Virus record (IMG/VR): IMGVR_UViG_3300050821_000645
Length of the DNA stretch: 64,000 bases
Strand: one strand, 5' to 3'
Source of the DNA: a virus
Below are positions 1-64,000 of the stretch, piece by piece (position 1 is the stretch's first letter; each line of letters opens with the position of its first letter). A model generated the notes under the pieces. That model was given only the letters and a program-made list of their open reading frames with translations. It searched no databases and was not told where the DNA came from. Both the position numbers and the translations under genes were made by a program.

Positions 1-35
1 CTGAGCCGCCCCCGACGCATTTGTGGACGTTCTAG

Positions 36-617
36 ATGCCAGCAGTCGCCGGGTCGCAATGGAACGAGCGCAGCATAGGGCGCGCTATCTTCGAGCAGGC
101 GTTTACGCGCAAGCACGTCGTGCTGCTGCCGAATTCGTACTTCACGGGGTATGAGACCGACCTGCTGATAGTGCGCAACGACCTGCGCCTGGTCGACATC
201 GAGATCAAGCGCAGCCGCAGCGACTTCAGGGCTGACCAGCACAAAGATAAGTGGTGGAAATACGGCCCTTACGCACCTGATCCCAGCGGCGCACAGATGC
301 CATGGGGTACTGGACCTCGGATGGTACCCAGCAAGGAGCGCCGGGAGTGGCCAATCAGGATCTGGAAGCACTACTATGCGCTGCCTGCCGAGATATGGAC
401 CCCAGAGCTAGAGGCCGAGATCAGCCCCAAGTCGGGCATCATGCTGCTCAAGGAGCGGTACACCGAGACCCAGCTCAAGGAGTGGGAGGTCAAGCAGGCG
501 GTGAACCTGCGCATCCACCGGCAGGCTAAGCCCAACAAGGACGCCAAGCCTATAGATGCGGCCAGCGCCATTGACGTTGCGCGGCTGTGCAACACCCGTA
601 TGTGGGCTGTGCTATGA
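36..617 (+). CDS. PD-(D/E)XK family nuclease-like protein
   Basis: 193-aa ORF; segment ...GYETDLLIVRNDLRLVDIEIKRS fits the D...(D/E)xK nuclease core; first complete ORF in window. Confidence 0.5.
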   Translation: MPAVAGSQWNERSIGRAIFEQAFTRKHVVLLPNSYFTGYETDLLIVRNDLRLVDIEIKRSRSDFRADQHKDKWWKYGPYAPDPSGAQMPWGTGPRMVPSKERREWPIRIWKHYYALPAEIWTPELEAEISPKSGIMLLKERYTETQLKEWEVKQAVNLRIHRQAKPNKDAKPIDAASAIDVARLCNTRMWAVL

Positions 618-781
618 TAGACGTAAGGTGACAGAAAACGACTGGACGAACATACTCAAGATACAGCCCAAGCAAGGGCAGAGAATACTTGCGTGGATGC
701 CTGATGACCAGAAGGTGATAGTCACCTATGACCGGTACAAGTACTTGTGCTGGGGGATCACTCACTGGAAGAATATGCCGA

Positions 782-1111
782 ATGAGCAACGACAATCACA
801 AATTAGCTAGAGAATGCGGGCCAGGCTGGAATGACCTGATTGGACCCATCGTCATCCGCGCTGACGAGACAGGCGCGACCATTGTGCAGATCAAGGAGAA
901 GTTCGGAATGCTCAGGATCTATCTGGGCCCCGGAGACGTCGACTGCGACGAGCTGCTTGACATGATCGACAAGGCCGAGATGGAGAGCGCGACCACGTGC
1001 GAGATGTGCGGCAAGCCTGGCGTTACCATGGCCACGGGCAGCAACGGGCACTGGCTGAAGACACTTTGCAAAGAACACGGAACTGAACTGGGCTACCGGA
1101 GAACCAAATGA
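782..1111 (+). CDS. hypothetical Cys-containing protein (CEMCGK motif)
   Basis: ORF 728..1111 with likely start at internal Met (MSNDNHK); upstream part overlaps previous ORFs. Confidence 0.4.
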   Translation: MSNDNHKLARECGPGWNDLIGPIVIRADETGATIVQIKEKFGMLRIYLGPGDVDCDELLDMIDKAEMESATTCEMCGKPGVTMATGSNGHWLKTLCKEHGTELGYRRTK

Positions 1112-1560
1112 TTCCAGCGGCTTACATTGAAAACCTCAAGAGCAACTATGATGGCAAATGGGTCGGCGACGCCCGCAACCGGTTTGCTGACAAGGACGGC
1201 AAGATCACGTACGTCCAGTCAGGCAAGGACATTAAGGGGCAGTCATTCGAGCGAGTGCTGGGCGACGTCGGCTTCCTGCTGGAGCTGACCCCGCAAGAGG
1301 GACGCGGCGCGAAGCGACTGGAGTTCAGGGACAGCCCGGCGCGTACCCAAGACTGGGAGGACGTGCTGTACGGCATGATTGAGGGTAGGACGAACGTAGA
1401 AGCCCTAGGCGTGGCGCGCGTGACAAAGGTGTCTTCGAATGGCCGGGGCCAGGTGATAACCCTGTGGGGGGCCGCCCTGGACGCCGCATTAGACGATCTG
1501 GGGTACCCGGACATCTGCCGGAAGGAGTTCACCGTGGAGAACGGCTTTGGGCCTGGATGA
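1108..1560 (+). CDS. hypothetical protein
   Basis: 150-aa ORF; ATGA start/stop overlap with upstream gene suggests translational coupling. Confidence 0.45.
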   Translation: MIPAAYIENLKSNYDGKWVGDARNRFADKDGKITYVQSGKDIKGQSFERVLGDVGFLLELTPQEGRGAKRLEFRDSPARTQDWEDVLYGMIEGRTNVEALGVARVTKVSSNGRGQVITLWGAALDAALDDLGYPDICRKEFTVENGFGPG

Positions 1561-1771
1561 CACGACTGAGTGGGGGCTGGCATGCTACGAGCTGCTGGCC
1601 GGTGGCATGGTGATTGTGGCGGTTTCGTACATTATCTGGTACTTCGTCGAATACTGGAAGCACGGGCCCGGTTAGCGAGTATGCTACAATAGGCATTCCC
1701 GCCAAGGCTGACGTTCGGCAGCCAAGACGACGCCGGGCTGGTATCCCCACCACGCCCGGCAATTTTAAGTG

Positions 1772-1799
1772 TTGACAGGCATGGGAAAGCGCGTATAGT
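1772..1799 (+). promoter_or_regulatory. sigma70-like promoter (TTGACA-16-TATAGT)
   Basis: TTGACA at 1772-1777 and TATAGT at 1794-1799 in the 268-bp gap upstream of gene 1828; an extended -10-like gtatgctacaat sits at 1679-1690. Confidence 0.4.
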
Positions 1800-1827
1800 T
1801 GATCCCAGGCAACAACTGGAGAGTGAA

Positions 1828-2199
1828 ATGAGTGATTCCTTCGACAAGATCGACAACGACGAGCTTCGTGCCGCCATCGGGCGCTTCAGCGTCTTCCTGC
1901 GCAATGACTACACCAAGAATGGCGACGAGTACAGCCTGAAGCAGCCCGACGCCTGGGTGCCGGACGCTCCTGGCAAGAACGTGGTCCGCATCCTGCACAC
2001 GGGTCGCGGCGGTTCCGGTGGCAGCAGCTACTGCTTCATCGTGCTCAGGGACTTCGAGAAGGGCGGCAAGCTCTGGCGGAAGGGCGACATTCTGATGGCA
2101 GCTGGCTATAAGGCCCCAGCCTGGAACGCGGCGCGCGGCAACGTCATAGACGACAACTACGGTAACGCCACCTGGGCTGGCCCGGGATACCTGCGATGA
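1828..2199 (+). CDS. hypothetical protein
   Basis: 123-aa ORF preceded by GGAGAG RBS-like sequence. Confidence 0.45.
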   Translation: MSDSFDKIDNDELRAAIGRFSVFLRNDYTKNGDEYSLKQPDAWVPDAPGKNVVRILHTGRGGSGGSSYCFIVLRDFEKGGKLWRKGDILMAAGYKAPAWNAARGNVIDDNYGNATWAGPGYLR

Positions 2200-2523
2200 G
2201 CATCGTTCAGGAGATTGTGCTTCATCAGGTCCTCATGGAGGGTCCTCAGATCGAGGATCCACGTAAGCGGGAGCGATACATAGACGAAACCATTAACGCC
2301 ATGACCAACGTCGAGCTGCTGGAGCGCATCAGCAATGCCATTGAGGCATCCAAGGGGTTTGACCCATGACCTGGGTCCTTATGGTGTTCATGCAGTTCCC
2401 GGACGGACACCGGGAGCTGCGCGGGTGGAGCGAGTACCCGACGGCTCAGGCGTGCTATAATGCTTTACCTGAACCCAAACCTGACGCTAGCCCTCTGCGG
2501 CTGGTGAAGTGCGTGCGACAACC

Positions 2524-3000
2524 ATGAGCGGCAAAGTATTCGTCATCAGCGACACGCACTTCGGGCACAAGCGCATCATCGAGTTCGAGAAGACCGCGCG
2601 CCCGTTTGCGACCATAGAGGAGCACGACCGTGAGCTGGTACAGCGCTGGAACGCGGTGGTCGACAAGAAGGACACGGTGTGGCACCTAGGTGACGTCTTC
2701 TTCGGCCGGGACGGGCACAAGGTGCTGGCCGAGCTGAATGGCTACAAGAAACTGGTGCTCGGCAACCATGACCATTACCCATTGGCTGTGTATCAGCAGT
2801 ACTTCGGCAAGATATTCGGGGCCGCTGAGTACCGTAACTGCATCTTAACGCACGTGCCCGTGCACACCTGCCAGATGTACAGGTATACGAAGAACATTCA
2901 CGGGCACATGCACAGCAGATCGACCGGTGACCCGAGGTACGTATGCGTCTCCGCCGAGCACACCGGGCTCGCCCCTGTGCTGATGGGGAGCGTGCTATGA
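2524..3000 (+). CDS. metallophosphoesterase (calcineurin-like Ser/Thr phosphatase family)
   Basis: motifs VFVISDTHFGH, WHLGDVF, LVLGNHD, HGHMH match the metallophosphoesterase signature (D-x-H...GD...GNH[DE]...H...GH-x-H); start taken at ATG 2524 rather than GTG 2509. Confidence 0.8.
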   Translation: MSGKVFVISDTHFGHKRIIEFEKTARPFATIEEHDRELVQRWNAVVDKKDTVWHLGDVFFGRDGHKVLAELNGYKKLVLGNHDHYPLAVYQQYFGKIFGAAEYRNCILTHVPVHTCQMYRYTKNIHGHMHSRSTGDPRYVCVSAEHTGLAPVLMGSVL

Positions 3001-3212
3001 TGTTCACATCGAGAGCACGAGCACTGTCGGAGATGGCGCTAGCGCTGTGGGCCATGGAGAATGACTCTTGGTCACTGGTGCGGCCTACGCCGGAAGAGTT
3101 CCAGGCGTATACGCTGATTGAGGCTGTTGTGAGGCACAATAAGCAGCGCGATAAGGATGAGCTGTGGAAGTGGTTGAAGGAGTCCGCCGAGGGGCGTGGC
3201 GCGTTTACCTAA
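2996..3212 (+). CDS. hypothetical protein
   Basis: 71-aa ORF starting ATGATG, overlapping stop of phosphoesterase gene. Confidence 0.35.
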
Positions 3213-3223
3213 AGGAGATTCGA

Positions 3224-3511
3224 GTGAGATATCTGCCATTGTTTACTGCATTTGCAATGCTGTTCTGCGCCATCGCATACGGTGCCGAGCCCATCCAGCC
3301 CATCTTCGTGCCCGTGATCGTGGAGTACAAGGGCGGTTCGTTCCAGTCTGTGCGCTTATCAGGCGACGAGTGGTTCGACAATCTACGAGACTGCAAGAAC
3401 GCCGCCGACAAGCAGGCGATGAGCGTAATCGAGAGCGACACCGGGGACATCAGCGTCAAGGTGGCGTGCCTGCCAGTGCCCAGCAAGAACCCTCAGGTGG
3501 ACGCGAAGTGA
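3224..3511 (+). CDS. hypothetical secreted/membrane protein (N-terminal signal-peptide-like segment)
   Basis: GTG start after AAAGGAG RBS; N-terminus RYLPLFTAFAMLFCAIAYGAEP looks like a signal peptide. Confidence 0.4.
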   Translation: MRYLPLFTAFAMLFCAIAYGAEPIQPIFVPVIVEYKGGSFQSVRLSGDEWFDNLRDCKNAADKQAMSVIESDTGDISVKVACLPVPSKNPQVDAK

Positions 3512-4251
3512 ACACCAGGGACAGCTATAAGCGCCGGGTGGCGCGCCTGGAGAAGTACCTGGCTGCGTCACAGCAGGAGCGCGCCAATCTCGCGATTGAG
3601 CACGCCAAGGTGCGCAAGCACTACCAGGATGTGGTCGCCAAACACATCGCCAACGAGCGACGCGGAGACCAGTTGCTACTGGAGGATCGTTTCAAGATCC
3701 AGGAGCTGGAGCAGCAGGTCGGGTCGCAGCATGTGCAGCTGTGTAACGCCCTAGAGGACGTCAAGGTTGCGCAGCTGAATGTGCAGACGTACTCCAAGTC
3801 GTTGGAGCAGTGCCGGGCGGAGCGCAGGCAAGCACGTCTGGAATGCGCCGCCGCTGCGTCAATGGTGGACGAGCTGCAAGAGCGGTTGCATATTGCCGAG
3901 CAGCGCCTGAGCTATCGCATCTACCAGGGACTGGCTAGGTGGTGCACCAAGACCGGCGCCAAACTGCGCCTGAGGCGTCTCGCTATCATCGAGGGAATCA
4001 AGGCACGGCTGCTGGTGCTGCGCCTGAATAAGCCCCGGGTCGAGGCTATGCGCGAGGCAGGCTACATCCCCGAGAAGCTGGTGAAGGTCGCCCTGGACTA
4101 CTGGCAGCACGACAAGGAGCGTATGGCGCAGGAAGAGTACATACGCGAAGTGCATAGCGGCAGCAGAGATGGTAAGGAATGGCAGCGTTCCGTGGTTGTG
4201 CCTAAACCTAGCATGTGGCGTAAGCTGATGATACTGATCGGGAGGGCATGA
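3508..4251 (+). CDS. hypothetical coiled-coil protein
   Basis: about 247 aa from GTG 3508 (GTGA overlap with upstream stop); long heptad-like Q/E/R/L-rich stretch. Confidence 0.4.
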   Translation: MNTRDSYKRRVARLEKYLAASQQERANLAIEHAKVRKHYQDVVAKHIANERRGDQLLLEDRFKIQELEQQVGSQHVQLCNALEDVKVAQLNVQTYSKSLEQCRAERRQARLECAAAASMVDELQERLHIAEQRLSYRIYQGLARWCTKTGAKLRLRRLAIIEGIKARLLVLRLNKPRVEAMREAGYIPEKLVKVALDYWQHDKERMAQEEYIREVHSGSRDGKEWQRSVVVPKPSMWRKLMILIGRA

Positions 4252-4445
4252 TAATGACGAAGATGCAAAAGCGACGCGCGGCAGCGGATCGCCTGGAGCA
4301 GGCTGCGCAGGGACTGATTGCGCAGGCTTACATACTATGCTCACCAGATGGGCACAATATCCACGCCCGGCAGCGTAACAGCGCTGAGCTACTTAAGCGT
4401 GCCCGTCAATACGCCAATGCCGTGGCCGCTGTGAGGAGATCGTGA
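4248..4445 (+). CDS. hypothetical protein
   Basis: 65-aa ORF, ATGA overlap coupling. Confidence 0.35.
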   Translation: MIMTKMQKRRAAADRLEQAAQGLIAQAYILCSPDGHNIHARQRNSAELLKRARQYANAVAAVRRS

Positions 4446-4636
4446 CCGAACCAGTGTTCTATCAGGAGTCGATTGAGCGCCATGCACCGGCAGTCCTAAG
4501 CTGCCTGGCGAGGATGGTTAACGGTCTGATGCTGGAGATCGCCAAGGGGGCTAAGATTGATCCAGCGTTGCGAGCAGAACTGGGGAATGCAGTGGGTCTA
4601 ATCATGAAGGCCACGAAGGATCCCAGGTGCCCTTGA
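4442..4636 (+). CDS. hypothetical protein
   Basis: 64-aa ORF, GTGA overlap coupling. Confidence 0.35.
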   Translation: MTEPVFYQESIERHAPAVLSCLARMVNGLMLEIAKGAKIDPALRAELGNAVGLIMKATKDPRCP

Positions 4637-4718
4637 CGCATTGCAGCACAAAATAATGCTTGCATCATCCATTGGAGGCGCGTAGAGTTCATCTCAGGCA
4701 GCAACCAGGAGATGAGAG

Positions 4719-4910
4719 ATGAACCAGAACGAGATACTTGAGGTGGAGATCCGCAACGTGTACGGCAAGGGCTTGCTGTACCCCGTGAACAACGTTGCGA
4801 AGCTGTTCGCCAAGCTGCTGGACGTCAAGACCTTCAGCAAGCAGCAGATCGAGGACATCAAGTCCCTGGGCTACGTGGTAGGCCAGGTTCGCATGGAGGT
4901 GGTGCTGTGA
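4719..4910 (+). CDS. hypothetical protein
   Basis: 63-aa ORF with AGGAGATGAGAGATG RBS/start context. Confidence 0.4.
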   Translation: MNQNEILEVEIRNVYGKGLLYPVNNVAKLFAKLLDVKTFSKQQIEDIKSLGYVVGQVRMEVVL

Positions 4911-6367
4911 GCCGCGTCTGGTCCGTTCAGCAGAGCGCGATATTCGACTTCGCCACCAGCGGCACCGGTAACGCGGTGATCGAGGCTGTGGCTGGCGCTG
5001 GCAAATCAACCACGGTCGTCGAGGCCATCCGGCAGGTAATCGCGAAGTTCCCCGGGATGTCCACCCTGTTCCTGGCGTTCGGCAAGCGGAATGCGGACGA
5101 CCTGAAGGCGAAGGGCGTGAACGCACGCACCTTCCACAGCCTGTGCTTCAACCCGGTGCTGCGCGCCAAGAAGCTGCGCGAGGTCACCGCCAGCAAGACC
5201 CGGGACATGATCGACGCCCGCTTCGGGGATAAGGAGGCCCGCATGTACGGCCCCTTCCTGCTGAAGCTGATCGGGCTAGGCAAGAACGCGGGCATCGGCT
5301 GCCTGCTGCCGGACATCGAGCAGAGCTGGGTCGACCTTGCTGACCACCACAACCTGGAGCTGGATCACGAGGACGCTGACTTCCACACCGCGATCCGGTA
5401 CGCCTCGGAGCTGCTGACGGCCTCCAATGCGGCCCCGGCGGTCGACTTCGACGACCTGCTGTACCTCGCGGTGAAGGACGGCATCAGTCTGCAGAAGTAC
5501 GACTTCATCGTCGTCGACGAGTACCAGGACACGAACAGCATCCAGGTAGCGATCCTGCGCAAGATCATGCACGCCAAGACCAGGCTGCTGCTGGTTGGCG
5601 ACCGGGCGCAGGCCATCTTCGGGTTCCGTGGCGCTGAGTCCGAGAGCATGGATAAGGCCGTGACCGAGTTCGGCGCCATCCAGCTGCCGCTGACCGTGAC
5701 CTACCGGTGCCCGACTGCGGTCGTGAAGCACGCGCACCAGTGGGTGCAGCACATCGAGGCAGCCCCGGGTGCGATTGAGGGCTCCGTGGAGTCCCTGGGG
5801 GACGCCTGGAGCGTTAAGCAGTTCGTAGCCAACGACCTGGTTATCTGCCGCACCACGGCCCCCTTGATAGGTGTGGCGTACAAGATGCTGAAGGCCCGCA
5901 TCCCTGTGCAGATTCTGGGCAAGGACATAGGCGATGGCCTGAAGTCCCTCATCAAGCGCATGAACGCCAAGGGCATCCCGGCGCTGGAGGCCAAGATCCA
6001 GTCATGGCGCGCCCGCGAGGTCGAGAAGGCCCGAGCTAAGAAGGACGACGCCAAGATGGAGCAGGTGCGCGACAAAGCGGATTGCATATTGTTTCTGATC
6101 GACACCCTGCCTGAGACCGAGCGCACCGTGCCCGCTCTGGTAGAGGTCATCGACGGCTTGTTTGCGGACAAAAAGAACGTCACCGTTCTCAGCACAATCC
6201 ATAAGGCGAAGGGATCCGAGGCTAAGACCGTGTACTGGCTGAATAGCTCCAAGTGCCCGGCGCAGTGGGCGAAGCAGCAGTGGCAGAGGGAGCAGGAGAG
6301 AAATTTGTGCTACGTGGCGACCACCAGGGCACAAGAAAAGCTTGTGCTTATCGAGGAGGAAGCGTGA
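4907..6367 (+). CDS. UvrD/Rep-like SF1 DNA helicase
   Basis: Walker A AVAGAGKSTT, motif II VVDEYQDTN, C-terminal TIHKAKGSEAKTVYWL (motif VI-like); 486 aa. Confidence 0.85.
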   Translation: MSRVWSVQQSAIFDFATSGTGNAVIEAVAGAGKSTTVVEAIRQVIAKFPGMSTLFLAFGKRNADDLKAKGVNARTFHSLCFNPVLRAKKLREVTASKTRDMIDARFGDKEARMYGPFLLKLIGLGKNAGIGCLLPDIEQSWVDLADHHNLELDHEDADFHTAIRYASELLTASNAAPAVDFDDLLYLAVKDGISLQKYDFIVVDEYQDTNSIQVAILRKIMHAKTRLLLVGDRAQAIFGFRGAESESMDKAVTEFGAIQLPLTVTYRCPTAVVKHAHQWVQHIEAAPGAIEGSVESLGDAWSVKQFVANDLVICRTTAPLIGVAYKMLKARIPVQILGKDIGDGLKSLIKRMNAKGIPALEAKIQSWRAREVEKARAKKDDAKMEQVRDKADCILFLIDTLPETERTVPALVEVIDGLFADKKNVTVLSTIHKAKGSEAKTVYWLNSSKCPAQWAKQQWQREQERNLCYVATTRAQEKLVLIEEEA

Positions 6368-6627
6368 TGACTAGCCACCAAAAGAGAAGACGTACAGCAT
6401 GGTTGCGGCAGAACAAGAAGTGTTATTGGTGCGATTGTGAGCTTGCGTGGCGGGATGTGACGTCGGACCATAGATGGCCCAGGGGTAGTAACCTTAGGGG
6501 GCAGCCGTCCCCTCCAGAGCAGCGCAACATCGTGGCATCGTGCTTCGCGTGCAACCAGGATATGGGCCACAAGTGGGTCAAAATAAAAAGTATCTGGGGG
6601 CTTGCAAGGATGCCTGATAGGGCGTAA
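6367..6627 (+). CDS. HNH endonuclease (free-standing, homing-type)
   Basis: CYWCDC...DH...N...CFACN arrangement (two CxxC pairs flanking His/Asn) typical of HNH; ATG overlaps helicase stop. Confidence 0.6.
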   Translation: MTSHQKRRRTAWLRQNKKCYWCDCELAWRDVTSDHRWPRGSNLRGQPSPPEQRNIVASCFACNQDMGHKWVKIKSIWGLARMPDRA

Positions 6628-6662
6628 GCTTCACCCATCGATTAAACCAACGACTGAGGAGA

Positions 6663-6998
6663 ATGATAATGGCTAAATTCAACGGCGACGTACGGCCCCT
6701 TTCCAATAACCCCGCGTACATGGGCGTGATCTTCGAGGGCGAGATCGACCAGGCTATTGCGCAGGCCCGTGCGGCGCAGGACCATGGCCTGGCTGAGCAG
6801 TTCGTCCCCAAGGGCATGAACCGCAATCGGGCAGCCTTGCTACAGCACCTGAATCTCCTGGGGCTGCCTAAGGCCCCGGCAATTGTCGACGACGACATCC
6901 AGGAGCCGCCCGGCAAGTACACGGTCGAATACGCCCAGAGCCGGGGATGGCTCAATGGCCCGGCCAAGTTGGCGATGGAGCTGGATCCCAGCAACTAG
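6663..6998 (+). CDS. hypothetical protein
   Basis: 111-aa ORF with GAGGAG RBS. Confidence 0.4.
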   Translation: MIMAKFNGDVRPLSNNPAYMGVIFEGEIDQAIAQARAAQDHGLAEQFVPKGMNRNRAALLQHLNLLGLPKAPAIVDDDIQEPPGKYTVEYAQSRGWLNGPAKLAMELDPSN

Positions 6999-7092
6999 GA
7001 GGATGATGTGAGCGCGCTGACAATTTTCGGGTACCTGGTTGCGGCGTTCGCAGCTGTCGTGGTATGCTACGTTTCCATCAGAGGAGAGTGAT

Positions 7093-7293
7093 ATGAAGTT
7101 TCAGATCCGCAGAGAGCGCAATCAGTTCGACCCCAGGATGTCGATGTACAACGTATACGACGCTGATAAGTTTAAGGAGGGCACTGCCAGGGGATACCTG
7201 GGTGGGTTCGCATCGGTAGGGGCAGCTCAGTTGTTCATTGAATCGCATCGCACACAGCCATTGTCTGAGCTGGTTGCGGAGGTAGAGGTGTGA
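7093..7293 (+). CDS. hypothetical protein
   Basis: ORF 7039..7293 with probable start at MKFQIRR after GAGGAGAG RBS. Confidence 0.4.
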   Translation: MKFQIRRERNQFDPRMSMYNVYDADKFKEGTARGYLGGFASVGAAQLFIESHRTQPLSELVAEVEV

Positions 7294-7478
7294 CTGAGGG
7301 TCTGCCGTTGTACGGGCACCATCCGCTACCAGGGCGGTGCCGGTACTCTGTGCGCCCGCACTTGGTGGAGGACTGGCATCAGTGCCGCAAGAGGCCGATG
7401 GCGATGAGCTGGTACTGCTGGCAGCATGACCCCCGTGAGCTGGAGCGGCAAGGTGGAGAGCTGAGGAGGAAGCGATGA
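7290..7478 (+). CDS. hypothetical protein
   Basis: 62-aa ORF, GTGA coupling overlap. Confidence 0.3.
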   Translation: MTEGLPLYGHHPLPGRCRYSVRPHLVEDWHQCRKRPMAMSWYCWQHDPRELERQGGELRRKR

Positions 7479-8014
7479 AGATTGAATTGCCTTTCGAGTT
7501 GAACGTGCAAGTGTGGAAGGCCACGCTGCACTACCGCGACGTGCGCGAGGTGTGCCCAGAGTGCAACGGCGACAAGTTCGTGACCGTTGTGCAGGGTAAT
7601 GGTGAGCAGTTCCAGCTCCCATGCAAGGGATGCGATGGCGATATCCTGACCCCGCCGCGCGGGTACGTGACACGCCAGGAGAGCGACTACATCCCGGTCA
7701 GCTTCACCCCGAGACGCTGGGGCATGTACGACACTGACCCGTGGTACTCGGAGTCATCGCCTGATGACAGCAGCTACACGCAGACGAACGCCAAGGATCT
7801 GTTCGCAGGCTTCATGGAGTGCAACGACCACTGCAAGCAACTGAACGTCGAGCGGGATGCGCGGCAGAAGGATCGTGAGTACCAGCACCTGATGCACAAG
7901 CGAGAGGACTACGCATGGTCGGTGCACTACTGGCGCAACAAGCGTAACTCATTGCGCAAGGAGCTGGAGTGGATCGACAATCGTCTGAAGCAGATCAAGG
8001 AGCGAGCGAAGTGA
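7475..8014 (+). CDS. zinc-ribbon protein
   Basis: CPECNGDKF...CKGCDG (two CxxC pairs); 179 aa. Confidence 0.45.
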   Translation: MKIELPFELNVQVWKATLHYRDVREVCPECNGDKFVTVVQGNGEQFQLPCKGCDGDILTPPRGYVTRQESDYIPVSFTPRRWGMYDTDPWYSESSPDDSSYTQTNAKDLFAGFMECNDHCKQLNVERDARQKDREYQHLMHKREDYAWSVHYWRNKRNSLRKELEWIDNRLKQIKERAK

Positions 8015-8355
8015 TGTCGCCAGTCGAGAGGCTGCGCAGAGCCAGCACCGGGCAAGGCGGTGTGTACCGTCTTTGCAAGCAGGCTGCTGACTACATCGAG
8101 CTGCTGGAGCGTCAGCTGCATCCTCAAGAGCACGCTAATGCGCTTGCGGATCTATTGAGAGCACAAAAGCGTGTCGAGTTTCTAGAAGGGCAGCTGCGCA
8201 TCGAGCAGGATGAGCGCAAGTCCCTGGAGGGCAGGTATGCTATCATCGATGCACGGTACAAGCAGGTCGAGGAGCGCTGGCACAAGCTGATGGAGCGTAA
8301 GGATCTGCAGTGCGGTAACCGCGTAGACTGGGAAGCACCGGAGAAGGTTCGATGA
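8014..8355 (+). CDS. hypothetical coiled-coil protein
   Basis: internal Met start overlapping upstream stop; ORF track 7969..8355. Confidence 0.4.
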   Translation: MSPVERLRRASTGQGGVYRLCKQAADYIELLERQLHPQEHANALADLLRAQKRVEFLEGQLRIEQDERKSLEGRYAIIDARYKQVEERWHKLMERKDLQCGNRVDWEAPEKVR

Positions 8356-8825
8356 GCTTCAAGGTCGAGCACTTCCAGGGTCACTGGTTTGACGAGGGGC
8401 TGGTGTTCGCTACGCGAGACGAAGCTATGGCCTACTCGCGACACAAAGGTCTGATTCCCAGCCGGGTGGTAGCTGCGACGCGCGAGTCTACCATGCAGGC
8501 TGGGATTTTGGCAGACCTGCCGGTTAACTATACCTTCAAGGACGGCAAGCTGGCGCCGTATAAGACGCCTACCAAGGCATCTATGAGCTGGGAGGAGTAC
8601 ATGCTGGCGGGAGGGCATGGGATGCCGCTGAAGATACCTACAGTGCCTGAGTGGCAGGTCCCTGAATCGGTGCCAGTTATGATCCCACCAAGGCCGCTGT
8701 GCGACGGATGCGGGCAAGAGATCGACCCAGACTGTTGCGGCTGTGGTGACCCACCCGAGTCACACAGCGTGTGGAGTGGGCACCCATTCATCCCCATGGG
8801 CTGCGACTGCTATCGTGCGTCATGA
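8352..8825 (+). CDS. hypothetical Cys-rich protein
   Basis: 157-aa ORF; C-terminal CDGCGQEIDPDCCGCGD cluster. Confidence 0.4.
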   Translation: MSFKVEHFQGHWFDEGLVFATRDEAMAYSRHKGLIPSRVVAATRESTMQAGILADLPVNYTFKDGKLAPYKTPTKASMSWEEYMLAGGHGMPLKIPTVPEWQVPESVPVMIPPRPLCDGCGQEIDPDCCGCGDPPESHSVWSGHPFIPMGCDCYRAS

Positions 8826-9247
8826 TTCCCGTCGTATCTCTTGGGGCGGGGCACCGTTCCCAGGACGTGTGGAGGTGCGAGCAATGCGGCGTAACGAAGC
8901 CCGCAACGTGGCGTGGGGCAGGCGGGCGCCTGTATCATCGCAGGAGCAAGTACTGCGGCGGGATCTGCCGGGGGAATGCGATGAGGGGCAAGGCGAACCC
9001 GGCGTACACGACAGGCGCACGCACAGCCCCCAGGACGGGCAGAACACGCAAGGCCATGACGACGTGGCAGGTTACCGAGATCGAGCGCTGGATGCGCTTA
9101 CGGGACCGCACAGCGCAGCAGCTGGCGGACATGATCGGTGTCACCAGGAGGGCGGTGCACAAGCGGAAGGCGGCCATTGCTGCGAGGCAGCATGCGAAAG
9201 TTGTTGACAGCTCCACTGAAGCGCCTATGATGGGCGCCAGGCAGTAA
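8822..9247 (+). CDS. putative DNA-binding protein (C-terminal HTH-like segment)
   Basis: internal Met start (MIPVVSL) overlapping upstream stop; N-terminal CEQCG...CGGIC zinc-finger-like segment and TAQQLADMIGVTRRAVHKR helix-turn-helix-like segment. Confidence 0.4.
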   Translation: MIPVVSLGAGHRSQDVWRCEQCGVTKPATWRGAGGRLYHRRSKYCGGICRGNAMRGKANPAYTTGARTAPRTGRTRKAMTTWQVTEIERWMRLRDRTAQQLADMIGVTRRAVHKRKAAIAARQHAKVVDSSTEAPMMGARQ

Positions 9248-9260
9248 CAGGAGAGATGAG

Positions 9261-9500
9261 ATGAGCTACGTAATCGTTCGCAAGTCGCCCGCCACTGGCC
9301 GGGTGATGTTTCTGACAGAGTCCCGGTCAGCTGGTGTCAGCTTCGAGGCCCCTGGTAACTCAGTGACCGGCGTAGGGGTGAGCAACCTCAAGACCTGGAA
9401 GACACCCTCTGGCCCGTACCGATGGTTGAAGGAGCGCCCGGACATGATGCGCGCGTACGGCGCCGTTGGCATGGTGCTCGAAGTGGTGGAGCAGTCATGA
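9261..9500 (+). CDS. hypothetical protein
   Basis: 79-aa ORF with AGGAGAGATGAGATG context. Confidence 0.4.
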   Translation: MSYVIVRKSPATGRVMFLTESRSAGVSFEAPGNSVTGVGVSNLKTWKTPSGPYRWLKERPDMMRAYGAVGMVLEVVEQS

Positions 9501-9561
9501 ACCTCCGCGAACTGAACCGCTGGGTCAACGCCGCCGAGTCCTGGCTTGACCGGGTGCTGTC

Positions 9562-9759
9562 ATGATCGCCAACGAGAAGCACTCCAAGGCGCTGGTCAAC
9601 CTGGTGCAGGAGATCGGTATGTCCGAGGTGCTGAACATCCTGGCCGCGCACTGCGCGCACAGGCATGAGTGGTTTTATGCCAATGGTAGCCCTAATGCGG
9701 CAATTTGGCATCGCACAGGGGAAGCCCTGTCCGAGGCAGCTGACGAGGTGGCGATATGA
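9562..9759 (+). CDS. hypothetical protein
   Basis: 65-aa ORF. Confidence 0.3.
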   Translation: MIANEKHSKALVNLVQEIGMSEVLNILAAHCAHRHEWFYANGSPNAAIWHRTGEALSEAADEVAI

Positions 9760-10013
9760 CCCCAATGAAGCAAGAGGCCGCCGACTGGCAGGCCCGGCAC
9801 GACGCAGCCGCTAAGGACGCCAACGAGCGCCGACTGAGGCTGAACCAGATGTTCGGTGTGTCACTCAGCAACTACGACCTGGGGCACGCCAGGGGCCTAA
9901 GGGAGGGCCGTGACTCCTCCAACGCTTACGAGCAAGACTTCGCGTACCAGCACGAGGAGTACACGCGTGGGTACTGGGACGGTTACAAGCAAGGCGTCAA
10001 GGAGCAGAAATGA
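9756..10013 (+). CDS. hypothetical protein
   Basis: 85-aa ORF, ATGA coupling. Confidence 0.35.
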   Translation: MTPMKQEAADWQARHDAAAKDANERRLRLNQMFGVSLSNYDLGHARGLREGRDSSNAYEQDFAYQHEEYTRGYWDGYKQGVKEQK

Positions 10014-10285
10014 AGATCAAGTGCGGGCCCACGCAGGCCGAGATCGACAAGCGTGCGCACTCCGCTGCGCTGCGCAAGTGGGCCATTGGGCAGTGGCACG
10101 ACTTCTATCCAATATGGCCACGCCAGGTGGCCAAGGGTGACTGCCGGTGCTTTGAGTGGATAGAGCGCCGCTGGGTGCCGCAGGCCGAGCTTAACGAGCA
10201 ATGGCGGTTCGATGCAGATATCCGACAGTGGCGTGGCGATGCGCACTGGCAGTATAGGGTCAAGCATAGCAAGCTGGGTGGGTGA
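10010..10285 (+). CDS. hypothetical protein
   Basis: 91-aa ORF, ATGA coupling. Confidence 0.35.
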   Translation: MKIKCGPTQAEIDKRAHSAALRKWAIGQWHDFYPIWPRQVAKGDCRCFEWIERRWVPQAELNEQWRFDADIRQWRGDAHWQYRVKHSKLGG

Positions 10286-10503
10286 CTGCAGCGCCGCACC
10301 CGGAAGCGGGCTGGCAACTGGAGCAGATACCATGGGCGGTCTGCGGTGAAGGTTTCCAGCCTGCGGATCTAATGTGCTATACTGGTGATCCCAGTTAGCC
10401 TCAGGGCATACCCGATGGAACCACCGTTCTCTACCTCAACGCGCGTGATCGTGCTGCTGCTTGTGCTGATAATAGTCGTCAAGACGTTCGTGGGTAACCA
10501 CCT

Positions 10504-10716
10504 GTGAGCTACGATGAGGGTAGCGGCATCATTCAAGGTCCGTTCAAGGGCTGTGACTGCGTTAGCCATCACCAGCATGGGCCGCGCGGAATCGCTGGTT
10601 GCCCGGAATGCAATCCGCCCCGTCCATTCAGCGCGGTGTGCCGCAAGTGCGGCAAAGAGGACTGGCATGAGAATCCGGTAGAGGGCTTGTACTTCTGCGG
10701 GTACGGATGCACATGA
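10504..10716 (+). CDS. hypothetical Cys-rich protein
   Basis: 70-aa ORF with CPECN...CRKCG...CGYGC. Confidence 0.35.
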   Translation: MSYDEGSGIIQGPFKGCDCVSHHQHGPRGIAGCPECNPPRPFSAVCRKCGKEDWHENPVEGLYFCGYGCT

Positions 10717-10961
10717 GCGACCCCATGTTCTTCTGGACACACGGCCCATGGATTACCCGAGACATGAAGCGGTGTGTGCTCGCCGACGAGTACGAGAAGC
10801 TACTGAAGCACTGCGAGGCATTAGAGCGCGCAGGTGATGTGATCGCGCACGAGCTGACTTACACTGGGCACAAGGCTGAGCTGCAGCCATGGTGGGATCT
10901 TGCGAAGCGCCGTGGCGGTCACTGCTACGTGTGCAGCGGGGAGCCGGTTGGCAATGAGTGA
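10707..10961 (+). CDS. hypothetical protein
   Basis: 84-aa ORF. Confidence 0.35.
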   Translation: MHMSDPMFFWTHGPWITRDMKRCVLADEYEKLLKHCEALERAGDVIAHELTYTGHKAELQPWWDLAKRRGGHCYVCSGEPVGNE

Positions 10962-11124
10962 ACAACCTGAGTGCGAGTACTGCGGCGAGGACGGCACCGC
11001 CCGCTTCGAGGGTTTCAGTGTGTGCCAGGAGTGCGACACCAATCTGCGCCGGGCAGAGCGCGTCAGGCAAGCGCTAGATGATTCGTCATGGTTCGGGCAG
11101 CATGGGCAGGATCTAGATGAGTGA
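10954..11124 (+). CDS. zinc-ribbon protein
   Basis: internal Met start; CEYCG...CQEC. Confidence 0.35.
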   Translation: MSEQPECEYCGEDGTARFEGFSVCQECDTNLRRAERVRQALDDSSWFGQHGQDLDE

Positions 11125-11746
11125 TGAAGACGAAAACGCAGCAGGCATAAGCGACAACAGCCGCCGGTCCCGTGAGCAGCGCATAGCCGACTTCCTGGGC
11201 GTGGCCGGGCTGACGCTGAACGACATCATGAAGCCCATCCGTGAGGCCCCGCTTGTCGAGAGCGACGTGGTCACGGATGCTCACCGGGAGCTGGTGATCG
11301 ACCTCAAGGCGTCTGGCTGCAGCAACGAGGGCGTGGCCAAGTTCTTCAACATCAGCCTACAGAAGTGCCAGCGCCTATTCGACTGGGAGCTGACCAACGG
11401 CAGGCAGCTGCGCACGACCTCCGTGGTCCGTGGCCTGAGCGTGAACGCCATCCAGCTTGGGGATACCAGCGCACAGATCGGGTACCTCAAGAACCAGCCC
11501 CAGGAAGAGTGGGGCACCAAGCACAGCCAGAAGAACATCGAGGACGCGCCCCCTCACGAGGAGGAGCTGCAGCGCCTCAGTCAGAACGAGGCATTCATTG
11601 CGGGCATCACCGCCGGTCTGAGCGTAGATACCACCAAGTTCAAGAAGGCAGAGCCCAGGCCCCCTGCGGCATCCAAGGTGGCGACCAAGAAGCAGATCGG
11701 GTACAATACTGGGACAGTTCGCAAACCAAAAGGAGATCAGATATGA
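11117..11746 (+). CDS. hypothetical protein
   Basis: 209-aa ORF, acidic N-terminus. Confidence 0.45.
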   Translation: MSDEDENAAGISDNSRRSREQRIADFLGVAGLTLNDIMKPIREAPLVESDVVTDAHRELVIDLKASGCSNEGVAKFFNISLQKCQRLFDWELTNGRQLRTTSVVRGLSVNAIQLGDTSAQIGYLKNQPQEEWGTKHSQKNIEDAPPHEEELQRLSQNEAFIAGITAGLSVDTTKFKKAEPRPPAASKVATKKQIGYNTGTVRKPKGDQI

Positions 11747-12174
11747 ACAGATACCATACGGCTTTAGGTACTGGTGACGGCATCGAAGCCGGGCTAATGC
11801 GTCTCATTCCAGAGGAAGAGAATCACGGGCACTGGGTGCTGTACAAGGACGCGCAAGCTGAGATCAGCAAGTCGCATAAGAGTGCGGCATTTGCTTCTGT
11901 AGACCAGCTTGAGACGGAGTTCAAGCGTGGTTATGGTTTTGGGAAACAGGATGGTGCCAGAGAGGTAGCACAAGCTGCACAGGTAGCTGAGGACAGTAGT
12001 GACCGCAAGCGACTGCTGAACGAGCTGTACCACGACCGTGCGCGGCTGGAGCGTGCGGTTAAGGATGCGGTTGATCTGTGCGAGACCGCGATGCAGCTGG
12101 AGGAGACTACTCGCGATGACAGCGAGTACGTGCTCGGGTTGCTGCAGCAGTTCGTGGACACGCACAAGGCATGA
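11744..12174 (+). CDS. hypothetical protein
   Basis: ORF 11365..12174 trimmed to Met at MNRYHTALG following AAAAGGAGATCAGAT RBS. Confidence 0.4.
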
Positions 12175-12503
12175 GCGAGCCCCTGCTCACGGTGCTGTTC
12201 GATGGCGAGCCCATGCTCGAAGTGCTGGATGATGGGACCCATCGCACCGTGAGCGCGGGGGTGAACCAGGCCCGGATCAACGGATCCAAGCTGGATGTCG
12301 TCAACAAGCTGGGTAAGGAGCTGGTCGACCTGCGGCAGCAGCTGAAGTGTGCTACAATAAACCCTTACCGTGACGCTGCGCTATTGAAGCCAGCTGAGGT
12401 CATGAAAGAGATTCCTCGAAAGCACCGTGGCGCTCTCAGGGCGGCAGAGGTCGAGGCCGTACTGACAGCGATACACACAATTGCGAAGAGGAGCATTCAA
12501 TGA
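12171..12503 (+). CDS. hypothetical protein
   Basis: 110-aa ORF, ATGA coupling. Confidence 0.4.
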   Translation: MSEPLLTVLFDGEPMLEVLDDGTHRTVSAGVNQARINGSKLDVVNKLGKELVDLRQQLKCATINPYRDAALLKPAEVMKEIPRKHRGALRAAEVEAVLTAIHTIAKRSIQ

Positions 12504-12802
12504 GCACAGAGAACATCGACGGCGGCAAGCAGCCGTACCCGACAGACGAGAACGGCAGCTTCGAGGTGGCGCAGCCCAAGACCAGCCTGCCTAAGGTGTT
12601 CGCCATCCTGCTGGCGGTCAAGACCGTGCACCAGCAGGCCCCCACTGATGGGGAGCGTGTCGAGCTGCTGCAGTCCGTGATCCAGGGGCTGCTGGAGGTC
12701 CTGGACGCGAGCGGCGTAAAGCCAGACATGCAGGTGTTCGGGGCAACTGTGCTCGGCCTGTCTGCCATCCTGGCGGATGCTGGCGACAGGATCGGCGGCT
12801 GA
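12500..12802 (+). CDS. hypothetical protein
   Basis: 100-aa ORF, ATGA coupling. Confidence 0.4.
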   Translation: MSTENIDGGKQPYPTDENGSFEVAQPKTSLPKVFAILLAVKTVHQQAPTDGERVELLQSVIQGLLEVLDASGVKPDMQVFGATVLGLSAILADAGDRIGG

Positions 12803-13089
12803 TGAGCATCGACGTACAGGCCAGCAGGGACGCTGGCTTCAATGTGGAGTACATGCCCCCACCTCCGCCCGACTACCGGGCCACGCTTGAGCGCATATAC
12901 CATGTGCTCAGGGGTACGCAGACCGCATTGGCGAACCATGGCATGATAGCCGACCACCTGCGGGAGGCGGTGTACGAGGGCTGCATCAACGGTCTGGTGA
13001 CGCATCTTGCCGACATCGGGATCCAGGAGAGCCGTGTGGGCGTGATCCTGCACGCCGTCGACATTCAACGAGGGGTGATGGGCGTATGA
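12802..13089 (+). CDS. hypothetical protein
   Basis: 95-aa ORF. Confidence 0.4.
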   Translation: MSIDVQASRDAGFNVEYMPPPPPDYRATLERIYHVLRGTQTALANHGMIADHLREAVYEGCINGLVTHLADIGIQESRVGVILHAVDIQRGVMGV

Positions 13090-13165
13090 GGCGCATCTGG
13101 CCGGTCATAGTCGACAGCGCGCTGCTGGCTGTGGTAGGCTGGTTCCTGGTTACGTTACTGAGGAG

Positions 13166-13360
13166 TTGCCTGAGATGAGGAATGGATGGTTCGTGTTTGT
13201 TTACAACCCTAGTAATGGGGCGCGGTTCGCGATCACGGATGGCGTGAGCGAGCCTGTTATGGTGTTCAACACCTACGACGAAGCCAGGGATGCGGCCAGG
13301 CACACCCTGTTCGGTGAGACAGGGCACTACGAGATATACTCGACGGAGAGCGAGCAGTGA
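13166..13360 (+). CDS. hypothetical protein
   Basis: 64-aa ORF (start may be ATG 13175). Confidence 0.35.
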   Translation: MPEMRNGWFVFVYNPSNGARFAITDGVSEPVMVFNTYDEARDAARHTLFGETGHYEIYSTESEQ

Positions 13361-13668
13361 CAGCTATACAGCGATGGTTCTTCATTGATGATTCGCCGTA
13401 CCAGTCTGATGAGGACGATGCAGAGTTCATTACCCGTCACCATAAGGAAGAGTGGTGTAAAGCCAAGGACGTCGCAGAGCTTGAGAAGCTGCTAACGGCG
13501 TATATAGGAACAATCAAGGAGCTGAGATCAGCGAACGTTGCCCTGGCAATGGAGAGCCACAACAAGAGCATCGAGATCGAGCACCTGAAGCAGCACGTCG
13601 AGTCTATGGATGATGATGTTAATAATCTAACGTTGGACAGTGCATACGCGAAGGCGTGCGGATGCTAA
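13357..13668 (+). CDS. hypothetical protein
   Basis: 103-aa ORF. Confidence 0.4.
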   Translation: MTAIQRWFFIDDSPYQSDEDDAEFITRHHKEEWCKAKDVAELEKLLTAYIGTIKELRSANVALAMESHNKSIEIEHLKQHVESMDDDVNNLTLDSAYAKACGC

Positions 13669-14102
13669 CCCCCCAGGACGCGATCTACTACATCGGGCAG
13701 CGCTTTAACTGCCGCCAAGGCTACCCGGCTGGCAGCATTGACCAGGAGGGCTTGCACCGGTACGTGACCCTGGTAGCAAATGGTAAGGACGGTACCCGTG
13801 GTGCTGTGCTCATCAACGCGATGTCAGAGATAGCCGAGCGCATGAAGTTCCAGGTCACCGGGCGACCAGTGCTGCACTGGCGGTTCACGACCAAGGTCGA
13901 CGACTACGCCTACAGGGGGCAGCTGGTCACCCGTGTGTACATCGAGCAGTGCGACGACTATGGTAGACTAAGGGATGACAAGTGGTTACCGCCGTTTCCG
14001 CGACTCGCGTACAGCAGACCACACACGGCGCTGATAGAGCTTAGACCAGAGGCGAAAGCTGTTGTGTTTCCAGTACTTAAACCAGGACCAGAGGTGGCAT
14101 GA
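13656..14102 (+). CDS. hypothetical protein
   Basis: 148-aa ORF. Confidence 0.4.
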   Translation: MRMLTPQDAIYYIGQRFNCRQGYPAGSIDQEGLHRYVTLVANGKDGTRGAVLINAMSEIAERMKFQVTGRPVLHWRFTTKVDDYAYRGQLVTRVYIEQCDDYGRLRDDKWLPPFPRLAYSRPHTALIELRPEAKAVVFPVLKPGPEVA

Positions 14103-14356
14103 TGAGGACGCGAGTTCGTGAGTACTACAATTTCAGGCTGTGTAGGCCCCAGCTGCAGGTGCAGGGCTGGAAGGTGAACGAAAGCTTCTGGTGCGCTGGC
14201 AAGATGACAATATTGGAGCCCCACTGGGACAACCTGGGGCAGGAGTTCGACGTCGAGGACTACGAGAAGGCACGCCGTAACGCGTACCAGTATAGCCTAC
14301 CGGTGCTTGACTCAAAGGATCACGTGGTGTTCGAGGACGGCAAGGTAATATCATGA
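14099..14356 (+). CDS. hypothetical protein
   Basis: 85-aa ORF, ATGA coupling. Confidence 0.35.
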   Translation: MMRTRVREYYNFRLCRPQLQVQGWKVNESFWCAGKMTILEPHWDNLGQEFDVEDYEKARRNAYQYSLPVLDSKDHVVFEDGKVIS

Positions 14357-14772
14357 GCTTCAACAAGTTATACAACACCAAGAACCCCAACCAGGGCCCT
14401 GAGAAGCGAGTGCTGTGCCTGTGCTCAGCTGGCCTATTACGCAGCCCTACTGTGGCCTGGGTGCTAGGTAATGCGCCGTACGACTACAACACGCGCGCAG
14501 CTGGTACGAGTCACGAGTTCGCACTGGTGGGCGTGGACGAGTACCTGATATGCTGGGCCGACGAGATAGTGTGCGTTAGCTCACAGATCCACGAGAGGTT
14601 ACTTGCATATTGCAAGGAACACGAGATCGACCTGAGTGGCACACCAGTGGTTGTGCTGGACATCCCTGACATCTATCAGCGGCGTGCGCCCAAGCTGGTG
14701 GCGCTCATCGAGAAGCAGTACCAGGAGTACCAGCATGCTGAGCCCGAGATGATTGCGAGAGAGGCGCAATGA
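14353..14772 (+). CDS. low-molecular-weight protein-tyrosine phosphatase / ArsC-like phosphatase
   Basis: P-loop RVLCLCSAGLLRSP matches the C-X5-R-S/T signature (compare VLFVCLGNICRSP of LMW-PTPs); 139 aa. Confidence 0.6.
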   Translation: MSFNKLYNTKNPNQGPEKRVLCLCSAGLLRSPTVAWVLGNAPYDYNTRAAGTSHEFALVGVDEYLICWADEIVCVSSQIHERLLAYCKEHEIDLSGTPVVVLDIPDIYQRRAPKLVALIEKQYQEYQHAEPEMIAREAQ

Positions 14773-15056
14773 GCGAGGGATTAACGGATACCCAGATACT
14801 GGATGGCGTGATAGCCGAGCTGAAGTGGCATGTGCAGTACATGCAGCCCCTTAGCCCGCTGGCGGCCCGTGAGTGGCTGGACGAGATCCATAAGGATCGG
14901 TACCCGTTGCGGCTGGCGCACGGCATGCTGCAGTCACCATACAAGAAGGGCGGCCCGTACGACGGTGACGTGTACTGGATGGGAGATGACGGGTTCCACG
15001 TGAAACAGACTGAGCGACGCGGTGACGATGATGAGTGCAAGCATCAGACGTCCTAG
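14769..15056 (+). CDS. hypothetical protein (position compatible with a small terminase subunit, unproven)
   Basis: 95-aa ORF immediately upstream of and overlapping the large-terminase gene. Confidence 0.35.
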   Translation: MSEGLTDTQILDGVIAELKWHVQYMQPLSPLAAREWLDEIHKDRYPLRLAHGMLQSPYKKGGPYDGDVYWMGDDGFHVKQTERRGDDDECKHQTS

Positions 15057-16600
15057 AGATAGCGCTACGCCAAGGGTTTACCCGTGACCAAGCAGCCGCA
15101 GCCCTTAGATCCCTTGACGACAGCCAGGTCACCAGGCTCGCCTGGGCGTGCCGATGGGCAGAGACCAGGCACGAGCACCAGGTCGTTCCAGCGGACGTGG
15201 ATGGGACGCCCTGGTCCGTGTGGCTCATTCTTGGTGGAAGAGGTGCGGGAAAGACTCGTGTTGGTGCCGAGTGGATCGGTATGGGCGCCGCCACAACGGG
15301 CAAGGACAGGAATGGCAAGCACTTCCGTGGCCTTGTGGCTGCTCCTACATCGAACGACCTACGGAACACCTGCTTCGAGGGCGAATCCGGCCTAATCAGC
15401 ATCATACCGACGTCGCTGGTTAAGGACTACAACATCAGCCAGCACAAGATCACGCTGCATAACGGCAGCATCTTGGGAGGTATAAGTGCAGAGAAATCAA
15501 CAAGATTCAGAGGACCCCAGTGGCACAAAGCATGGTGCGATGAGCTTGCGGCTTGGGGTGATAACGGGCGAGATCCGCAGGACGCATGGGATACCATGGC
15601 GCTGTCTGTCCGGCTCGGTGATGACACACGCATCCTGGCGACGACTACTCCTCGCCCTCTACCACACATCAAGTCCCTACTCAATGATAAATCTACGGTG
15701 GTCACCACTGCGTCAACGTACGTCAACCTTAGCAACCTCTCCGGCGAGTTCGCTAAGCGTATCCTCAAGTACGAGGGTACCAAGATCGGCCGACAGGAGA
15801 TCCATGCCGAGCTGATAGATAGCGAGGAGGGCGGGATTGTGCAGCGCAGTCAACTGCGCAAGTGGCCGTCCGATAAGCCGTTCCCAGAGTTACACTACAT
15901 CGTCATGAGCTTAGACACTGCCTTCAGTGAGGAGAGCTATGACGAGAAGACCAAGGAGACCGACCCGAGCGCGTGCAGCGTCTGGGGTGGGTTTATCCAC
16001 CAGGGCAAGCCGGGCATCATGCTGCTCGACTGCTGGGCAGAGAAGCTTGGCTTCCCAGACCTAGTGGACACCGTCATCAAGGAGAAGGCGATCAAGTACG
16101 GTAAGATCGACGCACCACTGGTGAAGATGCCGATGATAAACGGCAGGCGGCAGACGCCAACCCGGCAGGGCAAGAAGATCGATCTCATCGTGATCGAGGA
16201 GAAGGCCAGCGGTAAGTCGTTGATCCAGCAGCTGGCAAAGGAGAAGATACTGACATGGCCCTACAACCCAGGTAAGGCTAGTAAGCTCACCAGGCTGCAT
16301 GTGGTATCATACTTGCCTGCCCGTGGAACTATCTGGATACCCGAGTCTGTCCAGAACCCGGGGCAGTTCACCACCTGGGCCGAGCCATTGCTTGAGCAGC
16401 TATGCAGCTACTCGGGTGAGGGCACGACGCTGCACGATGACCTGCTGGATACAACCACGCAGGCATGGCGCGTCATCGAGGACCAGTGGCTACGCGAGGC
16501 AGAGGCCCGCCTGGCCAAGCAGCGCCTCGCCCAGCACTCTGGCGAGGACGACACCGGTCGCATCCCACGAACCGCTCCCACGAACCCCTACGGCGTTTAA
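15035..16600 (+). CDS. terminase large subunit
   Basis: 521 aa; Walker A-like GGRGAGKTRVGAEW near N-terminus, acidic ATPase/nuclease-type motifs downstream; immediately precedes portal gene. Confidence 0.8.
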   Translation: MQASDVLEIALRQGFTRDQAAAALRSLDDSQVTRLAWACRWAETRHEHQVVPADVDGTPWSVWLILGGRGAGKTRVGAEWIGMGAATTGKDRNGKHFRGLVAAPTSNDLRNTCFEGESGLISIIPTSLVKDYNISQHKITLHNGSILGGISAEKSTRFRGPQWHKAWCDELAAWGDNGRDPQDAWDTMALSVRLGDDTRILATTTPRPLPHIKSLLNDKSTVVTTASTYVNLSNLSGEFAKRILKYEGTKIGRQEIHAELIDSEEGGIVQRSQLRKWPSDKPFPELHYIVMSLDTAFSEESYDEKTKETDPSACSVWGGFIHQGKPGIMLLDCWAEKLGFPDLVDTVIKEKAIKYGKIDAPLVKMPMINGRRQTPTRQGKKIDLIVIEEKASGKSLIQQLAKEKILTWPYNPGKASKLTRLHVVSYLPARGTIWIPESVQNPGQFTTWAEPLLEQLCSYSGEGTTLHDDLLDTTTQAWRVIEDQWLREAEARLAKQRLAQHSGEDDTGRIPRTAPTNPYGV

Positions 16601-19258
16601 ATGGCATCCAAGAAAACAATCAAGAAGCGTCGTAAGGCTAATCGCGGTGCTGCGCCCAATGGGTACGAGTCTCGTGACCTGAGTGCCATGAACCCGGACA
16701 ACCCTGACGCACCAGAGGCGCCGGATGTTGCCGAGGATGCGCGCGAGGAGAGCGTCGGCATCACCCCTGATGACGCCAGCACCAAGGAGATGCCTGACGG
16801 TGGAGCGATCATCACGCTGTCGGATGCCAAGGACACCAAGAAGTCGCTGGAGTTCTACGACAACCTTGCTGAGGACATGGACGAGTCCATGCTCAACAAG
16901 ATCGCCACCGACCTCGACGACCTGATCGATAAGGACATCGAGGCCCGTAAGCAGCGCGACCAGCAGTACGAGGAGGGCCTGAAGCGCACCGGTCTGGGTA
17001 ATGACGCCCCCGGCGGCGCAACCTTCGAGGGCGCATCCAAGGTAGTGCACCCGCTACTCCTGGAGGTCCACATCGACTTCGCGGCCCGCAGCATCAAGGA
17101 GCTGTGGCCAGCCGAGGGCCCGGTGAAGGACAAGATCGTTGGCCAGGTGACATCCAAGAAGGAGTCTAAGGCCAAGCGCAAGGTCCAGTACATGAACTGG
17201 ATGCTCACCGAGAAGTTACCCAGCGTCAGGTACGAGCTGGAGCAGATCCTGACCCAGGTGCCGTTTGGCGTGGCGTACTCCAAGTGGTGGCAGGACCAGC
17301 GCCGCAAGACCCCGGTGCACGAGCCCGTGTGGATGGACGAGATCATTCTGCCGTACGGCGCCACGGACTACTACAAGTCCGACCGTAAGACGCACGTCCT
17401 CAAGATCAACGAGTTCACGTTCAATGACCGTGTGCGCAGCGGCATGTACCGCGACATCAGCGCAACTAAGATCGTCACCACGCCAGACAAGACACTGGCC
17501 GAGCAGGCTAACGACAAGATCGAGGGCAAGGAACAGTCCAGCTACAACGAGGACGGGCTGCGCACCATATACGAGGTCGATGTACAGTACCTGCTGCCGG
17601 ATGACGAGCGAGGGATAACCGATGTCGATGACACTGAAGAAGGCCCGTCTCCTTACCTCATCACTATTGACGAGAGCAGCAAGAAGGTTCTCTCGATATA
17701 CCGGAACTGGGATGAGAGTGACGTTAACCGTGACGCACTGGTGCATACAATCGCTTGGCCGTTCCTTCCGTGGCGCGGTGCGATGCCTCTTGGTACCCCT
17801 CAGATCCTTGGTGGAATCGCCGCTGCGGCTACTGGTGCCCTTCGTGCTCTGCTTGACAGTGCCCATATTAATAATTTTCCTGGTGGCATGCACCTTAAGA
17901 GTGGCCCTGTGGGGGGTCAGTCTGTTCGCATCGCAGCTGGTCAGACGAATGAGATAGAGGGCGGGGTGATGCAGGACGACATCCGTAAGGCTTTCATGCC
18001 TACGCCTGTCAACCCCACGTCACCGACTCTGTTCGAGCTGCTTGGCTTCCTGGTCGACGCCGGGCACGAGCTTGTCAAGACCACCATGGACGAGGCGAAC
18101 GACAACGCCAACGTACCGGTTGGCACGACCATGGCCCGCATCGAGCAGGGCATGGTTGTATTCAGCGCGATACACAGCCGGTTGCACAACGCAATGGGCA
18201 AGTGGCTCAAGGTGCTGCACCGTCTGCTCGCTACCTACCTGGACGACAAGCAGGTGCTGGAGGAGACCGGGGAGCAGATGTGCTTCAAGGATGACTTCGA
18301 CAGCCCGAACGACGTCATCCCGGTAAGTGACCCAGAGATCTTCAGCGAGCTGCAGCGCATCAGCCAGATGCAAGCAATCGCCCAGCGGGCCACGCTGCGC
18401 CCAGACCTGTACGACTCTCACAAGGTCGAGCAGGGCATCCTCAAGATGATGAAGGTTAAGGATCCCGAGCAGTACCTCAAGCCAGAGCCAGCGCCCAAGG
18501 CCGAGCATGCGATCAACGAGAACATCGCCGCCGCGCTTGGTCAGCCGATAACTGCATTCCCAGACCAGGACCATCTGGCGCACATCCAGTGCCATCTTGC
18601 GTTCATCGAGGACCCGATGTTCGGCGCCAACCCGCTGATGGCGCCCCAGGCCATACCCGCTATCCTGCAGAACGTGAAGGAGCACATGCTGTTCTACTAC
18701 GGGATGCAGATATTCGCGACAGCCCAGGGTGCGCTCAAGAAGGGTGACCTCAATGAGCTGCGTGCGATTAATGACCCGGCGGTCAAGAGCGCATTCGACC
18801 AGCTGCTGGCGGCAGCCAGTCAGCACACGCACCCGCAGATGCAGAAGGACTTCTCTGGCGTGCCAGCTGTCATCTCCAAGGCGCAGGCCATGCTCAAGCA
18901 GTTCACGCCGCCGACGCCCATGGATCCGAGCGTGGTTGCCCAGCAGAAGGTTCAGGCCGACAGCCAGAACAACCAGGCCAAGAACCAGACCGCTGCGCAG
19001 GCGCTGCAGCAGAAGGCCCAGGTCGATGCGCAGACGCTTGCCCTCAAGCAGGCTGAGCTAGCGCAGAACGCCACACTGGCGGATGGCACCAATCAGACCA
19101 AGCTGCAGGTAGCATCTGGCAGCGACCAGACCAAGATCCAGACCACGACCGAAGATAATAACACCGCAATGGAAATTGCGGCTGCCGAGATCGAGGCTGG
19201 CAAGAAGAGCAATGTCACCGATGGCAAGGGCATCGGCGGCAAGCCCCGTATTTCGTAA
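16601..19258 (+). CDS. portal protein (long form with Q/A-rich C-terminal extension)
   Basis: 885 aa directly after terminase; size and position typical of a portal; C-terminal 150 aa is a Gln/Ala/Lys-rich predicted helical tail. Confidence 0.65.
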   Translation: MASKKTIKKRRKANRGAAPNGYESRDLSAMNPDNPDAPEAPDVAEDAREESVGITPDDASTKEMPDGGAIITLSDAKDTKKSLEFYDNLAEDMDESMLNKIATDLDDLIDKDIEARKQRDQQYEEGLKRTGLGNDAPGGATFEGASKVVHPLLLEVHIDFAARSIKELWPAEGPVKDKIVGQVTSKKESKAKRKVQYMNWMLTEKLPSVRYELEQILTQVPFGVAYSKWWQDQRRKTPVHEPVWMDEIILPYGATDYYKSDRKTHVLKINEFTFNDRVRSGMYRDISATKIVTTPDKTLAEQANDKIEGKEQSSYNEDGLRTIYEVDVQYLLPDDERGITDVDDTEEGPSPYLITIDESSKKVLSIYRNWDESDVNRDALVHTIAWPFLPWRGAMPLGTPQILGGIAAAATGALRALLDSAHINNFPGGMHLKSGPVGGQSVRIAAGQTNEIEGGVMQDDIRKAFMPTPVNPTSPTLFELLGFLVDAGHELVKTTMDEANDNANVPVGTTMARIEQGMVVFSAIHSRLHNAMGKWLKVLHRLLATYLDDKQVLEETGEQMCFKDDFDSPNDVIPVSDPEIFSELQRISQMQAIAQRATLRPDLYDSHKVEQGILKMMKVKDPEQYLKPEPAPKAEHAINENIAAALGQPITAFPDQDHLAHIQCHLAFIEDPMFGANPLMAPQAIPAILQNVKEHMLFYYGMQIFATAQGALKKGDLNELRAINDPAVKSAFDQLLAAASQHTHPQMQKDFSGVPAVISKAQAMLKQFTPPTPMDPSVVAQQKVQADSQNNQAKNQTAAQALQQKAQVDAQTLALKQAELAQNATLADGTNQTKLQVASGSDQTKIQTTTEDNNTAMEIAAAEIEAGKKSNVTDGKGIGGKPRIS

Positions 19259-19454
19259 TCACAGGAGACCACAGTGTCCAACGTAGCAGACCGAGAGAAT
19301 AACCCCAACAAGGGCAAGTCAGAGACCACCGACAGCAAACTGATCGGGCCCCGTCAAGAGTACCGTCGCACCGGGCGCGCACCAGACGCCGCTGACGCGT
19401 TCGCGACCGGCAAGGGTGGCGAAGGCAAGCCCAGCACACCGTACCGGTACTGAT

Positions 19455-19727
19455 ATGCTGGAGTACACGACCGGCGGCTGCGGAGCCGTTAGCGCAGCGG
19501 CAGCGCTCACGCGCCTCACGCCAGTCAACCAGGGATGGAGCTGCCCGAAGTGTGGCAGCGCTCACGCGCCTCACGTGCAGACCTGCCCGCAGAGCAGCTG
19601 GGGACATAACTACCCGCTGCCGCCAGCGTGCTCGCCGTACACGGTAACGTGCGGCAGTCAGCAGGCGCAGGCGCTGTGCGGCTCCGCTGAGATGAGCCAC
19701 CAAGGGGTAATCGGCAGTGCCAAGTAG
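19455..19727 (+). CDS. hypothetical Cys-rich protein
   Basis: CPKCGSAH...CPQ...C; internal Met start. Confidence 0.35.
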   Translation: MLEYTTGGCGAVSAAAALTRLTPVNQGWSCPKCGSAHAPHVQTCPQSSWGHNYPLPPACSPYTVTCGSQQAQALCGSAEMSHQGVIGSAK

Positions 19728-19902
19728 CAGTAAGCAGCAGGCGAAGACGATGCGCGCCATAGCGCACGGCTGGCAGCCGACGGGTGCCGCAGCCAAGATC
19801 CCGGTGAGCGTCGCCAAGGACTTCGAGGCAGCTGACAAGAAGGTCGGCAAGTACGAACACAAAGCAAAGGGCGGCAAATGCAGCACACCACATCCATGGT
19901 AG
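19717..19902 (+). CDS. hypothetical basic protein
   Basis: 61-aa Lys-rich ORF. Confidence 0.35.
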   Translation: MPSSSKQQAKTMRAIAHGWQPTGAAAKIPVSVAKDFEAADKKVGKYEHKAKGGKCSTPHPW

Positions 19903-20080
19903 AGCGTTCCTATGCTGAGAAGCGTGCGACGCTGATCCAGTACTTGCTGGTTAAGGTCCAGGAGAGCGACTGGCACGGTGTGTCAGATGCCGCCAACGAC
20001 CTGCGCGTGCTCGAAGCCGCGCAGTATGCTACAATGGCGTGATGAACGAGAAGACTACCTACGACGAATACGAAGGCTTG

Positions 20081-20271
20081 TGATCGCCGATATCCTCAAG
20101 GAGCTGGATAAGCTCTCTCAGCGCGCCCTGACAGAGTGCGCTCAGCCTATCAGTAGCAAGATCCAGTACGAGGCCGGACGCCGCATAGGTCTAGTGCAGG
20201 GTATCCAGCGGGCCAGGCAGGCTATCATCGACCTCAACTCGCGCGACGAAGACAAGGACAAGGACCTGTGA
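20081..20271 (+). CDS. hypothetical protein
   Basis: ORF 19978..20271 trimmed to GTG after GAAGG; the upstream part of the ORF reads through a promoter-like motif. Confidence 0.3.
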
Positions 20272-20308
20272 AACGACTGATCGATAAGCATCTGGCTGGG
20301 CTGGGTAC

Positions 20309-20500
20309 ATGAAGGAGCAGTACCTGGGGATGGATATCTTCGAGGCGCTGCACCTAGCTATTAGTAACGGTGACCAACTACGCGTGGTTCATAGGAAGCA
20401 CGGCACCGCGCCGACACAGCACATGCGGTACGCGGAGCAGCCAGATGAGACAGTGATCCAGGTAGAGGTCCACGACAACAAGGTGACGAAGGTACTATGA
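20309..20500 (+). CDS. hypothetical protein
   Basis: 63-aa ORF. Confidence 0.35.
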   Translation: MKEQYLGMDIFEALHLAISNGDQLRVVHRKHGTAPTQHMRYAEQPDETVIQVEVHDNKVTKVL

Positions 20501-20697
20501 GCGAGAACGAGAATGTTGGGGCCGTAGGGGCCGAGCCAGTAATGCCCCCGAAGAAGGTCGCATCCAGCCCGGGTAGCCAGTGGGCTACCGGAAAGCGCAC
20601 CAATGTCAAAGGATTCGACAAGACGCCCGGGTTCTCCCGGGGCTGTCGTGTGACCAAACGCACAGTTTCAACAACCAGCGAGAAAACCGCCAAATGA
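20497..20697 (+). CDS. hypothetical protein
   Basis: 66-aa ORF. Confidence 0.35.
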   Translation: MSENENVGAVGAEPVMPPKKVASSPGSQWATGKRTNVKGFDKTPGFSRGCRVTKRTVSTTSEKTAK

Positions 20698-21143
20698 CGT
20701 CACTTGCCAAGATGAAGCTACCCGAGAAGATCCTCGACCAGACGCTGGATGACGCATTCCCGGCGGTAGACCCGGGCGAGGTGCCGTTCGGCAGTCTGGT
20801 GCTGATCCAGATCAAGCGCCCCCCGTTCAAGACGAAGGGCGGCATCCTGCTTGGCGAGGGCAGCCAGCAGACCGAGTACGACAACACGAAGGTGGCCAAG
20901 GTGCTAGCTCTTGGACCGCTGTGCTTCAAGAGCCGCGAGACCGGCCAGGACTGGCCCGAGGGCAAGTGGTTCCAGGTTGGCGACTACGTGCGCATGAGCC
21001 AGCACAACGCGACCACGTGGACCGTGCCTATGGCGGGCACGCGAGGCATCGGCATCGAGGAGCGCGTAGTCCTGGGTTACATGGATGAGCTGCACGTGCG
21101 CGGCCTAGTCCAGGATCCGCTGGCGACCCAAGCATTCTTTTAG
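20694..21143 (+). CDS. GroES-like co-chaperonin (Cpn10 / T4 gp31-type)
   Basis: segment LVLIQIKRPPFKTKGGILLGEGSQQ...KVAKVLALG...QVGDYVRM parallels GroES RVIVKR...ETKSAGGIVL...GEVVAVG...KVGDIVIF; about 149 aa with C-terminal extension. Confidence 0.55.
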   Translation: MTSLAKMKLPEKILDQTLDDAFPAVDPGEVPFGSLVLIQIKRPPFKTKGGILLGEGSQQTEYDNTKVAKVLALGPLCFKSRETGQDWPEGKWFQVGDYVRMSQHNATTWTVPMAGTRGIGIEERVVLGYMDELHVRGLVQDPLATQAFF

Positions 21144-21321
21144 GGGCTGTGGTATACTCCCCTGGCAATGACGAAACATAGCCTACGTACAGCCAGCGGA
21201 GGTAGTTATGCATCCAGGGACCAAAGATCCCAGTTGATTACGCGGTGACGAACCGCTCCCGGGGGAAGGAACCGGGCTCGCTTGCGCCGTCGTGCTATAA
21301 CGGAAGCTCCAGAGGAGTGAC

Positions 21322-21567
21322 ATGAAGACCGACATAGTGCACGGGCTGATTAGCTCGTACAACGTACGCGGGTGCCGGTGCGCTGAGTGTAAGGACACCA
21401 GGCGTAGGTACTCGCAGATCTTTCGGGACAGGCAGAAGGCTAAGCGGCTGCGGGCCCGAGCCGATGCCCTCAAGTCACCGCTGCAACTCCTCAAGGAAAC
21501 ATGGCAACAGTCAACGCCTTCTTCTCGAAGTGGATCAACTATCTCAACGGTAGCCCGTATTTCGTAA
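21322..21567 (+). CDS. hypothetical protein (CxxC motif)
   Basis: 81-aa ORF; overlaps next ORF by 66 nt so one boundary is uncertain. Confidence 0.35.
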   Translation: MKTDIVHGLISSYNVRGCRCAECKDTRRRYSQIFRDRQKAKRLRARADALKSPLQLLKETWQQSTPSSRSGSTISTVARIS

Positions 21568-21803
21568 GCTTTCAGGTCCATTGCTGGATCACTTGCACGC
21601 TGGTGTACCACCTCGGCAAGGCATTCCCCAGGGGACTCCTTCCGTTCGCCGCAGGCTTTACGCTGCTCACCGCGTGGAAGGAGTTCTACTGGGACCATAA
21701 GAACGAGCCCAATCACAGCGCCTGGCCGCAGGGCGTCACCGACTGGGGCAGCTACACATTCGGCACGCTACTCGCGCTGCTATTCACGTACACTGGAACC
21801 TAA
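21501..21803 (+). CDS. hypothetical membrane protein
   Basis: 100 aa with two or three hydrophobic helices. Confidence 0.4.
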   Translation: MATVNAFFSKWINYLNGSPYFVSFQVHCWITCTLVYHLGKAFPRGLLPFAAGFTLLTAWKEFYWDHKNEPNHSAWPQGVTDWGSYTFGTLLALLFTYTGT

Positions 21804-22376
21804 TTGAGCAATATCAACGTCCCCGTCGATCAATCAACCCTGGCCGCGCTTCTCGTGCAGGCCGGGTACACCGTTACACCGCCCGCCGTCGTTGTGACGC
21901 CGCCCCCCACGACCGTGCCCAACTCCATCATCTATGATGGTCAGCTGAGGTGGCCAGGAGACTGGTCTGGCAATGGGGTGAACATCGATTACGCTAACAC
22001 CACGCTGCTGCCCGGCAAAACGGTGGCCTCCATCCTTAATGTGAACGCGTACGGGTACTGGCTGCCATACATCCTGCACCTGCAGACCTCGCAGTTCACC
22101 AAGCTGGTGCTTACGCTTCGCCCTGCTGTGCCAGGCGCGCACTTCGGGCTGGTTACGTATACGAGCACGGGCAGTGCCACTGATGTCACCGTGGGCAGCC
22201 TGGACACGCTGGATGCGTATCAGACAGAATTCGTGATGGCGAGCGATGTGGTAACATACACCGTACCGTTGACAGCCGTTAAGAGCCAGAACATCGACCT
22301 CTACAAGATCCTGGTGCAGGACAAGAGCGGCACCAAGGGCACAACCTGGGCCGTCCAGGATGCACGATTCGTTTGA
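21804..22376 (+). CDS. hypothetical protein (Thr/Pro/Val-rich N-terminus)
   Basis: 190-aa ORF with non-ATG (TTG) start in the track; start uncertain. Confidence 0.35.
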   Translation: MSNINVPVDQSTLAALLVQAGYTVTPPAVVVTPPPTTVPNSIIYDGQLRWPGDWSGNGVNIDYANTTLLPGKTVASILNVNAYGYWLPYILHLQTSQFTKLVLTLRPAVPGAHFGLVTYTSTGSATDVTVGSLDTLDAYQTEFVMASDVVTYTVPLTAVKSQNIDLYKILVQDKSGTKGTTWAVQDARFV

Positions 22377-22429
22377 ACCCTGGGCCGATCTTAGGATAGG
22401 TCCACAGTACGCCTCGGCACGCGTCTAAA

Positions 22430-22500
22430 CGGCCACGACAGGCCGCCAGCTGGGCGGTACAGCGCCTCCAAAGCGCATGACGGGTGGTTCGATTCCATCG
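22430..22500 (+). tRNA. tRNA-like element, Trp-type (anticodon CCA), noncanonical D-arm
   Basis: acceptor AGGCCGC/GCGGCCT (7 bp), G73, 3' CCA, T-arm GGTGG-TTCGATT-CCATC, anticodon loop CTCCAAA identical to canonical tRNA-Trp with U33/A37; D-arm region is only about 11-12 nt so the cloverleaf is incomplete. Confidence 0.5.
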
Positions 22501-22507
22501 CGGCCTG

Positions 22508-22583
22508 CCACTTCTATTGCGACGTAGCTCAGCAGCAGAGCAGGTGGTTCATACCCACAAGGTCGTGAGTGCAACTCTCACCG
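22508..22583 (+). ncRNA. second tRNA-like / pseudo-tRNA element (anticodon loop TTCATAC, CAT)
   Basis: TAGCTCAGC D-arm (GCTC/GAGC stem), perfect T-stem GTGAG/CTCAC, but acceptor stem pairs only with a bulge and T-loop is TGCAACT; degenerate. Confidence 0.25.
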
Positions 22584-22725
22584 TTCGCTTCCACTTCGGA
22601 CTTAAGTGTCACGACACACGGTGTGTATCCGCGAATAGGGTGAGAGGCCCTGTACACCTTTCATGCCGCCCGTTCGGGCGCACTGCCACCCATCCGGGTG
22701 AGCTATCGCAACCACAAGGACAATC

Positions 22726-23724
22726 ATGCCACGCATCGTAGAGAACGACGGCGACGAAGACGCCGACGACCAGGTACAGACCAATGAAGAGCACGTAGAG
22801 CTGGAGCAAGAGCCCCAGGCGCGAGCTGAACCAGAGATCGAGGTGCTTGAGGAGGGTGACGAACCCCAGGGCGACCAGCGCATCGCGCAGTCAGACGACG
22901 ACGAGCCCCAGCAATCACGCCGCCGCGAGACAGCCGCCGAGCGCCGTCAGCGCGCCAAGGAGGCCAAGATACGCGACAAGCGTGAGCTTGACTTCCAGAA
23001 GCGGGAGCTAGACCGGCTGCAGCGCACCGTGCACGAGCTTACCCAGGGTCAAGTTGTGACGCGGTTAACAGAATTGGATAATCGTCTTGCATCGGCCCAG
23101 GCTGAGGTATCTCAGTGGGAGAAGGTCAAGGCGATGGCGATCTCGAAGCACGAGGGAGCTGATGCCGTTGCCGCAGACAACTTCCTGAATGCGGCACGGG
23201 ACAAGGCCAACCAGGCCATCTGGGAGAAGCAGCAGGTAACCGAGCAGGCTAGGCAGGTGCAGCAGGTGCCAGTCCGGCAAGAGGTCCCGTTCCAGGGTCT
23301 GATGCAGGAGTTCCTGGATGCCAATGAGTGGTATGATCCTAAAGGTGTCGATGAGGATTCCTTGATCGTCAAGGCCATCGACAATGCAGTGGCGCAGAAG
23401 TACAAGCCCACTGACCCCGCCTACTGGAGAGAGCTGCAGAAGCGCGTCGACGCCCGATTCGGGCAGGAGCGCCAGCAATCCCGCAACGACGACTCTGATG
23501 AGGACGACGTGGACGAACCAGTAGTGAGACGGCGCAGCCCCCCTGTGAGCGGCAGCAGCCGCAGCAACTCCGCAGCAAGCGGCGGGCAGCAGCAGATCAG
23601 GCTCAGCCCTGAGCGAGTACAAGCCATGAAAGACGCGGGCCTCTGGGATGATCCCAAGGTGCGCCAGCGTATGGCCAAGAAGTACTCGGAGTACGACAGA
23701 AACAACCCGCAACGGCGAGCCTAA
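22726..23724 (+). CDS. scaffolding protein (putative)
   Basis: 332 aa, highly acidic N-terminus, long coiled-coil, basic C-terminus; sits between portal and capsid genes. Confidence 0.5.
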   Translation: MPRIVENDGDEDADDQVQTNEEHVELEQEPQARAEPEIEVLEEGDEPQGDQRIAQSDDDEPQQSRRRETAAERRQRAKEAKIRDKRELDFQKRELDRLQRTVHELTQGQVVTRLTELDNRLASAQAEVSQWEKVKAMAISKHEGADAVAADNFLNAARDKANQAIWEKQQVTEQARQVQQVPVRQEVPFQGLMQEFLDANEWYDPKGVDEDSLIVKAIDNAVAQKYKPTDPAYWRELQKRVDARFGQERQQSRNDDSDEDDVDEPVVRRRSPPVSGSSRSNSAASGGQQQIRLSPERVQAMKDAGLWDDPKVRQRMAKKYSEYDRNNPQRRA

Positions 23725-23734
23725 GGAGCACACC

Positions 23735-24277
23735 ATGCAAGACCAACGTTTAAGTAAGCAGACCGTCAACACGCGCAAATCACGAGCCAGCCAGACACGG
23801 CAGGTTACAGAGGACCGAGAGATGACGGACGCAGATCGGCTGGAACTATTCCGGGCGGCCCACGCACAGTCGGCGCTGCCAGACATTCCGCCTATACCCG
23901 GATTCCATGTTGTTTGGCTAGCGTCAAACAACCCGCGTGACTCGCTGCAGATGCGGCACCGGATGGGCTACGTACCCATTACCAACGAGGATGTGAAGGG
24001 CTTTGAGTTCGTCGCCGACAAGGGTGGCGCAACCGATGGCCTGATTCGCGTCAACGAGATGGTTGCGTACAAGCTCCCGATGTCTCTCTACAACCTGTAC
24101 ATGCAGGACAATCACCACCACAAGCCAGCAATGGAAGAGACCAAACTGACCGATACGGTCACGAATCTCCGCCAGCAAGCGCAGCGTAGCGGTGCCAACG
24201 TGGACGAAGGGGATGGAGTCGAAGCGCTCCGACAACTGGACTCTGTGCCAGTCCCCGACTTCTCCGAGGAATTCTAG
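23735..24277 (+). CDS. hypothetical head-module protein
   Basis: ORF 23648..24277 trimmed to Met MQDQRLSK. Confidence 0.4.
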   Translation: MQDQRLSKQTVNTRKSRASQTRQVTEDREMTDADRLELFRAAHAQSALPDIPPIPGFHVVWLASNNPRDSLQMRHRMGYVPITNEDVKGFEFVADKGGATDGLIRVNEMVAYKLPMSLYNLYMQDNHHHKPAMEETKLTDTVTNLRQQAQRSGANVDEGDGVEALRQLDSVPVPDFSEEF

Positions 24278-24333
24278 CCTCGTCGAGACCTGGGGACTCA
24301 CAGGGACTCTCATAACCCTGTAAGGAACCCTCA

Positions 24334-24990
24334 ATGTCCCTCACCGCCCTTCCCTCTGGATTGGTGCCAGCGTATCACCCGTCGGGTCAGATTCGCAGCA
24401 TCCTCCACCCCGGCGTCCTCCAGCCGGGAACTAACGTCGCGATCCTCAAAGGTCAGGCCGTTAAGTTGCTCATCGGAACCGGTGCCACCGTCAATGGTGT
24501 CACGATTCCCGCTGGCCAGGTCTACCTGGCTCCCGTAACCGCTGCAGCCGACCCCGTTTACGGTGTGTTCGCGGGCTGCGAGTACCAGGACGCCACTGGC
24601 TTTTTCCAGGAGTCTAACTTCTGGCCCGCCAGTCAGGTGTGCTTCCCCAATACGGTTGTCACTGCCCTGGTATGGCAAGACCCCGCCATCGAGTACACCA
24701 TCCAGACTGATGGCACCTCGTTTGGTGTGACCACGACCCTCGGAGACGGCTTCCCGCGCTTCGATGGCCGCGAGGGCCCGATCACGAACTTCGCCTCTGG
24801 CAGCACCACGACTGGTCTGTCTCAGTGCACGTTCGGCGCATCCGGCCTTGTAGCTACGACCGTCCAGGGTCAGCTGCAGATCACCAAGGTCGACCCGACC
24901 GTTCTCAACCAAACCGCAGGCGACACGTTCCTGCAGCTCCAGGTTCGCATCGCGCGTCCCCAGACTGCGGCTCCGTTCGTCTCGATCTAA
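24334..24990 (+). CDS. virion structural protein (head decoration or capsid-associated, putative)
   Basis: 218-aa ORF immediately upstream of capsid gene; Thr/Gly/Val-rich beta-type composition. Confidence 0.45.
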   Translation: MSLTALPSGLVPAYHPSGQIRSILHPGVLQPGTNVAILKGQAVKLLIGTGATVNGVTIPAGQVYLAPVTAAADPVYGVFAGCEYQDATGFFQESNFWPASQVCFPNTVVTALVWQDPAIEYTIQTDGTSFGVTTTLGDGFPRFDGREGPITNFASGSTTTGLSQCTFGASGLVATTVQGQLQITKVDPTVLNQTAGDTFLQLQVRIARPQTAAPFVSI

Positions 24991-25002
24991 GGAGTCATGT
25001 AA

Positions 25003-25920
25003 ATGGCAGTCCCAATGCGAAGTACTGACTTCCGCAACATCGTTGAGCCTATCCTCAACGAGGAGTTTGATGGAGTCTATGAGCAGCGCGCCGACGAATG
25101 GAACCAGGTGTTCAAGCAGGTTACTGGTATCCCGCGCAGCTTCCACGAAGAGCCCGTTCTGTACGGCTTCTCTGCAGCCCCGCTGCTCCCCGACGGCCAG
25201 CCCGTCACCTACCAGGCTGGCGGACAACTGTTCGTCTACCGGTACTTCTACCAGGTGTATGGTCTCGCCTTCGCGCTGACCAAGGTCCTCGTTGAAGACG
25301 GTGACCATATCCGCATCGGTCAGACGTACTCCCGCCATCTGGCGCAGTCGCTGATCGAGACCAAGGAAACGCTGTGCGCTAACATCATCAACCGGGCCTT
25401 CAACAGCTCGTTTGTGTTCGGTGACGGTGTCTCCCTCATCAATGCGGCTCACCCGATCCAGAACGCTGGCTCGTTCAGCAACATCCTGGCCACAGCGGCT
25501 GCGCTCTCGCAGACGTCGCTCGAACAGATCCTCATCCAGATTCGCAACGCGGTTGACAACAACGGCAAGCGCATCCGGCTTGAGCCCAAGAAGCTCGTCG
25601 TCAACCCGTCGAACGTGTTCCAGTCCGAGGTGCTCCTCAAGAGCGTGCTCCGCACCGGCACCACGAACAACGACATCAACCCGATCAAGTCCATGGGCTT
25701 GCTCTCGGGTGGCCAAGCCAACCTGAGCCGCCTCACGTCGAATACCGCCTGGTTCGTCCAGACGGATGCCCCGGAAGGTCTAAAATTGGTGCAGCGTAGG
25801 GCTTTACAAAAGTCCATGGAAGGAGACTTCGAGACGGATTCCATGCGCTATAAAGCCACGGAACGTTACGCTGTAGGCGCAACCGACCCGCGCTGTCTCT
25901 TCGGAACCCCGGGGCTCTAA
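25003..25920 (+). CDS. major capsid protein (putative)
   Basis: 305 aa, strong AAGGAG RBS, follows scaffold, followed by terminator-like repeats; composition typical of an HK97-fold coat protein. Confidence 0.55.
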   Translation: MAVPMRSTDFRNIVEPILNEEFDGVYEQRADEWNQVFKQVTGIPRSFHEEPVLYGFSAAPLLPDGQPVTYQAGGQLFVYRYFYQVYGLAFALTKVLVEDGDHIRIGQTYSRHLAQSLIETKETLCANIINRAFNSSFVFGDGVSLINAAHPIQNAGSFSNILATAAALSQTSLEQILIQIRNAVDNNGKRIRLEPKKLVVNPSNVFQSEVLLKSVLRTGTTNNDINPIKSMGLLSGGQANLSRLTSNTAWFVQTDAPEGLKLVQRRALQKSMEGDFETDSMRYKATERYAVGATDPRCLFGTPGL

Positions 25921-25929
25921 CCCCAACTC

Positions 25930-25978
25930 GACAGGCTATAGCTTGTAATTCTACGCAGGATTACAGGCTATAGCTTGT
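25930..25978 (+). repeat. two copies of 16-bp ACAGGCTATAGCTTGT (contains palindrome AGCTATAGCT) after capsid gene; putative terminator/regulatory element
   Basis: copies at 25930-25945 and 25963-25978, 33 bp apart, in the 136-bp gap between capsid gene and next gene. Confidence 0.5.
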
Positions 25979-26056
25979 TTTAATTCGATCAACTCAGGTG
26001 AGCAGTCGTCGACCCCGGAAGGCGCAGTGACAGCACGACACCAGGAGCAAATGTAA

Positions 26057-27319
26057 ATGCGTACTTCTCTCAATGGTCCCGTTGTCCTGTTTGGAAATGA
26101 CAACCCGCAACAGATTGCTGATACTGATTCTGGCCCGAACGTCGACTACCAGTCGAACGCTCTTCTCGATTCCCGTTACGTCTCCCAGGTAACCGCCGCT
26201 GGCGAGGGCGCCCAGGCTGGCATTCTCGCGTGGCATAACCCGGTGGAGGCTGAGGTGCTCAGCGCTATCCCGCAGGCTGCCTCTAACACAGTGCTCGCAG
26301 CGGCTCAGGCCCCGGCGGCGCTTGCCTTCTTCACCCTCGCGTCCGCGAACGCCACCGGCATCGCGGTCAACATTCCGCTGATTCCCTTCGGCCAGGCGAT
26401 TCAGCCCGGTGCGCAGGGCCTTGTGAACGTCATCGCGCTCGACTTCGGTTTCGCGATTGGCACGACCACGACCGCTGCAGCGACCGCCAACGTGCTAACC
26501 CTGACGGGGCCGACGCCCGGTGGTTACACGGGCACGGCGACGTATGCCTCCCGCTTCTTCTACCCCGGGCAACGTATTCTGGTGCCCGGCGCCGGTAACG
26601 TGGCTGGCACTCTCCCGCTTTCCACTGTTGTGCTCGCCACCGACCGCTACGCCGCCCCCGGGCAGGTGCTCGCGGCCACTGGCACTGTGCTCATGGCGAA
26701 CCCCGCCCTCGCGGTTGCCACCAACGTCGGCATTGGCACCTCTGACCAGGAGTACGGCGTCGCCGTTAAGCCGGTTGTGAAGGCTGGCGCCATCCGCGTG
26801 TACGACCCGGCGCAAATGGTTGCCCGCAATGTCACCCTCACCGCTGGCTCTACGACCGCATCCGGTAACGCCATCGTGCGCGGGTTCGACATCTACGAGC
26901 AGCCGATGTCCGAGGTCATCCCGATCCCGACCACGGCGACCACGAACAGCGGCAAGAAGGCGTTCGCGTACGTCAGCTCCGTGCAGGTTCAGGCTGGTGG
27001 CGTGACCACTGGCAACGTCTCTGTGGGAACGGGTACCGCTATCGGCATTCCGGTGCGCGTTGACTTGTTCGAGAACCTTGCGATCTTCGTGAACAACGTG
27101 CAAATCGTGGGCTCCGCTGGATCGCTCCCCGCCAATCTCGTGACCGCCGACCAGACGCCGACTGCCACCAGCTCCACGGGCGACGTGCGCGGCACGTACA
27201 TCCCTGGCACGCTGAACGGCACCGCGCGCACTGTGATCTTCCACCAGGCTCCCATCCACCAGGCCAAGGTCTCCACCAATATCGACTTCCGTGGGCTTAT
27301 CGGCGTTGTGCAGGCGTAA
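26057..27319 (+). CDS. virion structural protein (Ala/Gly/Thr-rich)
   Basis: 420 aa; AGGAG RBS; beta-rich low-charge composition typical of tail or capsid accessory proteins. Confidence 0.5.
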   Translation: MRTSLNGPVVLFGNDNPQQIADTDSGPNVDYQSNALLDSRYVSQVTAAGEGAQAGILAWHNPVEAEVLSAIPQAASNTVLAAAQAPAALAFFTLASANATGIAVNIPLIPFGQAIQPGAQGLVNVIALDFGFAIGTTTTAAATANVLTLTGPTPGGYTGTATYASRFFYPGQRILVPGAGNVAGTLPLSTVVLATDRYAAPGQVLAATGTVLMANPALAVATNVGIGTSDQEYGVAVKPVVKAGAIRVYDPAQMVARNVTLTAGSTTASGNAIVRGFDIYEQPMSEVIPIPTTATTNSGKKAFAYVSSVQVQAGGVTTGNVSVGTGTAIGIPVRVDLFENLAIFVNNVQIVGSAGSLPANLVTADQTPTATSSTGDVRGTYIPGTLNGTARTVIFHQAPIHQAKVSTNIDFRGLIGVVQA

Positions 27320-27325
27320 GCCAGC

Positions 27326-27667
27326 ATGAAGCTCAGCTCTAACAACATCGTCGTCACCGGGGTGGCTGCTTCGCCTCCTATCCCGGTTGACACGCGATCA
27401 AATCCGGTCAATGTCTGGGGCTCGGTCATAGACGGCGGGGTGTCAACGTACGCTATTCAGTACACGACCTCTGATGTGTTCGCGGCTGGCTACAACCCGG
27501 CTACTGATCCGATGTGGACCGCCGATCCAGGCGCACCGACCACTGGCTCTAAGCCTTACAATCTCACCGGCCTTGGGGCTACCGCGATCCGCTTGAACGT
27601 TACCACTGGCCCGGCCACGGTAACGCTGGGTCCGGTCTTCCAAAGCGACAGCACACAGGGAGCCTAA
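27326..27667 (+). CDS. virion structural protein (small)
   Basis: 113-aa ORF. Confidence 0.4.
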   Translation: MKLSSNNIVVTGVAASPPIPVDTRSNPVNVWGSVIDGGVSTYAIQYTTSDVFAAGYNPATDPMWTADPGAPTTGSKPYNLTGLGATAIRLNVTTGPATVTLGPVFQSDSTQGA

Positions 27668-27669
27668 CA

Positions 27670-28965
27670 GTGGCCGTCAAGTACGTATCAGATTTCAGTT
27701 TCCCGTCGGAGTTTGGCTTTCACAAGCCCAGCTCTCAGTCCTCTGGCAAGGGGGTTGCTAAAGGGATGGGGGCCTATCACACGCCCAAGGCTGGTCCCTC
27801 TGTTGTCACCGGGCACTCCAGTGGCAAAGGCGGCGGCAAGTTCCACTCAGGCTCGGTGCCTAAGTTCGCCAAGGGCGGCCTGGCGCGAGTTCCGGCTGTC
27901 GGCAAGGGTGGGAACGAGAACAAGGGCATCGGCAAGACGGCCGAGCACTTCCAGAAAATCAGTGACAAACGATCTCCGTCCGCTACGCGTTCCGAGAAGT
28001 CCAGCGGTGTCCAGAAGCCTGCCTTCAAGAGCGGCGGACACGCCACGACCCCGCAGCGCTTCAAGAAGGGCGGTCATGCGACCACGCCGCAGCGCTATAA
28101 GGAAGGCGGGTCCACGCTTCACGAGAGTGGCTGCAAGTGCAACTACTGCTCCGGTGGAATGGCCAAGAAAGAAGGCGGCAGCATCAAAACAGCTGCGGCT
28201 CCTGTGAAGATGGGGCAGAAGACGTCATGGAACAAGGACGACGCCACCTCCCCGGGCAGCTTCAAGCGCACCCCGCCTGGCGCTAAGACCACTAATAAGC
28301 AGGCCGCTAACTCGAAGTTCGACGCCGAGGGCCGTGACACGGCACCAGCTACTGAGCAATCAGGCAACGTCGAGCGCATGAGCGGATGGTCAGACTTCTC
28401 CGAGGGCGGCACCGTGCACCCCAGGCTGAAGAACTTGCGCGAGTACGCTCACGCCAAGAAGGGCGGATCCGTGAAGGCGACGCGCACCGAGATCAAGAGC
28501 GGCACCGCCGCGAAGACCGGCAAGGTGGTCAACTCCAGCCCCCAGGGTCGTAACGAGCACTACGAGCACGAGGCCGGGACGCCTGGCAGTGCGGAGCCGC
28601 GCGGCGACTACCACGAGATCGAGAGTGGATCGGCGGCTGCCATGGGCGGATTCGCTCGCGGCAACAGCCACAAGAAGAACGCAGCCATCCACGCCAAGTC
28701 AGATCACAAGGCGATGGGTGCCATGGGTGCCCTAGCCGGTGCCCTAAGCCAGCCACAGCCCTCTGCGCCGCCGATGGGCGGGCCCCCTCCCGGTGCACCC
28801 CCGATGGGCGGGCCGCCTCCTGGCGCTCCTCCTATGGGCCCCAGGCCGATGGGCGGACCTCCCCCGATGGGTGGTGGGATGCCGATGGGCGGCGGAATGC
28901 CAGGCGGTATGCCGCACGCTGATGGCGGAGCAATTCACGTAATCCATCATCACGTACAGCACTAG
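27670..28965 (+). CDS. low-complexity KGG-repeat / PPMGG-repeat protein (putative internal virion protein)
   Basis: 431 aa; tandem GGHATTPQR(F/Y)K(K/E)GG repeats; C-terminus PPMGGPPPGAPPMGGPPPGAPPMGPRPMGGPPPMGGGMPMGGGMPGGMPHADGG. Confidence 0.5.
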   Translation: MAVKYVSDFSFPSEFGFHKPSSQSSGKGVAKGMGAYHTPKAGPSVVTGHSSGKGGGKFHSGSVPKFAKGGLARVPAVGKGGNENKGIGKTAEHFQKISDKRSPSATRSEKSSGVQKPAFKSGGHATTPQRFKKGGHATTPQRYKEGGSTLHESGCKCNYCSGGMAKKEGGSIKTAAAPVKMGQKTSWNKDDATSPGSFKRTPPGAKTTNKQAANSKFDAEGRDTAPATEQSGNVERMSGWSDFSEGGTVHPRLKNLREYAHAKKGGSVKATRTEIKSGTAAKTGKVVNSSPQGRNEHYEHEAGTPGSAEPRGDYHEIESGSAAAMGGFARGNSHKKNAAIHAKSDHKAMGAMGALAGALSQPQPSAPPMGGPPPGAPPMGGPPPGAPPMGPRPMGGPPPMGGGMPMGGGMPGGMPHADGGAIHVIHHHVQH

Positions 28966-29018
28966 GCGCGCAGGCGCCTAAGGCCAGCCTTTAGGGCCAG
29001 CCGCGCAAAGGAACCTCA

Positions 29019-30032
29019 ATGGCTCTCAGCACGACTGGAACAGTAAACACTACGGCATGGGACACCCGCACGGTAATCGACCGGGCGTACGGTGCCCTTG
29101 GCCTTTTGCCGAATCAGATTGTTGGTGAGAAGATATCCATTGCCCAGGACCTGCTTGGCATCACTCTTGCCGATATGGTAAACACAGCGAACCCGTTGTG
29201 GTGCCTGGATCGCATCCTTGTGACCCCTGTCCTCGGGCAGCGCATCTACCCGATGCCGGTCGGCACGAACGACATCAATCGTGCGTTCTATCGCAGCTCC
29301 TTCAACATCACCCCGGCGACGTTCACTAACACGAGCGCTGCGTACACCTTTGACTTCGGTGCGGGCAATGACACCGCCGTATCGATGTGGTCGATCACGT
29401 GGTCAGGCACCCCGGTGCCGCTCACCTTCCAGGCCAGCGAGGACCAGATCACCTGGAACCTGGTGCACCTCACGAACAACTTCACACTAGGCACGGGGGG
29501 CACGCAGTACTACGACATGGGCATCCAGGCCGCTCAGCGGTACTGGCGTGTGATCCCGACCGTGGTCGTGCCACCTAACACGCTAAGCATCAGCGCCGCC
29601 TCCCTGTTCAACACCCCGAATGACATCGAGATGTACAGGATGAATAAAGACGACTACTGGAACATGACCAACAAGTCATTCCTGGGTCGTCCGCTGCAGT
29701 ACTGGGTCAACCGGACGCTGCAAACCGAGCTGCATATGTGGCCACAACCCGACCAGAACACGGTCAGCAATGTGGTATTCTATATCTGGCGTGAGCGCAT
29801 GATAATGGACATCGGCAGTCTGCAGCAGCAGCTGGAGATCCCGACGCGCTGGTTCTGGACAATAATCATGGTGCTTGCCGACGCGCTCGCCATGTGCACC
29901 CCTGACGCAGACCCAGCCCGCATCGCCATGGTGCAGGCACGCCTGCCTGGCATGCTTAAGACGCTGTGGACCTCGGAGCGCGATCGCAGCCCCTTCAAGA
30001 TGCAGGTCGGCATTGGGGTGTATACGCGATGA
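29019..30032 (+). CDS. virion structural protein
   Basis: 337-aa ORF, Trp/Thr/Asn-rich. Confidence 0.45.
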   Translation: MALSTTGTVNTTAWDTRTVIDRAYGALGLLPNQIVGEKISIAQDLLGITLADMVNTANPLWCLDRILVTPVLGQRIYPMPVGTNDINRAFYRSSFNITPATFTNTSAAYTFDFGAGNDTAVSMWSITWSGTPVPLTFQASEDQITWNLVHLTNNFTLGTGGTQYYDMGIQAAQRYWRVIPTVVVPPNTLSISAASLFNTPNDIEMYRMNKDDYWNMTNKSFLGRPLQYWVNRTLQTELHMWPQPDQNTVSNVVFYIWRERMIMDIGSLQQQLEIPTRWFWTIIMVLADALAMCTPDADPARIAMVQARLPGMLKTLWTSERDRSPFKMQVGIGVYTR

Positions 30033-30403
30033 GCGAGTACATCAGCACCAATGGGCGTACCCGCATCGCCATCGGTATATGCGGGCGCTGCTCGCTGAAG
30101 TTCGCGCTCGACGACTTGAGCCCAGACATCAACTATCCCGGCCTGCTGGTGTGCGGGAACCCTGGCACCGTCAACGGCAAAGGCTTATGGAGCGGCGGCA
30201 GTGGCTGCTCAGACGCCATTGACCCGTACCGTCTGCCGCCGCACGAGACCGAGGACATCACACTCGATATGCCGCGCCCCGACACCAAGTTCCCGCTTCC
30301 AGGCTACGTCACCGTGGCCCCTGGTGACCCCAATTGGCCCACGAACACTTTCCTTGGCGGACAGGGTGCTGTCCAGCAACCACCCGCCGGTAACACGAAC
30401 TAG
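30029..30403 (+). CDS. virion structural protein (small)
   Basis: ATGA overlap start; ORF 29966..30403 trimmed. Confidence 0.4.
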   Translation: MSEYISTNGRTRIAIGICGRCSLKFALDDLSPDINYPGLLVCGNPGTVNGKGLWSGGSGCSDAIDPYRLPPHETEDITLDMPRPDTKFPLPGYVTVAPGDPNWPTNTFLGGQGAVQQPPAGNTN

Positions 30404-30411
30404 GATTCTAC

Positions 30412-30744
30412 ATGCAAAGCGTTACAATCGTCAGCCCCAAGGTATCACGCGCAATCGGCACCAGCCTCACGCAGGTCGGCGGGTACAGCCCGGCATCCAG
30501 CGCCATAGTGAGCGGCCTGAGTGTAGCCAATACCTCAGCTGGTGCGGTGAACGTCACGATCACTGTGTTTGATGGCACGAATGACACCAATCTCGTGTTC
30601 GCCACACCATGCGCGGTCGGCGACAGCATCCTGCTAGGGGCTGACTGGTTCAAATTCAACCTGGTGGCTGGATGGAGTATACGCGTGAAGTCATCGGTGG
30701 CAGCCAGTGTCGATGCGGCGATGTTCGTGAGCGAGTTCACCTAA
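30412..30744 (+). CDS. virion structural protein (small)
   Basis: 110-aa ORF. Confidence 0.4.
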   Translation: MQSVTIVSPKVSRAIGTSLTQVGGYSPASSAIVSGLSVANTSAGAVNVTITVFDGTNDTNLVFATPCAVGDSILLGADWFKFNLVAGWSIRVKSSVAASVDAAMFVSEFT

Positions 30745-30745
30745 G

Positions 30746-32647
30746 ATGCGTAAGTTCGGGAATGCCATCCAGAACTACTACGGGCAGTTGAATATAACTG
30801 CTGCCGGTGCGACACCCCAGGTGGTGGCCAATGGCTCCGGACTAGTTGTACTGGGTGCTGCCAGCACCGTTGTGACAACTTTTGTTGGTACAGACATCGC
30901 TCAGGTCGTATTGAATTCTGCCGCATCAACCAACAGAAGTGTAATAACATTACAGCAAGCAAGCGTTGCACTAGCAAGAGTTGGTGTAGATGGGTCAAAT
31001 ACACTGCTCAGCGACTCAGCTAATGGAGACCTATGCGTGGTCTCTGCCTCACAAGCTGTGCGCATTGGCACTGCAGCAGGAGGTAGCACAAGAATCCTGC
31101 TTGCAGCTGCAGGCAATGTCACCGTTGCCGCCCCGACTAGTGGCGTTGCCCTTTCGGTTGTTGCTCAAGGCATTGGTACCGGTATTCAGGTTGGGTCAAC
31201 TGGTAACACCACCAATGGTACTCTGGCTATTGGTTTCGACGTCAACGGCAACCAGTTCATCCAGGGACTGACCGCGAGCACTGCGCTCAATCTGGGTAGC
31301 TTCCAGGCTACAGGTACCGTCAACCTGGTGGCCGGTGGCGGAACGCGCGTACAGGTGGCAGCTAACGGTTCTGTTACTGTCAATGCCCCATCATCAGCAG
31401 GGGTTGCGCTGACTGTAGCTGCATTCACTGGCTCTGCGGCAATTCGCGCAAACGGTGATGGCACCACGAACGCACTAGTGGTGGCTGCTGCCGGATCGAA
31501 TGCGATAGCGACGTTCGACAGCACAAACGCCACTGGCGGCTTCATAACGATCACGCAAAGCGGCACCCAGCAGGGGTTCCTTGGTAACTCTGCTGCTCTA
31601 GATAGCGGCACGCTGAACGATATAACGCTGCGCTCCGCCAATGCCATCGGGTTATCAACTGGCGGCGCCAACCGGCGTATGACAATCAGTAGTACGGGCA
31701 ACGTTACCCACCTAGCGCCCAGCTCTGGCGTCGCGGTAACGGTCACCGGATTCGCAGGCGCTGCCACGGCATTGCAGATCAATGGCGGTAATGCTGCTGG
31801 ATCTAATGGCCTTCAAATATCTGGTGGGTTCACTGGATCAGGCACCACTGGTCTTGTGGTAATAAGTGACGTCAACAACACCAATGGAGCAAATTTTCAG
31901 ATAACAGGTAATGGCGCCACCACACCAACCAAAACGCTTCGAGTATTGAGTGGTATATTTCAGATACTAAATAGCGCGTACTCAGCTAACTTAATGCAGC
32001 TTAATGATAGCGCAGCCGCCACGTTCGGCTCCCCAACCGGCGGCCTGCAAACAGCTGGCACACTCAATGCGCAGGGCCTGTTCATCAACGGCGTCGCGGT
32101 CACCGCTGGTACCGGTGCTGGCGGTGTGTCATCTATAACCGGAACCGCCAACCAGATCGCAGCCAGTGCGTCTACTGGCGCCGTTACTCTAAGCTTTGCC
32201 GCCAATGGCGTTATCATACCGGCGCCATCAAGCGGCGTGGCGCTTACCGTTAACGGCATCTCTGGTACCCATAGCACACAGATAGCAGATTCAGCTACCA
32301 ACAAGTTCAATGCTGGCTTCCTGGAAATCCCGCAGAACAGCCAGAGCACAGCATACACTCTCGTGCTTTCTGACTCCGGTAAGCACATCTACCATCCGAG
32401 TGCAGACACCACCGCTCGCACCTGGACAATCCCGGCTAACGCCAGCGTTCCGTTCCCGATAGGCACCGCTGTCACGTTCGACAACGACACAAGCGCCGGG
32501 GTCATTACGCTAGCTATTACGACGGATACATTAGTGTGGTTGCCCAGTGGTACGGCCGGTTCACGCTCTATTGCCGCTGGCGGGCAAGCCACAGCACTCA
32601 AAGTCACAGCAACCCGGTGGCACCTGACCGGGGTAGGAATAACCTAG
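30746..32647 (+). CDS. tail fibre protein with four internal about 90-aa repeats
   Basis: 633 aa; repeat anchors APTSGVALSV / APSSAGVALTV / APSSGVAVTV / APSSGVALTV; C-terminal domain similar to C-terminus of ORF 35256..36473. Confidence 0.55.
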   Translation: MRKFGNAIQNYYGQLNITAAGATPQVVANGSGLVVLGAASTVVTTFVGTDIAQVVLNSAASTNRSVITLQQASVALARVGVDGSNTLLSDSANGDLCVVSASQAVRIGTAAGGSTRILLAAAGNVTVAAPTSGVALSVVAQGIGTGIQVGSTGNTTNGTLAIGFDVNGNQFIQGLTASTALNLGSFQATGTVNLVAGGGTRVQVAANGSVTVNAPSSAGVALTVAAFTGSAAIRANGDGTTNALVVAAAGSNAIATFDSTNATGGFITITQSGTQQGFLGNSAALDSGTLNDITLRSANAIGLSTGGANRRMTISSTGNVTHLAPSSGVAVTVTGFAGAATALQINGGNAAGSNGLQISGGFTGSGTTGLVVISDVNNTNGANFQITGNGATTPTKTLRVLSGIFQILNSAYSANLMQLNDSAAATFGSPTGGLQTAGTLNAQGLFINGVAVTAGTGAGGVSSITGTANQIAASASTGAVTLSFAANGVIIPAPSSGVALTVNGISGTHSTQIADSATNKFNAGFLEIPQNSQSTAYTLVLSDSGKHIYHPSADTTARTWTIPANASVPFPIGTAVTFDNDTSAGVITLAITTDTLVWLPSGTAGSRSIAAGGQATALKVTATRWHLTGVGIT

Positions 32648-32652
32648 TGGGC

Positions 32653-33267
32653 ATGCAGCAGTTACTGTTCGGCGACGCTGGCTTTGTCCCTGTGGTGCAC
32701 ACATACAACACGGTTACCGCTGGATCCACGGAGACTGTCCCAGCAGGCGCCAGTTTTATGACAGTGGAGTGCTGGGGAGGCGGAGGCGGCGGCGGGTGGG
32801 ACACCGGATCCGTCAACGGTGCAGGCGGCGGCGGCGGCGGGTATTCGTCAAGCGCAGGAATCGCTGTCTCCGGCGGCCAGACTTTGACGTATCAGATAAG
32901 CAATAATGGCGGCGCGAACAGTGGCACCGGGGCCACCTCGGTTGGAACGTCAGGTCAGACAGGCATTGCATCCAATGTGACAGGCAACGGCGCATTGAGC
33001 GCAGTGGTGCCGTCCACAGCAGGAGGATTCGGCGGTGCCACGCTGCTGGCCGGGGCAGGCGGCGCCGCGAGCGGAGGCAGCACCACCAACACCACCGGCG
33101 CAACGGGGTCTAACAGTCCCACTGGCACCGGCGGAGCTGGCGCCAACGGCGGAGCCGGAGGCACTGCTCCCGGCGGAGCGGGCGTCTCCCCTGGCGGCGG
33201 CGGAGCCGGAGGCACGTCGGGTGGCGGCAACGGCGCACAGGCGCAAGTGCGATTTACTTACACATGA
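32653..33267 (+). CDS. glycine-rich tail protein
   Basis: TVECWGGGGGGGW and long GGxGG tracts; glycine-rich domain of the kind seen in phage tail fibre proteins; ATG 32653 after fibre gene stop. Confidence 0.5.
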   Translation: MQQLLFGDAGFVPVVHTYNTVTAGSTETVPAGASFMTVECWGGGGGGGWDTGSVNGAGGGGGGYSSSAGIAVSGGQTLTYQISNNGGANSGTGATSVGTSGQTGIASNVTGNGALSAVVPSTAGGFGGATLLAGAGGAASGGSTTNTTGATGSNSPTGTGGAGANGGAGGTAPGGAGVSPGGGGAGGTSGGGNGAQAQVRFTYT

Positions 33268-33285
33268 TTCACACAAGGAAAGACA

Positions 33286-33525
33286 ATGGCTAATTCTATC
33301 GTGATTTTCACTGAAGAGGGTATCAAGCGCGTCGTCGCGGGTCTCGCCGAGCTTCCCGCGAAGTTATCGCATGAGCTGCTGAACGACATCGAGTCGCAGT
33401 TGTCACTTGTCAAGAGCGACGTCAAGCGCTACGTAGCAATGGTCGAGGAGCACCTGGCGCCCCACAAGGCCGCAGTGCCCGCAGTGCCGGTTGCGCCTGT
33501 CGAGCAAGAGCGCGTAATAGCGTGA
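33286..33525 (+). CDS. hypothetical protein
   Basis: 79-aa ORF upstream of endolysin. Confidence 0.35.
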   Translation: MANSIVIFTEEGIKRVVAGLAELPAKLSHELLNDIESQLSLVKSDVKRYVAMVEEHLAPHKAAVPAVPVAPVEQERVIA

Positions 33526-34070
33526 GCTACGACGCCTTCAATAAAGCCTTCAACGACGTCATCGGTCTTGAGGGCAAGTTCACCAACGACGAGCACGACC
33601 CTGGCAACTGGACCGGCGGCGCAGTCGGCAAGGGTGAGCTGAAGGGCACGATGTACGGCGTCAGTGCCGCCGCGTACCCGACACTGGACATCGCTGGCCT
33701 CGGGTTACCACAGGTCAAGCAAATATACCGGGAAGACTTCTGGGGAAAATTGCGCTGCGACACGCTGCCTGATGCAATAGCTGGGGCCCTCTTCAAGGAG
33801 GGCGTAAACCTCGGGGTCACTGGTGCCGCTAAGGCGTTCCAGCGCAGCCTGAAGGTCACCGCTGATGGGAATATAGGGCAGCTGACCACGGGCATTGCGA
33901 CCTCCAGCCCACCGAAGGAAGTGCTCTGCAACTTCCTTACCGAGTGCGCATACGAGTACACGCAGATGAGCAATTTCAGTAAGTACGGTAAGGGCTGGCT
34001 GTCGCGCGTCATCAAGACCGCTGTCGAGGCGCAACTAACCGCGCAGGAACTTGGGAGCATGAAGCCATGA
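33522..34070 (+). CDS. endolysin, glycoside hydrolase family 108 N-terminal domain with C-terminal peptidoglycan-binding-like domain
   Basis: N-terminus FNDVIGLEGKFTNDEHDPGNWTGGAVGKGELKGTMYGVS matches the GH108 signature (EGG...D..DPGG.T..GI). Confidence 0.75.
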   Translation: MSYDAFNKAFNDVIGLEGKFTNDEHDPGNWTGGAVGKGELKGTMYGVSAAAYPTLDIAGLGLPQVKQIYREDFWGKLRCDTLPDAIAGALFKEGVNLGVTGAAKAFQRSLKVTADGNIGQLTTGIATSSPPKEVLCNFLTECAYEYTQMSNFSKYGKGWLSRVIKTAVEAQLTAQELGSMKP

Positions 34071-34426
34071 GTGTCGACGTAGCAGGCGTTGGAGCCATAG
34101 CAACCGCCGCCGAGAAGGTACTGGGGATGATATTCCCAGACAAGACCGCCATAGAAACGCAGAAGATGGCGGCTGCCTTCGCGCTCATCCAGAACCAGAC
34201 CAACATCGACAACACTGAGGCGGCGTCAAGCGACCCGCTGCAGCACTGGCGTGGCGGACTTGGTTGGGTGTGCGTGCTAGCGTACCTCAATAACTTCATC
34301 CTGGTGCCATGGGCTACGGCGTTTGGCGCCCATGTGCCGGTACTGGACTTCGCCCCGCTGGCTACCCTCACCGCCGGTATGCTGGGACTCGGCGGCATGC
34401 ACGTGTACGAGCAAACACAAAAATGA
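34067..34426 (+). CDS. holin-like membrane protein
   Basis: 119 aa with two or three hydrophobic segments (LGWVCVLAYLNNFILVPWATAF; LATLTAGMLGLGG) directly after endolysin with ATGA coupling. Confidence 0.5.
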   Translation: MSVDVAGVGAIATAAEKVLGMIFPDKTAIETQKMAAAFALIQNQTNIDNTEAASSDPLQHWRGGLGWVCVLAYLNNFILVPWATAFGAHVPVLDFAPLATLTAGMLGLGGMHVYEQTQK

Positions 34427-34578
34427 TAAACAGACCATCTGTGTGGGTGTGCACCAGCATCGGGACATGCGCCACAAGCTTCATCGATCTTTCTATGCCG
34501 TACCTGCAATTCATTGCCGTGGTGCTCTCAATAGCTGCGGCTCTGAGGGCACTATGGACCAGTCGCAAGGGTAAGTAA
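34424..34578 (+). CDS. small membrane protein (lysis-associated?)
   Basis: about 51 aa, C-terminal TM LQFIAVVLSIAAALRALW; overlaps holin stop. Confidence 0.3.
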
Positions 34579-35256
34579 ATGCCGGTATCGATGACGTTCC
34601 AATCTCTGCAGCAAGATGTGCAAAACTACATCGAGCGTGGAACAGTGCTCGATCCCATAGTATTTGCGCAGCTGCCCGAGCTTATCAATTTTGCAGAGCG
34701 CCGCATCAGCCGCGAGCTGAAGGTGCTTGGATTCGTCGTCGCCGCCACATTCACTTTGCAGCCAAACCTAGCTGTTTACCCCAAGCCAGACCGATGGCGC
34801 AAGCTGCTGTCTCTCAATGTGGGTCAGGCTGCTACCGGCAACAGCGTGCGCTCCCAGGTGTTCCCGCGCAGCTACGAATATATCCGGCAGTACTGGCCTG
34901 ATGACACGCAGACCAACACCACGGTGTTCGGTGTCGCCGCGCCCCCCAAGTTTTACGCCGAGTACAACTACCAGAACATCATTGTTGCCCCGACCCCTGA
35001 TGCAGCGTACCCGGCGGAGATCGTGTACTACGAGGAGCCCGCGCTACTCGACGCCACCAACAACACTAACTGGATTACCCAGTACGCCCCCAACCTGCTG
35101 CTGTACTCGTCACTACTGGAGTGCATGCCATTCATCAAGCAGGACGCGCGCACGGCCACGTGGCAGGGTATGTACGACCGCGCCGCAGCTGTGCTCGACT
35201 CAGAGTCGAAGGACGGCATCATGGACCGTAACGCGCAACCCAGGACCGAAACCTAA
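34579..35256 (+). CDS. virion/tail structural protein
   Basis: 225-aa ORF. Confidence 0.45.
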   Translation: MPVSMTFQSLQQDVQNYIERGTVLDPIVFAQLPELINFAERRISRELKVLGFVVAATFTLQPNLAVYPKPDRWRKLLSLNVGQAATGNSVRSQVFPRSYEYIRQYWPDDTQTNTTVFGVAAPPKFYAEYNYQNIIVAPTPDAAYPAEIVYYEEPALLDATNNTNWITQYAPNLLLYSSLLECMPFIKQDARTATWQGMYDRAAAVLDSESKDGIMDRNAQPRTET

Positions 35257-36473
35257 TGACCTCATTCACGAACATCTTCACCGGGGCACTGGTTGCGCCA
35301 GCTCTGGCTGCGTACAACAACATCACTCTCACCGCGCCGCTCACCCTGGTGTGGCCGCTTGAGACCGCGCCCAATAGCAACCTGGCGACGCCGCTCATCG
35401 ACATTGCCCTGGGTAGCGTAGCCGCAAGCCTGACACTACCTCCAGCTAACCAGGTGGGCGTTGGCACGTTCGTGATCGTCAACAATCTGTCCGCTTTCAC
35501 GCAGACCGTGTTCGGCAACACCGGGGTAGCTCTGGCGACACTGGCGGCTGGTTCTGTGTTCTTCTTCTACCTGCAGAATAACACCACCGTAGCCGGTACA
35601 TGGTTCGCGTTCCAGTACGGCGCAGCGGTCTCCAACCCGAGCGTGGCAGCGCTTGCTGGTCCTGGATTGCGGGCTGTGGGGTCGACGCTTGGTCAGGACA
35701 TCGTCGTCGTCACGCTGAACAGCAACTTCGCCATAGGCAACAACAACCAGACGCAGCTGCTCAACTGGAACGGCGGATCTGGCACGTTCACGTTGCCGCT
35801 GGCTGCCACTGTTGGCGCTAACTGGTACATCCAGGTGCGCAACTCAGGCACCGGGGTGCTGTCGATAGCTAACTCTGGCTCTGACGTCATCAACGGCGCC
35901 ACGCCGCTGAGCATGAACCCTGGCGACAGCGCGTTCATCGTCACCGACGGATCGACATGGTACACCATCGGGCTTGGCCCGAATATCACGGGCGGCTTCA
36001 ACTACGTCACCATCAGCCTGACAGGTGTTAGCGGCAACTACGTGCTCACCGGCACCCAGCTGAACCAGATAGGGTACCGGTTCACGGGTGTGCCGACCGG
36101 CAACGTCACCGTGATCGTACCCAACACGAAGCAGGAATACTGGGTCAACAACCAGACCACGGGTGCCTTTACGTTCGGCATCGGCACAGCGGCTCAGGTT
36201 TCACCGCCGCTGCTCGCGCAGAATTCGAACGCGATCTTCTACAGCGACGGAGCGAACGTCTCCATCGCCACGCCTGCTAGCGCGATCACCGCCGTGCCCG
36301 TGCTTATATCGCAGGGCGGCACCGGGGCCACCACGGCTGGTGGTGCGCTCGTCAACCTCGGCGGTACCTCTGATGGTATCGCGGTGTTTACCGCTGTGAA
36401 CAACGCTGGCGCGCAGGCAGCTATTGGTGCGTCTTCGGTCGCGGATGCGTACATCTTTGGGATGATTAACTAA
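35256..36473 (+). CDS. tail fibre-like protein (paralogous C-terminal domain to 30746..32647)
   Basis: 405 aa; C-terminal TFTLPLAATVGANWYIQVRNSGTGVLSIANSGSDVINGATP resembles RTWTIPANASVPFPIGTAVTFDNDTSAGVITLAITTDTLVWLPSGTAGS of the 633-aa fibre. Confidence 0.5.
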   Translation: MTSFTNIFTGALVAPALAAYNNITLTAPLTLVWPLETAPNSNLATPLIDIALGSVAASLTLPPANQVGVGTFVIVNNLSAFTQTVFGNTGVALATLAAGSVFFFYLQNNTTVAGTWFAFQYGAAVSNPSVAALAGPGLRAVGSTLGQDIVVVTLNSNFAIGNNNQTQLLNWNGGSGTFTLPLAATVGANWYIQVRNSGTGVLSIANSGSDVINGATPLSMNPGDSAFIVTDGSTWYTIGLGPNITGGFNYVTISLTGVSGNYVLTGTQLNQIGYRFTGVPTGNVTVIVPNTKQEYWVNNQTTGAFTFGIGTAAQVSPPLLAQNSNAIFYSDGANVSIATPASAITAVPVLISQGGTGATTAGGALVNLGGTSDGIAVFTAVNNAGAQAAIGASSVADAYIFGMIN

Positions 36474-38107
36474 TGCCGATCATACCGCTGCAGTCCGCCC
36501 CAGGGATTCAGCGGGACGGCACAGTGCTGGCCTCGAAGGCGTACACGGACGGGCTATGGTGCCGGTTCCAGCGTGGCCTGCCGCGCAAGATGGGCGGCTA
36601 CAAGGTCATCCAGCCGTTCCTGACCGGCATCGGGCGCGCGATCAATTCGCAGGCACAGACTGGTTACCGGTACATAGATGTCGGCAACCAGACCGGCATC
36701 GATGAGTTTACGATGGACCAATTCGGGGTCACATCGGCCGTGCAGAACCCGAACTTCCCGGCGACAACCAATCCGACCACGGCTGGCGTCAGCCAGAGCC
36801 CGCTTAACAGCTGGCAATTCGAGACCCAGTTCGACAACGCGTCCGGCAACATGCTGCTATTCGCGTTCTGCGGGCAGAACATACTCGACCCCACGAATGC
36901 GGCCAACTTCCCGCTGTACGCGCGCAACGTGTACACGCAGGGTGCGCCGTTCGTGCAGGTGGCTGGCTTCGGCACGGGCAGCGACGGTCACGGCGGCACG
37001 CAGCAGGCTCTATTCCCTAACGGGATCAGCGGTGGCATCGTTAGCCTTGCGCCGTACATGATCGTGTACGGCAACAATGGCTTCTTCGCCTGGTCGGCGC
37101 CAGGTGATCCGACGGACTTCACCGGCATCTCCCAGGGCAGCTTGTTTGTTGGCGCCACCGAGATCACCAACCAGAAGATCATCAAAGGCATCCCCTTGCG
37201 CGGCGGCGGCGGATTCAGCCCTGCTGGCCTGTTCTGGAGCATCGACAGCGTAATACGTGCGACCTTCATCGGGATCACGAACGGCACATGGCAGTTCGAC
37301 CAGCTGACCACGCAAAGCTCTATCCTCAGCGACCGGTGCGTGATCGAGAACGACGGCACCTTCTACTGGGCTGGCACTGACCGTTTCCTGATGTACAACG
37401 GCGTGATCCAGGAGATCCCTAACTCGATGAACCTCAACTGGTTCTACGACAACATCAACATCGCTAACGCAGGCAAGAGCTTCGCCTTCAAGATCCCGCG
37501 CTGGGGAGAGATATGGTGGTGCTACCCGCGCGGCGCTAACACGGAGTGCAGCCATGCGGTGATCTATAATTACCGGGAGAAGTACTGGTACGACACGCCG
37601 CTGCCTACCTTCCTGCGCAGCGCTGGGCTTCACGGCGACAACCTGGTTGGCAACATCATGTGCGACACAACTGGTTACCAGTCGCAGATCACTGGCGGCA
37701 ACAAGACGTACTACAACATGTGGCAGCACGAGAACGGCGTCGACTCGGTGAACGGCACCAGCTTAAATGCTGTGCAGTCGTTCTACACCACGGCACCGAT
37801 CACCGGGCTCACCATTCAGCAGCCGGTCGACACCGCGATGGCAATGGAGATGCTGCAGCCCGACTTCATCCAGACCGGGGACATGCAGGTCACCGTGCTC
37901 AAGCAGAACAATGCACGCGCACCAGTTGTCACCGGCAGTCAGGTCACAATACAGGCCACGCCTGCTAGCCCGCTGAACCAGATCGTGCCCCTGAAGGACA
38001 CCGCAAAGATCCTTCGCGTAAACATCCAGAGCAACACCATCGGCGGCAGCTTCCAGGCTGGTGCGTCCGTGATCGACGTCAACTCCGACGACGGCCGGGA
38101 TACCTGA
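36473..38107 (+). CDS. tail/baseplate structural protein
   Basis: 544-aa ORF, ATGA coupling. Confidence 0.5.
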   Translation: MPIIPLQSAPGIQRDGTVLASKAYTDGLWCRFQRGLPRKMGGYKVIQPFLTGIGRAINSQAQTGYRYIDVGNQTGIDEFTMDQFGVTSAVQNPNFPATTNPTTAGVSQSPLNSWQFETQFDNASGNMLLFAFCGQNILDPTNAANFPLYARNVYTQGAPFVQVAGFGTGSDGHGGTQQALFPNGISGGIVSLAPYMIVYGNNGFFAWSAPGDPTDFTGISQGSLFVGATEITNQKIIKGIPLRGGGGFSPAGLFWSIDSVIRATFIGITNGTWQFDQLTTQSSILSDRCVIENDGTFYWAGTDRFLMYNGVIQEIPNSMNLNWFYDNINIANAGKSFAFKIPRWGEIWWCYPRGANTECSHAVIYNYREKYWYDTPLPTFLRSAGLHGDNLVGNIMCDTTGYQSQITGGNKTYYNMWQHENGVDSVNGTSLNAVQSFYTTAPITGLTIQQPVDTAMAMEMLQPDFIQTGDMQVTVLKQNNARAPVVTGSQVTIQATPASPLNQIVPLKDTAKILRVNIQSNTIGGSFQAGASVIDVNSDDGRDT

Positions 38108-38367
38108 TGCAGACCCCAGATCCGAATGGCATGGACCTTCATACCTGGGCGAATGGCGTCTCCTTGGCGCTGGCGCAGTACTCGACGATATCCAATCTGT
38201 CGGGTGATGACTGGCGCGGCTGGGGGATGATGTTCTTCAACAACCCCGTGCTGGATGCGCTTAACCCCCCTAATCCGTACCAATTCGATGACTGGCGCGA
38301 GTGGGGCGCACGCCTGGGCGAGTCGTTATCGAATGCGCGCGGCTCTCAATCGAAGCTGGTGCCGTAA
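38107..38367 (+). CDS. hypothetical virion-module protein
   Basis: 86-aa ORF. Confidence 0.35.
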   Translation: MQTPDPNGMDLHTWANGVSLALAQYSTISNLSGDDWRGWGMMFFNNPVLDALNPPNPYQFDDWREWGARLGESLSNARGSQSKLVP

Positions 38368-39674
38368 TGCCAGCTCCACGAGAGATGGGTCCGCCTGTCA
38401 ACGCTGCAGCCCAACAGCAGGCTGCTGCGGCGGCTGCTGCCCAGCAAGCAGCCCTGCTCAAGCAGTACACAACCACCGCTGTAAATGACATTAATAGCGG
38501 AAATTACGCCGGGGCTCTACAGGCCGGTATCGACAGCGGGAAATCGTATAATACTAACTACAACTCCATCACGTCAGATCCATTGCTGCAGCAGCTTGAG
38601 GGTGGTGGTGGCGGATTGCAGGCGCTGGATCCATCGTACAAATGGACCCCGCAGGATATCCAGAACTACTACAAAGCTGTTGGACAGAACAGCACATTCA
38701 ACGGCACCAGCGGGCAGAGCCTAGGTAAGAACCCGTACGGCGACTGGGGTAGCGGAGCCGCCGTCAACAACGGGACGGACGCGGCGGCGAACATTGCGCA
38801 ATCTGGCGCAGCCCCAGATATCTCCCGTTTTGCTGGCCAAAGGCCACCCACTTCATTTCTTGATAAATGGGGTGTGCCAATAGTCGCCGCCGCCGCTACC
38901 GCATTAACCGGTGGATTAGGCGCACCAGCTGCGATGGCTGCTCTAGCTGGCGCCGGGACCACGATAGCCGGTAACGCTATCGAGGGCAAGCCAACTACAT
39001 GGGGATCGGTCGGCAAGACACTGGGAGGCGCAGCAATCGGCGCCGGGATTGGCGCTAGCGGCATCATACCGACCGGCGAGGCGTACCTGACAGACGTGTA
39101 CGGCGTCCCTCAGATAGCCGCCAATTCATTAGTGCAGGGCGCAGCCGGTGCCGGGGGCGGCGCTCTTAGTGGCACGCTGTTTGGCGGCGGTGCAGCGAAT
39201 GGCGCTCTGACCGGCGGTCTGGGTGGGGCGGCATCCGGTGCTATTACCGGGGCTATGCAGCAAGCAAACAACCAGGGCACTAGCCCGCTTGCGCTTACGG
39301 CAGGGAATATCGCTGGTGGTATAATAGGTCAAAGAGCTGCTCAGCCGTTCCTGCAGCCGTCCAAGACAGCTTCATCGCCCACCCTACCTGGTCAGGTAGC
39401 GACCCCAGCGTCAACCGCATTGCCTTCACTTCCCGGACAGTCTGGGCCACCGCCAATCGCGGCTCCCGGTGACATGGGATCAACCAACATTGGCTCGTAT
39501 AGCGGCTACGGGTACCAGCCACGACAAGAAGCCAATATGGCTGGCACCAACTGGGCAACCTACGGGCAGGGCCCTGAGCAGCAGTTCTTCCAGCCCGTCG
39601 GACAGCCCCAGACCCCTCCGCCCGCGATGCGCACCACGCAGCAGGCCGGTATTACACCTCAGAACAGCGTTTAG
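38367..39674 (+). CDS. low-complexity internal virion protein (Ala/Gly/Gln-rich)
   Basis: ORF 38301..39674 trimmed to ATG 38367; contains YGQGPEQQFFQ motif shared with next gene. Confidence 0.45.
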   Translation: MPAPREMGPPVNAAAQQQAAAAAAAQQAALLKQYTTTAVNDINSGNYAGALQAGIDSGKSYNTNYNSITSDPLLQQLEGGGGGLQALDPSYKWTPQDIQNYYKAVGQNSTFNGTSGQSLGKNPYGDWGSGAAVNNGTDAAANIAQSGAAPDISRFAGQRPPTSFLDKWGVPIVAAAATALTGGLGAPAAMAALAGAGTTIAGNAIEGKPTTWGSVGKTLGGAAIGAGIGASGIIPTGEAYLTDVYGVPQIAANSLVQGAAGAGGGALSGTLFGGGAANGALTGGLGGAASGAITGAMQQANNQGTSPLALTAGNIAGGIIGQRAAQPFLQPSKTASSPTLPGQVATPASTALPSLPGQSGPPPIAAPGDMGSTNIGSYSGYGYQPRQEANMAGTNWATYGQGPEQQFFQPVGQPQTPPPAMRTTQQAGITPQNSV

Positions 39675-39683
39675 GTACACATC

Positions 39684-40805
39684 ATGTCAGTAGACCCAAG
39701 TTACATGGACTTCAGCGGCGGCGACTCCAGCGGCTACGACCCGACGTCATCCTGGTCATCCCAGTACGCGTCCACGCCAGCTGCGCCCGCACCTAGCGAT
39801 CCAACCGACCCACTGTCACCCATCAGCACATCTGCTGCGCTCAATCAGAGCAAAACCAACCAGCTGGAGGCGCAGCATAACATTAACGCCACTGATGCCG
39901 CCAGTAGTCCCGCTCCGAGCGCTCTTGCGGGCGCTTTATCGTCACTAGGCGGTAAGCAGGGATCTGCGGTGCTGTCAGCGCTCACCGCAATTCTGGGCGC
40001 AGCCGGACACATGAACACAGCCAAGGCCAACGCCACGCTACCCACGATGCCTGGAATGGGCGGACCTCTTGCCGCACTACCTGGTCAGGGTGGATCGACG
40101 GGCTACGGCCCTCCTGGGGGCTACAACTGGCAGAACTACAAGGGGATCACGGGTGCCACCCCAGGCACCGGGTATGCGCCCCGCGTGCAGGCCCCGGCGG
40201 CTCCGCTGTCCTCGTACTACACCTACGGCCAGGGCCCCGAGCAGCAGTTCTTCCAGCAGGTCAATCCGAACGGCGGCCAGATCGCGCCCGTCACGCACAA
40301 GCGCGGCGGCCGGGTGAAGAAGTTCGCCATGGGCGGACCGATGATGCAGCGGCCCGTGATGCCAGCGGCTGGGGGACGTCCGCCTATGCCCCGTGGGCCG
40401 GTGATGGGCGCCCCAATGATGGGAGCGCCGCAAATGGGGGCCCCGGTGACAGGGGCCCCGATGATGGGACCGCAGCATGGTATGCGCCCCGGTGCGCGAC
40501 CATTCGCAGCCGGTGGGGCTCCAGATCGCACCGGGGCGCTGTCAGCCCCCGAGCAGGGGTCTCGATACGTGCAAGGTCCTGGTGATGGCACCAGCGACGA
40601 CATCCCGGCGCGCCTCGCGAATGGCGAGTACGTGCTCTCAGCTGACGTGGTGAGTGGTCTGGGGAATGGGGATAACAGTAGCGGCGCAAAAGTACTTGAC
40701 GGATTTGTCAAGAATCTGCGCACGCACAAAGCTGTGAACGCATCCAGGGGCAGGCTGCCAGCTGATGCTAAGCCGATACATCACTATATGAAGGGCGGAC
40801 GATAA
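39684..40805 (+). CDS. low-complexity internal virion protein (Pro/Gly/Met-rich)
   Basis: 373 aa; repeats GAPMMGAPQMGAPVTGAPMMGP; shares YGQGPEQQFFQ motif. Confidence 0.45.
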   Translation: MSVDPSYMDFSGGDSSGYDPTSSWSSQYASTPAAPAPSDPTDPLSPISTSAALNQSKTNQLEAQHNINATDAASSPAPSALAGALSSLGGKQGSAVLSALTAILGAAGHMNTAKANATLPTMPGMGGPLAALPGQGGSTGYGPPGGYNWQNYKGITGATPGTGYAPRVQAPAAPLSSYYTYGQGPEQQFFQQVNPNGGQIAPVTHKRGGRVKKFAMGGPMMQRPVMPAAGGRPPMPRGPVMGAPMMGAPQMGAPVTGAPMMGPQHGMRPGARPFAAGGAPDRTGALSAPEQGSRYVQGPGDGTSDDIPARLANGEYVLSADVVSGLGNGDNSSGAKVLDGFVKNLRTHKAVNASRGRLPADAKPIHHYMKGGR

Positions 40806-41905
40806 TGGGCGCCACCAGCCAAGGGGCTCTCGGTTTTCTAAGCAATTCTCAGACTCCTGGACAGTCGCAGCAGGAGAGCGAGAGCAGTTCGTCGCTTCCG
40901 AGCTGGTACACAGATTATACGCAGCAGTACCTGAACAGCGTCGCCCAGTGGGCGAACTCTGGGTACCAGGCTTATCAGGGACCTCAAGTTGCTGCGCAGA
41001 GCGGACTGAGCACGGGCGCAGCCAATGCATCAGCCTTGAACGGCGCCTCAGCCAACAGCACCACGCAGGCAGCGCAGAACTTAGTTGGACAGGGGGTAAA
41101 TCAGGTAAAGGCATCCGTGGCCCCAGGGCAGGGCGGCCTGTCGGCTGCATCACCGTACCTCAACAGCGCTGCGGTGCCAACATCGAGCACGGTTCAGAGC
41201 TATATGAACCCGTACAATGCGAACGTTACCAACGCCATCGCTCAGGCCGGTCAGCAGAACTTCCAGAACAACATCATGCCAGCCTTGCAGTCTAGCATCA
41301 TCGGGGCGGGCAATATCACCGGCAACTCCACTGAGGGTGCCAACCTCATACAGAACGCTGCTCTCAATGAGCAGCAGGCCGTCAGCCAGGCTCAGTCTGG
41401 CGCATTACAGCAAGGGTACGCTGGCTCACTTGGGGCCGCTGGTCAGGAGGCGCAGATCCAGGCCGGTCTCGCTGGCACCGCAGGAAACCTTGGCACGCAG
41501 GAGCAGACCGCGCAGCAGAACGCTGGCACGGATGTCATCAACGCTGGTGCGACATCTGCGAATATTGGTGCATCCAATGTGCAGCAACAGATCGCATCTG
41601 AGCAGAACATGAACGCCTTCGGTAATCAGCAGCAGGCCAACACGCAGGCCAATTACGACGCAGCCAAGGCGAACTTCACCGCACAGAATCAGTTCCCGCT
41701 GGTGGCCGCCGGAGCTGAGCAGAGCGCGCTATCTGGGCTGCAGGTACCAAGCACGACCACTAATTATGGGGCGAGCACCGGCACCAATCCGCAGATCCAG
41801 AACTCTCCGCTGCAGAGCGTAACGGGTGCGCTCACTGGGCTGGGTGCTGCTTTCGGGAGTAAACGCGGCGGGCATGTTAAGAGGAAGCGAGGAGCGTTAT
41901 CGTAA
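40805..41905 (+). CDS. low-complexity internal virion protein (Gln/Ala/Asn/Gly-rich)
   Basis: 366-aa ORF. Confidence 0.45.
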   Translation: MGATSQGALGFLSNSQTPGQSQQESESSSSLPSWYTDYTQQYLNSVAQWANSGYQAYQGPQVAAQSGLSTGAANASALNGASANSTTQAAQNLVGQGVNQVKASVAPGQGGLSAASPYLNSAAVPTSSTVQSYMNPYNANVTNAIAQAGQQNFQNNIMPALQSSIIGAGNITGNSTEGANLIQNAALNEQQAVSQAQSGALQQGYAGSLGAAGQEAQIQAGLAGTAGNLGTQEQTAQQNAGTDVINAGATSANIGASNVQQQIASEQNMNAFGNQQQANTQANYDAAKANFTAQNQFPLVAAGAEQSALSGLQVPSTTTNYGASTGTNPQIQNSPLQSVTGALTGLGAAFGSKRGGHVKRKRGALS

Positions 41906-43395
41906 TGGCAGCAGATACAGACAACAATGGCGTCGTTGTAGACGACGAGACCGCTGACCCGAGCGCTAACGATAACGCACCAGACCCATTGCTTGGTGAG
42001 CAGGCTCAGTCGGGTGCTCTCACTATCGGCAGCAAGGCTGACACGCAGTCGCGCGCCAGCAAGTCCCGCCAGGGGCTAGAGAACCTGCAGGGTCAGTATG
42101 GTGCCGTGCAGAAGGGCCTTGAGGGCGCCTACGCGCAGCAGGCTAAGGCGCTGCAGGACGCACGTGACAAGCTTCTCGCCACACCGATGGGGCCGAGTGA
42201 GCAGGAGCAGGCGTACCGGCGTGCGGCTGCGTTCACGCAAACCCCTGGGTTCAATCCTGGTGATGTGAGCACAGCGAACGCGAACAACTTAGCCGCTACT
42301 CGCGAGGCAGAGCTAGCTAAGCAGCAGCTCGCTGCATCGTATGGCATCCAGGGCGCTCAGGCGCAGATCGGGCAGTACGGTGCAATGGGCAGCAGCCTGC
42401 TGCAGCGCATGCGCCTCGCGCAGTCCGACGTTAACAACGCAAGCGGGCAGGCGAACAAGGTCGTAAACCAGGCTCCAAAGACCGTTGGTGCTACTGGTGA
42501 GGTATACAATCCGGCCACAGGTGCGTGGGACTTTCACCCAGAGATCGCGCAGGCGCAGGAGGCGCAGAAGGCGAAGAACGCGCAGGATGCGCAGGCCGCT
42601 AAGTTTGCTGCCGCGCAGCTGTCGGCTGGCAAGATGGACCCGCAGCAGATCGACTTCGCTGCGCAGTGGCTGCATGACAAGGGCACGATGCCTCCAGGAT
42701 ATCAGGCGCGCATGACCAATGGTCAGGTTAACCCCGTGACCAGCGTTATCTATAAGGCCATGCTCGACAAGTTCCCTGGCGAGAGCGCATCAAACATCAT
42801 CGCCAACCAGGGTATGGTCGCAGCCAGCCAGGGAGTGCTTAAGGACTTCGAGAGCGGAGCAACCTCCAAGGACCTCAACAAGCTCAATACCTCCATTCAG
42901 CACATAGATGTCCTGCGACCCGCCATAGCGGCGCTACAAAACGGACCCGTGCCGTTCCTGAACACGATCAAGAACACATGGAACCAGCAGGTTATGGGGT
43001 CACCGGCACCCACCAACTTCAACGGCATACGAGACTTCGTGACCGGAGAAATAAGCAAAGCCGTGCTGCCGAACGGCGGCGGAGAAGCAGAGCGTATGGC
43101 GCTAGCCAAGTCCGCTGCATCTGCGAACAGTAACGACGCACTCAAGGACATCGTTGACAAGTGGCAGAGTCTGCTTGCCGGTAAGACCGAGGCAACTAAG
43201 TTCCAGTGGGACAATGGCACCATGAATAGGTTCGGGGACTTCGATACTAAGTTCCTGATGCCGCGTACCAGGGCAGTGCTGGGACGCAACCCAGCTGCGA
43301 CACCCCCGGCTCGTCCCGGGCAGAAGCCGCCTAGCGGGCTAGCTGCGCGCTACCTACCCGGTGGTGACCTCTACAAAGCACCGGGCACCCCGTAA
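41905..43395 (+). CDS. internal virion / ejection protein (coiled-coil)
   Basis: 496-aa ORF. Confidence 0.45.
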   Translation: MAADTDNNGVVVDDETADPSANDNAPDPLLGEQAQSGALTIGSKADTQSRASKSRQGLENLQGQYGAVQKGLEGAYAQQAKALQDARDKLLATPMGPSEQEQAYRRAAAFTQTPGFNPGDVSTANANNLAATREAELAKQQLAASYGIQGAQAQIGQYGAMGSSLLQRMRLAQSDVNNASGQANKVVNQAPKTVGATGEVYNPATGAWDFHPEIAQAQEAQKAKNAQDAQAAKFAAAQLSAGKMDPQQIDFAAQWLHDKGTMPPGYQARMTNGQVNPVTSVIYKAMLDKFPGESASNIIANQGMVAASQGVLKDFESGATSKDLNKLNTSIQHIDVLRPAIAALQNGPVPFLNTIKNTWNQQVMGSPAPTNFNGIRDFVTGEISKAVLPNGGGEAERMALAKSAASANSNDALKDIVDKWQSLLAGKTEATKFQWDNGTMNRFGDFDTKFLMPRTRAVLGRNPAATPPARPGQKPPSGLAARYLPGGDLYKAPGTP

Positions 43396-45638
43396 TGGCG
43401 ACACAGGAAGACCTGCTGCACGCGCTCGATCTTGCGCACAATGCAGGTGATCGTGCGGCTGCGCAGGACATCGCCATGATGATCCACAACGGCGAGTACG
43501 ACCCCAGCCCTGTGCCCAAGATTCTGCCGCCCGGTGGCGGCAACACATCTGGTAGCCCGCAGAAGACCTTCGAGGGGCACGCCAGTAACCTATCTAGTGG
43601 CAAGGATACACTGCAATTCGGCCCCTTCGACACGCACATCCCGTTACCGGCGTCGACCGCCGACCAGCTCTCCGGTATCGGGTCTGCGTTCCACGACGTC
43701 GGCCAAGGTATCGGGCAGAAGCTTGGGCTGACCAGCTCGCAGGACGTGCACGACACACGCGCCACCGACAAAGAGTTGATGCAGGATCCGAACGGGCGCA
43801 TGGGTAACATCGCAGGCAATGCCGCCATCATGGCGCCTGCCGCAATGATACCTGGGATGCAAGGGATCGCTGGCGCTACCCTTGGTGGGGCTGCCCTGGG
43901 CGCTATGCAGCCCTCAGAGAGCCTCGGCGAGCAGGCCGCCAATACGGGGATAGCTGCAGCCGCCGGGCCATTAGCGCACGTCCTCCCGGCTGCCGGGCAG
44001 GCCATTACGAAGATACCTGGCGTGAAGCCGGTGATGAACTTTGTTGGGGATATGCTCCCGGGCGGGCAGCAACGAGCTGCCTCCCGTCTTGCTACGCAGT
44101 TTGCCGGTGGTCCGCAGCAAGCAGACGCCGCGCGGCTCGCTATCGAGCAGGCCGGGAAGAGTGGTGCGCTGGCAGGCAAGTACGGCATCAACCCCACTAC
44201 TGCCCAGGTCGCGAACAACCCGGGCCTTGCCCAGATGGACCGCACACTGCGCAACAACGGGCGATTCACGACCGCATTCGGTGACAATGACGACGCCAAC
44301 CGGAATGCCATCGACAATATACTAACGGGCATCTCCGGTACCCCAGCTGACCGTTTACGGGCGGGTGCGGCGCGCGACTACCAGGCGCGCACGATGTACG
44401 ACGACGCCTTGAACAACCCTGAGCACTTCGTGCAGCCTCCGAAGCCCTCTGACGCCAGCTTCGGCGAGGCCATGGACACCGCGCAGGGTGGCACACGCAC
44501 GCCCGGCGACAACGCGCCCGCCGCCCCTATGGCTGGTGATACGGTCACCGGCCTGAGCGACATAGGCACGCGGCTGCAGACGCTGCTGCAACGCCCTGCG
44601 ATGCAGGACGCCATGATGAATGCGTCGCGCATTGCCGCGAACTTCGGTAAACCACTGGATGACCGCAATCTGATCCAGCAGATGCATTATGCGAAGATGC
44701 ACCTCGATGACCAGATAGGTGCGTCGATGGCAGCCGGTAAGACGAACGACTACCGGGCGCTGCTCGACACCAAACATGAGTTACTGGGAGTCATGGACGA
44801 CCTCAGCCCAGCTTACGCGCAAGCCCGCGCTAACTTCCAGAGCGCAAGCCGCCCGGTAAACCGCATGGAGCTAGGCGAGGCGCTGCGCCAGAAGTACAGC
44901 CCCGGCCTCGGTGACCAGGGTAGCGTATCGCGCAACCCAGCTACATTCGTGAACGCACTTCGCAATGGTGACCAGACCGCAGCCAGCGCAACTGGATTCG
45001 GTGGTGCGACACTGGAGAACACCCTGCACCCACAGGACATCGACGCACTAAACGCAGCCGCATCCCAGTTGGGGCGTCAGAGCTACGCGCAGAACGCCGG
45101 TAAGGCCATCGGATCGAACACCGGGCAGAACCTGGGGAACGCCAAGGATATGAATTCTATTGGCAACCTGGAGCAAGCGCTGACACCGGAGGGGGCGCGA
45201 GGCGCAGTTGTGTACGCCGCCCTGCATCACCCCGCGCTGCTCCCACTTGGCGTTCTCGGTAGCTTCCAGAGGAACGGCGCGCAGGGCCTACTTGGCAAGG
45301 CCGCGCTTAACCCGCGCGAGATGAGCGCACTGCTGGCCCCCAAGGAGTCGCTGATGAGCAAGTACCTGCCGAGCGGGATCACGTCATCGCCGGTCGTCGG
45401 CGGAACAGCATCCAGTCAGTTGCAGGCGCCAACCGATGACGGCTACGCCGACGGTGGCCAGCCAAAGTACGAGAAGTCAAGCACCTGGGACCTCTTAAAG
45501 CAGGGCTGGAAGGAGCTTACCGGGGACAGCTCACAGCCAGCGCCTAATCCGCCACAAGAGCCGGGCACGCAGGCATCTGGCACGGTTGGCTCAGATTTTG
45601 ACCGCAGGGTGCAGCAGAGCGTTGACGCCCAGTCTTAG
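43395..45638 (+). CDS. large internal virion / ejection protein
   Basis: 747-aa ORF, ATGG overlap coupling. Confidence 0.5.
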   Translation: MATQEDLLHALDLAHNAGDRAAAQDIAMMIHNGEYDPSPVPKILPPGGGNTSGSPQKTFEGHASNLSSGKDTLQFGPFDTHIPLPASTADQLSGIGSAFHDVGQGIGQKLGLTSSQDVHDTRATDKELMQDPNGRMGNIAGNAAIMAPAAMIPGMQGIAGATLGGAALGAMQPSESLGEQAANTGIAAAAGPLAHVLPAAGQAITKIPGVKPVMNFVGDMLPGGQQRAASRLATQFAGGPQQADAARLAIEQAGKSGALAGKYGINPTTAQVANNPGLAQMDRTLRNNGRFTTAFGDNDDANRNAIDNILTGISGTPADRLRAGAARDYQARTMYDDALNNPEHFVQPPKPSDASFGEAMDTAQGGTRTPGDNAPAAPMAGDTVTGLSDIGTRLQTLLQRPAMQDAMMNASRIAANFGKPLDDRNLIQQMHYAKMHLDDQIGASMAAGKTNDYRALLDTKHELLGVMDDLSPAYAQARANFQSASRPVNRMELGEALRQKYSPGLGDQGSVSRNPATFVNALRNGDQTAASATGFGGATLENTLHPQDIDALNAAASQLGRQSYAQNAGKAIGSNTGQNLGNAKDMNSIGNLEQALTPEGARGAVVYAALHHPALLPLGVLGSFQRNGAQGLLGKAALNPREMSALLAPKESLMSKYLPSGITSSPVVGGTASSQLQAPTDDGYADGGQPKYEKSSTWDLLKQGWKELTGDSSQPAPNPPQEPGTQASGTVGSDFDRRVQQSVDAQS

Positions 45639-45756
45639 CTGTGCGCTCCGTGATACAATCCGGTGCACACGAAGCAGATGACGAATAACGCGCCAGCTGC
45701 CACCAGGATGCCTTCTGCGATCTGCATTACCATCTCAATCTCCTCAGGTGTGAACC

Positions 45757-46269
45757 ATGTTCGACAAACTCGTAGATCTACTTGTCGGATGTGTGGATCT
45801 ATTTCGCTTCTGGGTCATTATGGCCCCGTACGAGTCAGGTGTCAAGCTTCGGCTAGGGAAATTCGTTAGGGTACTGGATCCGGGCTGGAACTGGATGATC
45901 CCATTCGGGATAGATCAGTACGAGCACGAGCACGTTGTGCCGCGCACACATGCCCTTACGGCGCAAAGCGTAACACTCAAGGACGGTAAGCAGGTGGGCT
46001 TCGAGGCTGTTATCACGTACAAGGTGCGCGACATCAAAGTGGCACTGCTCGAAGTCGAGAACGCCGATCACGCCATAGCTGATAGCTGCTCAGGTCAGAT
46101 AGCTCACACTATCATGCAGTACACCTGGGATGCTATTGTTAGCACGGATGACTGGAGCGACCGTGTTTTAAAGGCGTGCAGGCAGCGCGGCTTTAAGTTC
46201 GGGCTAGAGATCATCAGCGTGCAGTTCGGCACGCTTGCGCTCATCAAGAACCTGCGGATACTCAAGTAA
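45757..46269 (+). CDS. SPFH / band-7 (stomatin-prohibitin-HflK/C) domain protein
   Basis: FVRVLDPGWNWMIPFGIDQ...QSVTLKDGKQVGFEAVITYKVRDIKVALLEVEN matches SPFH core (G.h.rvvepG.hfiiPf...v.tkDn..v.vdavv.yrv.d). Confidence 0.6.
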   Translation: MFDKLVDLLVGCVDLFRFWVIMAPYESGVKLRLGKFVRVLDPGWNWMIPFGIDQYEHEHVVPRTHALTAQSVTLKDGKQVGFEAVITYKVRDIKVALLEVENADHAIADSCSGQIAHTIMQYTWDAIVSTDDWSDRVLKACRQRGFKFGLEIISVQFGTLALIKNLRILK

Positions 46270-46310
46270 TTGTGGTATACTCCAGTGACCACCACCACAG
46301 GTAGAAATCA

Positions 46311-47120
46311 TTGAGCCAGTTACACGACGCTAAGATCCTTGTGCTCGATATCGAGACCAGTCCCATTGAGGCTTATTGCTGGGCGCTCTGGGATCAGAAC
46401 GTCGGTCTCAATCAGATTAAGGTCGAATGGAGCATACTGAGCTTCGCGGCTAAATGGCTCGGTAAGCCGAAGGTGATCTACGAGGACACCAGCAAAAACG
46501 GCATCGGTAAATTCCGTGACGACAAGAAGCTGCTTATTAAGCTGCACGCGTTGCTCGACGAGGCCGACATAGTTGTCGCGCAGAACGGGCGCCGGTTCGA
46601 CGTCAAGAAGATCAACGCGCGCATGGTGATGGCGGGCCTTAAGCCGTACTCACCGATCCGCATCGTCGACACACTGGAGGCAGCCAAGAAGTACTTTTCA
46701 TTCACCAGCAATAAGCTGGAGTGGGCATCCGAGTGGCTCACCTCGCAGAAGAAGCTAGCGCACAAAGAGTTCCCTGGCTTCGAGCTGTGGAAGGAATGCT
46801 TAGCCGGTAATCCCAAGGCTTGGCGCGTGATGAAGAAGTACAACATCCGCGACGTCACGGCGACCGAGGAGTACTACATCCGCATCCGTCCGTGGATCGC
46901 CAATCACCCGAACATGGGCGTATACTCGGACATCATTGAGCATACGTGCACGAACTGCGCATCCCCCAACCTGCAGTCGCGCGGCAAGCAGCGCCTGCAG
47001 CAGGGGCTATACAACCGGTACCAGTGCCAGGACTGCGGCAAGTGGAGTCGTGGCAAGAACATGCTGCTAGCCATCAATAAACGCAAGGCGTTGCTGACGA
47101 ACATCGGCGACAAATCGTAA
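46311..47120 (+). CDS. RNase H-like (DEDD-type) 3'-5' exonuclease with C-terminal zinc ribbon
   Basis: ILVLDIETSP (Exo I), YNIRDV (Exo III-like), C-terminal CTNC...CQDCG. Confidence 0.55.
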   Translation: MSQLHDAKILVLDIETSPIEAYCWALWDQNVGLNQIKVEWSILSFAAKWLGKPKVIYEDTSKNGIGKFRDDKKLLIKLHALLDEADIVVAQNGRRFDVKKINARMVMAGLKPYSPIRIVDTLEAAKKYFSFTSNKLEWASEWLTSQKKLAHKEFPGFELWKECLAGNPKAWRVMKKYNIRDVTATEEYYIRIRPWIANHPNMGVYSDIIEHTCTNCASPNLQSRGKQRLQQGLYNRYQCQDCGKWSRGKNMLLAINKRKALLTNIGDKS

Positions 47121-50100
47121 ATGGATCAGAACCCGTATAACACAGAAGACAAGCCGGTAGATATCAGCGGTGCGTTGTCGCGCCTCGGGCATGTGCTGTA
47201 CACGCCGCAGGGCGGGGACCCGCGCACGCTGGCTAAGGTCGAACTTGGGCGGATGGGCGGAGATCTTGATGCAGCAAAGTCGGTGGGGCACGCACTTCTC
47301 GCAAAGAGCGCAGCCGGTTACGAGGCCATGGGCAGCCCGTTGGGATCCAATGAGCACGTGGACGAGACCGCAGCCCTACTGGGGCCAAAGTCCATCAGCC
47401 CCGAGGGGCAGTCATCCGTGCAGCGCCTCATGGATAACCTGGGGTCCGTCGGGAAGGCGACAGGAATAAGCGACCTCGCGCACTCGCTGAGCAGTAAGTA
47501 CAATGCGATGCAAGGCGCCGCAGAGCCGCTGATCCAAAAGTACGCCGGTATCCCGGCAGCAGCTGCCGCGCATGCTGCCTTCGAGACCGCCCCGCAGGCG
47601 GCTATTCCCGGGCTGGGAGAAGAGAGGGCCGCCGCTGGAGCCGCCGCTGATGTTGCGCGCACCCTGGGGCCGAGTGACCGCATACGCCAGGTCGCCGCTG
47701 ATTACATGAAGAGCGCCGGTCTGCCGCACGTGCCGCCGGGCGCTCCACTGAAGGTAGATCCTAATCGTGCCAGCGCCATCGCGCAAGCATTCGACGCGAT
47801 GCCTCACGCCCCCAATGACCCCAAGGTGGCGGCGTCGTATGATGCGATGATTAAGGAGACGATGGCGCAGTACCAGGCCATGAAGGCATCTGGCTTCCGG
47901 GCTGAGTTCATGCCACAGGGTCAGAACCCGTACCCGAAGATCAGCGACACGCTGCACGACATCCAGCAGAATAATCACATGTTTGTGTTCCCGACGGAGA
48001 GCGGCTTCGGCAGCGGCGACCTTGGCGGCAACCCGTTGCTGCAGCAGTCTGGTGAGAGTTTCAACGGCGTACCTGCGACGAACAACGACATATTCCGTGC
48101 GGTGCACGACTACTTCGGGCACGCTAAGGAGGGCAACACCTTCAGGGCGAACGGCGAAGAGACCGCGTGGGCCAATCACGCAGCGATGTACTCCCCTGCA
48201 GCCCGGCCAGCTATGACCACCGAAACCCGTGGCCAGAATAGCTGGGTGAACTTCGGTCCACATGGTGAGGCCAACCGAACTACTAGCGGCGCAGATACGG
48301 TGTACGCCCCACAGAAGATTGGGTTATTGCCTGATGAGTTCAGTCAGGCACCGCCAAGTCCGTATGACATCCTGGCGCAGTACCACGCAGATAACGGCGG
48401 GTCTACCTATCACCCTGGCACGAGCAACATACCTGATACCGGGTACTCCGTCAGTCTACATCCCGGCCGCGCCACAGTGATGGGCACCCCGCCAACGGGC
48501 CGCAACCTGAGCGACTACGTGCAGGCCAATCAGGACGCATTCGACAAGGATCCTGGCGCGCACCTCGGTACCTGGCATGACAAGGACGACTCCGGGATGC
48601 ACTACCTGGATGTGTCGCACGTCGACCCCAACCTGGATAGCGCCATGGAGAAGGCAAAGGGCGCCAACCAGAAGGCGATATTCGATTTGGGCGGCAAGCA
48701 AGAGATCCCTAACCCGCACTACGACCCCACGACTGATACTCAGGGTGCGCCCCAGGATGATAACCCGCTGGCTGCTGTAAGTCCCCTCAGGTTCACGGCA
48801 ACAGATCCCGGTAGAGTGCACCTAAACTCGCTCCCGGAGGCCCTGGAGCGCGAAGGAGAGGCCGCCAGACGCGACGCAGCCGATAGGCCGCCACCAGAAC
48901 CAATCCTCGACCTGAACGGCCCACTGCCGCCTCCTAATGCGTCCTACATAGGCAGCCAGGCATTCGCCGAGGGCGGAGAGGTGGGAGTGCTAGGGGATGC
49001 GCTCGCAACCGCCGCCCGGCTGCCGACACCGGCTGCGTTGAAGGCGAAATACGCAGACAATCCGCAGGCTATCCAGAACTTCCACGACTGGGCCAAAAAT
49101 ACTGCCGTCTCTTACACTAATGGCGAGCCTATACCGGTGTACCACAACACCGACGCGTTGAACGACTTCTCTGCCTTCAGGCCGTACCGTGGCGACATCG
49201 GCAGCCACTTTGGTACCAAGGGGCAGGCCAACATGCGCGGCGCCGCTGTACAGGGGCGCGTGCCGCCCGCTGTCGAGGAATCATCGCGCACTACCGGAGA
49301 CCTTAATCCGGTGCCCAAGAATCAGGTATCTGGTCAGCGCACTATACCCGCGTACCTTAGCATCCAGAACCCGTTGCGCACCCCAGATCTTGGGGAGTGG
49401 GGCCACGACCAGCTGAAGCAGTACCTGCTAGGAGAGGGAGAGCACGGCGCAGATGAAAATGCCATGTACCCAGCAGAGGCTGCTGGTATAGACCCAAAGG
49501 CCGTCGCAGCCACACAGAACAACCACCAGCTGCGCAAGGTGCTGCAGGATCACGGCTACGACGGCATCGTGTACGCTAACAATGGCGAACCCGACATGCC
49601 GCCTGCGATCCAGCTGGCGCGGCAGGATGCGGAGCAGAAGCGGCAGGCGTTCTTGCAAGACCCAGCCAACAAGCCGTACTGGGATACAGTTACTGGCGCC
49701 AATACCGCATCTCGCGGCGCGGGAGATATGGATGCGGCGGCGGCTCAATTTCCAGAGCAGCATGCGCAGTACCAGGCACTTGCTGGGCAATATCACTTGG
49801 CAGACGAAGCATACCGCCGTTTCATGCACTCAGCTGGCGACAACCCGGCCGACTCATACGTCGCATTCGACCCGTCTCAGGTGAAGTCCGCTGTCGGCAA
49901 CACGGGCGAGTTCGATCCCGGTACGCAGGACATCAATCACGCAGCCGGTGGTGAAGTGCGCAGCTACGCGGATGGCGGCGGGGTTGAGGGAGCTGGTTTG
50001 ATCGGTGACGCCATACAGCAGGTATCACATCTGCCTTTGACGGCTACGGCTGCTGAGGCCGCGCCTCTCGCGGAGCACGTCGCTCAGTATGGCGGGGCCA

Positions 50101-51536
50101 CCTACAGCCCGTCCACAGGGGCCCTGCATCGCTCTGGTAGCGTGACATCAGACCCCGAGTCTACCGTTGCGCTTGACCACGCACCAGACCCAGATGAGAT
50201 CCACGACTTCATGATGCAGAACCAGCATGTGCTAGGTGAAGATCCGCAGGCTGTGCTGCACATCACCAGCGACGACAATGGTAATCACTTCATACGCACT
50301 GGCACTCACGCGCCCGAGATGCCGCAAGACCCAGAGAGCATGGAGCCTTCGGAGCTAATAGACAAGTACCTTCAGTCTGGCTTAAGCTCGAAGCACCCTA
50401 TGGCCAGCGAGGCTGACTACAGCGCTCGCCCCAGTACTCCGTGGACTGCAGGTCAGCAGACAGTGGTGAACCCGAAACGGAATGCGTTCCCTGGAGTGTA
50501 CGGAGATCCACGCCAGGTGATCGCAGACGCGGCAGCGAAAGTTGGTCCTGAAGATCCTCTAATGCAGCGATTGTTTGGAGTATCACGTGCCGATCTCTCA
50601 GACTTGTCTCTGTCCAGGCAGGGAAATGAACTTGGGGTTCTGCCAGGGGAAAAGCAGAATCCACAAGGAGCAGCATCAGCTCGCGACGTAATGACTCCGC
50701 AGAACGAGCAACGCCTAATTGACGTTCTCGGCGAAGCTCGCAAGGCACCTGGTCTGTATCAGGGGATGACGGGTTGGTACGCAATGGATCCTCTGTTTCA
50801 GCACTTCGTTAAGGAGTTCGGCCCCGATGAGGCGATCGCACGATACAAGCAGTTTAATACACTGAGCGGAATGGCATCACCAGGATCTGACGTCGGTTCA
50901 GAGATCGCTCGTGGGTCAACTGCGAATGCGCTGCACACGCAGGGGCGCTTCAATGACTTCGTACGCTACGGGGGTGGGGTGGAGGATTCAGGTTCATCCG
51001 GTCGGCCTGCCGACATGGCGGACCTTCCAGGTCATGTCTATCATAGGAGTCAAGCGCTTCCCATGCAGCAGTACCTGGAGAGCGGTGAGATGCAGATGAA
51101 GTCACCTAAGGTGCCTATGTACATCGCAGCCAGCGGCGTTCCAGAAACTGGCTTTCAGACGTCGACTCCGGTTGGGGACGCTCACTGGGCCCGTGCAGTA
51201 GGGCTTGCTGACACCAGGAACATGCGCACACTAAAGGGGCAGGAAATAGTTCCAGGTTCCTCCGTGAGCACTCCAGAGATGCAAACTCTTGCGCCATGGT
51301 GGCGTGATCGAGTGGCGGGTCCTGCTGGTCTTGAAAGTGTTCCTGCTCAGGCTCTGGCGTGGGGCGCGTTCTCTCCACAAACCGGGGTAAAATCTGCGAT
51401 AGGAGCACCAAAGCTAGAGATCCTATCCACACAAATAGGTAAGCTGGCAGATCGCTTAGGAATATCACCGGAGGAGGCCCGTGACCGGGTCGTGCGCGGT
51501 GAAGCTGGAGCTTTCAGCGCTGGCGGCGTGGTGTAG
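47121..51536 (+). CDS. giant virion-associated protein (1,471 aa), function unknown
   Basis: largest ORF in window, last gene of the + structural block, ATGG coupling to upstream gene; no catalytic motif recognised by eye. Confidence 0.6.
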   Translation: MDQNPYNTEDKPVDISGALSRLGHVLYTPQGGDPRTLAKVELGRMGGDLDAAKSVGHALLAKSAAGYEAMGSPLGSNEHVDETAALLGPKSISPEGQSSVQRLMDNLGSVGKATGISDLAHSLSSKYNAMQGAAEPLIQKYAGIPAAAAAHAAFETAPQAAIPGLGEERAAAGAAADVARTLGPSDRIRQVAADYMKSAGLPHVPPGAPLKVDPNRASAIAQAFDAMPHAPNDPKVAASYDAMIKETMAQYQAMKASGFRAEFMPQGQNPYPKISDTLHDIQQNNHMFVFPTESGFGSGDLGGNPLLQQSGESFNGVPATNNDIFRAVHDYFGHAKEGNTFRANGEETAWANHAAMYSPAARPAMTTETRGQNSWVNFGPHGEANRTTSGADTVYAPQKIGLLPDEFSQAPPSPYDILAQYHADNGGSTYHPGTSNIPDTGYSVSLHPGRATVMGTPPTGRNLSDYVQANQDAFDKDPGAHLGTWHDKDDSGMHYLDVSHVDPNLDSAMEKAKGANQKAIFDLGGKQEIPNPHYDPTTDTQGAPQDDNPLAAVSPLRFTATDPGRVHLNSLPEALEREGEAARRDAADRPPPEPILDLNGPLPPPNASYIGSQAFAEGGEVGVLGDALATAARLPTPAALKAKYADNPQAIQNFHDWAKNTAVSYTNGEPIPVYHNTDALNDFSAFRPYRGDIGSHFGTKGQANMRGAAVQGRVPPAVEESSRTTGDLNPVPKNQVSGQRTIPAYLSIQNPLRTPDLGEWGHDQLKQYLLGEGEHGADENAMYPAEAAGIDPKAVAATQNNHQLRKVLQDHGYDGIVYANNGEPDMPPAIQLARQDAEQKRQAFLQDPANKPYWDTVTGANTASRGAGDMDAAAAQFPEQHAQYQALAGQYHLADEAYRRFMHSAGDNPADSYVAFDPSQVKSAVGNTGEFDPGTQDINHAAGGEVRSYADGGGVEGAGLIGDAIQQVSHLPLTATAAEAAPLAEHVAQYGGATYSPSTGALHRSGSVTSDPESTVALDHAPDPDEIHDFMMQNQHVLGEDPQAVLHITSDDNGNHFIRTGTHAPEMPQDPESMEPSELIDKYLQSGLSSKHPMASEADYSARPSTPWTAGQQTVVNPKRNAFPGVYGDPRQVIADAAAKVGPEDPLMQRLFGVSRADLSDLSLSRQGNELGVLPGEKQNPQGAASARDVMTPQNEQRLIDVLGEARKAPGLYQGMTGWYAMDPLFQHFVKEFGPDEAIARYKQFNTLSGMASPGSDVGSEIARGSTANALHTQGRFNDFVRYGGGVEDSGSSGRPADMADLPGHVYHRSQALPMQQYLESGEMQMKSPKVPMYIAASGVPETGFQTSTPVGDAHWARAVGLADTRNMRTLKGQEIVPGSSVSTPEMQTLAPWWRDRVAGPAGLESVPAQALAWGAFSPQTGVKSAIGAPKLEILSTQIGKLADRLGISPEEARDRVVRGEAGAFSAGGVV

Positions 51537-52379
51537 CATCACCTTGCCGCTACCCACGTGCGCCCAGAAGCGGCTCACGTACGTATCGTGGTACAGCTTA
51601 AGAACGTCGTAGTAATGCTCCCAGGCGAACTCACGGAACCATCCACTGGTGATGCTGGTGCAGACCTTCTCCAGCGCAATCAGGAAGCTTGCGCGTGGGT
51701 AGATCTTGTTACGGTACGGGATCTGGCTGCGCTCCAGCGCGAGGACGTACGCCTCCTCCAGCACCGCATTCAGCTGCAGACCTATCGGCAGCTGCTCAAA
51801 CATCAGACGGCTGGTAAGCACCTCTGACCCTGGCGGCTTGAAGTACTCATATGCGGGCCGATCCTGGTGCTTCATAACCATGTGAATGCTGTCGTGATCG
51901 TACACGTACTTGACGACCGGACTGAAGAACTCAGCCTTCGACACACTCAGCTTGGGGTGCGCGTAATCCAGCGCCTCTGCTGTGCGCGCCTCTAGGAGCG
52001 TCAGGTACTTGTCTGGTACGGTAACGCCCATGCTGCGCATCAGCCGGATGTCGTCCATGGTCTTCAGGAAGTGCTTGCTGTTCTTCTTGAAGCGATGAGA
52101 CATCTTCAGCGCCAGCAACAGCTCGATTGGCGCCACGGTGCTGTCACCGCACAGGTTAACGATCATCTCAGCAGTCGAACCAGGCCACGTGATCTCAAAC
52201 TCGACAACGCGCACCTTGTTCTTGAGGACGTACTTCTTGCCACCGTCAGTGGGGTAGCACGGAGATCCTGGTTCTACCAGCTTAAGCATCTCCTTGTACG
52301 AGCCGACAAGATCCAGGTCCCTCGGGATCCTGTCCAGCTCCGTGTACGTCCGCAAGGCTTGGCTGCCGATGACTACCAT
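51465..52379 (-). CDS. candidate minimal nucleotidyltransferase (AbiEii/MenT-like MNT fold)
   Basis: N-terminus VVIGSQALRTYTELDRIPRDLDLVG fits hG[GS]-x(9-14)-[DE]h[DE]h and resembles DUF1814 motifs (KGGTAL / RxSxDhD); VVEFEI could supply the third acidic residue; 3' end overlaps 72 nt of the convergent giant gene. Confidence 0.35.
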   Translation of the reverse strand: MVVIGSQALRTYTELDRIPRDLDLVGSYKEMLKLVEPGSPCYPTDGGKKYVLKNKVRVVEFEITWPGSTAEMIVNLCGDSTVAPIELLLALKMSHRFKKNSKHFLKTMDDIRLMRSMGVTVPDKYLTLLEARTAEALDYAHPKLSVSKAEFFSPVVKYVYDHDSIHMVMKHQDRPAYEYFKPPGSEVLTSRLMFEQLPIGLQLNAVLEEAYVLALERSQIPYRNKIYPRASFLIALEKVCTSITSGWFREFAWEHYYDVLKLYHDTYVSRFWAHVGSGKVMLHHAASAESSSFTAHDPVTGLLR

Positions 52380-52568
52380 TTAGCAGCTGCTGCCGTCCCA
52401 GTTTTCGCGTGCCTCATCCTCGGTGTACAGGTCTATGCCATTCAACGAGAACGGCAAGCTGTAGTCGTCAGCGAACTCTTCGGCTTCCTTCACCGCAGCG
52501 CCAATGGCTTCGATCTTCTCGACAAGCGCCTTCACGGCTTCCTGCTTAGTCAGTCTTGGGGTCGTCAA
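52380..52568 (-). CDS. small acidic protein immediately upstream of the NTase-like gene
   Basis: track ORF 52380..52625; probable TTG start 52568 after AAGGAG; stop abuts NTase start codon. Confidence 0.3.
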   Translation of the reverse strand: MTTPRLTKQEAVKALVEKIEAIGAAVKEAEEFADDYSLPFSLNGIDLYTEDEARENWDGSSC

Positions 52569-52860
52569 CTTCGTCTCCTTTTGGTTGGGGAACAATGCAT
52601 TTGAAATTGTAGTTGTCGTGCGCACGGTCGAACGACACCTCCAGCTCGCACCCGGCGGGCAACGCCTGCAGCGCTGATACCGGCACTGATAGGATGTGAT
52701 CCTCCTGCTGGTACGCGATCACGGCGAGCACGTTGCGCATGTCACGGATTGACTTCTCCAGGCTCTCGTAGTCGGATATCATCTGCTCCATGCCGGGCCA
52801 TACCTTGCGCGATGGCACGTCGATGCGCCGGGCAACGCGATCAGGGCTGCTGCGGGTCAT
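52546..52860 (-). CDS. hypothetical protein
   Basis: 104-aa ORF. Confidence 0.35.
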   Translation of the reverse strand: MTRSSPDRVARRIDVPSRKVWPGMEQMISDYESLEKSIRDMRNVLAVIAYQQEDHILSVPVSALQALPAGCELEVSFDRAHDNYNFKCIVPQPKGDEVDDPKTD

Positions 52861-53099
52861 ATGGACACCTTGTCTTCTAGGCCGAGGTACTCGATCAACG
52901 CCTTGCGATTCGCCAGATACGCCTCTCGCTTGTCGTGGAAGTCACGGTCAGCGATTTCACTGAAGTCAGAATAGTCGACGAAGGCAGACTCGAATCCCTC
53001 CTTCTCGATGGCGTCGTATATCCTGATCGCATCACGCGGCTTCACTTGCGCACCCGGCGCTTCTGCGGGACCGCGCACAGGTACCGCGCACCAAGCCAC
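52857..53099 (-). CDS. hypothetical protein
   Basis: 80-aa ORF. Confidence 0.35.
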   Translation of the reverse strand: MAWCAVPVRGPAEAPGAQVKPRDAIRIYDAIEKEGFESAFVDYSDFSEIADRDFHDKREAYLANRKALIEYLGLEDKVSI

Positions 53100-53132
53100 T
53101 CCAGGGCTGCGCGAAGCTTCTCGTTGTGTGAC

Positions 53133-53393
53133 TCACTCATGCCGTTCTCCTTTGAAATTACAGGTAGCACACTTGACTCGCGCCATCGCTGGATGGCCTG
53201 ATGTATAGACCCCGGTGTCATACAGGTTTCCGTGGCTACATTGGGGGCACTTAAGCCCATTCAGGAATTGCTCTGGATTTGCCACGCGATCACGGACAGC
53301 ATCCCAGTACTGCTTGCGTTGCAAGTTCCACTGGCTTAGTGACACCAGTTCTGGTCCTGTGTGCACCGCGAACAGCTTCGAGTATTCTGTCAT
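53133..53393 (-). CDS. zinc-ribbon protein
   Basis: CPQCSHG...CATCN; track ORF 53133..53471 trimmed to MTEYSK. Confidence 0.4.
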   Translation of the reverse strand: MTEYSKLFAVHTGPELVSLSQWNLQRKQYWDAVRDRVANPEQFLNGLKCPQCSHGNLYDTGVYTSGHPAMARVKCATCNFKGERHE

Positions 53394-53510
53394 GCTCGTC
53401 TCCTCCATTGAAGTCGTCCTCAACCTGCTTATGCGCCTGCTGCACCACCGTCCTCGCAATGAGATCCACATCCCATGCGATTACGAGCAGTAGCGCCAGA
53501 GCCAACAATT

Positions 53511-53987
53511 TCATTGTACCACACTATCCCGGGTGTGCTGCTTCGGTGTTAGGTGCCCGTACTTGTCCTTAATCTTGACCATGATGGCCTCCATCTCGGC
53601 GTACACCGGGTTCAGGTCGATGCCGTTGGCGGGGCGGTCGTCGACGATGTTCTTCAGGTGGTGCGTCTCGATAAGGATGTTGATGCACGCCTGAGCGTTC
53701 GCCAGGTGCGGTGTGCCGTCGCTGTCGTACCACTCACCCTCCCAGTACCGGTCGATGTGCCTGGCCAGCGCAGATACGTACACGCTGGCACGTGCGCCGC
53801 CCCCGCGCCAGTTCCAGGCGCCGTACTTGACGTTGCCAAGGAAGTGCGCAATCGCCTGGTACGCCTTTACGATGGGGCTGACGAGGTGCAGCGGCAGCTT
53901 CGTGATCCCGATGGCGTCCTTGGGGTTGGTGTCCTTAGTGACAAGCACACGATCATTCATAAGTTCCCGCTCACGAGTAAGCGTCAC
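53511..53987 (-). CDS. hypothetical protein in nucleotide-metabolism operon
   Basis: 158 aa; KYGAWNWRGGG...RH...GEWYDSDG...HH motifs; 4-nt overlap with downstream DUF4406 gene. Confidence 0.4.
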   Translation of the reverse strand: MTLTRERELMNDRVLVTKDTNPKDAIGITKLPLHLVSPIVKAYQAIAHFLGNVKYGAWNWRGGGARASVYVSALARHIDRYWEGEWYDSDGTPHLANAQACINILIETHHLKNIVDDRPANGIDLNPVYAEMEAIMVKIKDKYGHLTPKQHTRDSVVQ

Positions 53988-54430
53988 CCTATCATCTCCG
54001 TGTAGATGATGCTGAGAACGTCCTCGCGGTCGATGTCGGTCACCGGCTCGTAGGGTCCATTGTACTCAAGGAACTCGAAGTCTTGGCTCTGCAGGAGACC
54101 TACGAACGACTCCAGGCGTGCGCCGCGCGACTTGTACCAATCGGGTTGCAGGTAGATGATGCCCTGCACCTGGTCAGCAATCAGCTTTACGTCGCGCGCC
54201 AGGAAGTCGGCCCACGTCTTCTGGCCGCCGCTGGTGCCGGTACCGGGTGCGCCGTCGGCAGACTTGAGGGCGGCGCCCTTATCCTCTTCATCGTCCAACT
54301 CGGCCGGGCTGACGATATCGAACCCGCGATCACGCAGATCCTTGGCGGCGGCGAAGAACGCCGGAAAATTGAACTGCGGAATGCCGGACATCGGCCCAGC
54401 CAAATAGTAAGTTGTCATTTCGTCTCCCAT
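53984..54430 (-). CDS. DUF4406 / nucleoside 2-deoxyribosyltransferase-like protein
   Basis: N-terminus TTYYLAGPMSGIPQFNFPAFFAAAKDLRDRGFDIVSPAEL matches the DUF4406 hallmark (YLAGPMTG...N.P.F..AA..LR..G..V..PAE). Confidence 0.5.
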   Translation of the reverse strand: MGDEMTTYYLAGPMSGIPQFNFPAFFAAAKDLRDRGFDIVSPAELDDEEDKGAALKSADGAPGTGTSGGQKTWADFLARDVKLIADQVQGIIYLQPDWYKSRGARLESFVGLLQSQDFEFLEYNGPYEPVTDIDREDVLSIIYTEMIG

Positions 54431-54771
54431 GCGCGCTTACCGCGCCGTGCTTCGATCTTTTCAACATTGGCTTCCATCACGGAATCCATCTCTAGTCCGT
54501 AGTGCGATGCAATGCGGCAAGTGTAGTGTAGCACATCTCCCAGCTCCAGCAGCAGCTTGTTCCGATCCAGTGGCCCATCCCCACGGATCTCCTTCTTGAC
54601 GCGCTCCGTGATTGCGCCTGTGCCCTTGCGGATCTCTGCGATCACCTCGTCTACCTCGCCAGACAGCCCCAGCGTCATCACAGCCAGCTCCCTGACCGCA
54701 TCCTGCTCGCTGCCTACCTTACGCGTCCAGCCAGCCTCTACCCATTTCGCAAACTCATTCAATGTCATCAC
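54415..54771 (-). CDS. MazG-like nucleotide pyrophosphohydrolase
   Basis: LGLSGEVDEV...ELGDVLHYTCRIASHYGLEMDSVMEANVEKI matches MazG helices (EE.GE...E.GDvLw..). Confidence 0.7.
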   Translation of the reverse strand: MMTLNEFAKWVEAGWTRKVGSEQDAVRELAVMTLGLSGEVDEVIAEIRKGTGAITERVKKEIRGDGPLDRNKLLLELGDVLHYTCRIASHYGLEMDSVMEANVEKIEARRGKRAWETK

Positions 54772-55190
54772 ACCACTCCTGATGTCAGTAACTCGCGCTC
54801 CCAGTCGACAGTACCCAGCTCGGGCAGCAGCTCCGGGATCGCTTTGAGAGCCGCCTGATAAAAAAGTGAGAACTCGTGCTGGTCCATCTTGCCCCAGCTG
54901 ATCGACTTAGGCTTCAGCGCAACACGGTCTCCGCTCAGCCGAATCTCGTCCACGTACCCTGCCTGGATAGTGATCGCGAACCTCAGCGCTTCCTGGGATA
55001 GGTAGCGTTGCTGGTTCTGGAACACCAGGTTTAGCAAACCGAAGAATAGCCGATGATGGCGCGGGTTGCGGTCGCGGTGCATCTTAACCCTCAGAACCTC
55101 TCCGGTGCCGTAGAAGTTGAGGGCCTCCTTGGATGCGTCATCGACCGGAGCTAGGCCACCAATCGTGCGCACAAAGTAGTGGTCGCTCAT
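54768..55190 (-). CDS. hypothetical protein
   Basis: 140-aa ORF. Confidence 0.4.
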   Translation of the reverse strand: MSDHYFVRTIGGLAPVDDASKEALNFYGTGEVLRVKMHRDRNPRHHRLFFGLLNLVFQNQQRYLSQEALRFAITIQAGYVDEIRLSGDRVALKPKSISWGKMDQHEFSLFYQAALKAIPELLPELGTVDWERELLTSGVV

Positions 55191-55192
55191 GG

Positions 55193-55417
55193 TTAAAAAC
55201 CTTTAACCTTGCTAATTTCGTCTGCTGCATCCATCAGCAGGCCACGTATCTGCTCGTGCTCGGTCCCGCGCAATCGCTCGGCTGTGCTATACAGCGACGA
55301 AATAAGGTTCTTGCGGCGCGCTTTCACGCACCGGCATGCGAACCTGTTGCCGCTGCCGCACTCTTGACAATCTGTATAGCTACTCACTTCACTTTGACTC
55401 CTGCTCCGTGCACTCAC
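55193..55417 (-). CDS. small zinc-finger protein
   Basis: CQECGSGNRFACRC. Confidence 0.35.
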   Translation of the reverse strand: MSARSRSQSEVSSYTDCQECGSGNRFACRCVKARRKNLISSLYSTAERLRGTEHEQIRGLLMDAADEISKVKGF

Positions 55418-55655
55418 TGGTGTCTATGAAACCATCACCGCATCGCCTGATGTACGCCGTTCCGCCGTCTACAGCGAATGACCATGTGGTCTCACCAGGC
55501 ACATCCACCAGCTTATCATCCACCCACCTGCGGCGCTGCGCTGGCTTGACGGCGCAGTAGTGCACCTGGAAATCGTGCCGGTGGCGACTCTCTATCTCTG
55601 TGCCGCAGTGTACGCACTTAGCGCTATTGCGTATGATACGCGGGAGTTCGCTCAC
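55389..55655 (-). CDS. zinc-ribbon protein
   Basis: CVHCG...C...C; GTG start overlapping NAMPT-like stop (track ORF 55389..55715). Confidence 0.35.
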   Translation of the reverse strand: MSELPRIIRNSAKCVHCGTEIESRHRHDFQVHYCAVKPAQRRRWVDDKLVDVPGETTWSFAVDGGTAYIRRCGDGFIDTSECTEQESK

Positions 55656-57145
55656 CGCCGCAGCCTTCCACGGATGTCTGCCAGCGTGTGCTTCTTCTTG
55701 AACTTGCCGTTGCACCAGACCTCCTCCAGGAGGTTGCCGGTCATCTGGTCTGAATCTTTGCGCAGGCCATCGATCAGGTGCAGCTTCCCAGGGGCGTCGA
55801 CGAACTCGGCCACAGCAAGCCGTCCACGGGCGCTGCGCTTGACCCCGTCATCTGTCACCGGGTCCTTGAATAGCTCGTGCTCTACGCCGTTTACCTGCGC
55901 CCAGGTAGCCTTCATCGCGAACCCAAAGGTATCCCGGGTGACGTACTGGTAGTTGTAGCTACCCACACCGAATACCACGTTCGTGGACGCGAATCCCTTG
56001 GCCTTTAGCCGCTCGCAGATCTGCGCCGCCCGGTCGCGGTTAATGCTGTCCCCGTAAATCGCGCCGATGTGCTGATCCAGGACTTTGTACCCAGCCTCAT
56101 TAACGGTGCCGCCGAAGATGTTCCACAGGGTCTCGACAACCCCCGCGTACCGGGCGTCGCGCTCCGGCCGAAAGTCGGCTGTCATGATCTCCGGCTTCTC
56201 GGTGCCGCACAGGATGTCGACCGGGTCTCCGCTGTCCGGCCTTATCACAAGCTTACCATTGCGCGCCAGAATACGATACTTGAGCTGCGGCAGGATGTAC
56301 GCCAGCACCTTCCACAGGTCCCAGGTGTCGCTGACCACGCTCAGGATTCCTGACGGGTACACGTCGAGCAGCCGCTCGAAAGTAGCTAGCTCTCCATCCT
56401 GACCACCCGCGCACATAACGCTGTGCTCGGTAGCGGCTACGCTACCACCGAGACCAGGTTGCCCATAGTAATACCGCTCAAGTAGCTGTATTGCTGGTAC
56501 GGTGTCGGTGCCGGTGAAGCTGAGCAGATGTCCTGCTCCACTGAGAGCCGCATCCTCTGGGCCAGACATGCCCCGAAAGCTGAAGTCGTGGCCCTGCCAA
56601 TTGATGAAGCCAGGATCGCCTCCAGTTCGCTGAGCATATAACTCAAGGGTCTTGCGGAAAGCGTGAGCTGTTGTTGCGCTTGTGCAGGCTTTCCAGAGGA
56701 CGTTGGAGAGGATGGTCTCGAAGTAGTTGGTAACCCAGAAGAACTCAGGAATTGTGTTCTCCACTGTGAACATAGGCACCCGGAGAGGGACGCGAGTTCC
56801 TTCTGGGAGAGCCTTAAATCGCAGTGGGATATATCCCAGGTCATGGAGATCTGCGATGTGCTGGGTGCCGATATTGTTTGGCCCGAGACCGGAGTCGAGC
56901 ATACGCTGGTATCGCTTACAAACGGCCCCTCGCTGCTTTCCGAAGAAAGTCTCGTTAGCCAGCTCTTGGAAATAGGCTGCGAGAAAATATTGCAGCCCGA
57001 AGAACACAACCTCATTAACGCCTGGTACTCGGCTCGCCCTAGGGGTGAAGTTGGAGTAGACATACTCTGTTCCTTGGGGGTACTGACGACGATGGTCAGC
57101 CTTGTAAAAGTCGAACAGCGAAATAAGGTCAAACATTTTCAGCAT
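55652..57145 (-). CDS. NAMPT-family phosphoribosyltransferase (NadV-like; candidate Namat of NARP1)
   Basis: 497 aa; N-terminus MFDLISLFDFYKADHRRQYPQGTEYVYSNFTPR matches the NAMPT signature (TDSYK.TH..QYP..T..VYSYFE.R). Confidence 0.8.
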   Translation of the reverse strand: MLKMFDLISLFDFYKADHRRQYPQGTEYVYSNFTPRASRVPGVNEVVFFGLQYFLAAYFQELANETFFGKQRGAVCKRYQRMLDSGLGPNNIGTQHIADLHDLGYIPLRFKALPEGTRVPLRVPMFTVENTIPEFFWVTNYFETILSNVLWKACTSATTAHAFRKTLELYAQRTGGDPGFINWQGHDFSFRGMSGPEDAALSGAGHLLSFTGTDTVPAIQLLERYYYGQPGLGGSVAATEHSVMCAGGQDGELATFERLLDVYPSGILSVVSDTWDLWKVLAYILPQLKYRILARNGKLVIRPDSGDPVDILCGTEKPEIMTADFRPERDARYAGVVETLWNIFGGTVNEAGYKVLDQHIGAIYGDSINRDRAAQICERLKAKGFASTNVVFGVGSYNYQYVTRDTFGFAMKATWAQVNGVEHELFKDPVTDDGVKRSARGRLAVAEFVDAPGKLHLIDGLRKDSDQMTGNLLEEVWCNGKFKKKHTLADIRGRLRR

Positions 57146-57998
57146 CCTTCAGTATCTTATCGATCACGGGCTGCAATGATACCACATACAGTCTATTGGG
57201 GTCATGCACGGTGCCGGTGATATCATTACGCTGCCAGCTGTCGGTGGTCATGATTAGCTCATACTTGGGGTGTATCGCATTCAGGCCCTTCGAGAAGATG
57301 CCGTGCGATACCCACAGAGCCAGCTCGCTGTCCTTAGCGTATGGATCCTTCACGAACTCCTCAGCCAGCAGGTTGAATGTGCCGCCGCCGTCGCAGATGT
57401 CATCTATGACCACATACGATCCAGGTCCCGGTAATGGTGGCATCTTAAAGCCGGTGAACTTACCGGTGGCGAAGTCTCGTGTCTTCTCGCACACGATCAC
57501 CGGGTTACGGATCTGTGCGGCATCGGCCGTATCCTGCGCCCGTCCGATAGCCCCATGGTCGGGTGCGATGATGTACGCGTCGCCTGGCGCTGGTGATGGA
57601 TCAATCACCAGATCGCGAGGCATGAAGTTGCGCTTGATACGCAGCCCGGCGAAGTGCACCGATGAATGTAAGTCGAAGGTGTATAAGTTGTTCACGTATT
57701 GCCCGAGCATGCGCCCGATCATCTCTCGCGTGACCGGTGTACGGTAGTCGGTGCGGTCCTGACGGGCCCCGGGGAAGTACGGGCAGAACAACCACACCTT
57801 GCGGTTCTTCGTGTGACCCTGGTAGTACAGCGCATTCAGTACGCACATAGCCAGGCCGACGTCGTTCCAGGTGCGCGGCTTGAGAAACAGCAGAGCATCC
57901 CCGAAGTTCTCTGGGATGCGTGCGTGCGGCTCGCCTCCCGGAAAGAAAAAAGTCTCAATGCCGCTGGCTGCGTAGTTGTCGCTGTCGATGACCTTCAT
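57129..57998 (-). CDS. ribose-phosphate pyrophosphokinase (Prs) homologue (candidate Adps of NARP1)
   Basis: 289 aa; PRTase loop YVVIDDICDGGGTF; overlaps NAMPT-like gene by 17 nt. Confidence 0.75.
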   Translation of the reverse strand: MKVIDSDNYAASGIETFFFPGGEPHARIPENFGDALLFLKPRTWNDVGLAMCVLNALYYQGHTKNRKVWLFCPYFPGARQDRTDYRTPVTREMIGRMLGQYVNNLYTFDLHSSVHFAGLRIKRNFMPRDLVIDPSPAPGDAYIIAPDHGAIGRAQDTADAAQIRNPVIVCEKTRDFATGKFTGFKMPPLPGPGSYVVIDDICDGGGTFNLLAEEFVKDPYAKDSELALWVSHGIFSKGLNAIHPKYELIMTTDSWQRNDITGTVHDPNRLYVVSLQPVIDKILKDAENV

Positions 57999-58624
57999 TT
58001 CATCATCCTGTGGTAGATCGACCGAAGGTTCTCTACGTCGGCGATATTGTGCCGCTCGACGGACTCCCAGTCCCCGGCGTCAATAGCCGTACCGACGTCA
58101 GCCCCGGTGATGTCGTCCTCACGTGGGATGCCGAGTACGCGCTCCAGCTCGACCTGCTTGATGTACCCACGGTACCCCATCCACTCCTTCATCGGGTCGA
58201 AGTACCCGTCACGCTGGCTCAGCGCCGCCCTGATAGCGGTCGGAACAGGAACCCGGTTAATGACCATTCGCTGCATCAGGAAGCGCAGATCGAACTCGCC
58301 GTTAAAGGCCACCAGTTGCCCCCTGCCTTGGTCTGTGAACGCCAGCGCCACGGCGTGCAGCATCCCAAGCTCGTCGTCGCCGTACACACACTTCACCGAA
58401 TTGGTGCCAACGGCCCACGCAAAGCTCGCCAGTCGGCCATACGTCCCGTCTAATGACGTCTGCTCAACAGCGGCGAGCTGCGCCGCCGGGGCCTTCTCCT
58501 TCCACCAGGCAGCCAGTGTCTCAGCCTTGGAGATGTTGCCAGGGGGCTGCACGGACGCCTTCAGCCGCGCGATCACCGCAGGGTCACTGGTGCGCCTAGT
58601 CTCGCAGTCGAAGAAGATACTCAC
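57995..58624 (-). CDS. DEDD-type 3'-5' exonuclease (RNase H-like)
   Basis: SIFFDCETR (Exo I), YHRMMK C-terminal region (Exo III-like); 209 aa; 4-nt overlap with Prs-like gene. Confidence 0.55.
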   Translation of the reverse strand: MSIFFDCETRRTSDPAVIARLKASVQPPGNISKAETLAAWWKEKAPAAQLAAVEQTSLDGTYGRLASFAWAVGTNSVKCVYGDDELGMLHAVALAFTDQGRGQLVAFNGEFDLRFLMQRMVINRVPVPTAIRAALSQRDGYFDPMKEWMGYRGYIKQVELERVLGIPREDDITGADVGTAIDAGDWESVERHNIADVENLRSIYHRMMK

Positions 58625-59118
58625 GCCTGCGCCTTCAGGGACTTCAGGTACTGGTTGACGTTGCGCAGCGTTATCCGGTGCTGAGCGCTGGGCTTACGCT
58701 CTACCCACTCACATTCTACTGCATCGAAGTACTTCATGCTGTTGCGGTCCACAAACACAAGTCTGTACCCGTCCTGGCCGAAGAAATCATCAGGCTCGAT
58801 GGTGAAATCAGGTACCTCAGACCTGCTCCAGATTGCCCTAAATCCACGGCGATTGAACCATGGATCCAGTGCGCACTGCCCGGCCGCGCATCCAATGGTC
58901 CCGCAGGGCGTCTTGCGCAACCAGTCAGACATGTCGAAGTGCTTCTCGATCTGGTGCTTACTAAGGTTGCGCAGCACGTGCCGCACACGCTCCCAGCGCT
59001 CGATCTGCTCTTCGCGCGTCAGCTCTACGAAAAGCCTGCTGTCCTCTATACGGGGGCGGCCACGTCCGCGTTGCGGGATAACCGCAACTGGTGTGAGGTT
59101 GATTGTCTGCATTGTCAT
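58621..59118 (-). CDS. hypothetical protein with N-terminal GRGRPR (AT-hook-like) motif
   Basis: 165-aa ORF. Confidence 0.4.
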   Translation of the reverse strand: MTMQTINLTPVAVIPQRGRGRPRIEDSRLFVELTREEQIERWERVRHVLRNLSKHQIEKHFDMSDWLRKTPCGTIGCAAGQCALDPWFNRRGFRAIWSRSEVPDFTIEPDDFFGQDGYRLVFVDRNSMKYFDAVECEWVERKPSAQHRITLRNVNQYLKSLKAQA

Positions 59119-59140
59119 CTCAAAAATCTCCTGTGTCAGT

Positions 59141-59470
59141 TTAGCAGCGTTTCCACTGCGCTCTATCGTACGTTCGTCTCTTGTGACAAGTCGGGCAGAC
59201 TATATCACACTTTGGAATCTCAGCCATCATCCGCCTTGGATGACAACCTTTGGAAATCAGATCCGACATTCTGTGTTGGCTCTCTGCGCCAATACCCTCA
59301 CGGTGGTCGAACTCAAATGGCGTATCAGGATCAGGAGGCTCACCACAATCAACACACGGACTAGCGGAAAGAATCAACGCCCGCAACTTGCGGTTGAAGG
59401 CGTTGTGCCGATTGGCTCTAGCGCGAGACTTCTCGCGTTGCTCCACCTGGTTGTCCATGTAGTAGCTCAT
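59141..59470 (-). CDS. HNH endonuclease
   Basis: CVDCGE...FEFDHR...N...CPTCH. Confidence 0.65.
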   Translation of the reverse strand: MSYYMDNQVEQREKSRARANRHNAFNRKLRALILSASPCVDCGEPPDPDTPFEFDHREGIGAESQHRMSDLISKGCHPRRMMAEIPKCDIVCPTCHKRRTYDRAQWKRC

Positions 59471-59481
59471 AAGTCACTGAT

Positions 59482-60141
59482 TTAGAAGGGGATATCGTCA
59501 TCAAAGTCCTGCGCCTGGTTGACGTTCTCCGCAGCCTTCTGCGCGTCGACCTTCTTGATGCGGACCTCGACCTTCTTCTGCAGCCACTCCGGGAGCTTCT
59601 CCCATGCCGCCTGGTCGTGACTGTCCGGGCTGTACGCAACCAAGCCATTGGGACCTGTCGGCTTGCCCAGTGCTGGGTTGGCGGTTATCTTGTCCTTCTG
59701 CTCCTGGATGAGCCCGAACGCGCCCTGGATCTTCGCCCGCACCTTGCCGTCGCGTCCCTCTTCGTGGACGATGGAGAGCTGACACAGCTTACCCAGGATG
59801 GAGGTGACCTCGAATGCCTCTTCCTCTTCCTTGGTGAACGGACGACCGCGCCAGCCTTCGAGGAAGGGACGGAAGTTGCTCTTCTCGCTGATCGAGAGCG
59901 TGAAGAACGTGCCGATGGTTGAGGACCCCTCATGGGTCTGACCATTCTTCTCCCACTTCACTTTCACACCCGGGATTTCGAACCTGATGTAGATCTGGTC
60001 CTTGTCAGGGTACTTCGGGTTGCCGGACGGCTGAACCCCGAGATGCACGATCTCCGTGCAAATCGCCATATGCACACCAGCTGGGACCTGCTCGAAATCC
60101 TTCCCGCCCTTCGCTGATGCCTTGATACTTGTGAACGCCAT
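59482..60141 (-). CDS. single-stranded DNA-binding protein (phage SSB-like)
   Basis: 219 aa ending in acidic tail QDFDDDIPF, the canonical SSB C-terminal partner-binding tip. Confidence 0.65.
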   Translation of the reverse strand: MAFTSIKASAKGGKDFEQVPAGVHMAICTEIVHLGVQPSGNPKYPDKDQIYIRFEIPGVKVKWEKNGQTHEGSSTIGTFFTLSISEKSNFRPFLEGWRGRPFTKEEEEAFEVTSILGKLCQLSIVHEEGRDGKVRAKIQGAFGLIQEQKDKITANPALGKPTGPNGLVAYSPDSHDQAAWEKLPEWLQKKVEVRIKKVDAQKAAENVNQAQDFDDDIPF

Positions 60142-60290
60142 TAAATTATCCTTGAGTTGAGTTGATTAGTAGCTGCAGTTACCAGGAACTCGGCGTACCC
60201 GGGATCTTCGTCCAGCATCTGCTGCTCCAACAATTCCTGTTGAGCCCAGGCGGTATCCAGATCCCAGTCGTCCGTATCCTGCGGCTCCAT
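60141..60290 (-). CDS. small acidic protein
   Basis: about 50 aa (MEPQDTDDWDLDTAW...) from track ORF 60141..60416 trimmed at internal Met. Confidence 0.3.
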   Translation of the reverse strand: MEPQDTDDWDLDTAWAQQELLEQQMLDEDPGYAEFLVTAATNQLNSRII

Positions 60291-60490
60291 TATAGCACAC
60301 TCTCGTGACATGGCACGATCCAGGCGACTGCTGTTATCAAGGACACCATGGCAATAATCATGGTGACGATGACGCCAGGCGCACCGAATCGCTTCTCCGC
60401 CTGAAGTACGATGCATACCAGTAACACGGCAAATGCAGTGACTAGCGACATTCCGCCAATCAGGAACAAGAACACTTGTAGGTGACAGTT
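60290..60490 (-). CDS. small membrane protein (two TM helices)
   Basis: track ORF 60290..60571 trimmed to MNCHLQVFLFLIGGMSLV. Confidence 0.35.
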   Translation of the reverse strand, partial: NCHLQVFLFLIGGMSLVTAFAVLLVCIVLQAEKRFGAPGVIVTMIIAMVSLITAVAWIVPCHESVL

Positions 60491-60494
60491 CATG

Positions 60495-61133
60495 CTAGCT
60501 CTCCAGTGGGTCTGTTTGGTGGTCATCATTCTGGAATGCACCCACCGCGTTCCATCTGCGCCGGATGCCATCGATGCTGCGTGCCGTCAGGCTGATGGTG
60601 CCGTATTGCAGTTCCATGTCGCGCGCCAGTTCCTCGCGCTTCGCCCGCTCCCTCTCCTTGGCCCAGCTGCGCTCCTCCGTGGTGTACGTGGTCAGCACCC
60701 CACCGAAGCCCTTGATAGCGACATACCGTCCCGTGGGGTCAGCGGCACCAAACACCATCGGCGATGGCAGTTTCTCGTACTCCTCGAACTCGTCGTCGTT
60801 CTCGACGGCGGCGCTATCCGGGTCGACGTAACCCTTCACATCCAGCCGGTCGGCGAACATCTGCGCCATGCGCACGCCCTTCGCGAAATCCTTGTGCACG
60901 AGCACCATGTACCGGTACACCAAGCAGTCGTCCTGGAAGGTGACATCGAGCACTGGCGCGAACGGCGCGACCATGTACTCGTAGTCGCCCAGGTCATGCA
61001 TGTGCTCACGGATGTACGCGAACGCGGCCTGCTCCAGCTTGCTACACCGGAAGAAGCGCTGCGCGGCGATGAGGTAGTCGCTGTAGTTGGTGCCCTCGTA
61101 GTTCGCCATCTCTCGCCATGGGGTCAGTTTCAT
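60495..61133 (-). CDS. hypothetical protein
   Basis: 212-aa ORF with GGAGATATCTATG RBS/start. Confidence 0.45.
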   Translation of the reverse strand: MKLTPWREMANYEGTNYSDYLIAAQRFFRCSKLEQAAFAYIREHMHDLGDYEYMVAPFAPVLDVTFQDDCLVYRYMVLVHKDFAKGVRMAQMFADRLDVKGYVDPDSAAVENDDEFEEYEKLPSPMVFGAADPTGRYVAIKGFGGVLTTYTTEERSWAKERERAKREELARDMELQYGTISLTARSIDGIRRRWNAVGAFQNDDHQTDPLES

Positions 61134-61142
61134 AGATATCTC

Positions 61143-61370
61143 CTAGCAGCTCATCATGATGTGCACGTTGTCGGCGCACTCGGCGCACGTAACGCGGATC
61201 TGGGCACCGGCCTGCGCCGGGTCATCGGCGGCGCGCAGCCTCCACGGCGACCTGATGCCGGTCGGGTTGGCGCGGTTGGCGAAGTCCTCGGCCTGGGCGT
61301 CGGTCCATTCGCTGGGGACGCACACCTGCATATCGATCAGGCCGCGCCGGGTTATCATGGCTTCGCTCAT
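61143..61370 (-). CDS. hypothetical protein
   Basis: 76 aa from internal Met MSEAMITRRG of track ORF 61143..61499. Confidence 0.35.
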   Translation of the reverse strand: MSEAMITRRGLIDMQVCVPSEWTDAQAEDFANRANPTGIRSPWRLRAADDPAQAGAQIRVTCAECADNVHIMMSC

Positions 61371-61549
61371 AGCGGCAGCACCTTGGCCTTGACCGCGCCG
61401 AAGCGCACCATCGCCCGCTGGCTCTTGTTGGCTGCTGCCTTGGGCCCCAGGCTGGCGGCAAGCTGCAGGGGGTTGATGGTCAGCTCGACCGTTCGCCATG
61501 TGCCGTTGATGCGGATCACATGGTTGGTTGTTACCTTTGTCTCACTCAT
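61367..61549 (-). CDS. hypothetical protein (first gene of the minus-strand operon)
   Basis: MSETKVTTNHVIRINGTW...; GGAGAGTGATATG RBS/start context. Confidence 0.4.
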   Translation of the reverse strand: MSETKVTTNHVIRINGTWRTVELTINPLQLAASLGPKAAANKSQRAMVRFGAVKAKVLPL

Positions 61550-61616
61550 ATCACTCTCCGTTGGTTGTTCGACGGGCGCTATAGTTTCACGTTTTTTCAG
61601 TGCTGTCAACAAATAT

Positions 61617-61637
61617 AATCGTGTTAAATTTCACAAG
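61617..61637 (+). repeat. 21-bp direct repeat copy 1 (AATCGTGTTAAATTTCACAAG), putative operator/iteron
   Basis: exact second copy at 61772-61792; internal imperfect dyad GTG-N8-CAC around AAATTT. Confidence 0.6.
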
Positions 61638-61660
61638 CTATTTGACAGATTAAAATTTGG
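61632..61660 (+). promoter_or_regulatory. sigma70 consensus-like promoter (TTGACA-17-TATACT) reading rightwards
   Basis: TTGACA 61632-61637, 17-nt spacer, TATACT 61655-61660, in AT-rich divergent intergenic region. Confidence 0.5.
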
Positions 61661-61771
61661 CGGCTATACTTTTTGGGTGGGGGGTGGGGGTCATAGTCTT
61701 AGTCTGCTTCCCAAAGGGGGATACCCCTGTGTCTTTTGCCTTTACTGCCTTCCCTGTCAAATTTTGTGCGA

Positions 61772-61792
61772 AATCGTGTTAAATTTCACAAG
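61772..61792 (+). repeat. 21-bp direct repeat copy 2 (AATCGTGTTAAATTTCACAAG)
   Basis: identical to 61617-61637; ends 3 bp before ATG of gene 61795. Confidence 0.6.
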
Positions 61793-61794
61793 AA

Positions 61795-62055
61795 ATGGTA
61801 ATTGCTGTAGATGGGTGTGATATCCTTTGCGGCATGGATGAGAGTGACAAGCAACACGTCGGCGAGGCGCTGCGGCGCATCTGGGCTGTGCACCGGGCTA
61901 AGTACGGCACAGACGTATTCAACGGCATGTGGGCTGGCCTGCAGGGCATGAGCAGGGCAGACTTCGACAGGGCGCTGGTGCACGTGGAGAGGTACTCCAA
62001 GTGGCCCCCGACGCCTGCCACGTTCTGGGCGGCTCTGAAGCAAGGATGGCTGTGA
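61795..62055 (+). CDS. hypothetical protein (first gene of rightward replication operon)
   Basis: 86-aa ORF. Confidence 0.4.
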   Translation: MVIAVDGCDILCGMDESDKQHVGEALRRIWAVHRAKYGTDVFNGMWAGLQGMSRADFDRALVHVERYSKWPPTPATFWAALKQGWL

Positions 62056-62103
62056 GTAGCATTGAGGGGTTGGAGCGTGCCTTGGCATACCTGAGGGCTG
62101 CAT

Positions 62104-62541
62104 ATGCAAATTGACGAGCTACTGACGCGCTTCGATAAGATCAAAAAGTCGGGGCCTAACAAGTGGATTGCCCGCTGCCCGGCGCACGAGGACCGCAGCC
62201 CCTCCTTAGCCATCAAGGAGGGCGACGACGGCGTGGTATTGCTGCACTGCTTCGCGGGGTGCAGCGTCGACGATGTCTGCGGCGCCATAGGTATCAGCCT
62301 GATGGACCTGTTCCCGCCGACCGACAAGCGGGAATGGTCGGGTGACAAGCCGATCAAGTTCGGGACCGTGAAGTTCTCGGCAATCGATGCGTTGCGTTGC
62401 CTGTCGAGCGAGGGCAGCTTACTGGCGGTTGTCGCCGCCGACATGGCCGAAGGCAGGGTGCTGGGCCCAGACCTCACAGAGAGGCTGTACGTCGCCTGCG
62501 AGCGAATAGCGACCGCCCTGGACTACGTGGAGAACACATGA
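62104..62541 (+). CDS. primase zinc-binding domain protein (CHC2-type zinc finger)
   Basis: WIARCPAHEDRSPSLAIKEGDDGVVLLHCFAGC matches CHC2 primase zinc finger (CPFH.D..PS....); only 145 aa, no TOPRIM domain. Confidence 0.55.
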   Translation: MQIDELLTRFDKIKKSGPNKWIARCPAHEDRSPSLAIKEGDDGVVLLHCFAGCSVDDVCGAIGISLMDLFPPTDKREWSGDKPIKFGTVKFSAIDALRCLSSEGSLLAVVAADMAEGRVLGPDLTERLYVACERIATALDYVENT

Positions 62542-63647
62542 CCGACCAGCTGAAGATGGCTGGCATCAGCGTTGGCGGACCGGCGAAGAAGCACCTGGCA
62601 GAGATCGAGGCATCGCAGCGCGCCATAGATGCGGTCGCGGCGGCACGTCGGCACGGCAAGATATTCGTTACCACGCAGGCCGCCGGGGCGAACGACAGCC
62701 CCGAGAAGATCTTGTTCGACGCAGGCAAGCAAACACCGAAGGAGATGATCGATGCTTATTCAGCTAGACGGGCGCATTACGACACTGTGCCACTGGACGT
62801 GGAGGGCAATGTTGTACGTCTCTACAAGGGGCAGTGGACGATTTTCTCGGGATATACAGGGACCGGCAAGACGACGTTTCTTCGTCAGATGGTCTGCCAC
62901 CTTCTCAAGGCAGGCAAGTCAGTATTCGTGGCTACTCTCGAAGCGGATCCCGAGGATTACCTCGTGGAGCTGGCGTCGACCGCTGCCGGTGTCGAAATGG
63001 TGTCAGAGACCCAGCTCGCGGCGTTTCTCGCGGCCTTTGGCGAGCAGATCAAGCTCTGGGGCATCGTGGGAGTTGCGGATCACCGCAAGATCCTGGCGAC
63101 CGTACGTGACCTCGCAAAGCAAGAGGGCGGCCTGGATTACGCTGTTCTAGACAGCCTGATGATGCTCGACATCGAGGAGGACGACATCGACGAGCAGCGC
63201 AAGTTCGCTGGCCTGCTCACAGCCTCCGCGATCACCACCGGGGTGCACATCATACTCGTCGCGCATCCGAAGAAGCCCATGGATGCTGAGGCGCCACCGA
63301 CCGTGCACAACGTCAGCGGCAGCTCGAAGCTGGTGAACCTTGCATTCAACGTGCTCTTCATTCGTCGTGGGCCGCCGGTCGCCGGACAGGACCATAGTAT
63401 CACGCAGATGCAGCTGCATATCCTCAAGCAACGCACGCGTGGCCTGGTGGGCGAGATCACGGGCTGCTTCTACCGGCACCACAACCAGTTCCACCTGGAC
63501 GCATACGCGCAGCAGCCGACGTTTTACATGCTGGCCGAGCATTACCCGGCCAGTGGGCTGACAGAGGACATCCCAGAGCACATACTCAACCGGAATGCGT
63601 TCACCGTGGACCGGGAGACCAGCACCTCGGCGCCCTGGGAAATCTAG
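62538..63647 (+). CDS. DnaB/T7 gp4-like replicative helicase (RecA-fold)
   Basis: Walker A SGYTGTGKTTFL, Walker B-like VLDSLMML, HIILVAHPKK; ATGA coupling to the zinc-finger gene. Confidence 0.65.
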   Translation: MTDQLKMAGISVGGPAKKHLAEIEASQRAIDAVAAARRHGKIFVTTQAAGANDSPEKILFDAGKQTPKEMIDAYSARRAHYDTVPLDVEGNVVRLYKGQWTIFSGYTGTGKTTFLRQMVCHLLKAGKSVFVATLEADPEDYLVELASTAAGVEMVSETQLAAFLAAFGEQIKLWGIVGVADHRKILATVRDLAKQEGGLDYAVLDSLMMLDIEEDDIDEQRKFAGLLTASAITTGVHIILVAHPKKPMDAEAPPTVHNVSGSSKLVNLAFNVLFIRRGPPVAGQDHSITQMQLHILKQRTRGLVGEITGCFYRHHNQFHLDAYAQQPTFYMLAEHYPASGLTEDIPEHILNRNAFTVDRETSTSAPWEI

Positions 63648-63665
63648 TGTGGTATCATAGATGTC

Positions 63666-64000
63666 ATGGCTAAATCTCCAACCCCCGCAGAGAAGGACCG
63701 CATGGACCGCCTCGCCCGATCAGGGTGTGTGGTATGTCGAATACAGCACGGCGCCTACGTGGATGCTGAAATCCAGCATCTCACCGCAGGAGGGCGGCGT
63801 CTTGGTCACCGTCACACCATTCCCCTTTGCGCGTGGCATCACCGAGGCATCTGCGCCGGAAGCATCACCACCCCAGAGATGACCAGGATCTACGGCCCGA
63901 GTTTCGCCAACAGCCGGGCAGAGTTCGAGGGCGCATTCGGCAGTGAAGAGCACCTGCTCGACGAGACAGACAAGTGGTTAGGCGTACCAAGGATCAAACG
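63666..64000 (+). CDS. Ref-like HNH nuclease (partial, runs off window end)
   Basis: frame MAKSPTPAEKDRMDRLARSGCVVCRIQHGAYVDAEIQHLTAGGRRLGHRHTIPLCAWHHRG... shows CxxC...H...H...GH...C..HH typical of P1 Ref-type HNH; no stop before window end. Confidence 0.4.
   Translation, partial: MAKSPTPAEKDRMDRLARSGCVVCRIQHGAYVDAEIQHLTAGGRRLGHRHTIPLCAWHHRGICAGSITTPEMTRIYGPSFANSRAEFEGAFGSEEHLLDETDKWLGVPRIK

Follow-up and report, generated by a model that had tools for sequence, protein, structure and literature searches.

Matched dyad repeats in an exchanged control cassette between two early operons of an uncultured soil phage

The control region and its genomic setting

We analyzed a 64,000-nt stretch of DNA (hereafter, the window) from an uncultured tailed phage, covering the greater part of its genome. 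The window encodes large terminase, portal, capsid, SU10-type adaptor, tail fibre, and endolysin-like genes, and its source is a lytic-type soil phage; its genome showed neither an integrase nor a CI-like repressor. Sequence identical to the window is found again in assemblies of two or more sequencing runs, and L106 and L107 provide 3.9 kb of the phage genome that is missing from it. Genes are coded rightward from ~61.8 kb to the window end and from the window start to ~51.5 kb, and leftward from 61.55 kb down to ~51.5 kb. The leftward operon encodes small unknown proteins, an SSB-like protein, an HNH protein, and a 3′–5′ exonuclease, together with a NAMPT-like/PRPP-synthetase-like pair, DUF1367, MazG, and a dATP/dGTP diphosphohydrolase. 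The landmarks on either side of the spacer between the two operons are as follows.

61547..61559, minus strand: start of the first leftward gene, with ATG at 61549..61547 and Shine-Dalgarno GGAGAG at 61559..61554
61558..61575, minus strand: predicted leader hairpin of the leftward mRNA, CCGTTG..CGACGG, with a 3′ arm that enters the Shine-Dalgarno; its function is putative
roughly 61611-61833: regulatory cassette of ~225 bp, with boundaries taken from the comparison with relatives
61834..63647, plus strand: rightward replication genes under the control region
61834-62055, plus strand: conserved 73-aa protein, the first rightward gene
62104-62541, plus strand: CHC2 zinc-ribbon primase-like protein
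62538-63647, plus strand: DnaB-like helicase

A sequence-only reading of this DNA had described a spacer far more AT-rich than its surroundings, and the base composition bears this out: GC content is 0.424 at 61550-61794 versus 0.596 for the window, and the lowest-GC 245-nt stretch of the window begins at 61580 (GC 0.40). All of the elements listed in that reading are present within 61550-61800, with several sub-coordinates slightly off. Its description of a divergent control region is likewise supported, and the rightward promoter shows a clear phylogenetic footprint. By appearance, the spacer looks like an ordinary phage control region rather than a replication origin.

Relatives of this phage were found among metagenomic sequences. 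GenBank phages yielded no DNA relative of the control region in either near or distant search modes, and their best protein match to the window helicase was 30% identical; a search of IMG/VR with the helicase gave no relative. The helicase search led to a family of metagenomic relatives, mostly from soil, and we compared the spacer homologous to that of the window in nine further relatives, all distinct. The closest relative overall is L001, with a helicase 92% and a 73-aa protein 98.6% identical to those of the window; the helicase of a second relative, L002, is 87% identical.

We considered whether the cassette might itself be coding. A top-strand micro-ORF (a GWGVGV... peptide) and a bottom-strand 36-aa ORF were rejected; the start codon of these candidates is unconserved and the reading frame continues in L002. 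Differences between the window and L002 cassettes fall at the three codon positions in numbers of 9, 6, and 4, and since this gives no 3-nt periodicity, the cassette is read as non-coding. An Rfam scan found nothing in the control region of the window or in six related loci.

Repeats, promoters, and leader elements

The control region contains two copies of a 21-mer repeat, designated op1 and op2, three promoters or promoter candidates, and three elements predicted to lie in the leader of the P_R1 transcript.

61581..61609, minus strand: P_L, candidate leftward promoter, with −35 TTGACA at 61609..61604, a 17-nt spacer, and TGaAACTAT at 61589..61581 (extended −10)
61617..61637, no strand assigned: op1, repeat copy 1, within a 22-bp dyad at 61618-61639 centred at 61628.5
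61642..61670, plus strand: P_R1, TTGACA-17-TATACT, predicted start at ~61676-61678
61675-61690, plus strand: G-tract GGGTGGGGGGTGGGGG, with which the predicted P_R1 transcript begins
61715..61728, plus strand: small hairpin AGGGG-GATA-CCCCT, followed by GTGTCTTTTG (U-rich run to ~61739)
61731..61761, plus strand: CU-rich tract, ending in CTGTCAA at 61754-61760, which is an orphan TTGACAG on the bottom strand
61772..61792, no strand assigned: op2, repeat copy 2, with its dyad centre at 61783.5
61816..61836, plus strand: P_R2, predicted leaderless-mRNA promoter, TGTGa-TATCCT, −10 at 61821-61826, then 7 nt and ATG 61834

The two perfect 21-mers, AATCGTGTTAAATTTCACAAG, stand as first described, at 61617-61637 and 61772-61792 and 155 bp apart. 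No further copy turned up genome-wide, either in the window or in the missing 3.9 kb (L106); within the window, there were none even at 3 mismatches, and none in 100 shuffles. The −35 hexamers of P_L and P_R1 stand back to back with op1 between them, and a half-site-like extra, TGTGCGAAA, lies directly left of op2 at 61766-61774 in the window.

The rightward TTGACA-17-TATACT promoter had been placed at 61632-61660; the promoter itself holds, and its actual position is 61642-61670, 10 nt rightward. P_R1 matches 11 of 12 sigma-70 consensus positions, is the sole such site in 60500-62800, and belongs to a set of five sites that reach 10/12 or better across the whole window. On the leftward side, CTGTCAA occurs as reported at 61603-61609 and 61754-61760, 7 and 11 nt before the repeats, with the inverted TTGACAG at 61642-61648. 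Both CTGTCAA elements had been taken for leftward −35 hexamers. This is plausible for the left one (61609..61604), which we assign to P_L, and fails for the right one (61760..61755), which has no −10 partner. The −35 of P_L is conserved in the window, L001, L002, L087, L105, and L003, cassette-less loci included; its proposed −10 is a weak sequence assignment, and P_L scores below the promoter-scan threshold. Further downstream on this strand, the block CATATCACTCTCCGTTG at the leftward gene start is the same in L001 and L002, and the stem of the predicted leader hairpin is retained with altered sequence, CCGTT..AACGG, in L002 and L087.

The start of the rightward operon required reassignment. 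Copy 2 had been said to end 3 bp before the ATG of the first rightward gene; the ATG in question, 61795, does follow copy 2 after two bases and is probably the wrong start. The proteins of nine relatives align from the Met at ATG 61834, which is probably the true start of the gene in place of the annotated ATG 61795. Directly upstream of ATG 61834, the pattern TGTGnTAnnnT-N6-7-ATG is conserved in the window and in L001-L004, L086/L008, L087, L104, and L105. From this pattern, P_R2 is predicted to be an extended −10 promoter that yields a leaderless mRNA, family-wide, for the replication operon. Because P_R2 is conserved in nine relatives, op2 can be regarded as lying upstream of a real promoter.

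Between P_R1 and op2, the G-tract, hairpin, and CU tract are, judging from their retention in L002, conserved elements of the predicted P_R1-transcript leader. The first two had been reported slightly out of place: the G-tract exists at 61675-61690, not 61676-61692, and the AGGGG-gata-CCCCT hairpin at 61715-61728, not at about 61712-61725. The hairpin, a 5-bp stem with the tail GTGTCTTTTG, resembles in sequence a weak terminator or attenuator, and a terminator scan returned one such site versus 2.0 expected from shuffles. Its stem survives in L002, in a block of only 50% identity, through compensatory changes to both partners of two base pairs. Predicted folding allows the G-tract to pair with the CU tract at a stability no better than that of shuffled sequence; since the leader RNA folds (z-scores of −0.6 to −1.5) are no more stable than shuffles, a long G-tract/CU-tract helix is no more than putative. 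The sequences of the three elements are compatible with a 5′ stem, an attenuator, or a Rho-entry site.

Cassette exchange among relatives

Among the nine relatives examined, the same cassette was found only in L002. It is absent from L001, L003, L004, L086, L087, L104, and L105, seven relatives that have the same primase-like and helicase genes. L001 matches the left flank of the window up to the bottom-strand TTGACA, beyond which unrelated GC-rich sequence runs for ~300 nt; L003, L004, L086/L008, L087, L104, and L105 show the same arrangement, with unrelated GC-rich sequence in the cassette position. The replacement elements measure 200-450 nt, and no empty site was seen. Thus, although the genes of the window are closest to those of L001, the cassette is common only to the window and L002. 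Because L001 and the other relatives carry unrelated sequence at this position, the cassette is a swappable module and not a fixture of the replication genes. This comparison of sequences shows that, within this phage family, the control region between two early operons is exchanged as a cassette.

The footprint rests on two independent cassettes, those of the window and L002, which compare as follows (identical positions).

−35 hexamer of P_R1: identical
promoter spacer: 9/17, with an unchanged length of 17 nt
−10 hexamer through G-tract: 30/30
36-nt variable block: 18/36
CU tract: 30/31
17-nt repeat core: identical in all four copies

Both hexamers of P_R1 are thus unchanged. With neutral positions at ~50% identity and so near saturation, it is selection, and not merely youth, that accounts for the conserved blocks. 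Neither the exact 21-mer nor the G-tract block was found in IMG/VR. Matches to shorter cores were set aside: the 17-nt core gave four unrelated singletons in IMG/VR, one of them inside a structural-gene ORF, which we treated as chance, and an 18-nt core gave 10 scattered singletons in unrelated low-GC taxa among 185,579 GTDB species genomes, a number close to that expected by chance.

These data bear on whether the region is a replication origin, in which the repeats would be initiator-binding iterons or the promoter and the non-template G-tract would seed a persistent R-loop that primes replication. Like the iteron origins of lambda (ori), plasmids, and P1 (oriR), the region is AT-rich, being the most AT-rich stretch of the window, lies beside replication genes, directly upstream of the primase-like and helicase genes, and contains a directly repeated ~20-bp motif. 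The G-tract, which is 100% conserved in L002, begins where transcription from a consensus promoter is predicted to start (+1), and cumulative GC skew reaches its minimum at ~61 kb. The skew check that had been proposed for the origin is nevertheless uninformative, because this turn coincides with the switch in coding strand. The iteron claim itself is not supported: there are just two repeat copies genome-wide, versus the three or more of an iteron array, and one of them is inverted in L002; 61400-61900 contains no DnaA box TTWTNCACA, IHF consensus WATCARNNNNTTR, or GATC. In addition, an origin tied to the replication genes should be shared, yet the seven relatives with orthologous replication genes are without the cassette, and the adjacent 73-aa protein is almost unchanged in L001, which has no repeats. 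We consider an origin at this site quite improbable.

The paired repeats as candidate operators

We next examined the symmetry of the repeats. Each had been described as having an internal GTG-N8-CAC dyad. A dyad is present, and its better register is not GTG-N8-CAC but TGT-N8-ACA about AAA/TTT, which is 12/14 symmetric in the window. The repeat can be written as the 22-bp dyad TTCGTGTKAAA/TTTMACACGAA, with half-site TTCGTGTKAAA, and op2 of L002 is a 22-bp palindrome in which 10 of 11 positions per half agree (TTCGTGTGAAA/TTTAACACGAA). In L002 the second copy has the opposite orientation to the first, whereas in the window both point the same way. As the site is a dyad and its second copy is flipped in L002, a symmetric dimer fits, and orientation is irrelevant to it. 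A third GTG-N8-CAC, at 61844-61857, was dismissed as an operator; it lies in coding sequence and is not retained in L002.

The register also bears on the possibility that the dyads are sites for a host regulator of the CRP/FNR family, coupling early phage transcription to host physiology. In the GTG-N8-CAC register, the sequence CGTGT-TAAATT-TCACA agrees with TGTGA-N6-TCACA at 8 of the 10 core positions and its TCACA half is perfect; in addition, no cassette-linked phage regulator was found in the comparable 13 kb. The real symmetry axis, however, is shifted by 1 bp, and the palindrome of L002 is TGTGA-N4-TAACA; the central AAATTT, variable among CRP sites, does not differ between any of the four copies. 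CRP activates from −41.5, −61.5, and −72.5, and the position of these sites, ~−49, is atypical and not a productive one for CRP. The chance that these are CRP/FNR sites is, in our view, very small.

The same comparison contradicts the view of the repeat as a functionless recent local duplication. The tandem half-site-like duplication beside op2 in the window, and the fact that the known cassettes number just two, would suit this view. L002 also keeps two perfect copies, in the other relative orientation, although neutral positions are only ~50% identical, and a local duplication is hardly credible.

Spacing relative to the promoters is fixed. By hand count, the distance from the dyad centre to the start of the −10 is 36.5 bp for P_R1 and 37.5 bp for P_R2, both in the window and in L002, and the operator-to-operator distance is 155 bp in the window versus 145 bp in L002. 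Each site is therefore placed relative to its own promoter, at ~−49, as the centre-to-(−10) distance is constant while the distance between the sites varies. The 10-bp difference, one helical turn, is no evidence of phasing because the tandem half-site of the window explains it. Each site covers roughly −59 to −38, immediately upstream of the −35 position. ~−49 is no classical activator position, a point that counts against an operator reading.

A further alternative is that the repeats are recombination sites, namely the terminal inverted repeats of a small element that is either mobile (a MITE or IS remnant with P_R1 directed inward) or invertible (an inverton). In L002, the inverted arms are 37 nt long and 86% complementary, with 25 nt perfect, and each arm combines the dyad with TTGACA at its inner end; the CU-rich tract is the inner end of the right arm. 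A direct GCGTGTC repeat flanks the L002 arms, with one copy 5 nt ahead of the left arm and the other directly following the right arm, and TGCTGT occurs on both sides in the window. The cassette is foreign in composition, 42% GC within a 60% GC genome, and its presence is polymorphic among close relatives, being absent even from L001, with its 92% identical helicase. In these respects, and in having 25-37-nt inverted repeats with internal dyads around a promoter-bearing segment of ~105 nt, it resembles invertons, hix/gix-type invertible promoters, and MITEs. Only under this model does the conserved orphan TTGACA at 61760..61755, in the right arm of the inverted repeat, find an explanation; an operator reading leaves this hexamer unaccounted for, which counts against that reading.

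In the invertible version, flipping the ~105-nt inter-arm segment (61649-61753 in the window, 4679-4785 in L002; example flipped junction AAGCTATTTGACAGGGAAGGCAG) would rebuild TTGACA-17-TATACT pointing leftward and so redirect the strong promoter away from the replication operon, toward the leftward operon with its SSB, exonuclease, nucleotide-metabolism, and NAD-salvage genes. Several observations are at odds with both versions. The copies in the window are direct, not inverted, and assemblies from two samples have identical orientation; neither Pfam scans nor precomputed Pfam calls revealed a recombinase or transposase. Relatives carry a different 200-450-nt GC-rich element at the cassette position with no empty site, no multi-copy family exists beyond the chance-level singletons (10 in GTDB genomes, 4 in IMG/VR), and GCGTGTC, separated from the left arm by 5 nt, does not form a clean target-site duplication. 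The fixed distance from site to −10 is also unexplained by a mobile or invertible model. Overall, we regard terminal repeats of a mobile or invertible element as unlikely; the specific proposal of an invertible or mobile promoter element in a lytic phage, in which arms with a recombinase-type dyad and a −35 flip to retarget an intact promoter, has a very slim chance of being right.

The reading that we prefer is that the repeats are paired operators for a putative dimeric DNA-binding protein that would co-ordinately control P_R1 and P_R2, and possibly P_L; we put its probability at roughly 0.5. The repeats had been proposed as operator or iteron sites, and it is the operator half of that proposal that agrees with the dyad, the conserved core, the flipped copy in L002, and the fixed −10 distance. 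A dimeric protein, encoded by the phage or the host, would bind op1 and op2 and control both rightward promoters jointly, with op1 serving P_R1 and op2 serving P_R2. The position of op1, ahead of the predicted start of P_R1 and on the side of P_L that is not transcribed, means that it would act at the DNA level. Both sites, at ~−49, would fall in the zone where the C-terminal domain of the RNA polymerase alpha subunit docks. Simple occlusion is not the mechanism, because the sites overlap neither the −35 nor the −10. We favor repression or shut-off, in which the bound protein would occupy the upstream promoter zone, and two bound dimers may pair across 145-155 bp by looping in the fashion of the gal operators. 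Activation from ~−49 would be the alternative sign of regulation. Leftward transcription may also be affected, given that op1 is between the −35 hexamers of P_L and P_R1.

We searched for the protein that might bind these sites. No gene common only to the window and L002 was found within the comparable 13 kb, and the cassette-adjacent 60-aa and 76-aa ORFs are absent from L002. Pfam scans of ~70 ORFs gave no binding-protein candidate beyond one weak HTH at 8822-9247. This ORF, which had been suggested as a candidate regulator, does not co-occur with the repeats: a homologue is present on a 27,289-nt contig, equal in length to the contig of L001, which lacks the operators, and none was seen on the contig of L002. 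The 73-aa protein was excluded as the cognate factor on the grounds of its 98.6% identity in operator-less L001. A role of the repeats as promoters for a phage RNA polymerase was rejected, as no such polymerase was found and the repeat copies number two; the 885-aa ORF is the portal. A host factor is a possible binder.

Known systems offer partial parallels to paired operators of this kind. The gal operators OE and OI, bound by GalR, are likewise two matched dyads around a promoter region without overlap of the −35 or −10, one upstream and one within the transcribed leader, with AT-rich DNA between them. Repression of gal works through pairing of the two bound dimers, and its operators are ~114 bp apart. 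The sites in the window and L002 differ in their separation (145-155 bp vs ~114 bp) and are unrelated in sequence; the downstream site in the window is also upstream of a second promoter, and no GalR/LacI-type protein was found. A second parallel is provided by lambdoid OR/OL, bound by Cro and CI, and by the A2b/A2c/A3 region of phi29, bound by p4, where short divergent regions with strong host-type promoters contain repeated dyad sites bound by a small dimeric phage regulator that times early transcription. The p4 sites, too, lie upstream of the promoter cores and work through contacts with the polymerase instead of simple occlusion. Lambdoid operators, in contrast, overlap the hexamers, come in threes, and have the regulator gene adjacent, whereas the window has two sites at ~−49 and no adjacent regulator gene common to both cassettes.

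Taken together, this is a familiar kind of control region, notable for sites at ~−49 of two tandem promoters, for cassette exchange, and for a leaderless downstream promoter. If the operator reading is true, the 22-bp sequence TTCGTGTKAAATTTMACACGAA would serve as a bait for fishing out the early-gene regulator. The predicted leaderless ATG 61834 corrects the start of the first gene of the replication operon. The results leave the understanding of phage regulation unchanged and are useful for the annotation and engineering of the family concerned, uncultured soil phages of ~65-68 kb.

Predicted leaderless promoter and upstream elements of the replication operon

The motif TGTGnTAnnnT-N6-7-ATG is common to the window (61816-61836) and eight loci of metagenomic relatives (L001-L004, L086, L087, L104 and L105), where it marks a putative extended -10 promoter that would produce a leaderless mRNA for the first replication-operon gene. 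The motif thereby shifts the predicted start of this gene from 61795 to 61834. The same motif lies upstream of three further ATGs in the window, at 8822 (an HTH-like ORF), 20042 and 63666.

In relatives lacking the AT-rich control cassette, a (G/T)ATACCACA box is conserved 17-19 nt 5′ of the TGTG, a distance that increases to 39 nt in L001. This box may be the site of a different regulator, substituted in the window and L002, the only one of the relatives compared that has the cassette, by op2, the second copy of the 21-mer repeat. At the cassette's position, the relatives that lack it carry a GC-rich non-coding element of 200-450 nt, alignable across ~270 nt between L003 and L104.

Box and GC-rich element in cassette-less relatives
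L003: box 5153-5162; element 4880-5170
L104: box 1216-1225; element 960-1225
L001: box 5225-5234; element 4965-5230
L105: box 298-307; element 20-300
L004: box 3724-3733; element 3480-3730
L087: box 2343-2352

The consensus fold of L003 and L104 comprises 63 pairs, 15 of which are preserved by changes on both sides, and the element had no match in Rfam. The element is possibly a structured phage RNA that has yet to be described.

Repeat core and promoters elsewhere

The 17-nt repeat core was found in four unrelated IMG/VR contigs, three of which agree with the window 21-mer across 20 nt (L088:1281-1297, L089:2862-2878 and L091:4283-4299). This extension appears to exceed chance expectation (p ~5e-4, a rough estimate). 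The contexts of the matches appear unrelated, one falling within a structural ORF.

Two near-consensus sigma-70 promoters occur elsewhere in the window, neither with an operator-like dyad nearby:
1772-1799, +, TTGACA-16-TATAGT, directly 5′ of the gene at 1828
9204-9231, +, TTGACA-16-TATGAT, directly 5′ of the gene at 9261

Gene content of the leftward operon and the remaining genome

Between its end and start, the window lacks 3.9 kb of the phage genome, recovered from an assembly carrying the same phage's sequence (L106).

Features
L106:11464-15400, missing segment: RNA ligase, Band_7/SPFH protein, several small ORFs
45757-46269, second SPFH protein
22440-22510, +, single tRNA-Trp (CCA) gene inside the structural region
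61558-61575, -, predicted hairpin in the leftward mRNA leader, 3′ arm extending into the Shine-Dalgarno
59482-60141, -, 219-aa protein (phrog_862, no annotated function), C-terminal end DFDDDIPF
55652-57998, -, NAMPT/NAPRTase-like protein (497 aa) overlapping a PRPP-synthetase-like protein (289 aa)
near that pair, MazG, DUF4406, DUF1367 and a dATP/dGTP diphosphohydrolase domain (53511-55190)

The leader hairpin stem is preserved in L002 and L087 with differing sequence. The 219-aa protein is probably the phage SSB, because it ends in DFDDDIPF, the C-terminal tip of bacterial SSB. It shares 89% identity with its L002 counterpart and just 56% with that of L001, an order reversed relative to neighbouring genes; judged from these identities, the pattern is one of mosaicism. 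The NAMPT/PRPP-synthetase-like pair is reminiscent of the phage pathway that rebuilds NAD+ with two enzymes and so counters NAD-depleting defence systems.
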